Origin: Candidatus Micrarchaeia archaeon
GTDB lineage: Archaea; Micrarchaeota; Micrarchaeia; Burarchaeales; JAVZCV01
DNA length: 64,000 nt
Assembly: GCA_038874215.1 (NCBI GenBank)
Contig: JAVZCV010000002.1
Location: forward strand, 32,001-96,000
Direction: 5' to 3'
This document shows, piece by piece, positions 1 through 64,000 of this stretch (the stretch's first letter is position 1; every line of letters starts with the position of its first letter). The position numbers and the translations under genes are program-made. A model generated the notes under the pieces. The model searched no databases, was not told the DNA's origin, and saw nothing but the letters and a program-made list of their open reading frames with translations.

Positions 1-647
1 TGATAACGGTAGGAGGAGATGGAACCGTGCTGTTTGAAAAGAACAGGACAGAAAAACCAATATTCGCAGTCGGAAGCGAAATAAGCTATCTCTGCCAAGC
101 ATCCGAAAAAAATTGGGAGCAGATACTAAGCGACATAATAAACAAGGGATACATACTGGAAGAGAGGGATATGCTTCTCTCCTCGTTAAATTCCAGAGTT
201 CTTCCACCCGCCCTGAACGAGGTTACCGTAAGGAACAAGGAACATAGGATACTGCGGCTTGAGCTGAATGTTATGGGATCAATATACACATTTAAGGCAG
301 ATGGGGTAATATTCGCAACCCCGACTGGCTCAACAGCCTACTCGTACTCATGCGGCGGCCCAGAGCTTGATCCGCATGCAGACAAGTATGTTCTCGCCCC
401 CATTGCGGCTTACAGGCGTGCCTTCCTACCCCTCATCGTGCCGATCAATGAGAAATCCCTGCTAAAAGTTTCAACAACATGCGAAGCAGACGTAGTTATT
501 GATGGCCAGATTGTTTTTCCTTTAAGCGAGAACAACTCCATAGAGGTATGGAAAAGCGAGAGAAAGCAGGCATTCATCATACCAAAGACAGAGAAACTGC
601 TTCGCACGTTCCCTCTCTCAAATTTTATGAGAAAGCATTACGACTAG
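1..647 (+). CDS. nadK: NAD(+) kinase, 5'-truncated by the window edge
   Basis: In-frame ITVGGDGTVL from position 3, plus ALNEV and ADGVIFATPTGSTAYSYSCGGP motifs. Confidence 0.9.
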   Translation, partial: ITVGGDGTVLFEKNRTEKPIFAVGSEISYLCQASEKNWEQILSDIINKGYILEERDMLLSSLNSRVLPPALNEVTVRNKEHRILRLELNVMGSIYTFKADGVIFATPTGSTAYSYSCGGPELDPHADKYVLAPIAAYRRAFLPLIVPINEKSLLKVSTTCEADVVIDGQIVFPLSENNSIEVWKSERKQAFIIPKTEKLLRTFPLSNFMRKHYD

Positions 648-1442
648 GCCAAAAAGCCCGTAGGAGAGAAGGTTGTTTAGCAGCATGTGGAGTGCGCTCA
701 TTAAGTCCAATGGCAATCCCTCAACACAGAAAACAACGGTGTTAATTGCGAATATGAGTGCACCCAGCAAGCATGAGACAAAAACAAATCCATACTGTAT
801 TTTAACTTTGAAAAGATCGCACGCAAACGGAAGCGCAGAAGCAACTGAAAAACCGAAGAGTGCATTTATCGCTATGAAATGAAAGTTTTCAAAGAGCCAC
901 GCTGTGCCCTGAAAAGTCGGCAACGTACCGCGAAGTAGCGCCACATAGGTAGGCGAGCTTATCCACGAGATGCCAACAGAGAGGATGGGCAGAGATACCA
1001 AGCCTATAAACGCCTTTCCCCTAAGCTTGCTATCAAAACTTAGGATAAGACCCAAATAAACCACGAAAAAGAAAACAAGGTTATTTAGATAATGCACAAG
1101 TGCTCGGCTTAGTAGTGCAGTTGTTATAATCACATCTTGGGTGGCTATTGGAGACGAGATGGCAGTCAAAGTAAAGAGGGCGGTGGAGTGGATGACTGCG
1201 AAAGAAGCAGCCTCTTCTCGCCTGACCTTTCTCGCGAGAATGTAATACGACCCGATTACCAGAACTGGTTTAAAAACTTCCGCAACTTCCTTAACGTAGC
1301 CTGTCCCAGTTCCGCTGATGACTTCATATCCAAGTAGCGTGGCAATCGCAAAGACAACATATATGAAAGATGTAGCAGCGATAAATGCCCCTATCTGCCC
1401 CCTGTTTATCTCAAACTCCGCCTTCTTAAACCATTTATGCAT
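618..1442 (-). CDS. Hypothetical multi-pass membrane protein
   Basis: 274-aa ORF with many hydrophobic segments and no recognised motif. Confidence 0.65.
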   Translation of the reverse strand: MHKWFKKAEFEINRGQIGAFIAATSFIYVVFAIATLLGYEVISGTGTGYVKEVAEVFKPVLVIGSYYILARKVRREEAASFAVIHSTALFTLTAISSPIATQDVIITTALLSRALVHYLNNLVFFFVVYLGLILSFDSKLRGKAFIGLVSLPILSVGISWISSPTYVALLRGTLPTFQGTAWLFENFHFIAINALFGFSVASALPFACDLFKVKIQYGFVFVSCLLGALIFAINTVVFCVEGLPLDLMSALHMLLNNLLSYGLFGLVVMLSHKI

Positions 1443-1467
1443 GTGCGTATATCGCAGTTCCTAAATT

Positions 1468-2103
1468 TTAATATTTCCCTTCCTCTATCTTAGCGATAAC
1501 CTCCGCAACCTCCTCTATTCTCCTTATGTTCGCATCCCCTTTAACAGCATCGCCCAATATTATCGTAAAAACGCCAGCTGCCCTGCCCGCTTCCAAATCA
1601 ACCCCATTATCCCCAACATAAACAGCACTTTCCTTATCCACGTTAAGGGCTTTGAGCGCCTTTAGTATCGGCTCTGGGTGGGGTTTTATGTTATCGCAGT
1701 CCGCACTCGTTATGACCACGTCAAACTTAATCCCAAAGTGCCTGAGAACAGCCGGCGTGGACCTACCCCTGTTCGTGACAAGGCCCAACCGATACCTCTT
1801 GCCAAGACGCTCAAGCAGTCCAGGAACCCCTCCCCCTATCTTCATATCCCCAATCGTTTCTATTGATATGCGAGATGTTTCCAGGCTCATTTGTCTTATG
1901 AGTCCCTCACTTCTTTTTTCTTTCGGTAGCAACTCCCTTATGATGTTTCTGCTTCCAGATGCCCAAAGCCTTTCTATATCCTTTCTGGGAGGCTTTTCAA
2001 ACCCAAACATCGTGAAAACCTGCTGGAATACCTTAACAACATGCTCCTTGGAATCTACAATTACGCCATCAAGATCAAATAAAATAGCCTTTATCCTTTG
2101 CAC
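1468..2103 (-). CDS. HAD-family hydrolase (phosphoglycolate phosphatase-like)
   Basis: FDLDG, KPHPEP and YVGDN..DL motifs; start moved to the GTG just after the upstream stop. Confidence 0.88.
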   Translation of the reverse strand: MQRIKAILFDLDGVIVDSKEHVVKVFQQVFTMFGFEKPPRKDIERLWASGSRNIIRELLPKEKRSEGLIRQMSLETSRISIETIGDMKIGGGVPGLLERLGKRYRLGLVTNRGRSTPAVLRHFGIKFDVVITSADCDNIKPHPEPILKALKALNVDKESAVYVGDNGVDLEAGRAAGVFTIILGDAVKGDANIRRIEEVAEVIAKIEEGKY

Positions 2104-2110
2104 TCTCTCA

Positions 2111-2662
2111 TCACTCCCTGCCAAAAACACAATACCAAAGACAATGGCACAAGGATAGCAGCACAAGGTATTTTATAAATGTATGCGCTGAAGTCCACCC
2201 CGCGCCGTACCCAACAATCATCCACTGCCAGCCAAGTATATACTCCACCAACGTAAGCAAAAAGCCCACCATCACGACTTCAATAATGCTATGCCCCCAA
2301 TCAAATTTCCTTGGTATGTAGAGAGCCCATGCCACGCTGCAGAAGAAGTAGACAGCCACGAGTTCAGCAGGTATCCCGAAAAACAAAAAAGAGCCTCCAT
2401 AGAGACTCCAAAGCTTCAACCATCGCGCCATCTCCTCCATCGCAAAGAGAATACACGAAACAACAAAACCAAAAACAAGCGCATTCAGGACAATTCTATT
2501 CCTCAGATTTCTATATGCTTCTACGAGAAACCACGTACCCGAGGAAGCGAGCATTGTCGTCCATACCCATCTTTGCGACGGAAAATTCGCAAATGCAAAA
2601 ACTGCGCAGAAACCGGAAAGCACCGCTACGATCCACATAAGATGGTGCCATTTGCCAGCCAT
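2111..2662 (-). CDS. Hypothetical membrane protein
   Basis: Hydrophobic 183-aa ORF packed between taw1 and the HAD gene. Confidence 0.65.
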   Translation of the reverse strand: MAGKWHHLMWIVAVLSGFCAVFAFANFPSQRWVWTTMLASSGTWFLVEAYRNLRNRIVLNALVFGFVVSCILFAMEEMARWLKLWSLYGGSFLFFGIPAELVAVYFFCSVAWALYIPRKFDWGHSIIEVVMVGFLLTLVEYILGWQWMIVGYGAGWTSAHTFIKYLVLLSLCHCLWYCVFGRE

Positions 2663-2665
2663 GCT

Positions 2666-3622
2666 CTAACTATCCGCTCTTATATTTAAAATTCTCCCCC
2701 TATCACTTTTTTTATCCCTGCATAAAAGAACAACCCTGCTTGGCTCATATTCCGCAGATACGATATAGCCACACACCTCTGCAAGTTCTTTGGCGAAAGC
2801 TCTTATCTCGTCATGTGTTGGCATATTGTTGAGGCTGAGCCCCCTACGCGGGTCCCGAGCCCCGCCAACATACACGAAGCTCTTAACCTCAACATATTCT
2901 GGCAGTGCTTTCTCAATGAGCTTTGCGTAACCTGCGGCATCAAGCATGTTATGCCCTTTTACAAGCGTCATTCTCAGAACGCGGCGCGTTGGCATGCTGT
3001 TTAAAATCTCCAAAGTTTCGTTGAAATTCACCCATGCTCTCTGGTACTTAGGGGCGCAAATACGGCGATACACCTCCTCGTTTGGTGCGTTGAGGGAAAC
3101 ATAAAACTGGGTAGGCAGCCTTTCAAGTTCTGCAATTTGTTTGGGAAGCGTTCCGTTCGTAACCAAAAATGTTGTCATCCCCCTCCTCCAGAACTCCTCA
3201 ATCAATTCAGACATATGTGGGTAAAACATTACCTCCCCAGTAAGGCTTATTGCGGCATGCTTCGGGTTTTTAGCTTCCTCCCACATCCCTTTGCTAACCC
3301 TCTTATTCCCCCCATAACCCGATACTATCCTAAGATGTTCTGCAATAATCCATTCAACAACATCAGCAGCTTCATCCCATTTAGCAGGGAGGTTCTCTTT
3401 TTCATCGGGCATAATCCGCCAGCAGAATATGCAACCCATGTTGCAGTATGTTGCAACAGGGGTGCACTGGATACATCGGTGGCTTTCTATCCCGTAAAAA
3501 GCATTCTTGTAGCACTTTTTCCCTTTGACAAGGGCATCGTGGAGCCATTTGCATCCCTTTACTGCGCTATGCCCGCCTGCGAAATGGTACTCTTGGTTTT
3601 TCATCCTCTCCATCAAACCCAT
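2666..3622 (-). CDS. taw1: 4-demethylwyosine synthase (radical SAM, TYW1/Taw1)
   Basis: HSAVKGCKW, CYK..FYGIESHRCIQCTP, CNMGCIFCWR and HAAISLTGE motifs; start could be ATG 3622, 3613 or 3604. Confidence 0.93.
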   Translation of the reverse strand: MGLMERMKNQEYHFAGGHSAVKGCKWLHDALVKGKKCYKNAFYGIESHRCIQCTPVATYCNMGCIFCWRIMPDEKENLPAKWDEAADVVEWIIAEHLRIVSGYGGNKRVSKGMWEEAKNPKHAAISLTGEVMFYPHMSELIEEFWRRGMTTFLVTNGTLPKQIAELERLPTQFYVSLNAPNEEVYRRICAPKYQRAWVNFNETLEILNSMPTRRVLRMTLVKGHNMLDAAGYAKLIEKALPEYVEVKSFVYVGGARDPRRGLSLNNMPTHDEIRAFAKELAEVCGYIVSAEYEPSRVVLLCRDKKSDRGRILNIRADS

Positions 3623-3655
3623 GCGTTTTTTATTTTTCACATCATATTTATAGGC

Positions 3656-4813
3656 ATGGCGGTCCAGCTTGAGGTTCATGGGAAAAAAATAATCGTGCGC
3701 GATCCCGCTTCTGTCTCTTCACTTCAAAAGGGTTTCTATGGTGTGATGCACAAAGGCGTAATCACCCTCTTCCCCGAGGAAGCCCTTTATCTCATAGATA
3801 TAAGGAATGCAAAATGCTACGATAAAAATGGGAACGCGCTAAAATTCAACGATGTTGCCCAAATTTTCAAAAAGAAGAAACTACTCGCCCGCTACTTCAC
3901 CTATAAAGATTGGCGCGACAGAGGGCTCATAGTTCGTCCTGTTGAAGAGGCTACGGGTAACTACGGGAGGAATCCTGTCAAAAAATATCCCATGCGCGAG
4001 TTTGAACCTCCAAAATACTCTGTTGATGGGGTCTTCTTCCCAGATGATCTTTTTACAATAATAGATGACGAAGTTGTCGGCAGAGAGCTGTATGAGAACT
4101 ACTGGCTTGGCCAGTTTGCCTCATACAAAGCAGAACAAAGGGGCAGAGTAGCGAAACTTGACGCCTACGAGACTCTTTTCATGCTGAGGCACTGCAACCT
4201 CTCCCTCCATAACTCTGATGAGGAGAAGGTTATCAAGAACGCTACAAAAAGAAGAAGCGATTTCATGCTGATGTACGAGGTTTATGAGGATTGGAGGCTT
4301 CGTGGCTATATACTAAAAACTGGTTTCAAGTTTGGCACGCACTTCAGGCTCTATATGCCAGGCGCATCACCAGTTAAAAAAGGCGACGAATGGATACACA
4401 GCAAGCATGTAATCCACATATTCCCGCGTTCCAAAAAAATGATAATCTCTGAATGGGCGAGAGCAATACGGGTTGCACACAGCGTAAAGAAGACTTTTAT
4501 ACTTGCGATACCAGGCGCGAAGAAGAAGCACAGTTTGAAGAAACCCGATTTTCTTCTTTATCATCGCCACAAAACAGGCATAGAGACCCCAGATACAGGA
4601 AAGCCGAAGTTTCTCATGCTATCCCTAAGCGAAGAGGAGTACATAGGGGGTGAAGAACTCGCAGATGCTATAGAAATCGCAAAGAGCTTTGGGCTTGACC
4701 TAATGCTCGCAATAGCGGATAGGGAAAGCTCTGTTACTTACTATCGTGTAAGAAGGATAGAGTTGCAGGGCAGCAAATACGAATATTACGAGATAGAATG
4801 GGAGCAACCATAA
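3656..4813 (+). CDS. endA: tRNA-intron endonuclease, ~385 aa, three-unit (epsilon2/ARMAN-like) type
   Basis: EEALYL and YKDWRDRG unit; second unit VYEDWRLRGYILKTGFKFGTHFRLY...HSKH...RVAHSVKK; C-terminal PDF...SVTYY unit; ATG at 3656. Confidence 0.92.
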   Translation: MAVQLEVHGKKIIVRDPASVSSLQKGFYGVMHKGVITLFPEEALYLIDIRNAKCYDKNGNALKFNDVAQIFKKKKLLARYFTYKDWRDRGLIVRPVEEATGNYGRNPVKKYPMREFEPPKYSVDGVFFPDDLFTIIDDEVVGRELYENYWLGQFASYKAEQRGRVAKLDAYETLFMLRHCNLSLHNSDEEKVIKNATKRRSDFMLMYEVYEDWRLRGYILKTGFKFGTHFRLYMPGASPVKKGDEWIHSKHVIHIFPRSKKMIISEWARAIRVAHSVKKTFILAIPGAKKKHSLKKPDFLLYHRHKTGIETPDTGKPKFLMLSLSEEEYIGGEELADAIEIAKSFGLDLMLAIADRESSVTYYRVRRIELQGSKYEYYEIEWEQP

Positions 4814-4867
4814 TCTGCGAAAGGTATTTAAACACCATATAGCCAATTTAGATAAAAGGTGGTGCTA

Positions 4868-5122
4868 ATGTCAAAATACATGATTGCAAAGCAGGTTGCA
4901 GGCAAGCGCTTAATAACAAATGATGGTGAAGAGTTGGGAAGGCTAGTGGATATAAACGTAAACGAAGTGACTGGAAAGATTGAATCCCTCGTAATTGAGC
5001 CAAACCTTGACAATAAAACAGCAAGAAAAATGGGGAAGCAGGATGGCATGATAGTTCTTCCTTACAAATCCGTTTTGGCTATTTCTGATCACATAATCGT
5101 CCAGAAGAAGGACCTGCTCTGA
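4868..5122 (+). CDS. PRC-barrel domain protein
   Basis: GKRLITNDGEELGRLVDI...TGKIESLVI...LPYKSVLAISDHIIV is a typical PRC barrel. Confidence 0.88.
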   Translation: MSKYMIAKQVAGKRLITNDGEELGRLVDINVNEVTGKIESLVIEPNLDNKTARKMGKQDGMIVLPYKSVLAISDHIIVQKKDLL

Positions 5123-5176
5123 TTTCCCCCTTTTATTTATAATTTATATTTTGTTACTGGAAAGAAGTTATAAGCG

Positions 5177-5833
5177 GTGGTAGGTCTGTCAGCAAAATTG
5201 ATAGCTGGCGTGGATGAGGCGGGAAGGGGTGCAGTCATCGGCCCGCTCGTTATATGCGTCGCAGCAATAGACAAGGGAAAAGAGAACAGTCTCAGAGGGC
5301 TTGGCGTAAAAGATTCAAAAATGCTCGGAAAGGAAAGGCGTTCTGTTCTATACGAACAGATACTCAAAATTTGTAGGGTTCGGGTGATAAAAATCAGCGC
5401 AAAGGAGCTCAACCTTCTTATGGAGAAACACACGCTCAACGAAATAGAGGCAATGGCATGCGCACCAGCAATCGCTTCATTCAATCCAGATATAGCATAT
5501 GTTGATTCGCCCGACCCGCAACCAAAAAAATTTGAGTTAAGGTTAAAGAAGTTCGGCGTATCATGCAACCTTGTCTGTGAAAATGGCGCCGACGCAAAAT
5601 ACCCTATCGTTTCTGCCGCCTCAATAGTGGCGAAGGTTGAGAGAGATGCTGAAATAGACCAAATAAAGAAAATCCTTGGCTTTGATTTCAACAGCGGCTA
5701 TCCTTCCGATGAAAAAACGCGCAAGTTCTTGGAAAACAAAAAAATTGAGGGAAAACTGCTTGACTATGTTCGCCTAAAATGGAGGACTCTCAAAAAAATT
5801 CGGCAGAAAAAAATAAGCGATTTCTTTTCATGA
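5177..5833 (+). CDS. rnhB: Ribonuclease HII
   Basis: GVDEAGRGAVIGPL, VKDSK, VSAASIVAKV and SGYPSD motifs. Confidence 0.96.
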   Translation: MVGLSAKLIAGVDEAGRGAVIGPLVICVAAIDKGKENSLRGLGVKDSKMLGKERRSVLYEQILKICRVRVIKISAKELNLLMEKHTLNEIEAMACAPAIASFNPDIAYVDSPDPQPKKFELRLKKFGVSCNLVCENGADAKYPIVSAASIVAKVERDAEIDQIKKILGFDFNSGYPSDEKTRKFLENKKIEGKLLDYVRLKWRTLKKIRQKKISDFFS

Positions 5834-6718
5834 GCCCATTATGAAAATGAGGACAGCCGGGATTGTCAAGAGGCTCAAAAGCGTTGAAACGAAAACTATG
5901 GACGCAACGAGCTCTTCCCTTCTTCTGTACTTTGCCGCAAGCAGGAAATTGGTGACAGCAGACGGCATCGCAGACTGCAGTACGAGGACACCCATATAAA
6001 TTCCACTGATTCCTGCGAAACTGCAAAGCACGAATGCAACAACAGGCCCGATTATAAGCCTAACAAAAGCGTTGAGGCAGGGCAGTTTTATCTTCCTCGC
6101 ATCTGGCTTTATCCTTGAAAGCTGAACTCCAAGCATGATTAGCTGTACGGGCAATGCGGATTTGCCCAGCAGTTCAACCACCCCGAAAATCGGGGCGGGC
6201 AGCTTTATCGACAGCGCAGAGAGCGCAATACCAGCAGCCACAAAATACACCAAAGGAAGTTTCAGGAACTCAAGCATCCTGCTTCCGCTTGCTATATAAA
6301 CGCCAGCAGTGTACATTATTATTGTATTTACAACCATGTAGTAAGCACCAAGCGAAAGACCCTCATTCCCAAAAGCGAAAAGACAGAAGGACAGGCCCAT
6401 GTTACCCGTGTTTATAAGCATTGATGTCATCAGCACAATCCTTGCGTCTTCATCACTGAATCCGAAAAGACGCGTCCCCAAGAATCCTATAACCCCCGAG
6501 ATTATCATAACTGCGAGAGAAACAACCACAAAACCAACGAGTTCTGGCCCGAGCTGCCCTATGCCAAGCGAATATAACATGAGAAAAGGCGACAGTACAT
6601 AAATGGTCATGTCTGCGAGCGAGCCAACATCTATTTTCCTGTATTTGCCGAGGCAGTATCCAAGCCCCATTATGAAGAATGCTGGGAAAGATACACCCAA
6701 TACCCTTACTATGTCCAT
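5828..6718 (-). CDS. AEC (auxin efflux carrier) family transporter
   Basis: NTGNMG and QSAMPSAV motifs; about 10 TM segments. Confidence 0.88.
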   Translation of the reverse strand: MDIVRVLGVSFPAFFIMGLGYCLGKYRKIDVGSLADMTIYVLSPFLMLYSLGIGQLGPELVGFVVVSLAVMIISGVIGFLGTRLFGFSDEDARIVLMTSMLINTGNMGLSFCLFAFGNEGLSLGAYYMVVNTIIMYTAGVYIASGSRMLEFLKLPLVYFVAAGIALSALSIKLPAPIFGVVELLGKSALPVQLIMLGVQLSRIKPDARKIKLPCLNAFVRLIIGPVVAFVLCSFAGISGIYMGVLVLQSAMPSAVTNFLLAAKYRRREELVASIVFVSTLLSLLTIPAVLIFIMGS

Positions 6719-8025
6719 AGCCCAAACGCCCCCAGTGCTTCATCCAGTCTTCTCATAAAAGCCTCAAGATTTTCTTTCTTTACGCTTGCACCAGCCGCCA
6801 TTTTATGCCCCCCACCGTTTCCAATTCCCTCGCATGCCTCAACCATGATCCTACCTAAATTAACACCCCTTTTGACTACTTCGCTGGATGCACGTGCAGA
6901 GACCTTAACGTTCCCCTCATCATCGTAAGCAAGGCCTATGACAGGTTTATCCTGCTTATACATCATGCCTGCAATGACACCGATTATTCCGTCCTCTATC
7001 TTGCCCCTGCCATCTATGATGTAGTACGCATCCCTTTCTTCGGTTGAAGATACGGCGAATTCTATTCCCTCCCTTAATTTTTTCCTGTAAATTCTCAGTA
7101 TAGCCCTCGCCTCATTCCGTGCCTTTTCGTCACCCATACAAAGCCGTATGCCTATCTCTGGCTTTTTGTTTCTGCCGCAGGCGTTTAGGAGCGTTGAAAA
7201 CTCATTCGCATCCCTCGTTTCCTCAGGCTCGTTCGGGAATTCGTAGACCTCCCCAACGAGTTCTCTCGCCTTCTCATCAAGACCGTGTGCGTACAGGTGT
7301 TTTACGAGTGCGGTTACAAAGCGAACCTTCTCATCCATGCTCAAATCCACATACCGCCTCCACTTTTCCCTCTTCTGCTCAATTCCAAGCATTTCAATGA
7401 AATCCCTGCATGCTTCAACATCCTCAGTCAGCCCAGGAAAATAATGGGAAGTTGAGTAGCACAAAAGCTCTGCTAAGGGCCTGTTGAATCGCCCGTAGAG
7501 CGTTAAATCCCTCTTTATTTCTATGAGCCCTGCCCTTTGCCCTTCCTCAAGTATTACCCTGTTCATTCCCCTTAGGGGATGTTGCATGTCCCCAACAGCA
7601 CCAACAACGGCGAGATGGGACATTTTGGCATCACCAAAAACACGATATGCGACCCCCGCTGCGCTCAACTCTTTGCCCCCATCTATCCCGAATTCATGCG
7701 GGTTTGCCTCAATGACGCCTATGCCATCGCCCTTCCTCTGATGATGGTCTATAACAACTATTCTCCTACCAGTTTTACCCAACAAATCCAAGACGCCGCT
7801 CCCCAAATCAACGAAAATAATCTCATCCTCAGATATCTCGCCCAATTCCTTCTCGCCAAGTTTTCTAACGGTCTTTACGCTGAATTCCTTGCCCATATCC
7901 CTAAGCCCAAGCAAAACTATCGCTGTTGAGGAGATGCCATCAGAATCGTAGTGGCCAACAACAAGCGGCCTCTCCATCTTTTCTATCTCCCGCCTGACAT
8001 TTTTGCATTTTTCCAGAAAATTCAT
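6709..8025 (-). CDS. RecJ-like DHH/DHHA1 phosphoesterase
   Basis: HYDSDG, DLGSG, IDHH, GAVGD, LNACGR and GGGH motifs. Confidence 0.9.
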   Translation of the reverse strand: MNFLEKCKNVRREIEKMERPLVVGHYDSDGISSTAIVLLGLRDMGKEFSVKTVRKLGEKELGEISEDEIIFVDLGSGVLDLLGKTGRRIVVIDHHQRKGDGIGVIEANPHEFGIDGGKELSAAGVAYRVFGDAKMSHLAVVGAVGDMQHPLRGMNRVILEEGQRAGLIEIKRDLTLYGRFNRPLAELLCYSTSHYFPGLTEDVEACRDFIEMLGIEQKREKWRRYVDLSMDEKVRFVTALVKHLYAHGLDEKARELVGEVYEFPNEPEETRDANEFSTLLNACGRNKKPEIGIRLCMGDEKARNEARAILRIYRKKLREGIEFAVSSTEERDAYYIIDGRGKIEDGIIGVIAGMMYKQDKPVIGLAYDDEGNVKVSARASSEVVKRGVNLGRIMVEACEGIGNGGGHKMAAGASVKKENLEAFMRRLDEALGAFGLWT

Positions 8026-8074
8026 GGGTAAATTTTGAAAACAAGTTTTTTATCCCTCCCCTCATTATATTCTC

Positions 8075-8695
8075 ATGCAAAAGAAACTCGCCACTTCTTT
8101 CCTGTTTCTCATCAACCTTCTCTATTCCTACTCCTGCGCTGTTGAACCAAAAGCGTCCTTTGCCCACGAAGGCGAAACAGCCACGTTCTCCATCTTCTAT
8201 GAAAACATGACAATTGGCGAGATCATAACTCTCGTATGCAGGCCAAACTACTTCGCTTCCTGCAACACAAAGAATGCGAGCGGGCAGTGCGAAGCAAATT
8301 ACCGCTACTTTCCACAGGGAAGATTCTTTATCTATGCATCATCGCCTTTCACTTCATGCAACGCCACACTATCTGTAGCCTCAAAAAGGGATTCTATCCC
8401 ACCGATCGTAGATATAACGAATATAAGAAACGGCGATACGGTGTCTGGCATTACGCCCATAAACGCTGCTGCATACGATCAATCTGGTGTAAAGCGGGTT
8501 GATATACTGATAAATGGCATTCTCGTTAAATCATGCCCTTCAGATTCATGTGTTTATCTATGGAATACTACGGGGCTTCCCCCGCGCAACTACACGATAT
8601 CGGCAGTTGCATACGATTCCCAAAACAACAGCGCTGCAACAACCACAGTAGTCCGTACTGCGGAAGTGAAGGGATGCAGATGCGGGGCCACATAG
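8075..8695 (+). CDS. Secreted protein with bacterial Ig-like domain
   Basis: Signal peptide; DSIPPIV..I..NGDTVSG...D.SGV.RV...WNT......YTISAVAYD..NN pattern. Confidence 0.75.
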   Translation: MQKKLATSFLFLINLLYSYSCAVEPKASFAHEGETATFSIFYENMTIGEIITLVCRPNYFASCNTKNASGQCEANYRYFPQGRFFIYASSPFTSCNATLSVASKRDSIPPIVDITNIRNGDTVSGITPINAAAYDQSGVKRVDILINGILVKSCPSDSCVYLWNTTGLPPRNYTISAVAYDSQNNSAATTTVVRTAEVKGCRCGAT

Positions 8696-8730
8696 CTACA
8701 TATATATAGGTCAAATGAATATACTTTCTT

Positions 8731-9279
8731 ATGAAGTTCTCACTCACTGAGACTGCTTTAATCGCCTTTTTCGCTTTTTTCATCATCTTTCTGGTGGTTG
8801 TTTTAACTTCAACCCCCCCAAAAAGCGTGGCCGCATACAAGCTCTACTCAATAAAACCCGACCTTGAATATACCTACATCGTTCTGTCAAAATCTAACTC
8901 ATCCCAAATTACCAAAATATCCCGCCACGTGCTGGGCGCAAGCGATGGCTACTGGATCATTGATACGAGTCTGGAGGGCGGTGAAAAAATTCGTACATGG
9001 GTAAGCAAAAGCACACTCGTCTGTGCGAAGGCAATCCTCATATTCGGAAGCAGGGAAAAGGAGGCAGTATGTCCTGAACCTTTTTATAACGAAGAACTGC
9101 TACACGGCGGCAGAGAAAAAATAAACTTCAGCATGGGCTCATTCGTAGCGGATGTGTACTCCTCAAAAGACGGCAAGCTTCGTTTCTGGCAGGTCCCAGA
9201 AATCCCTGTTCCAGTGAAAATAGACTTGGGAGAGAATATTCTTCTTCTTGAAAACTGTACACACCCCCCACATATTTAG
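8731..9279 (+). CDS. Hypothetical membrane-anchored protein
   Basis: N-terminal TM helix; ORF fills the gap between neighbours. Confidence 0.65.
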   Translation: MKFSLTETALIAFFAFFIIFLVVVLTSTPPKSVAAYKLYSIKPDLEYTYIVLSKSNSSQITKISRHVLGASDGYWIIDTSLEGGEKIRTWVSKSTLVCAKAILIFGSREKEAVCPEPFYNEELLHGGREKINFSMGSFVADVYSSKDGKLRFWQVPEIPVPVKIDLGENILLLENCTHPPHI

Positions 9280-10568
9280 ACTGTATAACTCTCAAGGTTT
9301 GCTGGGACCACAACGTCATACCCATACTTCTCAAGACTCTCTTTAAGCTCGTATGGCTTTCTTTCATCTCCATGGACTATGAAGATTTTCTTGAGACCCC
9401 GTATACTCCTCGCGAAACTTACGAGCCCCTGCCTATCTGCGTGTGCGCTGAGCTCAAACTTTACAACCTCCATATTAACATTGATTTCATCCCCCCCGAT
9501 AATCACCCTCCTCTCCCCATCAAGCAGTTTCCTACCCAATGTTCCCTTTGCCTGATACCCCACAAGAGCGAGCGTGTTTTTCGGGTCCGCTGCGAGCGCT
9601 TTCAGATACCCCACAACAGGCCCCCCTGTGAGCATACCAGAACTTGCGACTATTATCCCTCCTTCCCCAAGCACGTCGCTCCTATCTTTTGTTTTGGGCA
9701 TCCTGAAAAATCTACTTTTGAAAGGATCATCGTCGCTCATGAGAATGCGGAGTTGTATCTCCCTCCGCGCGTATATCACGTTTTGCCTATATATCCTGTT
9801 TGCCTTTATTATCATCCCATCAACCCATATAGGCACCTTTTTTATTACCCCAGAACGCATGTAGCTTTCAAGAGTTATGAGAACCTCTTGCCCCCTCCCA
9901 ACCGCGAAAGATGGTATTAAGACTACTCCGCCCCTGCTTATAGTCCTGTTTATAGTTTCACAAAGTTTTGCAAATTCACTTTTTGCGGGAGGATGTTTAT
10001 CCTCAAAACCGCCATATGTGCTTTCAATTATCAGCGTATCCGCGCGTATACCAGTCTCAGCACCTTCAATGAGCCTTGAACCCTTAATCTCTATATCTGA
10101 AGTGTATAGGATGTTCTTATCCGCACTGAGCTTTATCATAGCCCCTCCAAGGATATGCCCAGACCTGCGGAATTCTGTTTTTATGCCCCCCCCAAACTTA
10201 GCGCCGTATTCCACGATCGCACAGCGGCGCATAACTTCTTCTATCTCCTTATCAGAAACTGCCTCCGGGTTTATTCTTCTATAATCAGCAAGAAGCAGAT
10301 GCATGAGATCCCGCGTAGGCTTTGTTGCATATATGCTCGCTTTGCAGCCTCTCCTCATGAGCATAGGTAGATAGCCCGCATGGTCTATATGGGCATGACT
10401 GACCACAACCCTCCGCGTTCTTTTTATAAGCCCATCGTCCAGAAGAGGATACTCTTCTCTCTCCCCCAACTTTATCCCACAGTCAAGCATAACCGCTGTT
10501 CTCTTTTCTTCTGCAAGGATGCAGCTTCTGCCTACTTCGCCCGCACCGCCTAAAAACGTGAGTTTCAT
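9276..10568 (-). CDS. Beta-CASP metallo-beta-lactamase ribonuclease (aCPSF family, no KH domains)
   Basis: LGGAGEVGRSC, SHAHIDH, GHILG, ESTYG, GRGQE, SAHAD and VHG motifs. Confidence 0.92.
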   Translation of the reverse strand: MKLTFLGGAGEVGRSCILAEEKRTAVMLDCGIKLGEREEYPLLDDGLIKRTRRVVVSHAHIDHAGYLPMLMRRGCKASIYATKPTRDLMHLLLADYRRINPEAVSDKEIEEVMRRCAIVEYGAKFGGGIKTEFRRSGHILGGAMIKLSADKNILYTSDIEIKGSRLIEGAETGIRADTLIIESTYGGFEDKHPPAKSEFAKLCETINRTISRGGVVLIPSFAVGRGQEVLITLESYMRSGVIKKVPIWVDGMIIKANRIYRQNVIYARREIQLRILMSDDDPFKSRFFRMPKTKDRSDVLGEGGIIVASSGMLTGGPVVGYLKALAADPKNTLALVGYQAKGTLGRKLLDGERRVIIGGDEINVNMEVVKFELSAHADRQGLVSFARSIRGLKKIFIVHGDERKPYELKESLEKYGYDVVVPANLESYTV

Positions 10569-10618
10569 GCTCGTTTTTCTGTGCTCATCTTTATAAACCG
10601 TCAAGCATTATTCCTATC

Positions 10619-11251
10619 GTGGCAATCATAGATATCCCAAAAATCCCGCTCATTAAGGGAAACGGGAAGAAAGCACCCCGAGAGTGCGGCAAAAAAGAGG
10701 ACGAGCCACTGAAAAAAGTTGAGCGCATACTAAAAATCTACAAAGCAATAATAAGCCGTTACCGCGAGATGATAGAGGAGAAGGAAAAAAAGACAATACC
10801 AGAGCTCAAGATGCTCATCCAACCAGAAAATCCTGCGGTACTCTCTATATGCAACTCTATAAAAGCGAATTTCAGGCCCTATATATACAAAGAGCATTTT
10901 TTAAAAGCGGCCGAACTCTGCCATGACTTTGTGAAGGAGGAGATAGCGAACGAAGTTCTTCCCGTAGACTTCTGGATGAGGCCAGAAGAAATTCTTGAAA
11001 TAGGTGCTGCTGACGAAGTTGATAAGGCGATATTCCTCTGCTCCCTCCTGATAGCACTTGAGAACAAGAGCGCAAAGGTCCTTATTGAATCGGCCGAAGC
11101 AAAGCGTGCATTCGTAATTTTTGAGTTTGGTGGTGATTTTTACCTCATTGACCCAGTCCGTGGCGAAATTAAAAAAGGAAAACACGAGGATTTTGCAAAG
11201 AGCGGTTCATACGAATTCAACAACCAGGAATACAACGAACTCAGCGATTGA
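10619..11251 (+). CDS. Transglutaminase-like fold protein, apparently lacking the catalytic Cys
   Basis: DFWMRPEEIL..GAADEVDKAIFLCSLL resembles the 'W..P.ETL...GDCED.AILL.SLL' motif. Confidence 0.6.
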   Translation: MAIIDIPKIPLIKGNGKKAPRECGKKEDEPLKKVERILKIYKAIISRYREMIEEKEKKTIPELKMLIQPENPAVLSICNSIKANFRPYIYKEHFLKAAELCHDFVKEEIANEVLPVDFWMRPEEILEIGAADEVDKAIFLCSLLIALENKSAKVLIESAEAKRAFVIFEFGGDFYLIDPVRGEIKKGKHEDFAKSGSYEFNNQEYNELSD

Positions 11252-11282
11252 AATATATACTTTTCTGTAAAAAAATTATCCC

Positions 11283-11459
11283 ATGTTTCGGTTAAATGAA
11301 AATAGGTGCATGTACTGCGGTTCATGTGTTGGCGTATGCCCGCAGCTTGCTCTCGTTCTTGACGAAGTGAAAATAAGGCATGATGCCAAAAGATGCATAG
11401 AATGTGGCATATGCATGCGCGCATGTCCGCTTTCAGCTATAACCGTGAAAAAAGAGTGA
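11283..11459 (+). CDS. 2[4Fe-4S] ferredoxin (not in ORF track)
   Basis: Manual translation MFRLNENRCMYCGSCVGVCP...CIECGICMRACP; two CxxCxxCxxxCP motifs. Confidence 0.93.
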   Translation: MFRLNENRCMYCGSCVGVCPQLALVLDEVKIRHDAKRCIECGICMRACPLSAITVKKE

Positions 11460-11463
11460 TAGC

Positions 11464-12669
11464 ATGCGCACATACGACATCGCAGTGGTCGGCGCTGGTC
11501 CTGCTGGTTCCTCTGCAGCAAGGGTTGCGGCAGAGGCGGGCGCAAAAGTAATCCTTATTGAGAGAAAAAAGGAGATAGGCAACCCAGTGCGCTGTGGGGA
11601 AGGAATAGGGAAGCACTGGCTTGATGAGATAGGTCTAAAAGTCCCTCCACGCGCGATATGTGCTGAGCTGAACGGCGCTATCCTTTTCGGCCCGAATATG
11701 AAATCAATAAAGATAAAAACAGACGAGACGAAGGGCTATGTTCTTGATAGGAATGTTTTTGATAGGGAGCTTGCGATTGATGCTGCAAGGGTGGGCGCAG
11801 AGATATTGGTGAAGGCGCAGGTTGTTGATATAGAAGGGAATACGCTCAAAGTCGCCCACATGGGGGAAAAGAATGAGATAAAGGCAAGTGTGATAATCGC
11901 GGCTGATGGTGGCGAGTCTGTCATTGCAAGGAAAGTTGGAATAAACTCTACCGCAACGCTTTACGATACAGACTTCGGGGTTGAGTACGAGATGGCGAAT
12001 GTTGAGTGCACGGACCTGATAGAAATATACTTCGGCAGAAGCGTTGCACCGCGCGGATACGTCTGGGTCTTTCCAAAAGGAAAAGACGTTGCGAACGTTG
12101 GTGTTGGTATCGGTGGCTTAGAACAACCAAACGCGATAAGCTACCTTGAAAAGTTCATAAAAGGCCATCCCGATAGGTTTAAGGATGCGCAGCCCGTTGC
12201 AGTCAAGGCTGGCGTAATACCTGTGGGTGCTCCTCTTGAAACTTTTGTCAAAGGCAATGTTATGGTTGTTGGTACAGCTGCACATCAGGTTGACCCGATA
12301 CACGGCGGCGGCATATGCCTTGCCATAGATGCAGGGCTGATGGCAGGCAAGGTTGCCGCAAAATGCATAAATGAAAAAAAGGTTAGCGAGTCTTCCTTAA
12401 AAGAATACGAGAAGATATGGAGAAGCAAAAGGGAAAGCAAGCATATGAAGAGGCTTGCACTAAGGAAGGCTGTTGAAAAGCTTGATGACGATGACTTCAA
12501 TGTTATATTCTCTTCTTTAGATGAGAATGATCTAGACCTTCTGTTGAAGGGAAACTACGCACCCGTGGTCCAGAAGGTGCTATTGAGAAGACCGCAACTC
12601 CTAAAAATACTCTCCCCACTTTCACAGTATGGTGCTGGGGAACTGATAAAGGCATTCAAGGATTGGTAG
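11464..12669 (+). CDS. Geranylgeranyl reductase (DGGGPL reductase family)
   Basis: GAGPAG, PVRCGEG, GYVWVFPKG, ANVGVG and VDPIHGGGI motifs. Confidence 0.9.
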   Translation: MRTYDIAVVGAGPAGSSAARVAAEAGAKVILIERKKEIGNPVRCGEGIGKHWLDEIGLKVPPRAICAELNGAILFGPNMKSIKIKTDETKGYVLDRNVFDRELAIDAARVGAEILVKAQVVDIEGNTLKVAHMGEKNEIKASVIIAADGGESVIARKVGINSTATLYDTDFGVEYEMANVECTDLIEIYFGRSVAPRGYVWVFPKGKDVANVGVGIGGLEQPNAISYLEKFIKGHPDRFKDAQPVAVKAGVIPVGAPLETFVKGNVMVVGTAAHQVDPIHGGGICLAIDAGLMAGKVAAKCINEKKVSESSLKEYEKIWRSKRESKHMKRLALRKAVEKLDDDDFNVIFSSLDENDLDLLLKGNYAPVVQKVLLRRPQLLKILSPLSQYGAGELIKAFKDW

Positions 12670-12676
12670 TGGTCCT

Positions 12677-12850
12677 ATGAATGAGTACACAAAATATGAA
12701 AAGGCAAGGTTGATAGGTGCAAGGGCATTGCAGATCGCGTTGGGGGCACCGCCGCTCATAGACTTGTCAGAGGGTTTAACGGACGCAGTGGCAATAGCGA
12801 TGAAGGAGTTTGAAAAAGGCGTCATACCCCTCGCCGTGATGAGGGAATAA
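12677..12850 (+). CDS. rpoK: RNA polymerase subunit K/Rpo6 (not in ORF track)
   Basis: Manual translation MNEYTKYEKARLIGARALQIALGAP...IAMKEFEKGVIPL. Confidence 0.95.
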   Translation: MNEYTKYEKARLIGARALQIALGAPPLIDLSEGLTDAVAIAMKEFEKGVIPLAVMRE

Positions 12851-12962
12851 CGGTGCTTTTACGAGGCACTACTACTCTGTTCTTGAAAACAAAGAGCAGG
12901 CGAACTACCTGAAATCAAAAATCAAACCTGTTCTTGAGGAGAAGATAAGAAAAGCAAGAAAA

Positions 12963-13751
12963 ATGATTGAAAGCTGCGTTTTTTGTGAGCGCAAATGCAG
13001 AGCAAACAGACTTCACGAGAGAGGCTTCTGCGGCGTTTCTTATGATGCACGCGTCTCATCCGCTTTCATCCATATGGGTGAGGAGAGCATGCTAATTCCG
13101 TCAGGCACGATATTCTTCTCCGGTTGTAATTTTAGGTGCTGCTTCTGCCAGAATTACGACATAAGCCAAAACCCAAGCGCAGGTAGGGTGTGGACTGCTG
13201 AAGAAATCGCATCGTGGATTGAAAACATAAAAGCGAAAAACATAAACCTCGTAGGCGGCGAGCCAACGCCCAACCTCCACATCATCCTTGATGCACTTGC
13301 CCTTTGCAAAAGAAACATTCCAATAATATGGAACTCAAACATGTACATGTCTTTGGAGGCGATGGAACTCCTGAATGGAATCGTTGATTTATACCTCGCC
13401 GATTTCAAATACGGCAACAGCAAATGTGCTGAGAGGCTTTCATCGGCTCCCAACTACTTTGAGATCGTATCAAGAAACCACCTAATCGCACAAGAACAGT
13501 GCGATGTTCTCATACGGCATCTCGTCCTGCCTGGTCATTTAGAGTGCTGTTCTAGACCAACACTGAGATGGATCGTTGAAAACATGGATCCAGAAAAAAC
13601 ACACGTAAACATAATGAGGCAGTACAGGCCAGTTTACAAGGCGCATATGCACAAAGAAATAGACCGCCTTCTCTCGGGCGACGAGTACTGGTCTGTTGTA
13701 GAATATGCTGAGAGGCTTGGGCTTGAGAACTACGAAATACAAGGGTTATGA
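12963..13751 (+). CDS. PflX-like radical SAM protein (true start uncertain)
   Basis: CVFCERKCRANR...GFCG, SGTIFFSGCNFRCCFCQN, GGEPTP and IRHLVLPGH motifs. Confidence 0.88.
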   Translation: MIESCVFCERKCRANRLHERGFCGVSYDARVSSAFIHMGEESMLIPSGTIFFSGCNFRCCFCQNYDISQNPSAGRVWTAEEIASWIENIKAKNINLVGGEPTPNLHIILDALALCKRNIPIIWNSNMYMSLEAMELLNGIVDLYLADFKYGNSKCAERLSSAPNYFEIVSRNHLIAQEQCDVLIRHLVLPGHLECCSRPTLRWIVENMDPEKTHVNIMRQYRPVYKAHMHKEIDRLLSGDEYWSVVEYAERLGLENYEIQGL

Positions 13752-14459
13752 CTACGTGAAGGGTGCCTCTATCAGCACAATGCTTACATACTCATTTCTT
13801 CTTTCCAAAACAAGTCGGCTTTCCTTGTCTATGATGGCTTTTTCTGTCCTCGCACCGCCACGAGCGGTATTCATCGTTATTCTCACATCGTATGCACTCC
13901 GTCCTTTGAAAGTAATCTCTGTCGCTCCGTAGTCCACCACATCAACAAGCTCATTACCCAGCCTTTCATATTTTGTGGTGATGTTCACCTGCCAACGCCA
14001 TCCGTCATCAACGGCAAGCATCCATTCCTGAAAAAAATCAAGGCTTGTGTTTATAGGGACACCGCCAACATTTACGCCATCATATTTGCCATCCTCATAG
14101 ACACATGCCCAGAAGCTTACATTCTGCCCTTCACCCGTTAGCTTCCCGCTTATGGGAGTGCAAATACCCTTATCTAAAACATCAAACTCAACCCTGCTAC
14201 TGCTGTTCAGCACCCTCATCTCGTAGGCATAATGTCCTTTTGGGGGCGAAAACTTCGCAACTTTTTTAAGAGGCGCCATTTTTACCTCCATTTTTATTTC
14301 TTTTGAATAATCATACGGAAAAAGCAGGAAATACCCTACCGTTACTGCGATAAGGAGAAAAACGAAAATTGCCGGTATAAGAAGATCACGCCAGCCTATG
14401 CGGGAGAGTATTCCCTCCCTCTTCTTTTCTCCAGCTGGCTTTTCTACCTCCCCCATCAA
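13752..14459 (-). CDS. Hypothetical membrane-anchored protein
   Basis: Single N-terminal TM helix; overlaps the stop codon of the upstream gene. Confidence 0.65.
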   Translation of the reverse strand: MMGEVEKPAGEKKREGILSRIGWRDLLIPAIFVFLLIAVTVGYFLLFPYDYSKEIKMEVKMAPLKKVAKFSPPKGHYAYEMRVLNSSSRVEFDVLDKGICTPISGKLTGEGQNVSFWACVYEDGKYDGVNVGGVPINTSLDFFQEWMLAVDDGWRWQVNITTKYERLGNELVDVVDYGATEITFKGRSAYDVRITMNTARGGARTEKAIIDKESRLVLERRNEYVSIVLIEAPFT

Positions 14460-14995
14460 ATCCCTTTTGAAACAACAGGCGATTGCATCTTTTGTTTATT
14501 TATGAATTCCATAAGCGCAGGGGTGAGCATGACGCTGAAGAGGCAGTTGGACAGAAGATGCATGAGGGTGAAAGGAACTTGCGCCAAAGCCACATATTGC
14601 ATGTATCCAAGTAAACCGAAAGAAGCCGCAAATGCCACCATTGTTATAACATCATAAACGACCGTAAGGGTAATGGCAATAACAACCAGCTCCACACTTT
14701 TTCTAAAAGGCTTCGGCATGAATAGCCCATACAAGCCCGCCAAAAAGCCAACCACCCCATAAGCGATACTCGTATAAACCGTCCACGGCCCAATCCAGAG
14801 AAGATTGACATCATAGAGCGCCCTTATCGCAAGCCCACCTACAAAGCCCCCCATCGGGCCATATGCAAAGGCAACACTCAAAACGAAAGGCATGAGCATC
14901 TCAAAATTGGGCGGCGCTCCCGCAAATTTTAAGACTACGCCAAGAAATGCGCCAAAGAAAACAATACCCGCAGCCGATATTGCCCCCCTGTCCAT
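14456..14995 (-). CDS. ECF transporter S-component-like membrane protein
   Basis: PPNFE....FVL..A.AYGP.GGF, GPWT and H..SN pattern; 5-6 TM segments. Confidence 0.7.
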   Translation of the reverse strand: MDRGAISAAGIVFFGAFLGVVLKFAGAPPNFEMLMPFVLSVAFAYGPMGGFVGGLAIRALYDVNLLWIGPWTVYTSIAYGVVGFLAGLYGLFMPKPFRKSVELVVIAITLTVVYDVITMVAFAASFGLLGYMQYVALAQVPFTLMHLLSNCLFSVMLTPALMEFINKQKMQSPVVSKGI

Positions 14996-15054
14996 GCATC
15001 CCTATTATGCATTCGCATATTTAAAATCTACCCAATATATCCAACCGTGGTTCA

Positions 15055-15447
15055 ATGGGCTTCAAAATATCGCCTGCACCCGACGTAGAGGAAATGGCGA
15101 AGTCAATCGTAACAGTTCTTCCAGAATTTTCACATATAAACAACAGCCGTGTTTTCTATGTGCGGAGCACGGGCTCAAAAGCACGCGCATACGCAAGAAT
15201 ATGGGAACTTCCTTCAATATGGCAGAATGTCCTTAGCATAGGGCCGTACTACATAATTGAAGTCCTCTCACAGAATTTTGACAAACTGCCTGCTGAAGAA
15301 AAAACAAAAGTGATAATACACGAGCTTCTTCACATTCCCAAAACATTCAGCGGCTCAATAAAGCCCCATAGATGCTTCAAAGATAGGATAGACAGGAAAA
15401 TCGTCAATAGGCTTTATGAAAAATACGTTGCGCTACTTTCACAGTGA
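15055..15447 (+). CDS. Putative zinc metallopeptidase
   Basis: AYARIW and IIHELLHIP (HExxH) motifs. Confidence 0.8.
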   Translation: MGFKISPAPDVEEMAKSIVTVLPEFSHINNSRVFYVRSTGSKARAYARIWELPSIWQNVLSIGPYYIIEVLSQNFDKLPAEEKTKVIIHELLHIPKTFSGSIKPHRCFKDRIDRKIVNRLYEKYVALLSQ

Positions 15448-15449
15448 AT

Positions 15450-16193
15450 TCACCTAAGTCGCTCAAAGCTCTCTGTTTCGTATACCTGTTCGTTTGGATA
15501 TATCGCGATGCCTTTTTCAGTAAACCTCATAGGGCATATTCTCTGCTCAAAATTCGTGCCCCTTAACTTTATCACTTCAAGCGCCCTCTGCCTTACATTT
15601 CCCTTCCGAAGATTATACAGATATATGAGACCATCCGTAAGCGTTTCCACCCCAAAGCGTGCGCGGGGTTGGCCCGCTTTGGTAGTGCTTTCAGAGGTCA
15701 TCACAATAGTGCAATTCCACCTCCTCAATTTTCCAAGAAGCCTAACGAGCTCCTCCCTCCTTCTGTGTTCTGTCTCATAAAGTAGAGCAAGGGATGTTAC
15801 CGAGTCTATCGCTACCCTTCTAACGCCGTGCTCGTCTATCGCATCCTTAATGAGTGTCTCCTGGTTTACGAACCTATCAACTTCCTGTGGCGGATACTCA
15901 TAAAAAAGCAACTTCTTCTGCTTTTCAAGCTCATGAAGGTTCCACCCATAGCCTTTAAGGTTGTCAAAAAGGTAATCCCTCTCTTCCTCAAAAGATACGT
16001 AGAGGCCTGGCTCGTTGTATCTTGTTATGCCCGCCCATATGAACTGCATGGCAAACGTTGTTTTGCCGCAACCACTATCCCCCGTAATCGTTATTATGCT
16101 ACCTCTCTTGAAGCCCCCACTTATTATTTCGTCAAGCCCAGGTATCCCTGTTTTTACCCTCTCATCACCCACCATCATACCACCTATCCTCAT
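15450..16193 (-). CDS. KaiC/RAD55-like RecA-superfamily ATPase
   Basis: TGIPGLD, GDSGCGKT, YVSFEE, IDS and ALEVIKLRG motifs. Confidence 0.9.
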   Translation of the reverse strand: MRIGGMMVGDERVKTGIPGLDEIISGGFKRGSIITITGDSGCGKTTFAMQFIWAGITRYNEPGLYVSFEEERDYLFDNLKGYGWNLHELEKQKKLLFYEYPPQEVDRFVNQETLIKDAIDEHGVRRVAIDSVTSLALLYETEHRRREELVRLLGKLRRWNCTIVMTSESTTKAGQPRARFGVETLTDGLIYLYNLRKGNVRQRALEVIKLRGTNFEQRICPMRFTEKGIAIYPNEQVYETESFERLR

Positions 16194-16263
16194 TCGGATA
16201 AACAGATATAAAAATGTTGGGAAACCGCCGCATCACAATAAGCAATTTCATAATGCACATAAA

Positions 16264-17202
16264 CTAATCCAACAATGCATCAACGAACCACTCAGGGTTG
16301 AATTCAACAAGCGCATCATACTCCTGACCCGTGCCAATGTATGCGATGGGGAATCCAGCATCGCAAACAGACAAAATAGTGCCTCCTTTTACATCGCAGT
16401 CTATCTTCGTCAGTATGGCGGCATCAACCCCCACCGCCTTATCAAGCTCCTTTATCTGGCTCACTACCGCATTACCAGCCAATGCTTCCCCAACAAAAAT
16501 TTTTAGGTCTGGTTTTGCCACGCGGGCTATCTTCCTCATTTCCTCAAGCAAGTTTCTGTTTGTTTCCTGCCTGCCCGCTGTATCTATAAGAACTACATCT
16601 ATCCCGCGTGCCTTCGCTCTCTCTATAGCATCAAATGCTATGGCGGCAGGGTCAGAGCCATAGCTATGCCTTATTATGCCTACACCAAGCCTCCTGCCAT
16701 GCTCCTCTATCTGCTCTATCGCCGCCGCCCTAAAAGTATCCGAAGCCGCTATTATGCACCTATAACCCTTTCGGCCGAGCATATACGCAAATTTTGCTAT
16801 CGTTGTTGTTTTTCCAGCGCCGTTCGGTCCGATAAAAAGAATTACATACGGGCTTTTTTCTATCCTCAGCTCATATTTTTTCGTAATGGAAAGGAGAGAG
16901 TTTCTCACGACTTCCTGGACAAACTCCCTTATCGTGTTTTTCTCAACACGCTTTCCAACCAACCCCTCCTTTATTATTCCCGTTATCCTCTCTGCTGTTT
17001 CATGGGCAACATCTGCCTCAAGCAGTGAGAGCATAAGTTTTTCCAAGTAGGTTGCAACATCCCTTTCTTTTATCTCTACCTCTTTGCTTAATATGCTCGT
17101 AAGTTTTGTTTGCATACTTAACTCTAACTCTATCTCCTTTTCTTCTGCTTTTACGAAGGAGCTAGCGAACTCTGCTATCCTGCTCTTCAGAATTTCGAAC
17201 AT
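16264..17202 (-). CDS. ftsY: SRP receptor FtsY
   Basis: GPNGAGKTTTIAK, DTFRAAA, DTAGR and TKID motifs. Confidence 0.96.
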   Translation of the reverse strand: MFEILKSRIAEFASSFVKAEEKEIELELSMQTKLTSILSKEVEIKERDVATYLEKLMLSLLEADVAHETAERITGIIKEGLVGKRVEKNTIREFVQEVVRNSLLSITKKYELRIEKSPYVILFIGPNGAGKTTTIAKFAYMLGRKGYRCIIAASDTFRAAAIEQIEEHGRRLGVGIIRHSYGSDPAAIAFDAIERAKARGIDVVLIDTAGRQETNRNLLEEMRKIARVAKPDLKIFVGEALAGNAVVSQIKELDKAVGVDAAILTKIDCDVKGGTILSVCDAGFPIAYIGTGQEYDALVEFNPEWFVDALLD

Positions 17203-17614
17203 CCTTCATCTTCTCTAAAAGCTTTCTTGTACTTCTATCTATCTCCTGTAATCTGCCAGCCGTCTCCGCCATTCTCTTTTCTATCATATCCTGCATTTCC
17301 TCAAGCTCCTTCTTCTTCTTAACCAAGAACTCCTCTGTTTCCTCCTTCGTCTTTGCAACAATAACATTTGCGCCAACATTGACGAGGAACGAGTTTGCAT
17401 CAACATCGCTGACCTTCACGTATACCCCTGAACCCATATGGAAAAGATTTTTTTTAGACCCAAGCTTCCTCAACGCCTCCACGCTCCCCTCTATCTCTGC
17501 AATCTTCATGGATACGGCACTAAGCTGCCTCCTTAATACCTCACCCTGTTGCTGATATGCCTGTGCTTCATAAGCAAGCCTGGAAAGCTCCTCTTCATCG
17601 GACGTTTTTTCCAA
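17162..17614 (-). CDS. pfdA: Prefoldin subunit alpha
   Basis: Coiled-coil/GSGVYV/VNVGANV/coiled-coil layout; conserved position before ftsY; TTG start after GGGGTGA. Confidence 0.88.
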   Translation of the reverse strand: MEKTSDEEELSRLAYEAQAYQQQGEVLRRQLSAVSMKIAEIEGSVEALRKLGSKKNLFHMGSGVYVKVSDVDANSFLVNVGANVIVAKTKEETEEFLVKKKKELEEMQDMIEKRMAETAGRLQEIDRSTRKLLEKMKDVRNSEEQDSRVR

Positions 17615-17618
17615 CTGC

Positions 17619-17798
17619 TCACCCCCTAGCTCTTTCCACACCCTCTATTTTTATCATGCTCCTTTTCAACCTGCTTCTACTTCCCATCTCTGCAAGCGCA
17701 ACATCAACAGCATGCTTCTCATTCTTTGCATCAACTACGATATTAAACTCCCTCTTTTTTCCCATCTTGCTCATTCTACCGATTATTCTGAATTTCAT
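17619..17798 (-). CDS. rpl18a: 50S ribosomal protein L18Ae/LX (not in ORF track)
   Basis: Manual translation MKFRIIG...FNIVVDAKNEKHAVD.ALAEMGSRSRLKRSMIKIEGVE. Confidence 0.88.
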   Translation of the reverse strand: MKFRIIGRMSKMGKKREFNIVVDAKNEKHAVDVALAEMGSRSRLKRSMIKIEGVERARG

Positions 17799-17808
17799 AG
17801 TATCCCCC

Positions 17809-18135
17809 TCATAGTATTGGCGTGCCTGCCTTCACATCTTTATCTACTGTTACCAATGATATTATGCCTTCCGCATCACTTACTGCTGCGAGTAGCATGC
17901 CCTCAGAAAGTACGCCTCGCACATTTCTCGGCTCTAAGTTTTTAACGAGTATTATCTTTTTTCCTATCAGTTCGTCTGGCGTGTAGTGCTTTGCTATGCC
18001 CGCAACTATCTGCCTGCTACTGTTCCCCACATCCAGCGAGAGTTTAAGGAGTTTCTCCGCGCCCACGATTTTTTCCGCACTCTTTATCTCAGCAACTACA
18101 AGTTCAATTTTCTTGAAATCCTCATACGTTGCCAT
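17809..18135 (-). CDS. Stand-alone tRNA-binding OB-fold protein (Trbp111/MetRS C-terminal-like)
   Basis: YEDFKKIEL.VAEI, RQIVAGI and NLEPR.VRGVLSEGMLLAA motifs. Confidence 0.9.
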   Translation of the reverse strand: MATYEDFKKIELVVAEIKSAEKIVGAEKLLKLSLDVGNSSRQIVAGIAKHYTPDELIGKKIILVKNLEPRNVRGVLSEGMLLAAVSDAEGIISLVTVDKDVKAGTPIL

Positions 18136-18146
18136 TCCATCACCTC

Positions 18147-18809
18147 TCATATAAACCCAAGGCACTCGTCTATCCTATGCATTTCAAAGCCGCTCGTTCC
18201 TTCCCCTACAACATAACCCTTTGAGTTTGCTATCATCCCAAGCGCAACAAACGGAATACCCATATTTATTGTTCCTATGCCAGAACGCACACCAAGTATC
18301 CCCTCAACAGCCCTCAATTCCTCATCACTTGCGTTGTTGTGCAATATAGCACCCCTGTTGGTTGCAACACAACAACTGCCAACCGTTTTATACCCCGCTA
18401 TGCTCATCCTCTCCATCTCAACCCCTAGGCAATCGCTTATACCCTTTACTTCGTTGAGGGGTACTGACTGGTTTACTATCCCCCCCTTATCGTTTGCGCA
18501 AATGTTCATGCCCACAGCACAGTATTTTGATTTAATTACATAAACGTTCAGCCCAGTTTTTCTCACCCTATTAATCTCTCCTTTCGTTACAAATGGTGGC
18601 AGTATTATGCCGTTTGAATTCATAACCGCATAAATCCCTATAAGGTCGCTGTTTCCAATACTCATCTGAAACATCTCTGTTCCGAGCGCCTTGCAAGCAT
18701 CTATAAACTTGCGATGGGCGTTTTCGCCGATTATCGTTATCTCATCATTCGTTTCAGCGAAAAGCCCGACTGCATCGTTCCCCCAAACCGACACCTTTCT
18801 AAAATGCAA
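18147..18809 (-). CDS. eif6: Translation initiation factor 6
   Basis: LIGIYAVMNSNGII, ANDKG, VGS..VATNRG, GTIN.G and ANSKG motifs. Confidence 0.94.
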   Translation of the reverse strand: MHFRKVSVWGNDAVGLFAETNDEITIIGENAHRKFIDACKALGTEMFQMSIGNSDLIGIYAVMNSNGIILPPFVTKGEINRVRKTGLNVYVIKSKYCAVGMNICANDKGGIVNQSVPLNEVKGISDCLGVEMERMSIAGYKTVGSCCVATNRGAILHNNASDEELRAVEGILGVRSGIGTINMGIPFVALGMIANSKGYVVGEGTSGFEMHRIDECLGFI

Positions 18810-19175
18810 TCACTCACTCCCCGTTTTTTTGCTTTCCTCCCCTCTCTCTGGTTTTGTAGTCTGCTCTGTATCCTTTACTTCTCCTCCCCTACTCTTCTCC
18901 TCTTTAATTTTTTTCTCTGATTTAACGTCAGCAAGCCTCACGTTCACATAGCCCTCCTCCACAGATACCATTACTTTTACTCTTCTGGGTGGTTTCTTCA
19001 TACCGCGGCTAAAAACATACTCCCCGATTTTGCCATCAATTCTAACTGCGTCTTCCTTCACTTTCATGTGCCTTGCTACTCCCACCCTGATTATTTCTAT
19101 CGCCTTTCTCGCTCTCTTAGTTCTGGGCTGTTCGTAAGCGGAAGAAAGCGTTAAAGTGTAAACTCTCTCTTTCAA
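18810..19175 (-). CDS. rpl31e: 50S ribosomal protein L31e
   Basis: ERVYTL...PRTKRARKAI...RHMK...RG..KPPRRVKV. Confidence 0.94.
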   Translation of the reverse strand: MKERVYTLTLSSAYEQPRTKRARKAIEIIRVGVARHMKVKEDAVRIDGKIGEYVFSRGMKKPPRRVKVMVSVEEGYVNVRLADVKSEKKIKEEKSRGGEVKDTEQTTKPERGEESKKTGSE

Positions 19176-19183
19176 ACAACCAC

Positions 19184-19345
19184 CTACTCCAACTTCAATT
19201 TCAGTTTTCTCGCCCTCCAGTTTCTTGCCTTGACGTTTCTTTTTACCTTTCTATTCGTTTTCGCCATCACAAAAATCGGAACCCTTCTATTCTGCCTCAA
19301 TTTCTTGCCCAGCCTTGCTTTTTTTTCAGCGCTTTTCTTCCCCAC
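19184..19345 (-). CDS. rpl39e: 50S ribosomal protein L39e (not in ORF track)
   Basis: Manual translation [32 protein letters not shown]...RNWR. Confidence 0.94.
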
Positions 19346-19354
19346 CAAACCACC

Positions 19355-19660
19355 CTACTTCCTCCTTATCTCTATTCTCGTCTCTTTTTTAGTGCTAACG
19401 CGCGAAAGCAAATCTAAAAGCTTTTCATTGCTTATCTTGCCTCTAAGTTGGTTTGATTGTATCAGATATGCGATAAGCGATACAACCTGATTATACAATT
19501 CCGGGTTTGCAATCCTAACGTTCATCATTCTCTCGTATGCATCTGCTTCAAGCGCAGACTTAAGAATGAGCTTCCTCTGCTCTTCCATAGCAATCTCTTT
19601 TTGCAATCTCTCAATTTTTTTTCTTCTTAATTCCTCTATGTCCACCATTTCTGCACCCAT
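19355..19660 (-). CDS. PDCD5-family DNA-binding protein
   Basis: EELRRKK...L..DAYERM.NVRIANPEL...I.I.RK; conserved position after rps19e. Confidence 0.9.
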   Translation of the reverse strand: MGAEMVDIEELRRKKIERLQKEIAMEEQRKLILKSALEADAYERMMNVRIANPELYNQVVSLIAYLIQSNQLRGKISNEKLLDLLSRVSTKKETRIEIRRK

Positions 19661-20082
19661 TACTTCGCTACATTCTTTATTGCTGCAGAAACCTCATTCA
19701 AAAAAGATATTCCTTTTTCTGTTAGCATTCTGCCATTTTTTGTCTTTTTTACAAAACCTATTTTTTCAAGCTGTTGCAACCCCATCCTTATTATTTTACC
19801 CCCAGCCTTCCCATGCCTCTCCGACCTACTTCCATGCTTTACCCTTCCGCCGTATGCCTTCCTAAAATCACCAACACCCATCGCACCGTTAACATACATC
19901 TTTCTGAGCATGGATGCGCAGCGAATATACCAGAAGTTCTTTTGTTCCGGAGCCCTCTCCCTATGCGCACCGCTCTTTACGAATGAAAGCCATTGCGGTG
20001 CCTTAATTTCCCCGATTCCTTCAAGCCTCCTCGCAGTTTCCTCTATCAGCCTCTTTGCTGGAACATCATACGGCGTTACCAT
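19660..20082 (-). CDS. rps19e: 30S ribosomal protein S19e
   Basis: YDVP, PQW..FVKSG.HRERAP...WYIRCAS.LRK and GR.LT.KG motifs. Confidence 0.96.
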   Translation of the reverse strand: MVTPYDVPAKRLIEETARRLEGIGEIKAPQWLSFVKSGAHRERAPEQKNFWYIRCASMLRKMYVNGAMGVGDFRKAYGGRVKHGSRSERHGKAGGKIIRMGLQQLEKIGFVKKTKNGRMLTEKGISFLNEVSAAIKNVAK

Positions 20083-20091
20083 ATGCCCACC

Positions 20092-20397
20092 TCACTTGTA
20101 ACCAAATCGCCTTTTTGCTCCACATTCACACACATACTCAACAACCCCTCTGCGAGGTAAGAGTCTAACACTCGCATTATAGCCTGGGATCAAAAAGGCA
20201 TTACACTTTTTGCACAATCGCCTTTTTATCGTTTTCGGAATTCTGACGTTATACCTCCTCTCTATTTTTCTTGCCAGTTCAACATAGCGTTTGCTTCTCT
20301 TTGGGTTCGTTTTGGCGTTTTCTTTGGCAAGGGAGCAGAGTATGGCGATCCTCTCCTTTGCAATCGCCTTAACAATCGTCCGCCTGTTCGCCCCCAC
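20092..20397 (-). CDS. rnp4: Ribonuclease P protein component 4 (Rpp21)
   Basis: IAKERIAIL, RYVELARKI, CKKC...LIPG and CECG; start moved to GTG 20397 because the longer ORF runs into the tRNA. Confidence 0.92.
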   Translation of the reverse strand: MGANRRTIVKAIAKERIAILCSLAKENAKTNPKRSKRYVELARKIERRYNVRIPKTIKRRLCKKCNAFLIPGYNASVRLLPRRGVVEYVCECGAKRRFGYK

Positions 20398-20428
20398 TTC
20401 TACTCCCTTGTCTACGTAAAAGCAAACA

Positions 20429-20576
20429 TGGGCCCGGAGGGATTTCCGCAACCTTCATTCGAACCCTCGACCTACAGCTGTCGCAAGCGCATGTGCTAGA
20501 GTGCGCCATATAAGACATGCGTACCGAAAGGCAAGGCATTTCGGTATGCCGCTCTAGCCAGCTGAGCTACGGGCCC
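20429..20576 (-). tRNA. tRNA-Ile(UAU) with three introns: 29/30 (20517-20546), 37/38 (20480-20508), 59/60 (20443-20457)
   Basis: Removing 30+29+15 nt gives a 74-nt cloverleaf GGGCCCG-TA-GCTC-AGCTGGCTA-GAGC-G-GCAGT-CT-TAT-AA-GCTGT-AGGTC-GAGGG-TTCGAAT-CCCTC-CGGGCCC-A; each junction forms a BHB-like motif; CCA not encoded. Confidence 0.88.
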
Positions 20577-20600
20577 ATATCTTTTCTAATTAAAATAAAA

Positions 20601-20606
20601 TTATAA
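20601..20606 (-). promoter_or_regulatory. Probable TATA box of the tRNA-Ile gene
   Basis: TTATAA 25-30 nt upstream of the tRNA 5' end in an AT-rich spacer. Confidence 0.55.
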
Positions 20607-20663
20607 GCGCATCGGTTGTTCTAATACCTAAATCGTTTTATTTCTCACATTCGGAGCTGCTTT

Positions 20664-21968
20664 ATGGACCTTGGGCAAAGTCTCAGGAATGCACTTGCAA
20701 AAATAACGGGCGCAGCGCTTGTAGACGAAAAAGCAGTGAATTCCCTTGTCAAGGAGCTCCAAAGGCTTCTAATAAGCGCCGATGTAAGCGTATCGCTTGT
20801 TTTTGAGCTTTCGGAGAGAATACGCAGGCGCGCCCTTTCCGAGCAGATACCCCCAAGCATATCCCGCAAGGAGCACATAGTTCGTGTCGTGTATGATGAG
20901 CTCGTTTCTCTTATGGGCGAGAAATACGAGTGCAGGCTTGGGCCGCAAAAAATACTTGTAGTGGGATTATATGGGAGCGGCAAGACAACGACATGCGGGA
21001 AGCTTGCGAACTTCTATAAATCCCGCGGTCTTTCAGTCCTTCTTGTATGTGCTGATGTATCAAGACCCGCAGCCTACGAACAGCTTAAACAGCTCGCAGA
21101 AAAATGCGGGGTAGCGTTCTATGGCGAAAAGGAAAATACCAACGCGACTCACATAGTCCGAAATGCGCTCAGTGTTGCAAATCAGGACGTTATAATAGTG
21201 GATTCATCTGGAAGAAACGCGATTGAAGATGAGCTCGCAAAAGAGCTGCGTGAAATAGGCGATGTACTAAAACCAGACGAGTGTTTCCTCGTTGTCAGCG
21301 CTGATATTGGACAGGTTGCAGCAAAGCAGGCAAAGGCATTCAATGCTGCCGTTGGAATAACGGGCGTAATCGTTACAAAGATGGATGGCAGCGCAAAAGG
21401 GGGGGGCGCTCTAAGTGCTGTTGCCGCAAGCGGCTCAAAAATAGCGTTCATGGGAACGGGCGAAAAAATCTCAGATATTGAGGTTTTCGACGCTAAAAAA
21501 TATGTAGGCAGGCTTCTCGGTTTCCCTGATATAGAAGCGCTGCTTGAGCGTGTGAAGGAGGCTTCAAAAGAGTTAGACGAAAGCATGCTTGAAGAGAAGT
21601 TCACTCTAAACACTTTCTACAAGCAAATGAAAGCGGCAAAGAGCATGGGACCGCTAAAGAATATCTTCTCAATGCTTGGTTTATCAGACCTGCCAGAAGA
21701 AGTCTTATCACAGAGTGAGGAGAAACTTAGAAAGTACGAGAGCATAATACTGTCAATGACTCCCGAGGAGCGTGAGAATGCCCTTCTTGTAAAGAAGAGC
21801 AGGAGCAGAATTGAAAGAATAGCAAAGGGTTCGGGCAGGAGTGTTGATGACGTAAAGGCTCTGCTCCAGGAATTTGAAAGAATTGAAAAAATGCTAAATG
21901 CGATTAAGAAGAACAGAGGGATGAGGCGGAAGTTTGAGAAAATGCTCGGGACGAAACTCGGTGGTTGA
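20664..21968 (+). CDS. srp54: Signal recognition particle protein Srp54
   Basis: GLYGSGKTTT, RPAAYEQL and TKMDG motifs; M domain with SMTPEER..RIAKGSG. Confidence 0.96.
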   Translation: MDLGQSLRNALAKITGAALVDEKAVNSLVKELQRLLISADVSVSLVFELSERIRRRALSEQIPPSISRKEHIVRVVYDELVSLMGEKYECRLGPQKILVVGLYGSGKTTTCGKLANFYKSRGLSVLLVCADVSRPAAYEQLKQLAEKCGVAFYGEKENTNATHIVRNALSVANQDVIIVDSSGRNAIEDELAKELREIGDVLKPDECFLVVSADIGQVAAKQAKAFNAAVGITGVIVTKMDGSAKGGGALSAVAASGSKIAFMGTGEKISDIEVFDAKKYVGRLLGFPDIEALLERVKEASKELDESMLEEKFTLNTFYKQMKAAKSMGPLKNIFSMLGLSDLPEEVLSQSEEKLRKYESIILSMTPEERENALLVKKSRSRIERIAKGSGRSVDDVKALLQEFERIEKMLNAIKKNRGMRRKFEKMLGTKLGG

Positions 21969-22937
21969 ATGAAAACAATTACCCTATTCTTTCTACTCCT
22001 GACACTTGTGCTTTTCATATTCTCATTTTATATTTTTCCAATAATGATTGAGGGGATTATACCCCCCCAATTCCACGATTTGTCCAAAAAGACGCTAATC
22101 TCCGTGATTGTCCTTGTTGTTGCCATAACTCTATCTAAGGTATTTGATGAATGGGTCAGGCATGCTTTGCGCAGAGTATCAGAAATGGAGGTTGGCATTG
22201 TTTCAAACATCTTCCGCTATACCGTCCTCGGAATAGCACTTTTGATGATTGCTTTCACATTCGTTGGCGACGTGGGTTCTCTTTCTGTCTTTTTGGGACT
22301 CGTTGGAGCGGGGCTTGCCGTTGCTCTTCAGCAACCTCTCTCCTGCGTTATTGCTTGGCTTGTCATAATAACGAACCGCCTCTATCGCATAGGCGATAGG
22401 GTTGCGATAGATGGGGTGAGGGGCGATATAGCGGATATAAGGCTTTTCTTCACCCAGCTTGTAGAAGTTGATGAGATGACGGAGCAGGAAACTGGTCGTC
22501 TCGTTTTCATCCCTAACAACGTCATATTCGCAAAGAACATATTAAACTACACGCTTGAGAATCCCTTCGTATGGGATGAAGTGCTCGTCTCAGTTACATA
22601 CGAAAGCGACATAAAACTCGCAAACAAGCTGATTGAAAAGGCGGCGCATGAAATAGTAGGCAAGAGCATGGAGAATGCTGCATACTATCTATCACTTAGA
22701 AGCGAGCCCCTGCAAAAATTCAGGGATAGAACCGCAAAACCGATAACATATATAAAATTCGCGCCGAGTTCGGTTGATATTTCGGTTCGTTATCTCGTTG
22801 AGGCAAGGAGCAGGCGAAACGTGCATTCAGCGATAACCTCCAGAATATTTGAATACTTCTCAAAAACACCAGGGGTTGAGATTGCCTATCCAACAACAAG
22901 GACGATTAGGATTGAGCCCGAGGCCAAAAGTAATTAA
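21969..22937 (+). CDS. MscS family mechanosensitive channel
   Basis: GLVGAGLAVALQ, YRIGDRV.I..GDI and IPNN motifs. Confidence 0.92.
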   Translation: MKTITLFFLLLTLVLFIFSFYIFPIMIEGIIPPQFHDLSKKTLISVIVLVVAITLSKVFDEWVRHALRRVSEMEVGIVSNIFRYTVLGIALLMIAFTFVGDVGSLSVFLGLVGAGLAVALQQPLSCVIAWLVIITNRLYRIGDRVAIDGVRGDIADIRLFFTQLVEVDEMTEQETGRLVFIPNNVIFAKNILNYTLENPFVWDEVLVSVTYESDIKLANKLIEKAAHEIVGKSMENAAYYLSLRSEPLQKFRDRTAKPITYIKFAPSSVDISVRYLVEARSRRNVHSAITSRIFEYFSKTPGVEIAYPTTRTIRIEPEAKSN

Positions 22938-22960
22938 TGTAAAAATACATATGTGTTTAT

Positions 22961-24067
22961 ATGAAGATAGCCGCAATCGGCCATTGCCTGCTTGCGCGGA
23001 GGCAATACGGGATATTTAACGAAATGCGCGAGCACGAAATTGAGCTTTTCGTCCCAAAAGCGTGGCCTGGCGTCCTTGAAAGGCCGGTAATAGCAGGAAA
23101 AGTCCATAGGATGAGGCTTCTTAACCATGGCAACACCTACAATTACATCATGCCCGGCATTATGCCAGCCCTCGCAGCTTCAAAGCCTGATTTAGTATAC
23201 ACAAACGCTGAGCCATGGAGCAACATGTGCTTCTATGCACAACTCTGCTCAAAAATGCTGAAAATACCGCATGTTTTTTTCACATGGGAAAATACAAGCT
23301 GGCCCACAAGAGGGTTTCAGAAGAGAAAAGAATGCTTCGTGGTTTCATGCGCTGCGGGTGCGGTGGCAGGAAACAAGGATGCAGAGAACAGGCTTAAGAT
23401 CCTTAGGCCTGACCTCCCAGTCAAGAGAATGCCAAATGGCGGAATAGACACGAAACTTTTCAGGCATTCAAAGAAAAGCCTAAGACACGAGCTGGGGCTT
23501 GAAGATAAGAAGGTTGTTCTATTTGTAGGAAGGTTTGTGAAGGAAAAGGGCATTTGGTTTATCATTGATAGCATTGAACGCGTAAGGCAGGAAATAAAGG
23601 ATGCCCATTTTGTTTTCGCCGGTAAGGGTCCCGAGAAGCGGGCAATGATGCTCCGCATACTGAATTCACCATTCAGGGACGCATGCACGCTTCTCAGCTG
23701 GAGGCCATACGAGGAACTACCACTTGTATACAACAGCGCAGACATTTTCGTGTACCCAAGCTATTCCACACCGCACTGGAGAGAGCAGTTCGGCTTTGCA
23801 ATACTTGAAGCGATGGCATGCGGTCTCCCCGTTATAACAACGAGATGCGGCGCTATAGAAGAAGTTGCGGGCGATGCCGCAGAGTATGTGCCAGAAAGGG
23901 ATTCAAACGCCCTTGCAAAAAAAATAGTGGAGTTGCTCTGCGAAGAAGGAAAAAGAAAATCACTTGCCGCAAAGGGCCGAGAAAGAGCACAAGTTTACGA
24001 TTTAAAGAGAGTTGCACGCATGCACAAAGAATTCTTTGAGGAAATAGCAGGCAGGGGTCATATATAG
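22961..24067 (+). CDS. Glycosyltransferase family 4
   Basis: FVGRFVKEKG and EQFGFAILEAMACGLPVI motifs. Confidence 0.92.
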   Translation: MKIAAIGHCLLARRQYGIFNEMREHEIELFVPKAWPGVLERPVIAGKVHRMRLLNHGNTYNYIMPGIMPALAASKPDLVYTNAEPWSNMCFYAQLCSKMLKIPHVFFTWENTSWPTRGFQKRKECFVVSCAAGAVAGNKDAENRLKILRPDLPVKRMPNGGIDTKLFRHSKKSLRHELGLEDKKVVLFVGRFVKEKGIWFIIDSIERVRQEIKDAHFVFAGKGPEKRAMMLRILNSPFRDACTLLSWRPYEELPLVYNSADIFVYPSYSTPHWREQFGFAILEAMACGLPVITTRCGAIEEVAGDAAEYVPERDSNALAKKIVELLCEEGKRKSLAAKGRERAQVYDLKRVARMHKEFFEEIAGRGHI

Positions 24068-25029
24068 AACCAAAAATTTTCCCTGTAATATTCATACATC
24101 TTCCTCAGCCCTTCTTCAAAACATGTTTCTGGTCTCCAGCCCAGCTCTTTCAATCTTCCTATATCGGCTATGTAATCGCCTGTTTTGTCTCGCCCGTAGT
24201 CCTCGGGCCATTCTGCGTGCTTAATCCTCCCCTTTCCAACAACTTTGACGACTGATTTCGCCATGTCTATAAAGGCGGTTCCCTTTCCCGAGCCTATGTT
24301 GAAAGGACCTTGATTCCCGCACGCAACAACCATACCCTCTACTACATCATCCACATACACATAGTCTCTCAACTGCTTTCCATCCCCAAAAACCTCTATT
24401 GTCTTATCCTCCATCGCAAGCCTCATGAACCATCCTACTATACCATATTTCCAGTGCTTTATCTGCTGGCGAGGTCCATACGGGTTTGCAATCCTTACTA
24501 TCGTAGTTTTCATGCCATATGCACGCGCATATATCATGTAATACATCTCCCCGACCAGTTTCTCTATCCCGTATAGCGTTATCGGTTTTTTTGGTGCATC
24601 CTCATTTGTAAGGCCGTTCGTAATACCATAGACCATTCTTGAGCTTGTGAAGAGAATAGCTGCACTTTCCGCATGCTTTCTGCACGCTTCAAGTATGTTT
24701 ATATGCCCCTTAAGATTGACGTCAATATCATAAAGCGCCATTTTTAGCGCATCAACGTAGTTCACCTGCGCCGCCAGACTGAAAACATAATCCTTTTCCT
24801 TCACTGCTTCCTCAACCCTGCGCATATCCCTAATGTCTGCTTTAATGAATTCTATATCCCCCTCCATGCCTTCAAGGTTCTTCATGTTTCCGCCATAGCC
24901 CGGTAGCATCCCATCTAAAATTGTGACTTTTGCACCAAGCGAAACAAGCCTCCTTGCAAGATTGCTACCTATAAAACCCGCACCCCCTGTTATCAGAACT
25001 TCGCTATCCTCGTAATCTTTGGGTTCCAT
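24058..25029 (-). CDS. NAD-dependent nucleotide-sugar epimerase/dehydratase
   Basis: GGAGFIGS, YGIEK, NPYGPRQ and RDYVYVDD motifs. Confidence 0.92.
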   Translation of the reverse strand: MEPKDYEDSEVLITGGAGFIGSNLARRLVSLGAKVTILDGMLPGYGGNMKNLEGMEGDIEFIKADIRDMRRVEEAVKEKDYVFSLAAQVNYVDALKMALYDIDVNLKGHINILEACRKHAESAAILFTSSRMVYGITNGLTNEDAPKKPITLYGIEKLVGEMYYMIYARAYGMKTTIVRIANPYGPRQQIKHWKYGIVGWFMRLAMEDKTIEVFGDGKQLRDYVYVDDVVEGMVVACGNQGPFNIGSGKGTAFIDMAKSVVKVVGKGRIKHAEWPEDYGRDKTGDYIADIGRLKELGWRPETCFEEGLRKMYEYYRENFWFYI

Positions 25030-25078
25030 GATAAAACCTCACCTCGCACTTATTAAATATTGGCTATTCTATCTAATT

Positions 25079-26188
25079 ATGCGCGTTGTCTATTCTATCG
25101 GCGTTGAGCTTTCCAGCGGAGCTCTCGCCGAGGTTGGGCTCAACGCAATACATGCAATAGAAAAGAAGGGAATGCTAAAAAGTGCATTTTTTTTGCATGG
25201 GGCGAAGGACGCCGATAGCGGTCTGGTACGGGAAAACTATGCGCGCATAAATCTGCCCGCATTCGTTCTTCATCGCTACTGGGCAAAAGACAACCTTTTT
25301 GACATTTCAGTCGCGATGAAAATGCCAAGCTGTGAAATATTCCATGGGTGGAACGGTTTTTCGCTATTTTCAATCATGGCTGCAAAAAGGAAGAATGCAA
25401 AAACGATCGTAGAGCGTGCATCAACCCACATACTAACACAAAAGAAAATACTTGAAACAGAACGCATGCTTTTTGGTTTAAGCGGAAGCGGCCTAAACCC
25501 CATCTCTGTTAGGAAATCACTGCTTGAGTACAAGCATGCGCACTATGTTTTTGTGCCTTCCGACCTTGCCTATAACTCTTTCGTTGAAAACGGTTTTGAA
25601 AGAGAACGGCTCATAAAAATACCGCTTGGTGTTGACTTGGGGGTGTTCTCTCCTGCGAAAAAAGAAAGCGACGTTTTCACTGTTCTCTTTGTTGGAAGCA
25701 TCATACTGCGTAAGGGCTTGCAGTATCTCCTGCAGGCATACAGCAAGATGGACAAAAAAGGTAAAGAGCTTGTCGTTATCGGCTCCGTTTCCCCCGAGAT
25801 GAGGCGCATATTCAACCTTTACATGCAAAAGATGAAATTTAAGCACATAGAATGGGCAGACAACCTTTTGCCATACTACAGAAATGCGAGCGTTTTCGTT
25901 CTCCCGACTCTTGAGGAGGGGTTTTCGCTTGCACTCCTAAAGGCGATGGCGTGCGGCATTCCCGTCATAACAACAGAGAATTCAGGCTTACCAATCCGCG
26001 ATGGGGTTGAAGGTTTCATATGTCCTTTCCGCGACCCAAAATCAATACGCGAGAAACTACTGTATCTTTTTGAAAACGAGAGCGAACGAAAAAGGATGGG
26101 CAATATGGCGAGAAGGAAGGCAGAGGATTTCTCGTGGGATAAATACGGCGAAAACCTCATTAAGGTATATCGTTCCTTGTGTGAATGA
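25079..26188 (+). CDS. Glycosyltransferase family 4
   Basis: FVGS...RKG and EEGFSLALLKAMACGIPVI motifs. Confidence 0.88.
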   Translation: MRVVYSIGVELSSGALAEVGLNAIHAIEKKGMLKSAFFLHGAKDADSGLVRENYARINLPAFVLHRYWAKDNLFDISVAMKMPSCEIFHGWNGFSLFSIMAAKRKNAKTIVERASTHILTQKKILETERMLFGLSGSGLNPISVRKSLLEYKHAHYVFVPSDLAYNSFVENGFERERLIKIPLGVDLGVFSPAKKESDVFTVLFVGSIILRKGLQYLLQAYSKMDKKGKELVVIGSVSPEMRRIFNLYMQKMKFKHIEWADNLLPYYRNASVFVLPTLEEGFSLALLKAMACGIPVITTENSGLPIRDGVEGFICPFRDPKSIREKLLYLFENESERKRMGNMARRKAEDFSWDKYGENLIKVYRSLCE

Positions 26189-26841
26189 ATGTTGGTGCGT
26201 TGCCGATGAAATACTATGAATACTATTGGACTGCAATGAAACCGCATTGCGAGATTACGCACGCAAAGAAGGATGCGTTCACCCTTCTTAAAGGCAAAAA
26301 AGTACTTGATGTCGGCTGTGGGGACGGAGAACACTACGGGAAGGCTCTCGCAAAGGAATGCCAGCTTTATGGGATAGATATCTCAAACGAGGCCGTGTCT
26401 ATTGCAAGAAAAAACGGCATGGATGCCACTGTTGGGGAGGCAGACAACCTTCCTTTCGGAGATGGGGAATTTGACGCGGTCTTGTTTATTGACGTTCTTG
26501 AACACCTTTTCAATCCAGAAGGTGCCCTCCACGAGGCAAACCGCGTTTTGAAAAACAACGGTTTTATTATAGTATCCCTGCCGAATGCCGCTTACATCCG
26601 CGAGAGGCTTTCTTTCCTATTTGGGGATTTCAACCCGCGAGGCTCGCCCCACACTTCTTTTGATTCGCCTTGGGCTGACCCCCACATACGCTTCTTCACC
26701 AAGAAAACGGTTATGGCACTTCTCCAAAAAACAGGCTTCAAAGTCCGCGTTTTTATAGGGGAGGCAGGCATACCAATACTATCGCATTTCTTCCCTTCTC
26801 TCTTTGCCTCGGATTTCCTCATAATCGCAGAAAAGCAGTGA
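26185..26841 (+). CDS. Class I SAM-dependent methyltransferase
   Basis: VLDVGCGDG, DVLEHL.NP and HIRFFT motifs. Confidence 0.9.
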   Translation: MNVGALPMKYYEYYWTAMKPHCEITHAKKDAFTLLKGKKVLDVGCGDGEHYGKALAKECQLYGIDISNEAVSIARKNGMDATVGEADNLPFGDGEFDAVLFIDVLEHLFNPEGALHEANRVLKNNGFIIVSLPNAAYIRERLSFLFGDFNPRGSPHTSFDSPWADPHIRFFTKKTVMALLQKTGFKVRVFIGEAGIPILSHFFPSLFASDFLIIAEKQ

Positions 26842-26845
26842 TTCC

Positions 26846-27727
26846 ATGGCCACTGGCAAAAAACCAGAATTGAGCGTCGTCGTCCCAACATATAATCGGG
26901 CAGAAAAACTAAAAGAGACGCTGAATTCCCTTTTGCGCCAGAGTATCCCGTGCGAGATAATCATCGTAGATGACGGTTCGCGCGATGATACGCCCCTGAT
27001 TGCTAAAAATTTTGGCTTTAAATACATAAAGTGCGAGCACAGGGGACCAGCAGCATCACGCAACATCGGAATAAAGAATGCGAACGCAGACATAGTTGCC
27101 TTTATAGATGACGACTGCATAGCACCCGAAAGATGGGCTGAAACCTTGCTTGAAGGCTACAAGCGTCATCCTCATGTTGCAGGAGCTGGAGGCTACATGC
27201 TACCCCCCCAAGATGCGAAGGGCATTTTTGCAGATTACGAACGCCATAACACAAAGAAATACGGTGCTTTTTCAGGAGAGAGCGTATACAAGGAAGACGG
27301 ACCCGTAGGCTCCACATGCAACATGTCTTACAGAAAAAGCGTGCTTTTAGAAGCAGGCGGATTTGATGAGCGCTTCGTATCTGCAGCTGGCGAGGATATA
27401 GACCTTCGCGACCGCGTCTATGAACTGGGATACTCTCTGCTTTTCATTCCTGTTGCAGTAATCCACAATGCCGACTATTCCTTTCGCGGTTTTTTAAGGA
27501 GATCCTTGATGCGTGCCGATGGGGTTTTTGTTTACGAGCAGAAGCGTGGGCGAAGGTTCTCCATTAAAACAAATACATTCAATGCGCTTTCTGCCTTCCT
27601 GCGCTTTCTGCTCTTCCTTATCCTTATTGACTCAATTTCTGCATTAGAAAGCCTTGAGCTTTTTATAGTGAATGCGGGCATCATACGGAGGTGTCTCTCT
27701 GATCGTCTCTCTTTTTGCACCCCTTGA
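26846..27727 (+). CDS. Glycosyltransferase family 2
   Basis: SVVVPTYNR, VDDGS.D, FIDDDC and GED motifs. Confidence 0.92.
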   Translation: MATGKKPELSVVVPTYNRAEKLKETLNSLLRQSIPCEIIIVDDGSRDDTPLIAKNFGFKYIKCEHRGPAASRNIGIKNANADIVAFIDDDCIAPERWAETLLEGYKRHPHVAGAGGYMLPPQDAKGIFADYERHNTKKYGAFSGESVYKEDGPVGSTCNMSYRKSVLLEAGGFDERFVSAAGEDIDLRDRVYELGYSLLFIPVAVIHNADYSFRGFLRRSLMRADGVFVYEQKRGRRFSIKTNTFNALSAFLRFLLFLILIDSISALESLELFIVNAGIIRRCLSDRLSFCTP

Positions 27728-28769
27728 AAAGCACTGGGCAAGCATGCACGTATTTACGCAAAACCTTGCAAAAAATCTGCCCTCAGGAGTGCATGTTTCA
27801 AGGCCATTCATCCCATACATAAGGCTCCCGCTCGCTTCATTAGAGCGCAGAAGCATATCCTTTTTCAAGCATATCGTCTATCCTAACGTTGCGCATATTT
27901 CACAGGGAGCAATAAACCACATCACAGACCACAGCTACTCTTTTTTAATAAAAAAAATTGACCCAAAAAGAACGCTTGTGACATGCCACGACCTTATCCC
28001 CCTTAATTTTTTTGAAGAAAGCATAAGGGATGCTTTTCTGCGCGATATATCGCCAATTAGGGATGCAGCAGCTATCGTAGCCGATTCTAAAAAAACAAAG
28101 GCCGACATAGTTGAAAAGCTTGGAATTGAAGAGAAAAAAATACGGGTTGTGCCGCTGGGTGTTGATCATGAACGCTTTTTTCCGTTTGATGAAAAAAGAA
28201 AGAGATGCACAAGAGCCAAATTCGGCTTCGGCTCAGAATTCGTAGTCCTGCATGTTGGCAGCACGCTTCCTTATAAGAACATAGAGGGCATAATACATGC
28301 GCTCTCGTTGATAGAGGATGAAATACTCTTTGTAAAGGTCGGTTGGGATTTCACTGCTGAGCAAAAAAAATTCATTGATAAAAAAGGCATCCGCAAGAAA
28401 ATATCTTATATCGGAAAACTTAAAGATGCCCAGATGCCCGAGATATACAATGCATGCGACCTTCTCGTTTTCCCATCCTTCAATGAGGGCTTTGGTCTTC
28501 CCATAATAGAAGCAATGGCATGCGGCCTTCCCGTCCTCACATCAAATAGCGGGGGTTGCGAAGAAACGGCAGGAGATGCAGGGATACTAGTGGAACCATC
28601 CGATGCAGGAGCGATAGCCGACGCAATAATGCAGGTTATGCAATCAAAGGATTTTGCATGCGAAATTTCCAAAAAAGGATTAAAGAGGGCAGCGGAATTC
28701 TCATGGAAGAGAACAGCAGAAGAATACATGCACATTTATACCCACATCATAAAGTCATTAAAGAGGTAG
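27672..28769 (+). CDS. Glycosyltransferase family 4
   Basis: TCHDL, KN and EGFGLPIIEAMACGLPV motifs. Confidence 0.92.
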   Translation: MRASYGGVSLIVSLFAPLEKHWASMHVFTQNLAKNLPSGVHVSRPFIPYIRLPLASLERRSISFFKHIVYPNVAHISQGAINHITDHSYSFLIKKIDPKRTLVTCHDLIPLNFFEESIRDAFLRDISPIRDAAAIVADSKKTKADIVEKLGIEEKKIRVVPLGVDHERFFPFDEKRKRCTRAKFGFGSEFVVLHVGSTLPYKNIEGIIHALSLIEDEILFVKVGWDFTAEQKKFIDKKGIRKKISYIGKLKDAQMPEIYNACDLLVFPSFNEGFGLPIIEAMACGLPVLTSNSGGCEETAGDAGILVEPSDAGAIADAIMQVMQSKDFACEISKKGLKRAAEFSWKRTAEEYMHIYTHIIKSLKR

Positions 28770-28773
28770 GCTA

Positions 28774-30195
28774 ATGCATGTCCTTTTCATATACCCCGAC
28801 ATAATATTTAAAGAGAACTGGAATGGGCAGTACTACTCGGGCATAGCTTACATATCATCCGTTCTTAAAGAAAACGGCCATAAAACCTCGCTCCTTCACA
28901 TAACACAGCCAATCAGGCGGAAAAATCTCATAGAGCTTGTAAAACGAGAGGTCAAGGGCGATACGATAATAGGCATTTCTTCTACAACAAACATGTTCCC
29001 ATTCGCTGCGAGATGGGCAAAATGGATAAAAGAAGAGTTACCAGAAACCACCATACTCTGCGGAGGAGTCCACCCAACCTTATCGCCAAAAAGCGTCATA
29101 AAAACCAGCAACATAGATGCCATTGTTGTTGGCGAGGGTGAATACCCCACACTAGAAATATGCGATGCGCTTGAAAAAGGAGCATGGATAAACGGGATAC
29201 CAAACGTTTGGGTTCGCGATGGGCAAAGAATATACGCAAACCCAACACGCCCGCCTATAAAACTTGATTCTCTTCCACTGCCCGATAGAAGCATCTTCAA
29301 GATGAGGGAATTGTTCTGGGAAAGACAAGGAATAGGAAATCTCATAGTTTCAAGGGGGTGCCCATATAACTGCGCATACTGTTGCAACCATGCGCTAAGA
29401 AAGTTCATGGGTTCGGGTGTGCGAATGAGAAGCGTTGAGAAGACCATAGAAGAGGCAAACCAACTTATAACAGAATATCCCTTCATAAAAAAGCTGCACT
29501 TTGATGATGACATATTCGGCTTATCAATTGGCTGGCTTCGTGAATTTGCAGAGAAATTCCCAGATGAAGTGGGTGTGCCATTCAGCTGCAACATACGTGC
29601 AAACCTGCTTACAGATGAGCGCATCGCACTTCTGAAAAAATCAGGCTGCTACCGTTTGCAGATTGGAGTAGAGAGCGGGAATGATTTCATACGCAATGAG
29701 ATAATGAACCGCAACATGAGCAGGGAAACGATCGTACGCGCATTTAAAAAAGCGAAGGAGGCGGGCTTTGAGACATATGCGTTCAACATGATCGGCCTGC
29801 CGCATGAGAATGCGGCTGCAGTTCTTGATACCGTTAAGTTAAATGCCGAGATAGAACCAGATATGTTCCAATGCTCAATATTCTATCCCTACCCCTCAAC
29901 ACGCCTTTACTCTCTCTGCCGCAAGGAAAATATGATAAGGCGCAGGCAGATGCATAGCTATTTCCGAGGTAGCATACTCAACCTGCAAGGCATGTCAGAT
30001 GCACAGCTTGAAGTTTTCAACAGATACTTTGAACACCTCGTTGCACTATATGGAGATGCGAAAGCAATCCCGAAGGTGCATAAGCTGCTTGATACCATGC
30101 TCTGTTCACGAGCGTTTCCTATTTTCGCAGGCAACCTCATCTCCTGTTACCTCTGGATGAAACAACTTCATCGTAAATTCTTTCAATCTCAATAG
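28774..30195 (+). CDS. Cobalamin-binding radical SAM protein
   Basis: GGVHPT..GEGE B12-binding region; SRGCPYNCAYC, DDDIF and GVESG motifs. Confidence 0.9.
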   Translation: MHVLFIYPDIIFKENWNGQYYSGIAYISSVLKENGHKTSLLHITQPIRRKNLIELVKREVKGDTIIGISSTTNMFPFAARWAKWIKEELPETTILCGGVHPTLSPKSVIKTSNIDAIVVGEGEYPTLEICDALEKGAWINGIPNVWVRDGQRIYANPTRPPIKLDSLPLPDRSIFKMRELFWERQGIGNLIVSRGCPYNCAYCCNHALRKFMGSGVRMRSVEKTIEEANQLITEYPFIKKLHFDDDIFGLSIGWLREFAEKFPDEVGVPFSCNIRANLLTDERIALLKKSGCYRLQIGVESGNDFIRNEIMNRNMSRETIVRAFKKAKEAGFETYAFNMIGLPHENAAAVLDTVKLNAEIEPDMFQCSIFYPYPSTRLYSLCRKENMIRRRQMHSYFRGSILNLQGMSDAQLEVFNRYFEHLVALYGDAKAIPKVHKLLDTMLCSRAFPIFAGNLISCYLWMKQLHRKFFQSQ

Positions 30196-31297
30196 CATGC
30201 TGGCTTATTCCAAAGCGCTTTGAGAATTCAAATGCCCGCCTGCCCATATCCATCGCTTTTTTCCTGTCAGCAAGCAGCATCACGATTTTATCCGCAAGTT
30301 CCTCCTCATCCTTAGGTTTTACAAGAAATCCTGTCTTACCATCTTCAACAAGTTCGCTGAACGCACCAACATCGCTTGCAACAACGGGACGTGCTGTTGA
30401 AAATGCCTCAAGTATCACAAGCCCGAACGTCTCGGGCCATATTGAAGGGGCAACAACAACCCTGCTTCTCTCAAAAAGCTTCTCCTTTTGCCTATCGCTT
30501 ATCTTCCCGAGCATTTTTATGCCATCAGCCCCAGTTTCTGTAGCCCAAATACCTTCACCCGCTATCACAAGTTTTGCATCGCTAACCCTATCGCGTACTT
30601 TTGAAAATGCTCTCTCTAGATAGCCTATGCCTTTAAGAGGATTTAATCTGCCCACATACGTGACTATTTTTTCAACACCCATGTACTTCTCGCCGATAGG
30701 CTCTATTCCATGTGGCAGATGAATTACCTTCTCGCTCTTTATCCCGTTCCTTATTAGAAGGTTCTTGACGAATAAACTTGGCGCTATGTACTTGTCTATA
30801 AACCTATCATACGGTTTGGTTGCGAATATCGCTTCCCGAAGTGCAAACAAGCTTCTGCCTGTTAAGGTGGTTGAGCAAAGAGAGCATATCCTAACCCCCC
30901 CCTTCATCTTCGGGCACTGTTCCCCGTCCGTAGTGTAGTATGTCAAAAGCGGGCAGAACATCCAGTGGTCATGCACCGTTAAAACTACGGGTGCCTTCCT
31001 TGAAACCCTACCAAGCGCAGCTAAAGAGATCCCCCAAACACCATGCACATGCACAACGTCAGCATCAATATCCAGCTTTATATCGGGGTTAAAAACATCC
31101 CTTCGCATTATCTGATCATGGCTCCTCCCAATTCCAACGACCTTGATTCCCCCTTCAATCTCCCTATCTTCCGTATCGCAGGCGAATATCGTTACCTCGT
31201 GTCTCTTTGCCAACTCTTTTGAGAGCGACAGGCAGTAGCGCTCGCTTCCTCCAATGCCTTCACCGCTAAACTTGTTCGTCAACTGAGCTATCCGCAT
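30137..31297 (-). CDS. Glycosyltransferase family 4
   Basis: GGSE, TVHDHW, YVGRL..KG and ETFGLVILEA motifs. Confidence 0.92.
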   Translation of the reverse strand: MRIAQLTNKFSGEGIGGSERYCLSLSKELAKRHEVTIFACDTEDREIEGGIKVVGIGRSHDQIMRRDVFNPDIKLDIDADVVHVHGVWGISLAALGRVSRKAPVVLTVHDHWMFCPLLTYYTTDGEQCPKMKGGVRICSLCSTTLTGRSLFALREAIFATKPYDRFIDKYIAPSLFVKNLLIRNGIKSEKVIHLPHGIEPIGEKYMGVEKIVTYVGRLNPLKGIGYLERAFSKVRDRVSDAKLVIAGEGIWATETGADGIKMLGKISDRQKEKLFERSRVVVAPSIWPETFGLVILEAFSTARPVVASDVGAFSELVEDGKTGFLVKPKDEEELADKIVMLLADRKKAMDMGRRAFEFSKRFGISQHAIEIERIYDEVVSSRGNRR

Positions 31298-31349
31298 TCT
31301 AACCCTCTTTTATACCACATAGGTTTCCTTCATTACTGCTTGCATGGCC

Positions 31350-31383
31350 GCCTTTTTCAAAAAAAGGCACAGCATCACCAAAA
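31350..31383 (+). repeat. Intergenic T/A-tract hairpin plus CACCAAAA, related to the tRNA-Glu intron element
   Basis: GCCTTTTT-CAA-AAAAAGGC-ACAGCAT-CACCAAAA. Confidence 0.45.
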
Positions 31384-31420
31384 CAATTTAATTAATTACA
31401 TATAAACTTATTTGGAGTCT

Positions 31421-32281
31421 ATGGAACATGAGTTAATAAGGATTTCACTTGCTGTGGCGGCGTGTGCGCTCGGGGCATACTACGATATTAAAAACAACAG
31501 GAATGTCCCAAACTGGGTTACATACTCCTTCGTTGCTATCGGCGTTTTTATAAACGCCATCCCCTTTGATCTTTCCTTTATCCTTCCTGTTTTTGCTGTT
31601 TCTGCCCTTATTTTCATTGTCGGCTATTTGTTCTACAGGCTTGGGCAGATAGGGGGAGCAGACGTTCTTTTATTTACCGGCGTGTCCCTCGCACTTCCGT
31701 ATCCCCCCTCGCACCTCTCTTCTACCCTTTTTGAATATCCCTTCATACTTCCTGTCTTCGTTGTTTCTGGTGTTCTGTTCAGCATTGCAATGCTCATAGC
31801 ATACGTGCCGCGTATTTTTGCAGATGTGCGTGCGCGAAAAGTAAAAACCAGCCCTTATGGCGTCTTACTCTCGCTCATCATGCTCCTTGCATACACCGCA
31901 GTCATCTATATGCTGGCCCAGATACTGCCATTGCGACCCCTCCAAATTCTCATTTTGGTTATCGTGGTGTTTTCTGCGGTTTTCTTCATGCTTTTCAGGG
32001 AGCACATAACCGAAAATTATGTAATAGAGTACGTCTCCCTTGAAGAAGTTGATGAGGAGGATGTGCTTGCGCTTGAAAAAATTGACAGCAAAACAATATC
32101 CCAATACAGCCTTAAAAGACTTTTGACTGCTTCTGAAATAGAGAGGCTCAAAAGAACCCCAGTCGCAAAGATGAGACTTCCCGTGTGTAAAAACATGCCC
32201 ATGTTTGCCCCATACCTACTTCTATCCCTCTTAATAAACCTGGTTATTGACCCATCCCTTCTGTTCGCCCCTGCATTTTAA
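31421..32281 (+). CDS. A24 family prepilin/prearchaellin peptidase
   Basis: AYYD...R.VPN, IGGAD and C-terminal PMFAPY motifs. Confidence 0.88.
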   Translation: MEHELIRISLAVAACALGAYYDIKNNRNVPNWVTYSFVAIGVFINAIPFDLSFILPVFAVSALIFIVGYLFYRLGQIGGADVLLFTGVSLALPYPPSHLSSTLFEYPFILPVFVVSGVLFSIAMLIAYVPRIFADVRARKVKTSPYGVLLSLIMLLAYTAVIYMLAQILPLRPLQILILVIVVFSAVFFMLFREHITENYVIEYVSLEEVDEEDVLALEKIDSKTISQYSLKRLLTASEIERLKRTPVAKMRLPVCKNMPMFAPYLLLSLLINLVIDPSLLFAPAF

Positions 32282-32319
32282 AAAGAAATCGTTATAATTA
32301 TGTGTGGTATTCTATCGGT

Positions 32320-33393
32320 ATGGCTGTTGATATAATAACCCACTCAATTGCGCAGATTGATGTACCACTGCTCACTACCATATCGTTTTTGATAAACCAC
32401 AAAATTTACGGCAATGTTTTCCTCTCATTTTTATTTTTATTTGCACTCATATCCTCAAAGAAGAAGGCATCAACCTTAATTTCAGTTTTTCTGACGGTTG
32501 TGCTTTTCATACTGCTAAAAGATTTCTATGGCATAGGAAGGCCGTGCTTTGCGATTCCATCAAAAGTCGCCTGTCCCACTGATTATTCATTTCCAAGCGG
32601 CCACGTCTCAATAGGCGCATGTTTAACCGCATCTGTGGTAGGAACTGTCCTGTTCATTCCATATCTCTTAATGCTGGTCCTCATTTCATTCAGCAGGATG
32701 TACCTGGGCGTTCACATGCTTAACGACATCGTTGGGGGCATAGTTCTTGGCGTATCCGTCTTTTTTGTAGTGGATAAGCTATTCACAAGGCTCATCAAAA
32801 AAGAGCAGAATATTGCATACGAGAAAGACGTGCTCGGAAGACGGCTCCTCCATATAGGATTCGGCACGATAGTTATCCTATTCATAATGCTCAGCAGCTA
32901 TCTGCCTTACGGGTTCTACATGCTTGAATTCATGCTCGCAATGTTTTTTTTGATTGGCTTTATCATTCTTGATGCAAAGCTGAAAGGAATTCAGCTACCG
33001 ATTATTGACTACCTTATAGACAAGCTTGAACGGCCGCATGCCTTACCCGCGGAGGGGGCATTCTGGTACGGTCTGGGCGTGTTGCTTGCATTCTCATATG
33101 TTGGCGAGCCAATTAAAACAGCAGCCGTTATATCATTACTCGCTTTTGGGGATGGGCTATCCACACTCATAGGCAGGAAAGGAAGAATACCACTACCATA
33201 CAACAAGAGAAAAACTCTTGAAGGCACGGCTGCCTTTCTAATAGGTGGTTCCTTATCATATTTTTTCGTAGGCCCTGCAGGTATTCTCCTCTCATTGCTA
33301 TGCGCGATTGTGGAGACTTTTTACTTTGGCATTGACGATAACTTCCTTGTGCCTCTTACTTGTGTCATCGTGCTGCGATTGGGGATCATTTAA
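32320..33393 (+). CDS. Fusion of a PAP2 lipid phosphatase and a polyprenol/phytol kinase-like domain
   Basis: N-terminal K......RP / SFPSGH / SRMYLGVH...D; C-terminal RRLLH, GDGLSTLIG, KTLEG and IDDN. Confidence 0.82.
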   Translation: MAVDIITHSIAQIDVPLLTTISFLINHKIYGNVFLSFLFLFALISSKKKASTLISVFLTVVLFILLKDFYGIGRPCFAIPSKVACPTDYSFPSGHVSIGACLTASVVGTVLFIPYLLMLVLISFSRMYLGVHMLNDIVGGIVLGVSVFFVVDKLFTRLIKKEQNIAYEKDVLGRRLLHIGFGTIVILFIMLSSYLPYGFYMLEFMLAMFFLIGFIILDAKLKGIQLPIIDYLIDKLERPHALPAEGAFWYGLGVLLAFSYVGEPIKTAAVISLLAFGDGLSTLIGRKGRIPLPYNKRKTLEGTAAFLIGGSLSYFFVGPAGILLSLLCAIVETFYFGIDDNFLVPLTCVIVLRLGII

Positions 33394-33417
33394 AATATTT
33401 GGATAAATACTCATTTT

Positions 33418-34083
33418 ATGGAATCCATAGCAGAAATTGAGAAAGAAGATGCTGCAAGGCGAGCACTCCAACTTGTTAAAAGCGGGATGACTATCGGTCT
33501 GGGCAGTGGCACAACATCAGAGATTTTCATAAAAATGCTCGGGCAACGCGCGCATGAAGAAAGGTTGAAAGTTAGGTGTATTGCAACATCCGTGCGCTCC
33601 GAGAAGGTCGCCAAAAGTGTTGGACTAAATGTTGTTGAGCCAAGAGAAATAGGGGCAATTGACATTGCTTTTGACGGTGCAGACTACGTGGGAAATGGTT
33701 TCTTGATAAAAGGCCTTGGCGGCGCTCTCACAAGGGAAAAAATCATCGCATACTGGGCGAGAAAATTCGTGGTTATGGTTGATAGCTCAAAACTGAAATA
33801 CCGAAACATTCTGCCTGTTGAGGTTTTGCCTTTTGCAGCATCTTTCCTCTTGAGAAGGCTTGGGGAATACGGGGAACCACATGTAAGAACCTATAAAAAC
33901 AAGGCAGCGCTGACAGATAACAAAAACATAATAGTGGATGTATGTCTCCGTAGAAAACCAACATCCTCATCAGCAAAAATACTTGAGAAGGAGCTCAATT
34001 CCATCCCTGGCGTTGTTGAAAACGGGATTTTCACAAGAAAAGCGCAAATCATAGTAGGAAGCGCAAAGCCCAAACATATTTAG
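33418..34083 (+). CDS. rpiA: Ribose-5-phosphate isomerase A
   Basis: GLGSGTT, DGAD, KGLGGALTREK and IPGVVENG motifs. Confidence 0.95.
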   Translation: MESIAEIEKEDAARRALQLVKSGMTIGLGSGTTSEIFIKMLGQRAHEERLKVRCIATSVRSEKVAKSVGLNVVEPREIGAIDIAFDGADYVGNGFLIKGLGGALTREKIIAYWARKFVVMVDSSKLKYRNILPVEVLPFAASFLLRRLGEYGEPHVRTYKNKAALTDNKNIIVDVCLRRKPTSSSAKILEKELNSIPGVVENGIFTRKAQIIVGSAKPKHI

Positions 34084-34121
34084 AAAAATCTAAAACAGTC
34101 GCCAACATCGGTAAGAAGCGT

Positions 34122-35132
34122 CTATCTCACCTCAACAGTCCTATAGACATCCATTTTTAACTCAAGCTCAACCTCTCCATGCCTTTTTAGGTTTGTTTCA
34201 AGAGCCCTTTTTATTTCAGAAACGCGTTCAAAAGAAAGCTCGTGAGGAACTTCAACGGTTGCCCTAACCACCATCTTTCCCCCTCTTTCCTCAATGCTCA
34301 ACTCCCTCAGTTCCGCTCCCTCAACTCCAAGAAGGTTATTCTTTATCGTGTTCCCCACCAACTCCCTTGTTTTGGCCGTCTGTATGCTCGTCACCATTAT
34401 GTATGCAAGCGGGATTGAAACAAGCCCCAATAAAACGAGAGATGTACGTATGGCCTTTATCGTTCCTTCCTCCTGCACTTTTGACCACTTCGGCCCGAAA
34501 CCCAATACCCAGAAAACAAAGGAACTCGCAACGTTTATCGCAATGAGGTTTGCAAAGAAAAGAAGAAATGCACCGATGCTTATCTCAAGGCTATAAAGCG
34601 CCAGCCCTATACCAACAACACAAAGCGGAGGCAGAAGCGCAGTTGATATCGCCACGCCTATGAGGCTGGCATTCATTCTCCGTGCTATTGCATATGCACC
34701 CGCTCCGCCAGCTGCGAGCGCAATCCCTAAATCAAGCAGCGTTGGCTTCGTCCTATTCATTATCTCTGCATGCGGTGCTGTTATCTGCCCGAAAAACATT
34801 GAATAGACTATTGTAAGCATAAGGGCTATCCCGACTGCAAGCAAAATGCCTTTCAGCTCTGCCTCCACAGACCTGTAAAACAGGGGCAAATCACCATGGA
34901 CCATCGCAAGAGAAATCGCTATCACGGGCGACATGAGAGGGGCAACAAGCATGGCTCCTATTATAACAGCCGTTTGCCCGCCTATCAACCCAAAACTCGC
35001 TATTATAGTTGATAAAACAACCATCGTGTAATAATCGGGGCATGGCTTCGCATCCTTCTCAAGCATGGCATAAACTTTAACTTTCTCCTCGGGATCAACC
35101 TGCTCTATCGGAAGAGGTATCCTGTCAAGCAT
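34122..35132 (-). CDS. TIGR00341/DUF389 membrane protein
   Basis: AVIIGAMLVAPLM.P and GVAISTALLPPL motifs. Confidence 0.88.
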   Translation of the reverse strand: MLDRIPLPIEQVDPEEKVKVYAMLEKDAKPCPDYYTMVVLSTIIASFGLIGGQTAVIIGAMLVAPLMSPVIAISLAMVHGDLPLFYRSVEAELKGILLAVGIALMLTIVYSMFFGQITAPHAEIMNRTKPTLLDLGIALAAGGAGAYAIARRMNASLIGVAISTALLPPLCVVGIGLALYSLEISIGAFLLFFANLIAINVASSFVFWVLGFGPKWSKVQEEGTIKAIRTSLVLLGLVSIPLAYIMVTSIQTAKTRELVGNTIKNNLLGVEGAELRELSIEERGGKMVVRATVEVPHELSFERVSEIKRALETNLKRHGEVELELKMDVYRTVEVR

Positions 35133-35163
35133 ACTGAAATCTACCCGATGCAGAATAAAAGCT

Positions 35164-36786
35164 TTATCTATACTTCAATGTCGCTTTGAGAAAAGCGAGA
35201 AAGAGTGGTGCGGGCCTCTCAAGCCTACTTTTAAATTCGGGATGTGCCTGTGTTGCAACACCCCAGCCAGTAGGCCATTCTATAACCTCAACTATCTTTC
35301 CATCAGGCGATACGCCTGAAATTATCAGCCCAGACTTCTCAAGCATGCTTACATAATCGGGGTTAACCTCATAGCGATGCCTGTGGCGCTCGCTTATCAT
35401 CTCGGCGCCGTTATAAGCGAGATGTGCCTTAGTACCGCCAATCAGCCTACACGGATACGCCCCCAGCCTCATTGTGGCACCTTTATCAATAATCGCCCTT
35501 TGTTCTGGCAGATAATCTATCACGGGATATGGCGTTTTCGGGTCTATTTCTGTTGAGTTGGCTTCTTTTAAGCCCGCAACGTTCCGTGCCCACTCAACAA
35601 CAGCAAGCTGAAAACCAAAGCAAAGGCCAAGGAATGGAAGTCCATTTTTGCGGGCATACTCAATGCAGCATATCTTTCCCTCCGCTCCCCTAACCCCAAA
35701 TCCGCCAGGTACAATTATCCCGTAGCAGTTTTTTAGTGCTTTTTCCGCATCTTTTATATCCTCGATCTCCGTGGTTTCTATCCATTCTATCTCCGCCCTG
35801 CATCCGAGCCGTGCTCCCGCATGGGCGAGTGCCTCCTTTATGCTCACATAAGCGTCTCTTAGCGTTGTGTATTTACCAGTTATGCCAACCCTCACTTTCT
35901 TTTTTGAGCCCTTTATTCTCAAAACGAGTCCCTTCCACTTTTGCATGTCCCCTCTCTTAGGTTTAATTCCTAGATTGTTCATTATCCTTCTTCCAACCCC
36001 CTGCTTCTCAAAAAGCAAAGGCACTTCATATATCGTATCAACATCGGGGTCGTCTATTATCGCGTTTTCAGGAACATTGCAGTAGATTGCTATCTTCTTC
36101 TTTACTTCTGGCTTCAGTTTTTCCTCCTCCCTGCATATTATCATTGACGGTTGTATGCCCATGCCCAGAAGAAGTTTTGTCGCATGCTGCGTTGGTTTCG
36201 TTTTCTGTTCCCCCGCTGCCTTAAGCATAGGCACATATGTTACTTGCACGAACATAACGTGCTTTTCCTCAAAAGCAAGCTGCCTCATCGCCTCTATGAA
36301 ATAAGAATTTTCAAGGTCGCCAACGGTTCCGCCAACCTCCACAAGCACAATGTCTGCATCAAAGTTATCCCCCACAGACCGAACCATGTCCTTTATCTCG
36401 TTTGTGAGATGTGGCACTATCTGGACATCGTACCCGAGATAACCACCTCTTCTTTCTTTCTCTATAACATATCTGAATATTTTACCCCCTGTCAGGCTGT
36501 TCGTTTTGTTCAGGTCTATGTTTAGAAACCTCTCGTATGTCCCAAAGTCCATATCGCATTCAGTCCCATCTTCAAGAACAAAAACCTCCCCATGCCTATA
36601 CGGGTTCATAGTACCGCAGTCAACGTTAAGATACCCATCAAACTTTATCGGCACGACACGGAACCCGTAGCACTGCAATATCTTGCCTATAGAAGCAGAG
36701 ACTATGCCCTTGCCAAGACCAGACATGAGAGAACCGACTACAACGATATAACGCCTTTCCTTCCTTCCTGCACCCTCACGTTGCAT
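35164..36786 (-). CDS. pyrG: CTP synthase
   Basis: SGLGKG, GTMNPY.HGEVFV, KTKPTQH, GLCFG, ERHRHRYE and HPEF motifs. Confidence 0.97.
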   Translation of the reverse strand: MQREGAGRKERRYIVVVGSLMSGLGKGIVSASIGKILQCYGFRVVPIKFDGYLNVDCGTMNPYRHGEVFVLEDGTECDMDFGTYERFLNIDLNKTNSLTGGKIFRYVIEKERRGGYLGYDVQIVPHLTNEIKDMVRSVGDNFDADIVLVEVGGTVGDLENSYFIEAMRQLAFEEKHVMFVQVTYVPMLKAAGEQKTKPTQHATKLLLGMGIQPSMIICREEEKLKPEVKKKIAIYCNVPENAIIDDPDVDTIYEVPLLFEKQGVGRRIMNNLGIKPKRGDMQKWKGLVLRIKGSKKKVRVGITGKYTTLRDAYVSIKEALAHAGARLGCRAEIEWIETTEIEDIKDAEKALKNCYGIIVPGGFGVRGAEGKICCIEYARKNGLPFLGLCFGFQLAVVEWARNVAGLKEANSTEIDPKTPYPVIDYLPEQRAIIDKGATMRLGAYPCRLIGGTKAHLAYNGAEMISERHRHRYEVNPDYVSMLEKSGLIISGVSPDGKIVEVIEWPTGWGVATQAHPEFKSRLERPAPLFLAFLKATLKYR

Positions 36787-36835
36787 ACTTCATTTAATGA
36801 ATAAAATTATTTAAACACACCTCATTCTCTAAATT

Positions 36836-37351
36836 ATGAATGAAAAAACCCGCAACATCCTCACAGTCATCGTCGGTATTATCCTTGGTACAGTCTGCGG
36901 CTACCTATTCTACTCAACATACAGGATAGACCTTCCCCTCTCAGTTTTCATTGGCCTCTCCGTTGCAACAGTCTTCTCGCTCACCCTATACTACATCTCC
37001 AAGGGATTTGATGAAAAAACCCGCAACATCCTCACAGTAATCATTGGCATTATCCTAGGAACGATATGCGGCTACCTATTCTACTCAACATACAGGATAG
37101 ACCTTCCCCTCTCAGTTTTCATTGGCCTCTCCGTTGCAACAGTCTTCTCGCTCACCCTATACTTTGTCTGGAAAGGCACCGAGGATAGCTCAAGGAACAT
37201 ACTAATAATCCTTGCGGGCGTCATCATCGGCGCAATATGCGGCTACATCGCAAATACTACATACGGCCTCGGTATTCTCCCATCATTAGTTCTTGCCGGA
37301 GTCATCGCGATATTTGCCCCAATCATCATATACTACGTATCCAAGGGCTAG
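36836..37351 (+). CDS. Membrane protein made of three 57-aa two-TM repeats
   Basis: EKTRNILTVI.GIILGT.CGYLFYSTYRIDLPLSVFIGLSVATVFSLTLY occurs twice, with a diverged third copy. Confidence 0.75.
   Translation: MNEKTRNILTVIVGIILGTVCGYLFYSTYRIDLPLSVFIGLSVATVFSLTLYYISKGFDEKTRNILTVIIGIILGTICGYLFYSTYRIDLPLSVFIGLSVATVFSLTLYFVWKGTEDSSRNILIILAGVIIGAICGYIANTTYGLGILPSLVLAGVIAIFAPIIIYYVSKG
36840..37348 (+). repeat. Intragenic tandem repeat, 171-bp period
   Basis: Copies start at 36840 and 37011 and are near-identical; the third copy is diverged. Confidence 0.9.
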
Positions 37352-37842
37352 ATGTCCTCAAAAATCTCCCATGCTTTCTTCCTCATCGTATCATCAACCC
37401 TTACAATCACGACCCCCTCATTCGGTTGCCCATAGACTATAAGCGTTCCGTCAGGTGCAAACATCATGGCAACGAGAGCAGCGAGGTCCTCCTCCCCCTC
37501 AACATAAACCTTTGAGTTCTCCCTGCTGTTTAAGACGGTGCGCATCACTTCAATGAGTTCATCGTTTATGGTGCCTGGTTCATTGACAACCCGGTATTCA
37601 CGGGCGCTGAACGCATCTATCGCCTTGCGGACTCTCTCATCAACAGGCATTCTCTTTATCTTTCTGTCATAAACAACAACGTGCGGCTTTATCCCACTCA
37701 AAATAACCTCATAACTGCTTTCATCCCCTATGCAGACAATGCTCTCGCCGCTTCCGATTTTTTTAGCAAGCGCTTTTGCGTCCATGAGTTCCCCAAAAGG
37801 TTTCCTCAACCGCTGCCGCATCTCCTCGCTGATTTTTTTCAT
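37348..37842 (-). CDS. GTP-dependent dephospho-CoA kinase (DUF359)
   Basis: LRKPFG, IGD, D.KIKR, NEPGTI, VEGEEDL and YGQPNEG motifs. Confidence 0.9.
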   Translation of the reverse strand: MKKISEEMRQRLRKPFGELMDAKALAKKIGSGESIVCIGDESSYEVILSGIKPHVVVYDRKIKRMPVDERVRKAIDAFSAREYRVVNEPGTINDELIEVMRTVLNSRENSKVYVEGEEDLAALVAMMFAPDGTLIVYGQPNEGVVIVRVDDTMRKKAWEIFEDI

Positions 37843-37888
37843 ACACATATATGGAAGCAATATAAATAATAAGAATGTACTCTGTTTG

Positions 37889-38926
37889 ATGAAGCTATCC
37901 CATACTATGCCAATTCTACTGCTGGCAACCTTCATCTGCACAGCCATAAGCATAAATACAGACAAGACGGTGTACACTAAGGGAGAAACGATAATGATTA
38001 AGACAGATGAGATCCCACCGACACCGCTCATAATAAGGGTGGGCGATTACATTCTCTTTAACGAGACACTCTACTCCAATGAATTAAACTACACAGCCTC
38101 AATGTTAAACCCAACGGGGGTTTGGCGCATATACTTTGATGGCATAAACGAAACGAAGAGTGTTTCTGTCATTAACAGCATAAACAGCTCCTCTCTTCTC
38201 ATCCGCATTCTCAACATGCCAACGCAGAAATACCCGCGAACGTCGCGCGTGTTCTTCATGGCAAGCGTCAGCATGAACGGCATTCCTATTGAAGATGCTA
38301 ATGTCTATCTCCTCTCACCCACTGGCCTTTTACCTATGACGGGTTCTGGCGGGCTTTACTCCACAGATTACATAATCCCGCCCGATTCTCCTATAAAGCA
38401 GCAGGCATTCTACATTCTTGCAATAAAAAATTCATCAGATACTCTTTTAGGAGGCGAATGCTCAGTGGAAATCAGCGTAGTGCCTGCCCGCATGCATATC
38501 GGATTCAGTGAATTGCGTAGTGCCGTGTCTGCTGGATCAAAGATAAGGGTTTTGCCAAACATATCCTACGAGACAGGATTAAAGCCAAAAGAACCCACGT
38601 GCGTCATACGCATAAACGGGGTTAAAGTAGCAGAAAATTGTATGGCAGAATTCACGCCACCAGAGGAGGGTGCATACCTTATATCTGTGAGTGCATGGGA
38701 TGGATGGGGAAACAGCGGTTCAGGCTCTATAGACCTTCTTGTGTACGAACCGTTGCCATCCATGTTTATTGGATGGCTAACCCGCCTACTTCCTTCAATC
38801 ATCCTCCTAATTCTATTTATATTTGTTCTAAAAAGCAAACACGTTAAAAAATTTATGGAAGAATACGGCGTGTTTCAGGAAATCAAAGAATTTTTCGGTA
38901 GTGGTAAGGAGGGGAAGAATTCATAG
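37889..38926 (+). CDS. Cell-surface protein with Ig-like domains and C-terminal TM; paralog of 48364-49515
   Basis: Signal peptide, TDK.VY..GET, P.G.WRI, D.WGNSG and C-terminal TM. Confidence 0.72.
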   Translation: MKLSHTMPILLLATFICTAISINTDKTVYTKGETIMIKTDEIPPTPLIIRVGDYILFNETLYSNELNYTASMLNPTGVWRIYFDGINETKSVSVINSINSSSLLIRILNMPTQKYPRTSRVFFMASVSMNGIPIEDANVYLLSPTGLLPMTGSGGLYSTDYIIPPDSPIKQQAFYILAIKNSSDTLLGGECSVEISVVPARMHIGFSELRSAVSAGSKIRVLPNISYETGLKPKEPTCVIRINGVKVAENCMAEFTPPEEGAYLISVSAWDGWGNSGSGSIDLLVYEPLPSMFIGWLTRLLPSIILLILFIFVLKSKHVKKFMEEYGVFQEIKEFFGSGKEGKNS

Positions 38927-40006
38927 ATCCGAAACCGTGAACTCGGAAAGCCTCCTTATCGCATCCAGCTTCTCCCTTCTTCCAATCTCTGCGCTTTCAA
39001 CCGCATCCCTCAACATCTTTATCGTATTCGCATACGTCTCCCTATCAACGGGATACGGAATACCGTCTTTCCCCCCATGCGCAAAACTGTACTTTGCAGG
39101 GTCTCTCCAAGAAATCTCCTCGCCAAAAACCAATTCCGATACGAGTGCGAGCGCACGAAGGCACTTCCCACCAATACCGCGCAGGGAGACGAGTTCATCG
39201 TAATCCTCTGGCTGAATCTCGTATGCCATTTGAAGACTTCTCCAACCTCTTTCGCTTATGTCAATCCTCCTTATTTCATGCCTATTCGGCATTCTCTCAA
39301 AAGGCTCGCAAAAAAGCGTTTGCTGTCCATCTAAAAGCCCTCTAATCCTCATGGGATTTTCACGTACCATGTCAAGGCTTGCCTTCCTTATTCCTTCATT
39401 TTCCCTTGATGTTAAATCAAGCGTCTCCCCCGTAAAATCGCAACATATCCCTACGTGAGGTTCTTCTGTGTACCTCCTGAATTTCCCAGAAAGCCAGTGG
39501 TACCTTCTTGCATATTCACCATTCATGCCCTGCTGAACGACCGCCCATGCCCCTTTCTCAGAAATGAAAATTGAATGGTGGTAAAGCGAGAACGAGTCCT
39601 GAACACATGCACTATCAACCTTCGCAACCATCCTGCTTGCACGGGAGATGCTTTGCGAATCTATGCCAAAAAATGCGCATATTCCCTCTATTTCAGAAGG
39701 CGCTTTTTTTGAAGTCTTTCCTTTACCGCCAGCAACCCCAACGCCATGCAACTCTGGTTTCAGCGCAAGTTTCAGCGCACCGCACGCAGTCGTGGTTGTC
39801 CCAGAGCTGTGCCAATCAAAACCGATCGTGCAGGCGAAAGCTTGGAACCAGTAGGGGTGGGCAAGCCTCCTTATAAGCTCCTCAGGTCCGAACTCCTCCA
39901 CAATAACATCTGCTATCGCGCCAGAGAGCGCAACCATCCTCCTGAAAAGCCACCGAGGCGCCTTGCCGTCGTGAAGAGGCAGCTCAAAGCCCCCCATTCT
40001 CTGCAT
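38921..40006 (-). CDS. DUF763 family protein
   Basis: LPLH.GKAPRWLF.RM, DWHSSGTTT, AKVD, VVQQGM and DPAKYSFAHGGKDG.PYPV motifs. Confidence 0.93.
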   Translation of the reverse strand: MQRMGGFELPLHDGKAPRWLFRRMVALSGAIADVIVEEFGPEELIRRLAHPYWFQAFACTIGFDWHSSGTTTTACGALKLALKPELHGVGVAGGKGKTSKKAPSEIEGICAFFGIDSQSISRASRMVAKVDSACVQDSFSLYHHSIFISEKGAWAVVQQGMNGEYARRYHWLSGKFRRYTEEPHVGICCDFTGETLDLTSRENEGIRKASLDMVRENPMRIRGLLDGQQTLFCEPFERMPNRHEIRRIDISERGWRSLQMAYEIQPEDYDELVSLRGIGGKCLRALALVSELVFGEEISWRDPAKYSFAHGGKDGIPYPVDRETYANTIKMLRDAVESAEIGRREKLDAIRRLSEFTVSDL

Positions 40007-40057
40007 GCATAAATGAAAAACAAAAGCAGATTTAAATCCTGAGGAGGGAATTTTCCA

Positions 40058-40642
40058 CTATTCCAAATTCGTGTGGAATAACTTCATATGCTCCTCGCTC
40101 TTGTTCTTTCTTCTCATTATCTCCTCTATAACGGTGTCCAGAAAAACCATCGCTGTTAGCTCAAACAGCGTTCCAAGCGGAGTTATCGGCTCGTGTTCGC
40201 CCGTAACCTGCCTAACCTCATAATCCCTCTTTTCATCAAACAATTTTCTTCCCTTTATCTGTACTATGCAGTCTGAAATTGAGCCAAGTTCAGATTCTGG
40301 AAAAGATGTTATCGCTGCGATCTTTGCACCCTTCGCCTTTGCTATCTTTGCAACACCAACTATTGAGCTGGTCCTACCCGAGCCAGAGAGCGTTATGAGC
40401 AAATCCTTATGCGTTATCGCAGGCGTTATTGTCTCACCAACAACATAAACGATGAACCCGAGATGCATGAGCCTCATTGCGAACGCTTTCGCAACAAGAC
40501 CACTTCTTCCAGCACCATTAACGAATATCCTCTCCGCGCTTATTATGGCGTTTATAAAATCCTCTATGCTTTTTCTGTCTATCTGCCTGCATTCTTCTGC
40601 GATTCTCTGCGTTAGTTTTTCCATCCTTATATAGATGCTCAT
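40058..40642 (-). CDS. hxlB: 6-phospho-3-hexuloisomerase
   Basis: GAGRSGLV.KAFAMRLMHLG, VGETITP, SGSG.T, PLGTLFE and HTNLE motifs. Confidence 0.94.
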   Translation of the reverse strand: MSIYIRMEKLTQRIAEECRQIDRKSIEDFINAIISAERIFVNGAGRSGLVAKAFAMRLMHLGFIVYVVGETITPAITHKDLLITLSGSGRTSSIVGVAKIAKAKGAKIAAITSFPESELGSISDCIVQIKGRKLFDEKRDYEVRQVTGEHEPITPLGTLFELTAMVFLDTVIEEIMRRKNKSEEHMKLFHTNLE

Positions 40643-41487
40643 CTGATAACACCTTTTTCTCTAAGCGCGGGGATTATGCCGACACGTGCAACCGGGTTCC
40701 TTATCGTATCGCTTGTTATTATTCTTAAAGCGCCAGATTTTTTAAGCTCTTCCAAAGATTTGCCAAGAAACAACCCGTGCGTTGCACAGCACGAAACACT
40801 CTTCGCACCCTTCTTTTTAAGAATCTTCACTGCTTTTACCATCGTGCTTCCTGTTGATATCATATCGTCTATAACCACTACTCTCTTCCCGGCAACATCA
40901 AAATTCGCTACAAGCTCCTCAACCTTCCTATACGCTTTCCTGCCTTTTCCATAACTCCCCCTTCTCTTTTCCATCGTCTCCCCATTTTTTCCAACGAGAT
41001 ATGCTGCCCCCATGTCTGGCGATACTACCATATCATAGCTATCAAAATGCCTCAGAAGTTCCTTCCCCATGCTTATGTTCCTTATCCACAAGCCCGCATA
41101 ATCAAAAACCCCCTCCTTTTTCAGAAAATGGCAATCAAAAGTTATCAGTTCATCACAACCAGCGCTTTTTATAAGAGAACAAATAGTTTTTGCGCTTACA
41201 GCCTCACCTTCAAGAAACCTCTTGTCCTGCCTTGCATAAGGCATGTATGGTATTATGCACGATATGTTTCTTGCGCCCATCTCCCTAGTCTGTCTCAGCA
41301 TAAGGAAAAGCTCAATCAGTGCTTCGTTCGCATTCGGATAACAACGGTGAAGAAGAACAACATTCCTTTCATTAAAAATTGGTATCCTCACATAGCGCTC
41401 CCCATCAGGGAAACTCCTTGTTTCAATCAGTTTTCCGTCTAATTCTCTTGCAAAATCCATGCAGTTCGGGCTTATGAGAATGACCAT
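40639..41487 (-). CDS. prs: Ribose-phosphate pyrophosphokinase
   Basis: FPDGE.YVRI, PYARQDK, VSPD.GA and IDDMISTGST motifs. Confidence 0.94.
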   Translation of the reverse strand: MVILISPNCMDFARELDGKLIETRSFPDGERYVRIPIFNERNVVLLHRCYPNANEALIELFLMLRQTREMGARNISCIIPYMPYARQDKRFLEGEAVSAKTICSLIKSAGCDELITFDCHFLKKEGVFDYAGLWIRNISMGKELLRHFDSYDMVVSPDMGAAYLVGKNGETMEKRRGSYGKGRKAYRKVEELVANFDVAGKRVVVIDDMISTGSTMVKAVKILKKKGAKSVSCCATHGLFLGKSLEELKKSGALRIITSDTIRNPVARVGIIPALREKGVIR

Positions 41488-41495
41488 CTCACTCC

Positions 41496-41933
41496 CTACA
41501 CGAATTCTCTAATGCTGAATGTCTTCTCGCAGAAAATGCACACAAGGATATCATCCTGCCTTTTTCTAAACCTCGTATCCGTTTTCTCAAAGTTCGTTAT
41601 GCAGTTTGGGTTTGGGCACTTCAATATGCCCACTATCTCATCGGGCACCTTTACCTTCTTTTTCTCCACAACTTCCGAGTTCCTTATTATGTTAAGCGTG
41701 GCGTTCGGCGCTATGAGCGCTATTCTGTTCGCGGTTTTCTCATCTATAAACTTCCCCTCTATCTTCACTATGTCCTTCTTCCCTATCTTCTTGCTGCTCA
41801 CATTCATTACAAGAGCAACTCTCGCACCATAGCTTCTGTCTATGTTAAGCACTTTCAGAACGTCAAGCCCCATCCCAGCGTTTATGTGGTCTATTACAGT
41901 CCCATTCGCTATCTTCTCAACGGTAAGAGGCAT
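41496..41933 (-). CDS. pyrI: Aspartate carbamoyltransferase regulatory chain
   Basis: GTVIDHI, KDIVKIE, CPNPNCIT and C..CE motifs. Confidence 0.95.
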   Translation of the reverse strand: MPLTVEKIANGTVIDHINAGMGLDVLKVLNIDRSYGARVALVMNVSSKKIGKKDIVKIEGKFIDEKTANRIALIAPNATLNIIRNSEVVEKKKVKVPDEIVGILKCPNPNCITNFEKTDTRFRKRQDDILVCIFCEKTFSIREFV

Positions 41934-42863
41934 TCACGCACCCCCTTTGCCTATAAGCTCGCATATGAGCGCCATTCTTGTTGGCACCCCGTATTTCGCC
42001 TGCTCAAAATACTTCGCAAACTTTGAACTATCAACACTCGGCTCTATCTCATCTATCTTCGGTAGAGGATGCAGGATTATCATATCGTCCTTCGCGGATG
42101 CGAGCATCTCACCGCTAACCCTGAATTCTTTCTGCAGTTTCTCTGCTTCATACTTATCAAAGAAGCGCTCCTTCTGTATTCTGCATACGTAAAGCACATC
42201 GCAATCGGATAAATCCGCTTTATCCTTCTCAACAACCTCTATGCCAAACTTCTCTCTCACTTCTTCAATCACCGCCCTATCCATATTCAGCCCCTTCGGT
42301 GCCACAAGAGTGGCGTTCGCCCCAAACATGCCAAGACCGTAGAGGAGCGAGCGCATAGTCCTTGCATGCTTAAGGTCGCCGAGCAGAAAAACATTCAATC
42401 CTTCAATCCTTCCCTTCAGCCTCCTTATCGTATATAGGTCAAGAAGCGTTTGTGTTGGGTGCTGGTTGCCTCCATCGCCAGCATTTATAACAGGGCTGTC
42501 TGCAATATAGGCGGCAAGGCGGGCAGAGCCTTCAAGAGGATGCCTTATAACGAGCAGGTCTGCATAGCCGTCAACTATCCTTATCGTATCTGAAAACGTT
42601 TCACCCTTTGCCATAGAGCTTGCTTCTACAGAAGCGAAGTTTATTACTCGTGCGCCGAGCCTCTGCGCCGCAGTTTCAAAAGACAGCCTCGTTCTTGTGC
42701 TCGGCTCAAAAAACAAAGTAGCAACAACAACACTTTCTCCTTCAAGCGGCTTCTCCCCTCGCCTAACACACTCAATCATCTCATCTGTTCTTGCAAAAAG
42801 AGTTTCAAAATCCTGCCTTGTAATGTCCTTTATTGATATAAAATCTTTCACGCTGAGTGCCAC
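41934..42863 (-). CDS. pyrB: Aspartate carbamoyltransferase catalytic chain (start approximate)
   Basis: FFEPSTRTR.SF, HPTQ.LLD, RIQKER and HPLP motifs. Confidence 0.96.
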   Translation of the reverse strand: MALSVKDFISIKDITRQDFETLFARTDEMIECVRRGEKPLEGESVVVATLFFEPSTRTRLSFETAAQRLGARVINFASVEASSMAKGETFSDTIRIVDGYADLLVIRHPLEGSARLAAYIADSPVINAGDGGNQHPTQTLLDLYTIRRLKGRIEGLNVFLLGDLKHARTMRSLLYGLGMFGANATLVAPKGLNMDRAVIEEVREKFGIEVVEKDKADLSDCDVLYVCRIQKERFFDKYEAEKLQKEFRVSGEMLASAKDDMIILHPLPKIDEIEPSVDSSKFAKYFEQAKYGVPTRMALICELIGKGGA

Positions 42864-42930
42864 AAAACCCACAGGAGACTTCGCATGTAACATATTTAAA
42901 ATTTTCACAGGGCAGATGTAGCGTGGTAAA

Positions 42931-43539
42931 ATGTTGATTGCTTTTGAAGGAATAGACGCATCTGGTAAAGAAACGCAGGCGCTCATGCTTAAAGGTTGGC
43001 TTGAAAGCCTCGGTTATAGAGTCTCACTCTATACATACCCGGATAGGAAGAGCGATTATGGGCAAAAGCTTGCGCTTTTTCTGGATAAAAAAATTAACCT
43101 TAGCGTTGATGAACAGTTTGCGCTTTTTGCAAGCGACATAATGAAGGACCAGCCCGAGATAGCTAAAAAGCTGAAAAAGGGCGAATTCGTTTTGCTTGAC
43201 AGATACATTGCCTCCACTCTTGCATACCAGTGCGCGCAGGGATATGATTTTTCAAGGGCGGCGGAATGGATTGAGAAAAATAAGCCCATTAAGCCAGATT
43301 TGTGCTTTCTCTTAGACATATCCGCGAAAACATCGTTTGCGAGAAAGAAAAAAGAAGCGCAACCAGACATATTTGAAAAAAACCTATCTCTCCTATCTTC
43401 TGTGCGTGAATTTTACCTTCGGATTGTAGAAGCCAAAATGATAGCGAAGCGGTGGGTCATCGTTGATGCAGAGCGCAAAAGGGATGAGGTTTTCGAGATA
43501 ATAAAAAGCGAGGTTGGGCGCTGTTTAAGCAGCCCGTAG
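42931..43539 (+). CDS. tmk: Thymidylate kinase
   Basis: FEGIDASGK.TQ, DRY..S.LAYQ and KPD motifs. Confidence 0.93.
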   Translation: MLIAFEGIDASGKETQALMLKGWLESLGYRVSLYTYPDRKSDYGQKLALFLDKKINLSVDEQFALFASDIMKDQPEIAKKLKKGEFVLLDRYIASTLAYQCAQGYDFSRAAEWIEKNKPIKPDLCFLLDISAKTSFARKKKEAQPDIFEKNLSLLSSVREFYLRIVEAKMIAKRWVIVDAERKRDEVFEIIKSEVGRCLSSP

Positions 43540-43576
43540 CAACAAATAAAACAGTTCTCTCATAAATTAATCCAGT

Positions 43577-43780
43577 GCTCCAGTAGTCTAGGAAGCTTTT
43601 CTTTCAAAAAGAAAAGTTTCATCAAAAGGCGAAAGAAAGGTTTGGACAACTCGGTCAAGGATACCGGCCTTTCGAGCCGGCGACCCGGGTGCCCTTCTCA
43701 GTATATGGAAAGGGCAGGGAATTCAAAGCAGCTTTTTGGAAAAGCTGCACCAAAAGCAACTGAAAATCCCGGCTGGAGCA
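43577..43780 (+). tRNA. tRNA-Glu(UUC) with three introns: 15/16 (43592-43649), 53/54 (43690-43721), 59/60 (43728-43766)
   Basis: Removing 58+32+39 nt gives 75 nt GCTCCAG-TA-GTCT-AGCTCGGTCAA-GGAT-A-CCGGC-CT-TTC-GA-GCCGG-CGAC-CCGGG-TTCAAAT-CCCGG-CTGGAGC-A; BHB central helices GTCT/GGAC, CCCG/AGGG and TTCA/TGAA. Confidence 0.92.
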
Positions 43781-43810
43781 CTCAAAAAAATAAAAGAAAA
43801 AGGAGGGCAA

Positions 43811-46800
43811 CTATCTCCCCTTCCTTAATCTCCTGCTTATCGCATATATCGCCAATACTAATAGCAGAAGTAGCAATAGCGATAGTAGCTGGAACTCACG
43901 CGAGCCCGCAAATCCCAAGAACATACCAACTATCCCTGGGCTTGGTGGCTGTGTTCCCGTACTCCTCTGCAGTGTTCTGACTACGGGAGTCTGCGGCCTC
44001 GGGTAAACAGTCGTTGTTGGTTTATCTACAAGCGAAATGCCAGGTGTTTCGTATGTGTAAACTCCGACTGCGTTTGCGGGATATCTCGCGCTTCCGTTCT
44101 CATTCGTTATAACGCTCATAACCGCGCCAGTCGGTCCTATAACTCTTATCTCTCTGCCCTGCACAGGCTGGCTATTTGAATCTCGCAGTATTATTGTAAC
44201 GTTATCGCCCAGATACGCACCGCTCGGCGCTATCAGCATGTAAAGCTCTGACCCATATGTTGTTGCCGTAGTCGCGTTGCTGGTTGTTCCCTGTTGTGTC
44301 GGCGGTTTCTGGATGCAGTCTGGGTCTGTTTCACCGCATGCAGCAACACAAACACCGTCCTCATTGCAGTTTAGCGATGGTGGTGGTTGCGGACAGTCTG
44401 GGTCAACGCTACCGCATGCAGCAACACAAACACCATTCCTGCCGCAGTCCAAAGGTATCTCATCAGGCGTTTCATCTCCGCCGCCTCCCCCGCCTCCTCC
44501 GCCCGATGGTGCAGAACCAACGACAATTGTGGTTGAGTTTACTGGTTCGCCTACCCCACCATACTCATCAACTGGTGTGTATTCGCAAACCACTACATCG
44601 CCAGCATTCGTCATGTTTGCAGGAAGCGTTGCAGAATTCACACCGATTACTTCTGTGCCGTTTATAAACCACCTGTATGTTGAATTGCCCTCAGAGTCTT
44701 CGTCTGGGTCTGTGAAAACTCCGTTGCAAGTCAAGTTGTCTAAAGTTGTTGCGTTCGGTGGCATTATCTCAACGGTGCTTACGAGAGGCTGTAGATTTGC
44801 AAGAAGACAGGGCTCATTACCATCGCTCTGGGTGTTGCCAGCAAAGTCCGTCCCAACTACTTTATACTGCCAGATAATTCCATGCGTTGCGTCCTCATCC
44901 TTGTATGTAGTTTCGGTAGAAGAAACGTTCGCTATAGCTTCGTATGTTCCAACGCCGCAAACTCTCCTGTATGTTGTCTGGTAATCAAGCCCGCTCGTGT
45001 TATCCACTGGCAGAGTCCATGTTAAAAGAATGCTTGCGCTGCTGGTCAAATTAAGGTCATCTATTGGGGATGGCGGCATGATGTCAACAACAACACCATC
45101 GCTACCTTCACTCATGTCGCTCCACTGCCCGTACGTGTTGTTTGCGCGTACCCAAACATAGTATGTCTGGCCATCAGTTATGTTCCCTTCATCCTCCGCA
45201 CTGAGCACATAGCATGTTTCATCTCCTATAAACTTGCTTATGAGCGGGTTAAGCGGTTCTGTTTCATTTGAGAGTATAAACTCATACCCATCTATGCCCG
45301 TCTCGTTCTCTACCGATGCGCTCCAGCAGAATGATAGGTTTCTCACTGGCGCGTAGCCATTTACCATCAGCCCTGCATAATACGGCTTTCCTGGCGGCGA
45401 TGGCGGTGTGTCGTCAATAATGATGAAAATCGTTACGTTCTTGTTTTCGTTGATGTTCTCAAGCGCCACTCCATACGAAACTCCTTTCACTGCAGTGAAC
45501 TGCACAGGGTTGTACGTGATGTTATCGCCAGCGCCCCTATATAGCGTGTCGTTCATCGCAAAGTAATCGGTAAGCCCGAGCGCATTCGTTGTGCCCATAT
45601 CCGTGATGCCGCCATTAGCATCCTCTGCGCTGACAGCCGCACCATCAACAGGACCACCACTAACCGTTTCTGTAACATTCACGCGCACGAACCACTGTAT
45701 CGTCACGTTGTTCTCTGCCTTCGCCTCTGCAAACCATATTGAATAGCGGTCAAGCCCGTTTATGTTTCGGTATATGTTGTTCCCTGCGATAATATCTTTC
45801 TCAAAGTATGTCTGGTTCGGTCCCGAGAAAGTGCAGTTCTCAAAAAGGTTGTTGTTGTTAATGTTGATCAACCCTTTTGGATATAAGGAGAACCAAATCG
45901 TTGGTGAATTCTGCTTAGTCGTTATTATCGCGCAGTTGTAGAAAGTCTCATTGCTGGCGCCATCAAATTTGACTCCGCCTGCACTCTCGCCCGCGGCACT
46001 TACCTCAACATTCTCAAAAAGGTTGCTGGACGAATTTTGGTCTATCAGTATCCCATCCGCACCTCCACCAGATGCTGTTCCCCTGATGTCCTTGAAAGTG
46101 TTGTTCCTTGTTGCGCTAACCCTTATTAGTAAAGACTCATTACCGCTCGTTTCTACAACATTGTCCCAGTATTCGTTTGATCCGCCCCCATATACGTACA
46201 ATCCATAATTGCTATTGCCTGAGGAGCTTATCGTGTTTCCATAATAGCGGTTGAAAGTGGAGTTTTCAGAATATATCCCATATGCGGAAAAAGCGTGCGT
46301 CGTGCCCGTGTTATCCCTTATTTCATTTTCATGCGATTCATTTAGCCAAATCAAAAATCCCCACTGCAGCAAAGTAGTTATATCATTCTGCTCAACAATG
46401 TTTCCCTCGCAATTGATTAGTTTTATTCCTATCCCAGAAAAGTTCGTTGTTGTTATGTTGTTAAGGGAAACGAGCGAATCAGCTGCCATTTTAAGAATTA
46501 TTGCAGCGTTGTCTGAGCGCATTTCCCCCTTAGAAAGCAGATAAATATCATTCTCAACAACACTAACGTTTGTTGAGCTATCAACGAGGATTCCCTGCAA
46601 GTTCCCCTCAAGCGCCGCACTCGTTATGCGGTTGTATTTCGCAAGAGAGTTATCGCTGCTCTCAAAGTATATCCCCGTCGTGAAGTTTATTATTGTGCAG
46701 TTTACAACTTTCACGTTATCAACGTTATCAACGAAAACACCATAGCCAGTGCCATCGCCGATTATTGTATGCCCGTTGCAGTCAAGCACAACGTCATCAG

Positions 46801-48262
46801 CACCAACAGTCAAAGCAGTGCCGCTACATGTTAGGTCCTCAGCTAAAGTTGTGTTTTCTGTTATTATATCTCCACATTCTGCGCTGACTATGCTCAGCGT
46901 GTATTCTGGACCTGTTAGCTTATTATCCGCAACATCAACCACATCGCATGTCCAGTTGTATGTTCCAAAAGGCAATGTCAAATTCCACGCATGTGCAGCA
47001 TTAGTGCCAGATACACTCACAGCATCATCAAACACTAGTCCATATTCGGTCCATACGTAAAACCTTATTTCCTTGAGGCCGACTAAATCATCCGCATAGC
47101 ACTTGAACTCAACGTTCTGGCTTTTCGTTACTGTGCCATTGCTTGGCTCAAGCGCAACACTCGGGAGGGTCGTATCAACAGTTAATCCATCGGAAGAGTT
47201 AACAGCGCACTGGCCAAGAGAGTCGCAGCCCTTCACGTTGAAGTAATACGTGCCGTCTGAGAGCGATAATCCCGTTATGGTGTATTCCTCAACATTTCCA
47301 ACATTAGTCCAGCTATAAACATCATCATCCCCGGGCGTAGTGCCGATTGAAACTTCATAATAAGCTATGCCGTTGTCGTCCGAGAAATCGTATCCGATGC
47401 CGTTCTGAACTCCCCAGCTCGCATAGTAGCTGTTCGGGTTGTTTGTGTAATCAACCTCATTATTCGGGTCGTTCGTTCCGTCCCAAACAGTCCCTGCTGT
47501 TGGCGGGTTATCAACCATCGTTATGTTGAATATGATAGGTCCGTAATCCACAACGCATGCAGAAACATTCCCGCCGTTCGTTGCGTTGTACGGATACTGC
47601 GAGCCAGAGTCGCCAAAACCATCCCCATTTGCATCCGTTATATTAAGAAGCTCTATGCCCACCCAATAGTTTCCCTGCCAAGTCCCATTTACATTCATTG
47701 AGAAAACATTATCGCACGGCCCCCCAGGTTTAACATACGCCAAGTAGCTTGAGGTTGAGTTAAATATATTGTATATAATAACGTTGTTCTTAGCTGCCTT
47801 GTCAATCCAAATTCCATACTCTGGGCTACCGACTACTATGTTGTTCCTTATTGTGCAGTTGTTTGAGCCACCCTGTATTTCTATGCCCACACCCGTAGCG
47901 TTAATAGTGTTATTCTCAACGGTAGCGTAGTCGTTGTCTTTTATTCGTATGCCATACGCATAGCCCTCTATAACGAAATTTCTTACATTAACATTGTTAT
48001 TATCTATTACAATTGCGGGTGCGCTGTTGAACTTCGTGTTTTTTATAGCATAGCCATTGCCGTCAAAAACCACATTCTTTCCTTTTATAGTAACACACGG
48101 CGCATCATCGGTTGAAATTATGTCTGCGCTTAAACAAACATAAGCATTGTTGTTATCCACAGCAGAATCGCATGAAGTGCAGGAATTGCAATAATCACTA
48201 CATGCTGCGAAAGTGATCCCAAAAAGAAGAAGCATAAAACACACTGAAGTAAAATTCTTCAT
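43811..48262 (-). CDS. Large cell-surface protein: two parallel beta-helix (NosD/PbH1-like) blocks, FN3/Ig-like domains, Cys-rich repeats, C-terminal TM
   Basis: Signal peptide, repeated GI.....NN.I..N units, GNYW, DTTPP-type domain starts, poly-Gly linker, TM plus basic tail. Confidence 0.85.
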   Translation of the reverse strand: MKNFTSVCFMLLLFGITFAACSDYCNSCTSCDSAVDNNNAYVCLSADIISTDDAPCVTIKGKNVVFDGNGYAIKNTKFNSAPAIVIDNNNVNVRNFVIEGYAYGIRIKDNDYATVENNTINATGVGIEIQGGSNNCTIRNNIVVGSPEYGIWIDKAAKNNVIIYNIFNSTSSYLAYVKPGGPCDNVFSMNVNGTWQGNYWVGIELLNITDANGDGFGDSGSQYPYNATNGGNVSACVVDYGPIIFNITMVDNPPTAGTVWDGTNDPNNEVDYTNNPNSYYASWGVQNGIGYDFSDDNGIAYYEVSIGTTPGDDDVYSWTNVGNVEEYTITGLSLSDGTYYFNVKGCDSLGQCAVNSSDGLTVDTTLPSVALEPSNGTVTKSQNVEFKCYADDLVGLKEIRFYVWTEYGLVFDDAVSVSGTNAAHAWNLTLPFGTYNWTCDVVDVADNKLTGPEYTLSIVSAECGDIITENTTLAEDLTCSGTALTVGADDVVLDCNGHTIIGDGTGYGVFVDNVDNVKVVNCTIINFTTGIYFESSDNSLAKYNRITSAALEGNLQGILVDSSTNVSVVENDIYLLSKGEMRSDNAAIILKMAADSLVSLNNITTTNFSGIGIKLINCEGNIVEQNDITTLLQWGFLIWLNESHENEIRDNTGTTHAFSAYGIYSENSTFNRYYGNTISSSGNSNYGLYVYGGGSNEYWDNVVETSGNESLLIRVSATRNNTFKDIRGTASGGGADGILIDQNSSSNLFENVEVSAAGESAGGVKFDGASNETFYNCAIITTKQNSPTIWFSLYPKGLININNNNLFENCTFSGPNQTYFEKDIIAGNNIYRNINGLDRYSIWFAEAKAENNVTIQWFVRVNVTETVSGGPVDGAAVSAEDANGGITDMGTTNALGLTDYFAMNDTLYRGAGDNITYNPVQFTAVKGVSYGVALENINENKNVTIFIIIDDTPPSPPGKPYYAGLMVNGYAPVRNLSFCWSASVENETGIDGYEFILSNETEPLNPLISKFIGDETCYVLSAEDEGNITDGQTYYVWVRANNTYGQWSDMSEGSDGVVVDIMPPSPIDDLNLTSSASILLTWTLPVDNTSGLDYQTTYRRVCGVGTYEAIANVSSTETTYKDEDATHGIIWQYKVVGTDFAGNTQSDGNEPCLLANLQPLVSTVEIMPPNATTLDNLTCNGVFTDPDEDSEGNSTYRWFINGTEVIGVNSATLPANMTNAGDVVVCEYTPVDEYGGVGEPVNSTTIVVGSAPSGGGGGGGGGDETPDEIPLDCGRNGVCVAACGSVDPDCPQPPPSLNCNEDGVCVAACGETDPDCIQKPPTQQGTTSNATTATTYGSELYMLIAPSGAYLGDNVTIILRDSNSQPVQGREIRVIGPTGAVMSVITNENGSARYPANAVGVYTYETPGISLVDKPTTTVYPRPQTPVVRTLQRSTGTQPPSPGIVGMFLGFAGSREFQLLSLLLLLLLVLAIYAISRRLRKGR

Positions 48263-48363
48263 CCAACGCACCTCCCATGCGACCAAACAGCCTCATCTTT
48301 TACGTTTTCTAATAAACCTTTTCCTAAAAAGGTGTTATATTTACGCATCTAACCTTTATAAAT

Positions 48364-49515
48364 TTACCTACCCTCCAGCCTCCTGTTTATATCTTCAAGC
48401 TCTCTCTCGTACTGTGAGGACATCTTCTCAAAAGTCTTCCTATCAAGCAAGCATTTTTCGTAGTAATCCTCTTGAAGCTTTTTAATCAGCAATACAAGCT
48501 CCTCCTTTCTTTTTTTCAGCTTTCCTCTCCTTATTCGCGGTAAAGCTACGAATAAAAAGAGCACAACTACCCCAATCATCAACCCCACAACCGCCAATAT
48601 ATATTGCTTGTTTTCCTCAAAAGTCTGTTTTATGCTCTTACTCACACGAAACCCAAATCTTACCTCACCCTCATTCCCCGCATCATCACGCACGTATGCG
48701 TGCGCATCAAAATACCCTTCCTCCGTGAACGCGTGCTCAAAACAGCATTCCTCAATTGTTCTATTGCCAAATTTCACCATGCAATACGGAATTTTGACGG
48801 GCTCTCCATTCTCGTATTTCGCAGTTATATTTATCATGCGCCTCTCTTCAAGCCAAGCGTCCCCAAAAAAGTTTGTACTCACATTGAGAGCAACACGCTC
48901 AACCGTTATGTTCTTTATCCCCTCCCCACCTAAAACAACATCCCCTGACCGTTTTAGCGCTATTACATGCACAGAATGCCTGCCGAGTGATGCGTTATGC
49001 CCTACGCAAAAAACGCCGCCATATCTACCAACTTCCCCAAGAGAACTGAGCGATATTTTCCCGATAGGCACAAATGCAAAAACGAGCGCATTCCCGACGG
49101 GTTCGCCCGCATCGGTAACAAAAACAGAAATGTTGTAGCAGTGCGTCCTCACCAGCCTATCGGGAGGGGAAAGAAAAGCCACCTTATAATATGCTGTTTC
49201 AGGACTTCTTGCAACGGTGAAGTTTTTCTCAACAGTTTCATTTCCATGCACAACCACTATCCTCCACATTCCAGAAGGGTCTGATTCCTTTATTGTGTAG
49301 TTCGTTTCAATCATATCATCTGAAAAAACGGTTCTCTGCATCAAATTATGCCCGTCCGCATACAGCATGAAAGTCGCATTCCCAATCGCATCGGTAGAAG
49401 CAATTAAGACATCCCCTGTTCTGAAAAGCTCGCCATTTACAGATAGGCTAAGAGCGAACGCAAACCCAGCGAGCCAAAGAATAAAAAAACACAAGAGCAG
49501 GCGCATAACCCTCAC
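48364..49515 (-). CDS. Cell-surface protein with C-terminal TM and SHOCT-like cytoplasmic tail
   Basis: Signal peptide, Ig-like segments, TM, tail IKKLQEDYYEKCLLDRKTFEKM. Confidence 0.75.
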   Translation of the reverse strand: MRVMRLLLCFFILWLAGFAFALSLSVNGELFRTGDVLIASTDAIGNATFMLYADGHNLMQRTVFSDDMIETNYTIKESDPSGMWRIVVVHGNETVEKNFTVARSPETAYYKVAFLSPPDRLVRTHCYNISVFVTDAGEPVGNALVFAFVPIGKISLSSLGEVGRYGGVFCVGHNASLGRHSVHVIALKRSGDVVLGGEGIKNITVERVALNVSTNFFGDAWLEERRMINITAKYENGEPVKIPYCMVKFGNRTIEECCFEHAFTEEGYFDAHAYVRDDAGNEGEVRFGFRVSKSIKQTFEENKQYILAVVGLMIGVVVLFLFVALPRIRRGKLKKRKEELVLLIKKLQEDYYEKCLLDRKTFEKMSSQYERELEDINRRLEGR

Positions 49516-51518
49516 GTTTTTTCAAATCTTTTTATCTCAGCCTCATATTCAGCGAGCAGCCTGTTGTATTCCTCCTTTGATATAGAACCCTCTTCAAAAT
49601 ATTGGTGTTCAAGCTTTTTGATGGCTGCCTCCAAGCTTTTTTTTCTCTCTTTAGTCCTCCTTCTTTTCATATACCCCACGAGCCTTTTTCCCAAAAACAA
49701 AGATGCAAGCGTTATAAGAAAAACTCCAGCACCGATAACCACCGAGTTTTCCCTTAGCACCAAAAATGCGTTTTTTCCCTTTACTTCAAATTTCGTATCA
49801 CTGCAACCCGCGTTTCCGTACGCATCCTCAACGCATACAGTCATGTTATACGCGCCCTCACTTTCTGGAATGAATGAGCCAACAAAAACACATTCCCCAG
49901 CCCGCTTCAACTCAAAGCTTCCATTCCCTACATTCGCAACCGCACCCAGCCCGCTCACATCCCCGCACTCTGCGACAGCGACGATCGGCACGCTATCCCC
50001 AACAGCAAAGGCAGTTCCTCTCGGTTCATCCAACCTGACAGAGATATTTTTAGCTACAACAACAAGTTCAATGCCCGTTTCAACATTCATCGTCGTATTT
50101 TTTTCATAAACCGCCGCACGCACGAGAAACCTTTGTTTCCCCAACGGTTCTCCAGCATGCAGCCTATAAAGCATCCCATATCTACCATCCTCCATGCTCG
50201 CCAGCTCAAAGCTCTGGTTTCTTGGGTTTATCATCCAAACACGTGCATCGTTCACATTATTGTCATTCAGCCTGACAACGACATCAAAAAAAACCTCATC
50301 CCCTCTCCGCACTACGCGAGTTAGAGGAGAAAGAATCTCTATGCTTGCATTCTCCTCCATTTCATAAACGAGCACATTAGCAGTAGCTCTTCCCGAATTC
50401 CCGAACTCATCCTCCGTTTCAACAGAAACGCTCCATGCGCCAACCAAATCAACAAAGGTAGTATGGTAGAAGCCTGAAAAACTGCCGTTTTTAATTTCAA
50501 TCACGCCCTCCACCTTTCCATCAGGCTTCACTATGCTCCAGCGCAGGTTTCCTCCAAAAGGCATTCCTCTTTTTTTAACCTTCCCGCTGAAGTTAAGATA
50601 GCCACCCCTCTCTACTTTATTATCAACGTATAGGAAAACATCAAGCTCTGGTTTTATGTTCATCAAAAAATTCCCACTTCCCTGTGCGCTCAAGCGCCTT
50701 GCTTTGAGGGTTATCTGCCTTGCGCCAGCTGGCGCATCCCTTGAAATCTCAACCATGCCCCCAAAAACGCCATCCCGCTCACCCCCATCCCCATGCATAC
50801 CATCGTCAAGCAATTTTAGAGAGCCAAAGAATCCGATTGCCTCAACCTCAAATCCAGCGGATGGAACACCGTCTGCAAGCACGGTTGCGTTTATCAGCGC
50901 TTTCTCGCCTCTCATAAAATATTCTCCGCTTGAAGGGTTATGAACATTGAATTTTATTGAAGAAGGGAGGCAATCAGCCCTGCACGTCCTGTAATTCTCG
51001 CCTCTCTCACAGAGCAGGTTGCCACAGCACCCCCTCTTTTTTACACAAACACAGCCTGTGGGCGTGCATGCCGGCTCTTCACATAGGCCTCCGCATGCTA
51101 AATATGCGGCGCACGCCCCGCAGTCCTGCGGGCATGTGCATGCGTTCTCGTTTGGGCCACAAACACCATTCCCGCATTCCTCCACGCAGTCAGTTTTGCA
51201 TGCACCGTCCTCCTCACCGCTCTCGCAAATCCTGTTCCCGCAGCAATTCGGCTTAAACTTAGGCATGCATTCACCACCCATGCATGCAAACTCTAAACAT
51301 TTTCCTTCAGGCACATCCCCGCTGCATACACCGCAGTCTATGGGGCATGAGCATTTGTTCTCATTTCTCTCGCATCTCCCATCACCGCATGCGCCCGCAC
51401 AATCTATATCGCTATATATAGTGCATTCGCTCGGGCATATTCCATCAAAATCTACGCAGTCCCCTGAAACCAACGAATAAAAAAGAAAGAGGATAAGCAG
51501 AAAAACAAAAAGCCGCAT
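49512..51518 (-). CDS. Cell-surface protein with Cys-rich CG(D/N)xxC repeats, DDG.HGDG motif, TM and SHOCT-like tail
   Basis: Four CG(D/N)xxC...E....C..DC units; LLDDGMHGDGGERDGVFGG; tail IKKLEHQYFEEGSISKEEY. Confidence 0.8.
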   Translation of the reverse strand: MRLFVFLLILFLFYSLVSGDCVDFDGICPSECTIYSDIDCAGACGDGRCERNENKCSCPIDCGVCSGDVPEGKCLEFACMGGECMPKFKPNCCGNRICESGEEDGACKTDCVEECGNGVCGPNENACTCPQDCGACAAYLACGGLCEEPACTPTGCVCVKKRGCCGNLLCERGENYRTCRADCLPSSIKFNVHNPSSGEYFMRGEKALINATVLADGVPSAGFEVEAIGFFGSLKLLDDGMHGDGGERDGVFGGMVEISRDAPAGARQITLKARRLSAQGSGNFLMNIKPELDVFLYVDNKVERGGYLNFSGKVKKRGMPFGGNLRWSIVKPDGKVEGVIEIKNGSFSGFYHTTFVDLVGAWSVSVETEDEFGNSGRATANVLVYEMEENASIEILSPLTRVVRRGDEVFFDVVVRLNDNNVNDARVWMINPRNQSFELASMEDGRYGMLYRLHAGEPLGKQRFLVRAAVYEKNTTMNVETGIELVVVAKNISVRLDEPRGTAFAVGDSVPIVAVAECGDVSGLGAVANVGNGSFELKRAGECVFVGSFIPESEGAYNMTVCVEDAYGNAGCSDTKFEVKGKNAFLVLRENSVVIGAGVFLITLASLFLGKRLVGYMKRRRTKERKKSLEAAIKKLEHQYFEEGSISKEEYNRLLAEYEAEIKRFEKT

Positions 51519-51522
51519 CTGA

Positions 51523-52260
51523 TCACTTTATCCTTTCCTCATCCCTTATCACTATTCCCTCGTTTGTTATCTCATACGGGACTATCCTTCTGCAATGTGC
51601 AGACCACCGAAGCTTCAGTATTTCAAGCGCCCTCTGCCTTGTAGTGCCGTTCCTTAAATTATAAAACACAATGACTGCATCGGAGAGAAACTCTTCAACT
51701 CCAAGATGGCTGTATTTTTGCGGTTCTTGCTCCGTTTCCGTTATTGCGAATGTTATGGCGTTGTAGCCTGAAAGCGTTTTGAATAGATAACGAAGGTATA
51801 TCCTATACTCCTCAATATTCTCCATAAATGCGGTGGATAAGGCAGTCAGGGAATCTATCGCAACCCTTTTGGGAACAAAAGGAAGAGCGAAATCCCTAAC
51901 TTTTATCATAAGCTTTCTCCTGCTTTCTGCAACCGCTGCTTCTATTCTCCTTGCAAGCTCAAAAGGATCAAGCATCAAGACTGCAAAATCCCCCTTCTTC
52001 TCCAGCTTTTCAATATCCCACCCATAGTTCTCTTTCATATGAAACTTCAGGTTTTCCGTTGGCTCTTCAAAGGATATGTAAATAGCCTTCTCACCAATCA
52101 AGGCGCTATTGTATAACGATTGCATGCAGAACGTGCTCTTCCCAGTACCGCAGCCGCCAGAAACAAGTATAACGCTACCCCTCTCTATTCCTCTCCTCTC
52201 TATCATGTTGTCAAAAGTTGAAACTCTCGCAGGCACTATCTCAAAGCTCTTTTCAGCCAT
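51523..52260 (-). CDS. KaiC/RAD55-like ATPase
   Basis: GGCGTGKS, YISFEE, IDSL, GVEEFLSD and ALEILKLR motifs. Confidence 0.9.
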   Translation of the reverse strand: MAEKSFEIVPARVSTFDNMIERRGIERGSVILVSGGCGTGKSTFCMQSLYNSALIGEKAIYISFEEPTENLKFHMKENYGWDIEKLEKKGDFAVLMLDPFELARRIEAAVAESRRKLMIKVRDFALPFVPKRVAIDSLTALSTAFMENIEEYRIYLRYLFKTLSGYNAITFAITETEQEPQKYSHLGVEEFLSDAVIVFYNLRNGTTRQRALEILKLRWSAHCRRIVPYEITNEGIVIRDEERIK

Positions 52261-52307
52261 AAGCGCACCACTTTATCTTTCTCTACCAACCTATTTACTT
52301 CTTTCTC

Positions 52308-53132
52308 TTAATATGTTGCCTCTATTGCAGCCCCGAGCGCAAGCAAAACAACTGCAAGAATAACTAAAACTAAAACATCGACCACTATGCCCAAATAGTT
52401 GCACTTTCTCCCCATGCACCTGTGCTCTACTGCGAGAGACATTATGCCTCCTGCTATGCTCGCCACAAGGAAAGCCAATATTTCAAACACACCATGGGGT
52501 ATTACAAACAAAATGCCTTCAAAAACGCCGTAGAGATATGCAAACGGATATGCAAAAAAGCCATAGTGCGAAAGAGACAACATACAACTCCTTATAGAAT
52601 TCTCCATGAAAACACCAAAAACAGACGCATTCCATATAAGCAGGAAAACTGCGCCTATGCTGTACAAAAACGAAGCAAGCAGCATTAGAAACATAATTAT
52701 TATATTATGTTGGAATATCGTATCAAACCTTTCTTTCATAAAAATCCCTGACGTCACAGTTCTAATGCTCTGGTAGCTCTCTTTCTGCTCCTCAAAGAGC
52801 ATCAGGGAAGCTTCTTTTGGTAGCACAGAAGCCCAGAATGCGAAAGACAAAGTCATGCCTATGAAAAAAATGCCATAGAGCTGTATAAGGCGCCAATGCG
52901 CTGAAATGAACCTCCTCCCGTTCTCTATCATCTTCTCTTCGCGCACGAGTATCCTGAGGAATACGACAACAGTCGGTATCGTGACAAGCGATACGATGAA
53001 AAAACCACCGCCCTGTGGATAGAAATAGAGCGCGAAGAGCACTGCGTAAGAAACGAATATGAAAGAAAGGATAACCCCGAGCCAAGGCTTTTTTTCAAGT
53101 TTTGAAATAGGCACTAGGTGCTCAAGGACCAT
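52308..53132 (-). CDS. SpoIIM/DUF95-family membrane protein
   Basis: IF.HN, WNASV.G and PHGVFEI motifs. Confidence 0.82.
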   Translation of the reverse strand: MVLEHLVPISKLEKKPWLGVILSFIFVSYAVLFALYFYPQGGGFFIVSLVTIPTVVVFLRILVREEKMIENGRRFISAHWRLIQLYGIFFIGMTLSFAFWASVLPKEASLMLFEEQKESYQSIRTVTSGIFMKERFDTIFQHNIIIMFLMLLASFLYSIGAVFLLIWNASVFGVFMENSIRSCMLSLSHYGFFAYPFAYLYGVFEGILFVIPHGVFEILAFLVASIAGGIMSLAVEHRCMGRKCNYLGIVVDVLVLVILAVVLLALGAAIEATY

Positions 53133-53204
53133 TCTCTCTCCGCATTAAACTTGCGCTTGCCTGTATAAATCTTTTCTTATCTCCTCCACCGCATCTTTTG
53201 AAAG

Positions 53205-54221
53205 CTAATCCCTTATCCCCTCAGCAGTTACCCTGAATACGCATTCCCCTTCTGGCAGGTTTGGTGAATCAACAAGCCTCGCTATCCGCTTGTCTGCCTT
53301 GCTCCTGCGGAGATAAACTCTGTATGTACAGTTGTGTGCTATCACATGCCCGCCTATCGGCTGCGTGGGATCGCCAAATAGTATGCTGGGGTTGTCCATG
53401 ACTTGATTTGTGACATAGACTGCGAGATTGTACCTGTCTGCGAGTTTTTGTAGAAGGTGTATATGCCTGTTAAGTTTCTGCTGCCTCTCGCCAAGAGCGC
53501 TTCTCCCCACATAGTCAGTCCTGAACTGCGCTGTTATTGAGTCAACAACTATCAGTTTTATGTTGTGTTTTTTTATCTCATCATCCGCCTTTTCTATTAA
53601 GAGTATCTGGTGGTCTGAGTTAATCGCGCGTGCCACGTGGATGTTTTTCAAGACTTCTTCAGGATCAAGCCCTTTCGCCTCAGCGATCATCTTTATCCTC
53701 TCAGGCCTGAATGTTCCTTCTGTATCTATAACAAGCGCCCCTCCTTCAAGACCTCCCTGCTCTTTCGGAAGCTGAACATTGACCATTAGCTGAAAGCCGA
53801 GCTGCGTTTTACCGCTCGCAAATTTGCCAAAGCATTCCGTAATTGCCTGCGTTTCTATCCCGCCGCCGAGAAGAGCATCAAGCTCTTTAGATCCCGTCGT
53901 TATCTTTCCTATAGTCTTTCTCCTCTCCATTATCGTATCCGCCCTCTCAAAATCCATCTTCAAAGCATCGCGCGCCCTTTCAATTATCTTCCTTGCAGTT
54001 TCAGCTCCGATGCCTGCCACCTCTTCAAGCTCAGGCGGAAAAGAAGCAGCTATCTTTTCCAACGTATCGTAGCCAGCCTCCCTAAGCTTCTCTGCAGTCG
54101 TTGGTCCCACACCAGGCAAATCTTCTATATCAACCACTTTCTCAACGATTTTTTCAACACTCTCCTCCTCTTTCTCTTCAATCTCAGCTTCCTCAACTTC
54201 TACATCCTTCTTCTTTCCCAT
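53205..54221 (-). CDS. radA: DNA recombinase RadA
   Basis: N-terminal Hh[36 protein letters not shown] and ERQQKL motifs. Confidence 0.97.
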
Positions 54222-54281
54222 AAACCCACCACCCCTATATCTAATCGATTATTTTTAAAAGTGGGGAAGGTAACTTTCCAA

Positions 54282-55031
54282 TCAACAGGCATCAGCGCTC
54301 TCCCCCTCTTTATCTGCTGCATCAGCCTTTTTCTCCACTCTAATCTCGCCTTTTCCAACATGCAGCTCGCCGTTTTTCATATACCCGTTTTCAACAACTA
54401 TTATGTCCCCGAAGCGGAGCTCTGCCGCTATCGGCTTATCCCAGACAACCATCGGTATTGAACCAGTTTCATCTTCAATTATGAAGTTCGCAACAGTATG
54501 TTCTCCGTTCCTATCAAATTTTCTCATTTCCCCAACTTTTTTTATCATAGCCCGTATATTCACAGAGCGCTGGTCCGTCAAATCGGCAACCCTAAGCATT
54601 CCGCCTTTTTTCAGCAAAACTTCCGCTGTTGAAGGAATCCTTATCTCCCCGTCCTTCATGTAAAAACTGCTAATCTCCACAACATCGCCAGGGGCGGCGT
54701 TCTTTACCACCTCTGTCTGCTCATTCCACAGAACAACGATCTCTGTTCCGCTTGTTTGACCAACATTTTCATCAAGCCTTATCGCAACTCTCTGGACTTT
54801 TCCCTTTCTTCCGTCCCTCTCAAACTCATGAAGCTCAAAAAGCCTCACTATTTTACCTTTAATCCTCTTCGGCTGCATTTCCTTTTGCCCAATAATCCCT
54901 TCGTCCTTTGCTATTATAGTAAGCGCACCCTCATCGCTTATAAGGTGTGCGTATTCCTCTTTCACTTTTTCCAATCTTCTCCCGAGTTCATCCTCCCCAA
55001 GTTTTTCAGAAAGCAGCTTCTTCAAATCCAT
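54282..55031 (-). CDS. Replication protein A-like OB-fold ssDNA-binding protein
   Basis: LIS.EGA..IIA N-terminus; two OB folds (FERDGRKGKV...VLW; DETGSI..VVW); adjacent to radA. Confidence 0.85.
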   Translation of the reverse strand: MDLKKLLSEKLGEDELGRRLEKVKEEYAHLISDEGALTIIAKDEGIIGQKEMQPKRIKGKIVRLFELHEFERDGRKGKVQRVAIRLDENVGQTSGTEIVVLWNEQTEVVKNAAPGDVVEISSFYMKDGEIRIPSTAEVLLKKGGMLRVADLTDQRSVNIRAMIKKVGEMRKFDRNGEHTVANFIIEDETGSIPMVVWDKPIAAELRFGDIIVVENGYMKNGELHVGKGEIRVEKKADAADKEGESADAC

Positions 55032-55065
55032 GAAGCTTTTATATTCCCACAAAAATAAAAAATTC

Positions 55066-55617
55066 ATGCATCCAGTCGTTGATGGCATAAGTGTTATATA
55101 TGGAGTGGGCTTTTCCTCAAACGTATATATAATATCTGACAGAAAGCGCACATTCCTAATAGACTGTGGGCTTACGAAGCCCCGCCTGAAAACTGCGCCC
55201 GCCTTCGTTGTCCTAACGCATGGGCACATAGACCATACGCGCGGAGTATCGGGTAGCTGGAGGACGTTTATACACGAGGAGGAGCTAAACTATGTTCATG
55301 ATTCCAGAATCCCGAACAGCCTCCGAAAAATTTTCTACATCCCTAAAAATGCAGAGAAACTTGCAACACCCACCTTTGAATTTGGAGATTTTGAATTTGA
55401 AGTAGTTCACACACCAGGACATACGATAGGCTCAGTTTGTCTATTTGAGAAAACCAACAGAATCCTCTTCTCAGGCGATACCCTTTTCAGCGATGGCGAA
55501 TGCGGTCGCACTGATCTGGGAGGGGATGAAGGCATGATGAGCAATTCGCTACGAAAGTTAAGCTCCCTTAACTATGGGCTTCTCTGCCCAGGCCATGGAG
55601 AAATTTCAGAGCTATAG
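55066..55617 (+). CDS. MBL-fold metallo-hydrolase (glyoxalase II-like)
   Basis: THGHIDH, HTPGHT, FSGDTLF and PGHG motifs. Confidence 0.9.
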   Translation: MHPVVDGISVIYGVGFSSNVYIISDRKRTFLIDCGLTKPRLKTAPAFVVLTHGHIDHTRGVSGSWRTFIHEEELNYVHDSRIPNSLRKIFYIPKNAEKLATPTFEFGDFEFEVVHTPGHTIGSVCLFEKTNRILFSGDTLFSDGECGRTDLGGDEGMMSNSLRKLSSLNYGLLCPGHGEISEL

Positions 55618-55619
55618 CC

Positions 55620-56669
55620 TCACGGTTTGCATCTTCCTTCACCGCATCCTTTTGGGCAGAAAACGACGCTGCGCCCAAGCCTGAAATCATCAGCGCAGTA
55701 GTACTCAGTCAATTCGCTCGTCCTCCAATCGCACGCATCAACATACGTTCTCCTGCCTATCATAACATGTCCCATCGCATAAATATCATAACCACTTCCA
55801 TTACAGTATTCTATAATCGTTGGTGTCGGCGCATGCTGTTTCCCTGCAATGCTATCAAACAAATCAGCAAAATACCTCCATAACCAGAAAAGGAAAAACC
55901 TCAATGATTGGTAGTAGCCGAGCGGGGTATACCCCCACCCCCCACTCCACAACGCACCCAAAAATTCACGAGAGCTCTCATTAGAGCGCACTATTCTCTC
56001 CAAAATTCTCTCGCTTATATACAGATTGACCGTCGGGTTTGCGATAGGGCCTGCCTTGTAATCCTCAAGCTTACCGTACCTAACGACCGCCCCATACTCT
56101 TCCACGGTCCCGTTCTCCTGTTGCAAGTATATGTTAATCCTGTCATTCCCGAATATTTCCGAGAAATAGGAGGAATTAAGAAATGCCATAAGCGTTCTGT
56201 TTACTGTGCTTGCCTTCTCTATGCATCCCCTGCTTGTGCATACCTCACTATAATCACAAAATCTCCTACTGCTCCATTCCAAGCAGTAATCCGAATCGTA
56301 GTCCCCACATATCCTATACGAAGCCGAATCCATACATGCCCAATCAAAAGGGATGCATTCGTCAGTGCATTTATACTCATATGTCCTATTGCATTCGCTG
56401 TTGTCCGGTCCGCTTATATATGTGGAGGTTTTGTTGCAATCGGCATAAATACCGCAGTCTACACCGCAAACAATAAAATCAGAAGAGCATGAGATTACCG
56501 AAACAGATTCATTCAATATAGAGACAGCATACCTACAATAAAGCCCAACCTCATTAATCCGAGAGCAGTTTACCTTTGCAACCGTGTTGTCAAAAATGCA
56601 CTTCTGCATAGCCGCAGGAGCAGCGATTACAAGTGAGAAAATAAAAAAGGCAAGAAGTATTAAGCGCAT
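55620..56669 (-). CDS. Secreted Cys-rich hypothetical protein
   Basis: Signal peptide; CGDYDSDYCLEWS and D.C.....LTEYYC...CP.GC..G.C modules. Confidence 0.7.
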   Translation of the reverse strand: MRLILLAFFIFSLVIAAPAAMQKCIFDNTVAKVNCSRINEVGLYCRYAVSILNESVSVISCSSDFIVCGVDCGIYADCNKTSTYISGPDNSECNRTYEYKCTDECIPFDWACMDSASYRICGDYDSDYCLEWSSRRFCDYSEVCTSRGCIEKASTVNRTLMAFLNSSYFSEIFGNDRINIYLQQENGTVEEYGAVVRYGKLEDYKAGPIANPTVNLYISERILERIVRSNESSREFLGALWSGGWGYTPLGYYQSLRFFLFWLWRYFADLFDSIAGKQHAPTPTIIEYCNGSGYDIYAMGHVMIGRRTYVDACDWRTSELTEYYCADDFRLGRSVVFCPKGCGEGRCKP

Positions 56670-56721
56670 ATTACCCTATTTTAATATTTTCTTTTTAATT
56701 CTATACTCGCGGAGGGCGTCC

Positions 56722-57654
56722 ATGAATTATCTTGTTACTGGCGCAACGGGTAGGATAGGCAGGCATCTCGTCCAGAAGCTTGTAAGCGAAGGCAAAAGCG
56801 TCCGCGTTCTCATAAGGAACGAGGGACAGGCGATTTTCATGCCGAAAGGCGCAACACCTGTCTACGGTGATATACGAACATATAGGATAGATGAAGACGT
56901 AGATGTTGTTTTTCATCTTGCCGCACTCGTCAACCACGATGCACCACTCGAAAAGCTTCTGGATATAAATGTAAATGGGACGAAGAACCTTCTTGCAAGC
57001 TGCAAGAACGTAAAGCGCTTCATATTCTGTAGTACGATATCCGTATATGGGAAAAAATTGAAGGAGAAGCCCGCAAACGAGAACACGGAATGCGGTGCAA
57101 AAGACCCGTATGGGAAGTCAAAACTGCTTGCAGAAAAAGAAGTGATAAATTCTGCTGTTGAATGGTCAATACTCCGCCCAGGCGTAGTTTATGGCGTCGG
57201 TTTTGACGAAGGCTTCATACCTGCCCTTGAACTTCTTGAAAAAGGCAGAATGCCTTTAATAGGAAGCGGCGATAACCACATCCCTCTCATCCATGTTTCA
57301 GATGTTGTAAACGCCCTCATTCTCCTATCTGAAAGCGAAAAATCCAAAAACGATATATTTGTTGCCGTTGGCGAGGAGCAAAAAACACAGCGCGAGCTTT
57401 TTGAAATCGCATGCAAGTACCTAAATGTGCCACCACCTAAGAGGAGCGTGCCAATCTGGCTTGCGCGCGCATTTGCCCTTTATTTTGAGCTCTTTTCCAA
57501 GAAGCCCAGAATAACACGAAGCCAGATAGATACAATAACTGCGGACAGGGTTTTTGACATATCAAAAATAAAGTCAATAGGCTACAAACAATCAGTTCCG
57601 CTTGAAGAGGGTATACACGAGATGGTTGAATATTACAGGAGAGGGAGAGACTAG
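56722..57654 (+). CDS. NAD-dependent epimerase/dehydratase (extended SDR)
   Basis: VTGATGRIG, HLAA, YGKSK and LRPG.VYG motifs. Confidence 0.9.
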   Translation: MNYLVTGATGRIGRHLVQKLVSEGKSVRVLIRNEGQAIFMPKGATPVYGDIRTYRIDEDVDVVFHLAALVNHDAPLEKLLDINVNGTKNLLASCKNVKRFIFCSTISVYGKKLKEKPANENTECGAKDPYGKSKLLAEKEVINSAVEWSILRPGVVYGVGFDEGFIPALELLEKGRMPLIGSGDNHIPLIHVSDVVNALILLSESEKSKNDIFVAVGEEQKTQRELFEIACKYLNVPPPKRSVPIWLARAFALYFELFSKKPRITRSQIDTITADRVFDISKIKSIGYKQSVPLEEGIHEMVEYYRRGRD

Positions 57655-58247
57655 ACTGCGAGAGCCCATAATGCCCTCTCAGCGTCCTTCAAGTCATCCG
57701 CATACACAAGAGCGACTGTATCTCCCTCTTGAACCTCAATTTTGCTCAACAAATTTTCCACGGTTTTCAAATACCGCCTGTTTGTTTCATCATCTATATC
57801 GGATAGAAAAGGTTCTTTCCCTATTTTTATGAAGGTTGCACCATACGCACCACACCGCACAGCGGTATCGCGCGCCACGAATGTCTGCCCTATATCTTTA
57901 CATATAACCCCTACAACCGCATTTTTATTAAAAGTCAGTTCATTTCCCCTAATCGTGTTGATTCCCCTAACGAAGCGCTTCATCCTACTCAATACTCTCT
58001 TCCCCTTTTTCGTTAACCTGACACCTCTTTTGTCAATCAAAATAAGACTGTTTTTCAAAAGCAAATTCAAAATAGTCCTTACGCTTCCTTCCCCGACGCC
58101 AAGTTCCCACGCGAGCTTTTTTCTACCCATACTCCTCTTATGCAGTTTGTAGATCGCTCGGTACACATCATAAATGAGAAATTTTCTGCGCGGCCCATAC
58201 TTGTTTTCTACTGCCCTTAGACCACAGAAAAACCCCTCTTTTCTCAT
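57651..58247 (-). CDS. Winged-helix protein (DUF4443/DUF2111-like)
   Basis: MGRKKLAWELGVGEGSVRTIL...G..LT.KG and RD.AVR.GA.GA motifs. Confidence 0.78.
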   Translation of the reverse strand: MRKEGFFCGLRAVENKYGPRRKFLIYDVYRAIYKLHKRSMGRKKLAWELGVGEGSVRTILNLLLKNSLILIDKRGVRLTKKGKRVLSRMKRFVRGINTIRGNELTFNKNAVVGVICKDIGQTFVARDTAVRCGAYGATFIKIGKEPFLSDIDDETNRRYLKTVENLLSKIEVQEGDTVALVYADDLKDAERALWALAV

Positions 58248-58302
58248 GCGGATGGATGTATCTAAAAAATTATATAAACATGTTGGATGATTCATCCAAC
58301 AC

Positions 58303-59271
58303 ATGAAGAAGAATCTATTCGTTTTTACATTGCTTCTCCTGCCCCTCATTGTCAATGCGGGAAAGGTTGGCGTAGTTGTTGATGATGGAACAAGAGTGCT
58401 TACGAGATGCGTTAGTTTTAGCGGTCCTACAACACCCTTGCAAATTCTGCGCAATTCTGGCCTGAACATAGTAGTGCATGAAGACCCGAGCTGGGGCATC
58501 GCCCTCTGCAAGATAGGCAGTGTTGGCTGCCCTTCGGATAACTGTTTCAACTGCAATCCCCCCTACTACTGGGCTTTCTCAAGAATGGAAAACGGCGTTT
58601 GGGTGCATGCAACTGCGGGCGTAGCATGCTATAATGACCCGCCGAGCACTGGTCTTTGGGGAAAATGTCCTGATGAACCGAAGAACTCCTCCCCCATTAT
58701 ATACGATGGGGCAATAATTGGTTTCAAGTGGGTTGATTGGAATGCATGGCCTGCCCCACAACCACCTTTGTACAGCTTTGAAGAAATATGTCCCCCCGCT
58801 GTCAGCGAATCCTACTTTGAGGATGCGCATCACTTCAACATGAGCGTTAATTTCACATGCGCTGGAGAACCCGCAAAAATAACTGTGCTTGAAGGCACCA
58901 CGCCTATACAGTCCCCCAGTCTGCTGATTGAAAGCGATAAGTTCGGAATAATAAATGGTGCGTATGTGAAGTTGTTCAGAAAATCGGGATGGTGGGTGCT
59001 TGAGAAAGCGGGCGAAACCGACGAGAATGGAACCTTTGTTTTCACGCCAAAGAGCGGCATTTACACCATAGATGTGAGTAAAAGAGGCTTCATACCTACA
59101 AGCAAATTCATAGTTGTTGAAGAATGCAACCTGAAACAACACGTACCAGAGCAACCGAGTAGCAGTGGCCAACTTGAAGTCGTAGGGCTTAAAAAATCAA
59201 AAAGAGAGGAAATAGACAAAGAAGTTATCGCGCAAATGCTCTCACTCGTTTTTCATTTCTTCCTGCGCTGA
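58303..59271 (+). CDS. Secreted protein with DUF4430-like N-terminal domain
   Basis: Signal peptide; WGIALCKIG..GCP..NCF...YYWAF......W....G...DGAIIGFKW pattern. Confidence 0.62.
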   Translation: MKKNLFVFTLLLLPLIVNAGKVGVVVDDGTRVLTRCVSFSGPTTPLQILRNSGLNIVVHEDPSWGIALCKIGSVGCPSDNCFNCNPPYYWAFSRMENGVWVHATAGVACYNDPPSTGLWGKCPDEPKNSSPIIYDGAIIGFKWVDWNAWPAPQPPLYSFEEICPPAVSESYFEDAHHFNMSVNFTCAGEPAKITVLEGTTPIQSPSLLIESDKFGIINGAYVKLFRKSGWWVLEKAGETDENGTFVFTPKSGIYTIDVSKRGFIPTSKFIVVEECNLKQHVPEQPSSSGQLEVVGLKKSKREEIDKEVIAQMLSLVFHFFLR

Positions 59272-60504
59272 GTTAGCGTTTTCTCTCGTGGATACTATCA
59301 TGTTTTCGGGCTGCCTGAAAATATTTCCCCTTCTCACTGCAAGCATTATCTTGACTCCTTTTTCCTCTGCCAAATCAACAAGCCTCTGCGTTGCTATGCC
59401 ATCCAGCACAACTGCATACGCACTTTCAATCTCTGAAAGTTCCTTTACGAGATCGCGCACTGGTACCTCTCTCATAAGCGCCAGATTATTATCGTAAATC
59501 CTTGCCCTAAGTGTTGTTTCTAGCTCTTCCAGACTTCTTGTGAGCTCGGGCGGTATCCCCTCTATTTTTGTTGTCTCGGACGGCTGTTCCTCTGGTTGTC
59601 CTACTCTCTTTGGTTCAAACCTTCTTGAATTCTTGTCATTCCTAAACCGCAAATCTCTTCTTTCATCTCCCCTTATTTCTCTTACCGTCTCCTGCTCAAC
59701 GGGTATCCTGTTCCTGAGGCATTTTATTATTTCCTTTCTGGTGAGCTCTTCAACTTCCTTCCCTTTCGGTGCCCTGACTATATAGTCTATATCTGCTGCT
59801 TGCAGAAGCTCCCGTAGTATTATATCCCCTCCCCTATCTCCGTCAAGAAACACTGTTATCTCTTTCTCCCTGCTTAGCTTAATGATTGATTCCGGTACGT
59901 TCGCACCGCCTATCGCAATTACGTTGTTTATTCCGTTTCTGAGCAGGTTGAGAACATCCGCTCTGCCCTCAACGACTATTATATTCTCGTAGGTATTTAT
60001 CCCTGGCCCTGACGGCAACTTCTCGGGGCCGTATTCCGTTATTTCTGCTATTTTTACCTCCTGCCTCACGAGCTCTGATATCTCCTTACTTTCTGGTATT
60101 TCTTCTGAAACGAGCGCTTTTAGAAGCGTTTTCGCCCTCTCAACCACATTCTTTCTTTTCAAACTCCTCGTATCCTCAATCTTCTCAACCGCTATTTTTG
60201 CCTCGCAGGGACCAACGCGGTCAACCGTTTCAAGGGCAGCGGCAAGTATGCTTGTTTCCACCATATCCAGCGAGGATGGAAGCGTTATTTTGCCTATGCT
60301 TCTACCACCCCGAACCTGCAAATCAACTTCTATCCTTCCTATCCTACCATTCTTCTGCAATTCTCTAAGGTCAAGCTCGTCACCAAGCAGACCCTCGGTC
60401 TGCCCAAATATAGCACCAACCACATCGGGCTTTTCAACAAGACCGTTTATCTCAATATTCGCATATATCAGGTATTTTATGGTGTCTATGTATGTTTTTG
60501 CCAT
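59242..60504 (-). CDS. dnaG: Archaeal DnaG (Toprim, exosome-associated)
   Basis: DVVGAIFGQTEGLLG, GRIGRI, VVEGRADV, DGDRGG and KEVEEL motifs. Confidence 0.96.
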   Translation of the reverse strand: MAKTYIDTIKYLIYANIEINGLVEKPDVVGAIFGQTEGLLGDELDLRELQKNGRIGRIEVDLQVRGGRSIGKITLPSSLDMVETSILAAALETVDRVGPCEAKIAVEKIEDTRSLKRKNVVERAKTLLKALVSEEIPESKEISELVRQEVKIAEITEYGPEKLPSGPGINTYENIIVVEGRADVLNLLRNGINNVIAIGGANVPESIIKLSREKEITVFLDGDRGGDIILRELLQAADIDYIVRAPKGKEVEELTRKEIIKCLRNRIPVEQETVREIRGDERRDLRFRNDKNSRRFEPKRVGQPEEQPSETTKIEGIPPELTRSLEELETTLRARIYDNNLALMREVPVRDLVKELSEIESAYAVVLDGIATQRLVDLAEEKGVKIMLAVRRGNIFRQPENMIVSTRENANSAQEEMKNE

Positions 60505-60514
60505 CAAAATCACC

Positions 60515-60913
60515 TCAAATATTTAAAGGCCCAAACCTACTCTGAAACTCTTCAAGGCTATGAAGTATATCCTCAAAAAAATTCAACCCGAGAATGTACT
60601 TCATATCTCTGCGCGTTGTGGTGTCAGCCTTAACACCGTACCCCACAAGCGCTTCTTTAAGTCTAACGCACATTTCACAACCACGTCTGTCAAAATCTGT
60701 GAGCAACAACACCTCCGTATATCTTTCAGAAATTTTTCTTGCAAAATCATCAGCACTCCCCCATATAGTTACTACCTTTCCTACACCTAGCATCTGAAGC
60801 GCCTCTTTATCTCTCTTCCCTTCCACCACAACTACACTCCGCCTTAACTTCTCAATCAACCTCTCAAGTTTTTTACGCTTGTAATCTAATACCCGTTCTC
60901 TCTTTGAACGCAT
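60515..60913 (-). CDS. Small Toprim domain protein
   Basis: VVVEGKRD..AL and LLTDFDRRG motifs. Confidence 0.88.
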   Translation of the reverse strand: MRSKRERVLDYKRKKLERLIEKLRRSVVVVEGKRDKEALQMLGVGKVVTIWGSADDFARKISERYTEVLLLTDFDRRGCEMCVRLKEALVGYGVKADTTTRRDMKYILGLNFFEDILHSLEEFQSRFGPLNI

Positions 60914-61127
60914 CAGCATCAACCCCAATATCAAGCAATTTTTTTCTTTTTCCAAATCCACGGACAATCCTGACCTTGCAAGCGAGCAATCTGCCTAACT
61001 CCCTGACGAGTTCTGCGTTTGCCCTATCCCTCTCGGGTTTTGACCTGACAAACGCCACAAGAACGTTCTTCTCTGCTTTCAAGCCAAATTCTGCAGAGTT
61101 TGGAACTACTTTCACCTCTACCAACAC
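60873..61127 (-). CDS. DUF167/YggU family protein
   Basis: VKVVPNS, P...RANAEL and IVRG...RKK motifs. Confidence 0.85.
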   Translation of the reverse strand: MLVEVKVVPNSAEFGLKAEKNVLVAFVRSKPERDRANAELVRELGRLLACKVRIVRGFGKRKKLLDIGVDADAFKERTGIRLQA

Positions 61128-61149
61128 ACAACCACATCAGAAAGAGTAG

Positions 61150-61219
61150 GATTGTGCTGTGCAATGTTGACTTAGGCTCACTGCTCGGCTATGCTCCCCC
61201 AGCCATCCTTTGCACAGCG
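61150..61219 (-). ncRNA. Candidate single-hairpin H/ACA box guide RNA
   Basis: 9-bp basal stem GCTGTGCAA/TTGCACAGC followed directly by ACA; internal loop; upper stem; K-turn GGA-GC/GC-AGT-GAG; upstream TTTATATT. Confidence 0.6.
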
Positions 61220-61376
61220 AATAATATTGATAATTTTATGAATATAAACCTACTCTTCATCAATGTTTTATCCTATCGTGTTTATAAATATTTGGGTATA
61301 TGCCGCAACCTCGGCGAGTCTGCCAAAATAAATTATCCGACATAAGTTATATAAGCAAAAGCGCAGAATTAGAAAC

Positions 61377-62027
61377 ATGGAAGCCAAAACAATGCGTGGT
61401 GCTGTTGGTATCGGAACCCTGATAATCTTCATAGCGATGGTCCTTGTGGCCGCAATCGCCGCAGCCGTTTTGATAAACGTTTCTGGCATACTGCAACAGA
61501 GGGCAATGACGACGGGTAAGGAAGCAATAGCACAGGTTTCATCAAACCTCATAGTGTTGAGTGTAACGGGCATAACGAACCAAAACAAAACAAATATTGA
61601 TAATCTTACCATAACTCTGAGTGCCGCAGCGGGTGCAGGCAGACTAGACCTCGGTAAAGTTGTTTTGAAAGTAGGGAACGGCGATAACCTTACGGTACAG
61701 AAATACACAAGCACAAGCGGTGCTCTCACAGCAAACGGTGCAAACTTTACTGCGATAGCATTAAGAGACCCTTCAAATCTATTTACGCAGGAAACACCTG
61801 TTATTGATTCAGGCAGCCTGATTCAACTTACAGTTGTGCCGAGCAATGCTTCAGCATACGAAACTTTCAGTTGTGATCCTACAGTTAATCCAGGGGTTCA
61901 GTGCATAGTTCTTCCTCCACGTAGCCCCTTGCATATCGAGCTTATACCAGAACACGGTGCCGCAGTGGTAATTGACGTTGTGACACCCCCTACCTATTCT
62001 ACAACCCAACAGCATCTCTACCCTTAA
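61377..62027 (+). CDS. flaB: Archaellin (archaeal flagellin)
   Basis: Class III signal RG|AVGIGTLIIFIAMVLVAAIAAAVLI...LQQRA..TG. Confidence 0.93.
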   Translation: MEAKTMRGAVGIGTLIIFIAMVLVAAIAAAVLINVSGILQQRAMTTGKEAIAQVSSNLIVLSVTGITNQNKTNIDNLTITLSAAAGAGRLDLGKVVLKVGNGDNLTVQKYTSTSGALTANGANFTAIALRDPSNLFTQETPVIDSGSLIQLTVVPSNASAYETFSCDPTVNPGVQCIVLPPRSPLHIELIPEHGAAVVIDVVTPPTYSTTQQHLYP

Positions 62028-62045
62028 AAGCGACAGGGTAATGTT

Positions 62046-62465
62046 ATGAAAAAATTTAATGCTAGTGCGGCAGAGAAGAATAAAAAGACACCACAAATTA
62101 CAGGGAATTACGGGAACTTATCAAATAAGGAAGCAGAAGAGCTTGAGACGCTTCTATCGGAAGAGCGAACGGCGATGGCAGAGGAGAGGACTATTCTATC
62201 AAAGGAAAGAACACTATTAGCACAGGCAGGCATATTCCTCGGAGTTATTGCGCTGGGTTTCGGTTTAATACGGGTTTATGAGGACTCCGGATACAGCTTT
62301 ATTGTATATATAGGGTGCCTGATAGTACTTCTATCACTCATTCCCCTCTTCATTATCGCAAAAAGGTATACGGAATATGAAAAACTCATATCTAAAATAG
62401 AGCGGGAAGAGCGCTTAAAGAAAAAGGCGATAAAAGCTCTGCTATCAAAAGGGAAGCACGCATAA
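62046..62465 (+). CDS. DUF202-like membrane protein
   Basis: Repeated LSEERT/AEERT/SKERT.LA followed by two TM helices. Confidence 0.75.
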   Translation: MKKFNASAAEKNKKTPQITGNYGNLSNKEAEELETLLSEERTAMAEERTILSKERTLLAQAGIFLGVIALGFGLIRVYEDSGYSFIVYIGCLIVLLSLIPLFIIAKRYTEYEKLISKIEREERLKKKAIKALLSKGKHA

Positions 62466-62511
62466 CTATTTTAAACTATGGGGTTAAATTTATAAGTTTA
62501 GGTGTTTCGCT

Positions 62512-63420
62512 TTGAAGAAAACATGTCCTGAATGCGGTGGAGATAAGCTAACGCGCGACTATGTGCGTGGCGAGCTCATATGCACTAATTGTGGTTTAGT
62601 GGTAGAGGAGGATATAGCTGACCAAGGTCCAGAGTGGCGTGCTTTTGATGCAGAGCAACGAGATACTCGCGCACGCGGCGGTGCTCCTATTAATTATATG
62701 AGACCGAACAAGGGCCTTGTTACAGAAATAGACAAATACAACCGAGATATAAGGGGAGCCCGAATATCATCGGGTAAAAAGGAGCAGATGTACAGGCTTA
62801 GAAAATGGCACAAGAGGGCGAGCATAGCCACTTCCATGGAGCGAAACCTTGCGATAGCGCTCAGCGAGCTCAGCCGCATGGCATCATATTTGGGCTTGGC
62901 GGAGGAGATAAGAGAATCCGCAGCGCTTCTTTACAGAAACTGCGTGAAGAAAGGGCTTGTTAAGGGCAGAACGATAGAGGTTGTAGTCGCAGCCGTCATA
63001 TATATAATATGCAGAAAAAGAGGAGTGCCAAGAACGCTCAACGAGATATCAAAGATTGCGGGAATAGAGAAGAAGGAGATAGGGAGGGCATACCGCTACA
63101 TTGTTCGGGAGCTTGACGTTGATGTTCCGCTTGCAGACCCAACAAAACACATACCGAAGTTCGCCTCAATACTACGCCTTTCTGGCAAGGCTCAGGAAGA
63201 AGCACTTGAGATTTTGAAAAAGGCATCAAAGAAAGGACTCATTTCCGGAAGAGGCCCGACAGGGCTTGCCGCCGCAGCGATATACATAGCGAGCGTTATG
63301 ACCGGAGAGCGAAGGACACAAAAAGAAGTTGCACGGGCAGCGGGCGTTACAGAAGTGACTATAAGGAATAGGTACAGGGAATTAAAGAAAGCCCTTAACC
63401 TTGATGTTGACCTCGTTTAG
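62512..63420 (+). CDS. tfb: Transcription initiation factor IIB
   Basis: CPECG...C..CG Zn ribbon, GPEWRAF, ERNL..AL and GVTEVTIRNRY motifs. Confidence 0.97.
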   Translation: MKKTCPECGGDKLTRDYVRGELICTNCGLVVEEDIADQGPEWRAFDAEQRDTRARGGAPINYMRPNKGLVTEIDKYNRDIRGARISSGKKEQMYRLRKWHKRASIATSMERNLAIALSELSRMASYLGLAEEIRESAALLYRNCVKKGLVKGRTIEVVVAAVIYIICRKRGVPRTLNEISKIAGIEKKEIGRAYRYIVRELDVDVPLADPTKHIPKFASILRLSGKAQEEALEILKKASKKGLISGRGPTGLAAAAIYIASVMTGERRTQKEVARAAGVTEVTIRNRYRELKKALNLDVDLV

Positions 63421-63472
63421 CTTTTTTGCGAAAATATTAAATTTTTAGAAATGCATAATTGTGGGGGGCATC

Positions 63473-64000
63473 TTGCGCGTTTTTCTCTCTGCCTTTCTGT
63501 TGTCTATACTCGCCTGCATGACATTTGGCTACACTCTGGAATACAACTCATCAAAAATAATCCGTGAAAATGGCTTATGGCTTGACTGCAAGCCTACGGC
63601 AGTCTCATATTCATGCTATATAGACCATGCAACGAAGATATTCACAAGCACCGTTTCTTGTAGCTATGACTCAGAAAACGATGTTTATCTTGTTGGCAGA
63701 GAGCAAAAGCACTCCTTCAATCTTATCGCAAGAGAGCTTCTATCCGATATAAATCTTGAAATATCCTATATAGCCCACTCATGCGGTAGGCTTATTCTCT
63801 CCCTTAACAATTGCAACACAACGGTTGATACGATAGGCTTAGGCTGCCCGATCGTCATGAAAAGCATCTATTTCAGCCGTTCTTGCATAAAAAACGGCAC
63901 GAATACCCTATCGTTTATTGCAGATGACTGCCCCATCTGGATATCCCTTGGGAAAGGAACGTGTCCGTCTGGTTGCGGACCGTTTTTCGCGAGAATGTAC
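63473..64000 (+). CDS. Secreted hypothetical protein, 3'-truncated (not in ORF track)
   Basis: Frame open from TTG 63473 to the window end; signal-peptide-like MRVFLSAFLLSILACMTFG. Confidence 0.65.
   Translation, partial: MRVFLSAFLLSILACMTFGYTLEYNSSKIIRENGLWLDCKPTAVSYSCYIDHATKIFTSTVSCSYDSENDVYLVGREQKHSFNLIARELLSDINLEISYIAHSCGRLILSLNNCNTTVDTIGLGCPIVMKSIYFSRSCIKNGTNTLSFIADDCPIWISLGKGTCPSGCGPFFARMY

Follow-up and report, generated by a model that had tools for sequence, protein, structure and literature searches.

The window, i.e. the whole stretch of 64,000 nucleotides that was analysed, belongs to a metagenome-assembled genome (MAG) of the Micrarchaeota (DPANN), which has a size of 1.13 Mb in 38 contigs, an estimated completeness of 91%, and a G+C content of 45%. 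The only sequencing run that matched the stretch was a DNA run of a hot-springs metagenome. Upstream of the gene for SRP54, the product of which is 58–63% identical to proteins of MAGs titled Micrarchaeota or "ainarchaeum", the minus strand contains a pre-tRNA gene of 148 nt, with the 5′ end at position 20576 and the discriminator A73 at position 20429. The gene begins with the acceptor strand GGGCCCG and a normal D arm; its 3′ end comprises one strand of the T stem, the complement of the acceptor strand, and A73. Between these 5′ and 3′ parts it contains 74 extra bases. A preliminary description of the locus had given exactly these coordinates and had left the strand unstated. ARAGORN did not detect any tRNA gene in the unspliced window, and no Rfam family matched the window at its gathering score. 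With E-values of up to 10, three matches were obtained for the region 20300–20720, which were non-tRNA matches at chance level.

The gene was spliced in silico by removing the pre-tRNA positions 31–60, 69–97, and 120–134 (introns 1 to 3 in Table 1). The product of 74 nt forms the full cloverleaf of a class I tRNA and was identified by ARAGORN as tRNA-Ile(tat). It has an acceptor stem of 7 bp, a D stem of 4 bp, an anticodon stem of 5 bp, the T-loop TTCGAAT, and A73, and it contains the two wobble pairs G27·U43 and U31·G39. The energy of the cloverleaf is −32.2 kcal/mol, compared to −34.7 kcal/mol for the minimum free energy (MFE) fold of the spliced product. The anticodon loop is CUUAUAA. Its position 38 is an A rather than the U located immediately 3′ of A37 in the DNA, because the BHB geometry and the orthologues (see below) place intron 2 at the canonical position 37/38. 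The preliminary description had proposed a tRNA with three introns, the anticodon TAT, A73, and both wobble pairs; all of these were recovered in the spliced product, and position 38 had to be corrected to A. The acceptor stem and the D arm are close to those of the tRNA-Ile(GAU) of the same genome (C1:112034–112108), and a BLAST search of the genome did not reveal a second copy of tRNA-Ile(UAU). Taken together, it was confirmed that the stretch is a genuine tRNA-Ile(UAU) gene, which is broken by three short introns and is predicted to read AUA.

Table 1. Features of the tRNA-Ile(UAU) gene and its surroundings, and the gene of the tRNA splicing endonuclease, in window coordinates.
Feature	Position	Strand	Remarks
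tRNA splicing endonuclease, three-unit epsilon2 type, 385 aa	3656..4813	+	Pfam and PDB match
T-rich tail, possible terminator	20418..20428	-	directly after A73; predicted from sequence
Whole pre-tRNA-Ile(UAU) gene	20429..20576	-	148 nt; CCA not encoded; spliced product is tRNA-Ile(tat) (ARAGORN)
Exon 4, positions 60–73	20429..20442	-	U60, T stem 3′ strand, acceptor 3′ strand, A73
Intron 3, 15 nt, T-loop 59/60 by BHB geometry	20443..20457	-	relaxed hBH motif
Exon 3, positions 38–59	20458..20479	-	A38, anticodon stem 3′ strand, variable loop AGGUC, T stem 5′ strand, T-loop to 59
Intron 2, 29 nt, canonical 37/38	20480..20508	-	hBHBh′, one H mismatch
Exon 2, positions 30–37	20509..20516	-	anticodon UAU at 20510–20512; identical GU-CUUAUA string in orthologues
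Intron 1, 30 nt, position 29/30 in anticodon stem	20517..20546	-	relaxed BHB; found only in this genome
Exon 1, tRNA positions 1–29	20547..20576	-	acceptor 5′ strand, D arm, position 26, positions 27–29; BLAST matches to relatives end exactly at pre-position 30
A/T-rich upstream stretch, possible archaeal TATA box	20586..20607	-	TTATAA at −30 to −25 from mature 5′ end; predicted from sequence

Putative transcription signals flank the gene on both sides (Table 1), and a TTTATA motif is present at a similar distance upstream of several tRNA genes of the relative G019. A scan for bacterial-type promoters was not applicable to an archaeon, and the sole terminator-like match was the hairpin of intron 1. 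Directly downstream, on the same strand as the tRNA, the gene of the RNase P subunit Rpr2/Rpp21 is located (20092–20451, minus strand, Pfam E-value 9.8e-18). The ORF as called begins with a TTG at 20451 and thereby shares 23 nt with the 3′ end of the tRNA gene, and an in-frame GTG at 20395–20397 is a more plausible start codon.

Intron motifs and orthologues in related genomes

An archaeal BHB motif consists of a 4-bp helix H between two 3-nt bulges, each of which is cut after its second base. This standard geometry was used to set the intron borders, and the rule agrees with the motif names used by Fujishima et al. (2011, PMC3239211). Intron 2 is contained in a BHB motif with three of four pairs in H (U33 faces a C), a helix h, six pairs in h′, and the bulges UA^U and AC^A (^ denotes the cut). 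At intron 3 all four H pairs can form (TTCG with CGGA, including one wobble pair), whereby T54–G57 pair with the intron. The T stem acts as the outer helix h. The 3′ bulge reads AA^U, and a helix h′ is lacking. The junctions 57/58 to 60/61 of this intron all yield an identical mature sequence. The motif of intron 1 has three of four H pairs, three pairs in h, at least six pairs in h′, and the bulges CA^U and AU^G. In this case position 26 contributes to helix H together with the 3′ strand of the D stem, and a long hairpin forms the inner part of the motif. The local MFE fold favors a register that is three bases off and would lead to a wrong junction, and the productive fold requires that the D stem opens. 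The predicted borders of intron 1 are uncertain when only the motif geometry is considered, and they rest mainly on the orthologues.

To compare the gene with orthologues, a set of 40 relatives of the same order or class was used, resulting in 41 genomes together with the genome of the window (G000). A BLAST search with the gene yielded paired matches in the relatives that skipped exactly the pre-tRNA positions 31–60. In addition, a search pattern was used in which the D arm and CTTATA were separated by six free bases. It had one match each in 32 of the 40 relatives, compared to no match of the reversed control pattern in the 41 genomes. The pattern had no match in G000 itself, because it is interrupted by intron 1. 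Judged from this distribution of sequence matches, the gene is no chance match.

Orthologues could be resolved in 30 of the 32 pattern-positive relatives, and G022 and G024 were left out. In all 30 orthologues exons 1 and 2 are contiguous, without an intron at 29/30, and the anticodon loop is CUUAUA-A. A canonical intron of 27–61 nt is present in 28 of them, with four of four H pairs in 26 cases and three of four in 2 cases. The orthologues of G037 and G032 have no intron at all and were directly identified as tRNA-Ile(tat) by ARAGORN. The T arm is uninterrupted in 13 orthologues and contains an insertion in the other 17. In its intron mode ARAGORN labelled many orthologues as Ser(tga), Ala(tgc), and others, which was due to a misplaced canonical intron, and the BHB geometry was preferred. 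Synteny was observed in two MAG records titled Candidatus Micrarchaeota archaeon, in which the orthologue is located upstream of SRP54, as in the window. The comparison with the orthologues settles the predicted intron borders, and it indicates that, compared with the 30 relatives examined, the 29/30 intron is the only one specific to this genome. Paralogues of the three introns were not found elsewhere in the genome with BLAST. Many further tRNA genes of this genome have two or three introns.

The first about 17 nt of the 37/38 intron (window 20492–20508) are conserved in most Micrarchaeia orthologues (L003, L006–L018, L302–L317). This conserved 5′ half is complementary to the 3′ strand of the D stem and position 26, with a variation between C and U opposite a G. 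The z-scores of the duplex between D arm and intron ranged from +1.6 to −2.5 in comparison to shuffled sequences, and were not convincing. As a weaker lead, the pairing of the conserved intron half with the D stem may hold the precursor in a form for an intron-dependent step.

Conservation of the pair that closes the anticodon stem

The pair 31–39 was compared in the 30 relatives and was found to be U·G in 28 and U-A in 2 of them. At 27–43 a G·U pair is present in 26 relatives, G-C in 2, and A-U in 2, and the pair 29–41 alternates between A-U and G-C by double changes. The analysis was extended by a wider scan with the same unbiased D-arm/CTTATA pattern, which used one genome per species, was restricted to one D-arm type, and matched at least 120 loci. 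Among the matches listed, a canonical intron of the BHB type was present in 12 further genes, and 8 of these come from records with the titles Woesearchaeota, Pacearchaeota, or Iainarchaeum. These 12 copies from among the matches listed contain U31·G39 (10 copies) or U31-A39 (2 copies) and represent six further stem types. Three loci with an apparent insertion (L217, L220, L223), which were bacterial records or looked spurious, were left out of the archaeal count. Position 31 is always a U, and a C31 was found in none of the 43 archaeal copies, which include the gene of the window and the 12 from among the matches listed.

Furthermore, ARAGORN identified 106 intronless tRNA(tat) genes among the matches listed, mostly from Patescibacteria, Planctomycetota, Chloroflexota, and similar groups. 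Among these, the 31–39 pair is U-A in 36, G-C in 24, C-G in 19, U·G in 17, and another combination in 10 cases. As a comparison, 230 other tRNAs were inspected (192 from the matches listed, 10 from unrelated loci, and 28 of G019), and U·G at 31–39 was found in only 8 of them, and in none of the 28 of G019. A statement in the preliminary description, that some bacterial tRNA-Ile(UAU) contain U31-G39, is borne out by the 17 of 106 intronless and mostly bacterial genes versus 8 of 230 others among the matches listed. In this pattern-limited sample of sequences that are kin, U31·G39 is over-represented, but it is not universal. A literature search did not yield a mention of U31·G39 in tRNA-Ile(UAU), which is no proof of novelty. 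A search of the contig collection with a 14-base pattern yielded at least 120 chance matches in unrelated bacteria.

Ile-like genes with a CTTATA loop are common among the matches listed (L182–L301) in Patescibacteria/CPR, Saccharibacteria, Planctomycetota, Chloroflexota, and on a Streptomyces plasmid. The same listed matches also include Woesearchaeota, Pacearchaeota, Iainarchaeota, and Micrarchaeota. The distribution of U34-type AUA decoders may therefore be far wider than the few cases mentioned in the cited papers suggest.

The conservation pattern is compatible with, but does not demonstrate, the view of the preliminary description that a weak pair may aid the discrimination between AUA and AUG. 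Haloarchaeal Ile tRNAs bind AUG when they are mutated to U34 (PMC3895270). The chances are roughly even that U31·G39 and G27·U43 have no role in decoding, and that they were inherited from an ancestral DPANN tRNA-Ile(UAU) and are tolerated. The 30 relatives are kin and represent only four stem types, U31-A39 replaces the wobble pair in 2 of them and in 2 of the 12 other DPANN copies from among the matches listed, and most of the intronless tRNA(tat) genes among the matches listed (all but 17 of the 106, which are mostly bacterial) do without it. Moreover, a tRNA-Ile2(UAU) with an unmodified U34 has been described for Mycoplasma mobile, in which the avoidance of AUG was attributed to the ribosome and not to the tRNA (Taniguchi et al., 2013, PMC3575796). 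This tRNA resembles the present case in that UAU reads AUA without an enzyme that modifies C34, but it is bacterial and intronless. Against a neutral reading, U31 is constant in all 43 archaeal copies (12 of them from among the matches listed), although the pairs 27–43, 28–42, 29–41, and 30–40 vary across the 10 archaeal stem types, several of them by compensatory double changes. A single transition from U31 to C would strengthen the stem but was not observed in any copy, although G27·U43 was replaced by G-C in 2 of the 30 relatives. The rarity of the U·G pair in the 230 other tRNAs, which include those from among the matches listed, also argues against a neutral origin.

A more far-reaching alternative, that a weak pair closing the anticodon stem is a selected signature of U34 AUA readers, is put forward only tentatively and is rather doubtful at present. 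Its elements would be a constant U31, its partner G39 or, in fewer cases, A39, and the adjacent C32 and A38. If this were true, it would be common to DPANN archaea and a part of the CPR and other bacteria. The anticodon loop would then be tuned so that U34 pairs with A, and only poorly with G, and this would be an answer to the AUA/AUG problem that is partly independent of modification. The comparative result on U31 and U31·G39 may deserve a test at the bench.

Predicted AUA decoding and splicing of the precursor

The use of ATA was quantified in ORFs of at least 250 aa. ATA accounts for 693 of 1154 Ile codons in 37 ORFs of the window and for 12395 of 20778 Ile codons in 611 ORFs of the genome. 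With 60% of the Ile codons and 47 per 1000 codons it is the commonest Ile codon, and the frequent ATA codons that had been claimed for the coding sequences of the window could thus be verified. Such a high ATA usage is unusual for organisms that read AUA via a modified C34. A share of 60% of the Ile codons makes a dedicated AUA decoder indispensable.

A search for tiaS, which had been proposed in the preliminary description, was performed with one Pfam domain, TiaS_FLD (PF08489). The domain was not found in the genome of the window (91% complete), nor in any of the 41 genomes including the relatives, of which 26 are of high quality. As a control, PF08489 scored above the cut-off in four archaeal genomes. 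In a tRNA context, the anticodon CAU was found in the initiator tRNA (C2:27607–27714) and in the elongator tRNA-Met (C14:21279–21437), the latter by BLAST with the gene of G019. A third CAU tRNA, i.e. a tRNA-Ile(CAU), was not found among about 35 tRNA genes that were recognized by eye in this assembly of 38 contigs and 91% completeness. This inventory is partial, and it is based on a filtered scan list of 46 rows, about 33 of which were real genes by eye, plus the BLAST search with the elongator Met gene of G019. Other whole-genome scans for split tRNAs and CAU loops yielded mostly noise. It is conceivable that a tRNA-Ile(CAU) is encoded on missing DNA or contains unusual introns. In the relative G019, the genome of which consists of two contigs, CAU occurs in 2 of 42 RF00005 matches, alongside the UAU gene.

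The preliminary description had regarded UAU as an exception among archaea, with Nanoarchaeum and Korarchaeum as examples. Surveys of cultivated archaea indeed reported UAU only for these two genomes of their sets (PMC6000648, PMC3895270), but the picture was incomplete, because ARMAN-2, -4, and -5 are also described to contain tRNA-Ile(UAU), and to lack tRNA-Ile(CAU) and TiaS (Fujishima et al., 2011, PMC3239211). With this ARMAN precedent, the UAU strategy is expected in the present genome and is not exceptional. Fujishima et al. compare the ARMAN strategy to that of eukaryotes (PMC3239211).

The genome also encodes candidate proteins for the removal of introns. The endonuclease that is encoded in the window (Table 1) contains two stretches of the Pfam domain tRNA_int_endo (E-value 1.9e-30) and a tRNA_int_endo_N domain. 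It matches PDB entry 4fz2_A over the full length (E-value 1.3e-138), with residues 5–385 aligned to residues 7–387, and 4FZ2 is cited in a paper on the ARMAN-2 EndA structure (PMC3488258). The listed ORF begins far upstream at 3137 with a TTG, and the ATG at 3656 is the likely start. A gene for RtcB was found at C11:2606–3910 (E-value 4.3e-177). At the gene level, a putative broad-specificity endonuclease (EndA) and an RNA ligase (RtcB) are therefore both present. The epsilon2 endonuclease is the enzyme that would be expected to cut all three introns. For the ARMAN-2 epsilon2 enzyme it has been reported that it cuts the 25-nt 37/38 intron of pre-tRNA-Ile(UAU), a strict hBHBh′ motif, as well as the 13-nt 59/60 intron of pre-tRNA-Cys, a relaxed hBH motif, in vitro (PMC3239211).

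The best explanation for these results, to which a probability of about 0.9 is assigned, is that the locus is the single tRNA-Ile(UAU) gene, and thus the AUA reader, of a Micrarchaeota archaeon without the agmatidine system, i.e. TiaS and tRNA-Ile(CAU). A precursor of about 148 nt would be transcribed, and the epsilon2 endonuclease, which is encoded 16 kb away in the window, would cut out introns of 30, 29, and 15 nt at 29/30, 37/38, and 59/60, respectively. The four exons would be joined by RtcB, CCA would be added, and the tRNA of 74 nt would then be charged by IleRS. Judged from the sequence, the gene is probably expressed, its introns are probably cleaved at the predicted sites, and the tRNA is probably charged with Ile; U34 may carry a modification, and the tRNA would be expected to avoid AUG. 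If so, 4.7% of the codons rely on one gene, the transcript of which has to be cut six times and joined three times, and the precursor would be a demanding natural substrate for a broad-specificity epsilon2 endonuclease. In such genomes the AUA decoder is missed by standard tRNA finders, and its absence from the annotation could pass for a missing tRNA or a changed genetic code. Both this kind of tRNA and the enzyme have already been described for Micrarchaeota, and the gene itself is no discovery; the comparative conservation of U31·G39 seems modestly new.

It is very improbable that the locus is a decaying pseudogene, in which the 29/30 insertion and the imperfect BHB motifs block processing, so that AUA has to be read in another way. 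The occurrence of intron 1 in none of the 30 relatives, its three of four H pairs together with the MFE register that is off by three bases, and the H mismatch of intron 2, which is absent in 26 of 28 relatives, could be taken as signs of decay. However, ATA is the commonest Ile codon with 47 per 1000 codons, and no other UAU copy, third CAU tRNA, or TiaS was found in the searches described above. In addition, all stems are intact in the spliced product, many other tRNA genes of this genome have two or three introns, and cleavage of relaxed motifs by the epsilon2 enzyme has been demonstrated (PMC3239211). Least credible of all is an alternative anticodon stem of CAUGU (pre-tRNA positions 58–62) and ACAUG (83–87), which would retain the anticodon UAU without the U31·G39 wobble. 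In this case the loop would be followed by an intron of 13 nt, and additional introns would interrupt position 26/27 and the variable region. Although the precursor contains the 6-bp inverted repeat GCAUGU/ACAUGC, this stem was rejected, because the 13-nt intron does not fit a BHB motif (by hand, only 1 of 4 H pairs was found), ACAUG is located in the intron that is conserved in 28 of the 30 relatives, and all 30 orthologues use a stem of the type GCNGU/GCNGU beside the variable loop AGGUC.

The tRNA-Ile(UAU) gene with three introns has counterparts in several known systems. Multiple-intron tRNA genes with non-canonical BHB introns occur in Thermoproteales, which have a heterotetrameric endonuclease. 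The present gene resembles such genes in having up to three introns of the protein-spliced type, in their positions in the anticodon stem and at T-loop position 59/60, and in the relaxed hBH motif. Unlike in Thermoproteales, the predicted enzyme is a single-chain epsilon2 endonuclease, and the affected isoacceptor is Ile(UAU). In eukaryotes, the wobble pseudouridine of tRNA-Ile(UAU) depends on the intron. The eukaryotic tRNA is likewise a U34-type AUA decoder with an intron next to the anticodon, and a pseudouridine is reported at its wobble position (PMC3895270). In contrast to the intron-dependent eukaryotic case, the intron has been lost in 2 of the 30 relatives of the present gene.

The closest similarity is to Candidatus Micrarchaeum acidiphilum ARMAN-2, with which the present genome shares the phylum, the anticodon, a 37/38 BHB intron, the epsilon2 endonuclease, the lack of a detected TiaS and, as far as the partial tRNA inventory goes, that of a tRNA-Ile(CAU) (PMC3239211). 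The ARMAN-2 gene is described with one strict intron of 25 nt, whereas the present gene has three introns, including one at 29/30, and an H mismatch in the canonical one. Nanoarchaeum equitans and Korarchaeum cryptofilum also use a U34 AUA decoder instead of an agmatidine-modified C34, and the Korarchaeum tRNA-Ile(UAU) gene is reported to contain an intron as well (PMC6000648). Both belong to other lineages than the present genome.

Some further observations were made on tRNA genes and RNA processing. Next to the endonuclease gene, the window encodes a radical-SAM protein with a wyosine base formation domain (TYW1/Taw1-like; 2666–3679, minus strand). The region C17:13082–13308 (plus strand), outside of the window, contains a tRNA-Thr(UGU) gene that is interrupted by a canonical intron. 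A second exact copy of its 3′ part, comprising the end of the anticodon stem, the T arm, and the acceptor strand, lies about 120 nt downstream and has no obvious adjacent 5′ half, and the arrangement may represent a split or duplicated tRNA. A tRNA-Lys(CUU) gene, 5.5 kb before the window (C2:26439–26527, minus strand), contains a T-loop intron of 14 nt with the same CGAAAA^T motif type as intron 3. Lastly, a hairpin formed by ACTTTTCT, a loop, and AGAAAAGT is present in four copies with the exact pattern (C1:160530, C14:2708, C14:7022, and C21:3812), and at least three of the copies are located within introns of different tRNA genes, namely Leu(CAA), Ala(UGC), and Trp.

Follow-up and report, generated by a model that had tools for sequence, protein, structure and literature searches.

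The window analysed here, a stretch of 64,000 nucleotides, comes from a tiny hot-spring archaeon whose tRNA-Glu is split by three predicted protein-spliced introns. The source assembly comprises 1.13 Mb in 38 contigs and is 91% complete. Splicing in silico and an intron-aware finder identified a tRNA-Glu(UUC) gene at 43577-43780 on the + strand, with introns at positions 15/16, 53/54 and 59/60. In the unspliced DNA of this gene, ARAGORN detected no gene and Rfam no family, as expected for multi-intron genes. The spliced sequence was recognized by ARAGORN as a clean tRNA-Glu(UUC) cloverleaf of 74 nt, or 75 nt with cuts set by the bulge rule. With the intron-aware finder the gene scored 25.3; the best score on the reversed-genome control was 23.2. 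The relevant features of the window are listed below (R1 and R2 are covariance models described further on).

43577-43591, 43650-43689, 43722-43727 and 43767-43780, + strand: exons of tRNA-Glu(UUC); the final base is the discriminator
43592-43649, + strand: intron 1 (15/16), 58 nt; central helix GTCT:GGAC, 4/4 pairs
43592-43632, + strand: module copy in intron 1; 13-bp hairpin plus CATCAAAAG tail; 61.3 bits with model R1, 53.9 bits with model R2
43690-43721, + strand: intron 2 (53/54), 32 nt; own hairpin; central helix with 3/4 pairs (relaxed)
43728-43766, + strand: intron 3 (59/60), 39 nt; 9-bp hairpin, single-stranded tail ACCAAAAGCAAC, then TGAA and AA; central helix TTCA:TGAA, 4/4 pairs
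3656-4813, + strand: tRNA-splicing endonuclease of the three-unit (epsilon2) type; Pfam tRNA_int_endo PF01974 (1.9e-30) and tRNA_int_endo_N PF02778

Intron 1 was set at 58 nt, ending one base before the naive reading, because its cuts follow the bulge rule of the intron-aware finder; the D-loop of the ortholog in G039 supports this boundary (G, C, L and f denote genomes, contigs, loci and families). The hairpin of intron 1 starts at 43592 and has 13 bp and a CAA loop, followed by ATCAAAAG; that of intron 3 starts at 43728 and has 9 bp and a TGG loop, followed by ACCAAAAG. An earlier note on this DNA had compared these two introns, and its letters and positions proved correct: AGCTTTT is common to both 5' arms, the 17-nt 3' parts are alike at 14/17 positions, and both hairpins begin at intron base 1. 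The 53/54 intron is a third one, which that note did not contain.

Genome-wide, raw scores of the intron-aware finder retained 39 loci versus 33 on the reversed genome; after rescoring, 20 loci exceeded the control maximum. The resulting intron catalogue of this genome is partial, since the finder demands T8, G10 and A14 and no stem introns, and thus misses tRNA-Gly(CCC), tRNA-Leu(CAA) and others. The tRNA-Gly(CCC) gene, at C4:39764-39915, has A and not G at position 10, and introns only at 53/54 and 59/60; ARAGORN also calls a tRNA-Gly(ccc) at C1:68719-68810. For tRNA-Leu(CAA), brute-force splicing led to 16 conflicting ARAGORN calls, and its three introns were read by eye. A metatranscriptome was also searched (one run, a tenth of the sampled words). 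Apart from one 189-nt piece downstream, it contained only pieces resembling exon 2, from other organisms, and no joint was seen.

Splicing motif and endonuclease

All three introns fit the bulge-helix-bulge rule, in which the central helix joins four exon bases, ending two before the 5' cut, to four intron bases, ending two before the 3' cut. In intron 1, a 3-nt bulge lies on each side of the central helix, each made of the two bases before a cut and the one after it. Read 5' to 3', this intron consists of the hairpin (5' arm Y and 3' purine arm R1), the tail, a second purine copy R3, and GGAC followed by AA. Two partners are available to its 5' arm, the adjacent purine arm and the second purine copy beside GGAC, and pairing with the latter would give the textbook motif. 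The computed folding energies are -11.5 kcal/mol for H + Y:R3 versus -9.4 kcal/mol for H + local hairpin. The tail as a flush helix holds for intron 1 and was ruled out by folding energy for intron 3 (-2.7 versus -9.0 kcal/mol).

The position of both hairpins at the first intron nucleotide can be attributed to the bulge-helix-bulge splicing motif itself: the bulge at the 5' splice site has to be flanked directly by a helix, which the hairpin forms. In most other introns catalogued in this genome, a hairpin unrelated in sequence occupies the 5' end as well, so that this feature is not peculiar to the module family.

The endonuclease encoded at 3656-4813 matches PDB 4fz2/9w2k over its full length (E 1.3e-138). 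On account of this enzyme the organism was taken to be Micrarchaeota-like. The broad-specificity EndA to which the earlier note had appealed is thus present as an epsilon2-type enzyme within the same window, 40 kb upstream of tRNA-Glu, as identified by its Pfam domains and the match to PDB 4fz2. It should cut out the three tRNA-Glu introns, after which an RNA ligase would join the exons. Such splicing is predicted from sequence.

Candidatus Micrarchaeum acidiphilum ARMAN-2 has disrupted tRNA genes, including a pre-tRNA-Pro(GGG) with 53/54 and 59/60 introns (accessible text of PMC3239211). Its epsilon2 endonuclease is a three-unit enzyme of broad specificity, the structure of which is available (accessible text of PMC3488258 and PMC12397907). 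The present genome resembles ARMAN-2 in having 53/54 and 59/60 introns in one T-loop and a three-unit endonuclease. It differs in that, for ARMAN-2, the same portion of PMC3239211 reports neither a family of introns with common sequence nor a 15/16 intron, nor copies in rRNA.

A hairpin-plus-tail module in stable-RNA genes

In the module, which is about 40 nt long, a 5' arm of pyrimidines (CTTTTCTTT type) is complementary to a purine arm, and a short spacer leads from there to a tail that is again of purines (CAAAAGAAAG type). Regular-expression scans for a hairpin plus tail were too strict or too loose (one returned 76 matches, mostly noise), and covariance models were used instead. Model R1 was built from intron 1 and three paralogs; model R2 was built from 77 copies, with intron 3 excluded. 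The search pattern offered in the earlier note had three sites in the genome versus none in each of 12 simulated genomes, but two of the three sites had defined the pattern.

With model R2 (E up to 0.2), 15 distinct sites were found in this genome. Ten lie in tRNA introns, three in rRNA inserts (two in 23S, one in 16S) and two in spacers. A repeated hairpin-plus-tail mini-element in tRNA and rRNA introns, as had been proposed, is therefore borne out by models R1 and R2, and with R2 the copies number 13 in tRNA/rRNA introns versus 2 in spacers. The tRNA introns concerned are the following.

Introns 1 and 3 of tRNA-Glu (intron 3 a probable member, see below); 15/16 introns of tRNA-Gly(UCC) and tRNA-Gly(GCC); two introns of tRNA-Leu(CAA)
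Anticodon-loop introns of tRNA-Trp, tRNA-Ala(UGC) and tRNA-Ala(CGC)
Intron of a tRNA downstream of 23S, read by eye as tRNA-Pro(UGG)

All 13 RNA-gene copies are sense-oriented and, where the cut can be placed, start at intron base 1 or 2. Among the 15 sites, none is antisense and none lies in plain intergenic DNA without RNA-like features. The next match of model R2 (E 0.27), a tail-less hairpin within an open reading frame, was counted as noise. Intron 1 of tRNA-Glu, the 23S insert at L001:4055-4112 and a tRNA-Leu intron (37/38 by eye) have 33-36 nt in common at 94-97% identity. The intron 1 copy is identical at 34/41 positions to the tRNA-Leu and 23S copies, and also to copies in G165 and G147, which belong to other families. 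Likeness over the whole intron, including the 3' part, was observed for intron 1 of tRNA-Glu, the first introns of tRNA-Gly(UCC) and tRNA-Gly(GCC), and the 23S insert. The 3' ends of the intron 1-like copies diverge where pairing with the local exon is needed (GGAC versus GTAC). Finally, the 5' flanks of the copies here (TCTAG, CAAG, TACCC, TTGCG, TCAAA) display no common target motif, and no target-site duplication, a feature of MITEs, flanks the copies in this genome.

The 23S rRNA gene (L001:3563-6811, contig C14, minus strand) carries at least six mini-inserts of 30-60 nt that are absent or replaced in same-order 23S genes (query positions 175-215, 848-889, 2032-2061, 2701-2757, 2816-2857 and 3073-3116). 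Four of them are hairpins of about 42 nt with a loop starting with a T5 run, and form a separate family of their own. The 16S rRNA gene (L001:7164-9272, minus strand) measures 2109 nt for a model of 1478 positions, and holds a module-like mini-insert at L001:8528-8575. The two spacer copies, L019:1084-1205 (C1:23084-23205) and L018:243-282 (C38), were read by eye as C box, 12-nt guide, D' box, module, C' box, guide and D box. If real, these would be putative C/D-box sRNA genes with an internal-loop insert of about 70 nt; Rfam snoRNA hints for the copies at C1:23112 and C38:243 were sub-threshold (E 0.5-0.7).

A second intron-borne element, G-rich and about 55 nt long, was detected in tRNA introns of three families of the order (C17:13170-13292 here, L007 in G001, L024 and L037 in G005). 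It occupies a T-loop intron in this genome and in G001, where it is the 59/60 intron of tRNA-Glu. In addition, the BLAST list contained short words with a period of about 75 nt at C4:45199-45767 and C26:14771-15060, which suggests CRISPR-like arrays.

The earlier note had placed one element in two introns of tRNA-Glu. For intron 1 this holds: judged by its sequence, its core is a firm module copy, in which a hairpin of pyrimidine and purine arms is followed by a CAAAAG-type tail. Intron 3 is a probable member, with a weak pairwise score and E values of 0.08-0.18. Local alignment of the two introns gave a score of 21, rank 46 among the 820 intron pairs of this genome, and 318 of 5000 dinucleotide shuffles reached this score (p about 0.06). 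Intron 3 obtained 25.5 bits with model R1 (E 0.18 genome-wide) and, over 43728-43760, 27.9 bits with model R2 (E 0.077 genome-wide). Paralogs of intron 3 are present at 59/60 of tRNA-Gly(UCC), tRNA-Gly(CCC) and tRNA-Glu(CUC).

The likeness of introns 1 and 3 might result from convergence, as bulge-helix-bulge introns need a 5' hairpin, T-loop introns must end with GAAAA, and AT-rich arms of low complexity match easily. The pairwise rank and the shuffles are in line with this explanation, as are the unrelated 5' hairpins of most other catalogued introns and the inability of the intron 3 tail to form a flush helix. Several observations argue for common membership instead. Ranked by either family model over the 1.13-Mb genome, intron 3 falls within the 10 to 14 best distinct sites. 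Its AAAAGCTGCACCAAAAG is one base off the AAAAGCTTCACCAAAAG of copies in G147, G168, G136 and G167. Moreover, a T-loop intron of G018 contains a short-stem variant with the same loop and tail. We regard convergence as improbable, although not to the point of neglect.

The module and the intron sites in related genomes

Model R1 had matches in 13 of 28 genomes of the same order (E up to 0.1) and in 36 of 150 sampled genomes of the class (E up to 0.01); the 36 include the unpublished G061, on which no result depends. In 19 other genomes 65 matches were located. Twenty-two lie inside predicted tRNA spans (18 sense, 4 antisense), 13 within 100 nt of a tRNA, and 30 elsewhere, the last group including tRNA introns missed by the finder (by eye, for example L052, L024, L038 and L050). 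Ten copies were found in G120 (L063-L072). Nine of these belong to the last group and stand in arrays between genes, which are AT-rich and built from several types of hairpin-plus-tail unit; five of the ten are identical over 41 nt and have different left flanks. Intergenic copies of the module that belong to no intron, in either orientation, occur in G120, G137, G147 and G083. It also separates tandem 5' or 3' end fragments of tRNAs, often antisense to the tRNA, at L073, L077 and L079 (G137), L081 and L101 (G147) and L087 (G136), and long duplicated tRNA-end fragments flank copies in these three genomes. Where an intact tRNA precedes the module and a second copy of its 3' exon, the arrangement can equally be read as a T-loop intron, and may be a nascent intron.

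In relatives, the module thus behaves like dispersed mobile DNA, since it is intergenic, occurs in both orientations and lies between duplicated tRNA ends. The description of the element as a REP/MITE-like repeat, made in the earlier note, suits those other genomes, with their intergenic arrays, double orientation and flanking duplicated tRNA ends, but not the present one, where 13 of 15 sites lie inside tRNA or rRNA genes. In genus g17 (family f8), short-stem copies were observed about 25 nt after a TATA-like box at L030, L031, L034 and L042; at two of these loci an ATG follows the copy immediately, so that it could be part of a 5' leader.

Conservation of the module was assessed on an alignment fitted to the model. 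In this alignment 95.7% of the cells are paired and 10 of 13 pairs change on both sides, a result reached by 0 of 500 shuffles. The arm and tail motifs are invariant, and the outer stem pairs covary. Most of 29 other copies are 30-34/41 identical to intron 1, and its paralogs in this genome are no closer to it than copies from other families. By comparison, 23S genes within the order share 64-89% identity per aligned piece (71-78% for pieces over 1.4 kb). Set against this 23S divergence, the cross-family likeness of the copies indicates either a sequence that is recognised by something or an element that is shared horizontally.

The same features might be expected of a conserved motif that functions as RNA (or DNA) and does not move, to which a host factor (e.g. 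for processing, chaperone or termination) binds and which purifying selection maintains. The 80-83% identity across families, compared with the 23S values, the invariant arm and tail with a covarying outer stem, and the association with tRNA genes and tRNA ends in many genomes all agree with it. Such a motif is difficult to reconcile with the patchy distribution (36/150 genomes, 13/28 in the order), with orthologous sites that differ in presence or absence, with copy numbers ranging from 0 to 10 or more, with the five identical G120 copies in different left flanks, and with the occurrence of both orientations. We consider this explanation quite unlikely.

Filled and empty sites were compared among relatives. 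The 15/16 intron is absent from 5/5 tRNA-Glu(UUC) and 5/5 tRNA-Glu(CUC) genes, and this absence from all ten genes points to a gain. At 59/60, one of the ten tRNA-Glu genes contains an intron (G001), which is long and unrelated in sequence. The 53/54 intron is present in 3/5 tRNA-Glu(UUC) genes (G009, G001 and G010). In this genome itself, tRNA-Gly(CCC) has no intron at 15/16, nor tRNA-Gly(GCC) at 59/60. The 23S module site is unoccupied in G004, G019, G022 and G024, and eight further genomes have 208-858 unaligned bases there. Orthologs of tRNA-Glu with empty sites, which the earlier note had envisaged, thus exist, as do empty 23S sites. Introns 1 and 3 of tRNA-Glu would be lineage-specific gains by these comparisons, in which the closest genomes belong to other families of the same order, so that loss in all compared relatives is possible in principle.

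The likely source of the gained introns is tRNA-Gly. In G005, a homologous 15/16 intron is present in two neighbouring tRNA-Gly genes, which suggests that this intron is older in tRNA-Gly and that tRNA-Glu was probably the recipient. In the present genome, tRNA-Gly(UCC) has the identical three-intron layout with look-alike introns at all three positions, and its entire pre-tRNA aligns with that of tRNA-Glu(UUC) at 73%. Glu and Gly genes have the flanks GTAGTCTAG and TTCAAA/TCCCGG in common. Introns 1 and 3 of tRNA-Glu most likely derive from their same-position look-alikes in tRNA-Gly, and the same-site copies probably moved by recombination between the nearly identical D- and T-arm flanks.

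Alternatively, whole introns could have been copied only among stable-RNA genes, the hairpin being the conserved core of one intron lineage and not moving by itself. Either gene conversion would have carried them between tRNA arms that look alike, or they would have passed through RNA, with endonuclease and ligase acting in reverse and a copy back to DNA. The Glu and Gly alignment and flanks fit this explanation, and so do the sense orientation of 13/13 RNA-gene copies, their start at the 5' splice site, and the likeness, 3' part included, of the first introns of tRNA-Glu, tRNA-Gly(UCC) and tRNA-Gly(GCC) with the 23S insert. Gene conversion is, however, unable to explain the 23S or tRNA-Leu 37/38 copies, because their exon flanks differ, and no reverse transcriptase was above cut-off in this genome. 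Moreover, the 41-nt module by itself is intergenic, in both orientations and non-intronic, in the four genomes mentioned above. Copying restricted to whole introns is therefore judged unlikely.

Candidate mobilising enzymes were sought by domain. The Y1 transposase domain PF01797 had no match in this genome (91% complete), and nothing was above cut-off for reverse transcriptase PF00078 or the TnpB zinc ribbon PF07282. According to the earlier note, the element would be REP-like and moved by an HUH nuclease (Y1, RAYT or TnpA-like) recognising the hairpin and a fixed flank. The hairpin with its fixed tail does resemble REP or IS200/IS605 ends, a resemblance only, and Y1 genes are common in the class (57/151 genomes). 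Nevertheless, Y1 genes occur in 13/36 module-positive versus 44/114 module-negative genomes (kinship makes the comparison rough), and the copy-richest genomes G120, G136, G137, G083 and G147, with 5-10 copies each, have no Y1. With PF01797 absent here, no Y1 association among the 150 genomes and no common target motif in the 5' flanks of the copies, this part of the earlier proposal had to be abandoned; mobilisation by an HUH nuclease is very improbable.

Origin of the introns

Altogether, the reading that we prefer, at a probability of roughly 60%, is that tRNA-Glu has three bulge-helix-bulge introns, in which the core of intron 1, and probably that of intron 3, are copies of a class-wide module that spreads as DNA and is kept in RNA genes where it can be spliced. 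The module would be a dispersed repeat spreading at the DNA level. Copies landing in stable-RNA genes would persist only where the flanks allow a spliceable motif, and only such copies would remain in this genome. Inside an intron, the hairpin, one or two bases past the 5' cut, would supply the helix next to the 5' bulge, and four intron bases near the 3' end would form the central helix with the four exon bases before the 5' cut.

Some observations fit this preferred reading less well. The lack of antisense or plain intergenic copies here is odd for a DNA repeat that still looks recently copied, and no Y1, reverse transcriptase or TnpB domain is above cut-off in the genome. That the copies of this genome are no more alike than cross-family copies fits a conserved functional motif equally. 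Intron 3 membership is statistically weak, the gains could be losses in all of the compared families, and the 30 matches lying elsewhere are partly missed tRNA introns.

More tentatively, the module may be a small mobile element of Micrarchaeota-like archaea, recognised by its sequence, moved by a non-HUH enzyme and targeting tRNA and rRNA genes. Its insertion, sometimes with duplication of a tRNA end, would then be the birth of bulge-helix-bulge introns. The intact tRNA of G137, with the module and a duplicated 3' exon, could represent the nascent stage, and introns 1 and 3 of tRNA-Glu the fixed stage. Taken as a whole, this scenario is possible but doubtful.

REP and REPIN sequences with their RAYT, and the ends of IS200/IS605 elements, are dispersed and consist of a short palindromic hairpin with an asymmetric flank. 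Like REP/REPIN, the module is a dispersed hairpin with an asymmetric flank, of variable copy number and arranged in arrays in some genomes (G120). Unlike REP/REPIN with RAYT, it has no Y1 here and no Y1 association, and most copies lie in or beside tRNA genes. The extragenic location of REP is found for 9/10 copies in G120, but not in this genome, with 13/15 sites inside tRNA/rRNA genes. The module also differs from IS200/IS605 by the lack of a fixed short target sequence 5' of its copies, and from MITEs by the lack of target-site duplication at the copies in this genome.

A study by Fujishima et al. 2010 (Mol Biol Evol 27:2233) is said to be the source for the transposed tRNA introns of Thermoproteales. 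In that group, similar introns in different tRNAs have been read as intron transposition, by a mechanism given as unknown in the accessible text of the reports (PMC4033280, PMC4090602, PMC3239211; bioRxiv 10.64898/2026.10.13.758758). The module system is a Micrarchaeota-like form of Thermoproteales intron transposition. Indeed, intron 1 of tRNA-Glu at 15/16, the tRNA-Leu intron (37/38 by eye) and the 23S insert are near-identical within one genome. As far as those texts describe the Thermoproteales, near-identical protein-spliced introns occur there too in different tRNA species and positions of one genome. On the same basis, the present case differs in phylum and in having an epsilon2 instead of a heterotetramer endonuclease. 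It differs further in that a module of about 40 nt is shared, and not whole introns only, and that this module is also found in 23S/16S inserts and, in relatives, outside introns. No description of the module was found in the literature searched, the scope of which lay outside supplements and Fujishima et al. 2010. What seems to be new is that the shared unit is this short, and that it connects introns of tRNA genes with inserts in rRNA genes and with DNA outside introns throughout a class.

In the accessible text of a 2026 preprint on Asgard archaea, the route by which introns arrive is left open (bioRxiv 10.64898/2026.10.13.758758). Here the arriving sequence can be named: a module of about 40 nt found in D-loop, anticodon-loop and T-loop introns, in 23S/16S inserts and, in relatives, outside introns. 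Since filled and empty sites are both available, the origin of archaeal tRNA introns becomes testable by strain comparison and by biochemistry with the epsilon2 enzyme. The module offers a tangible starting point for explaining the acquisition of introns by archaeal RNA genes.
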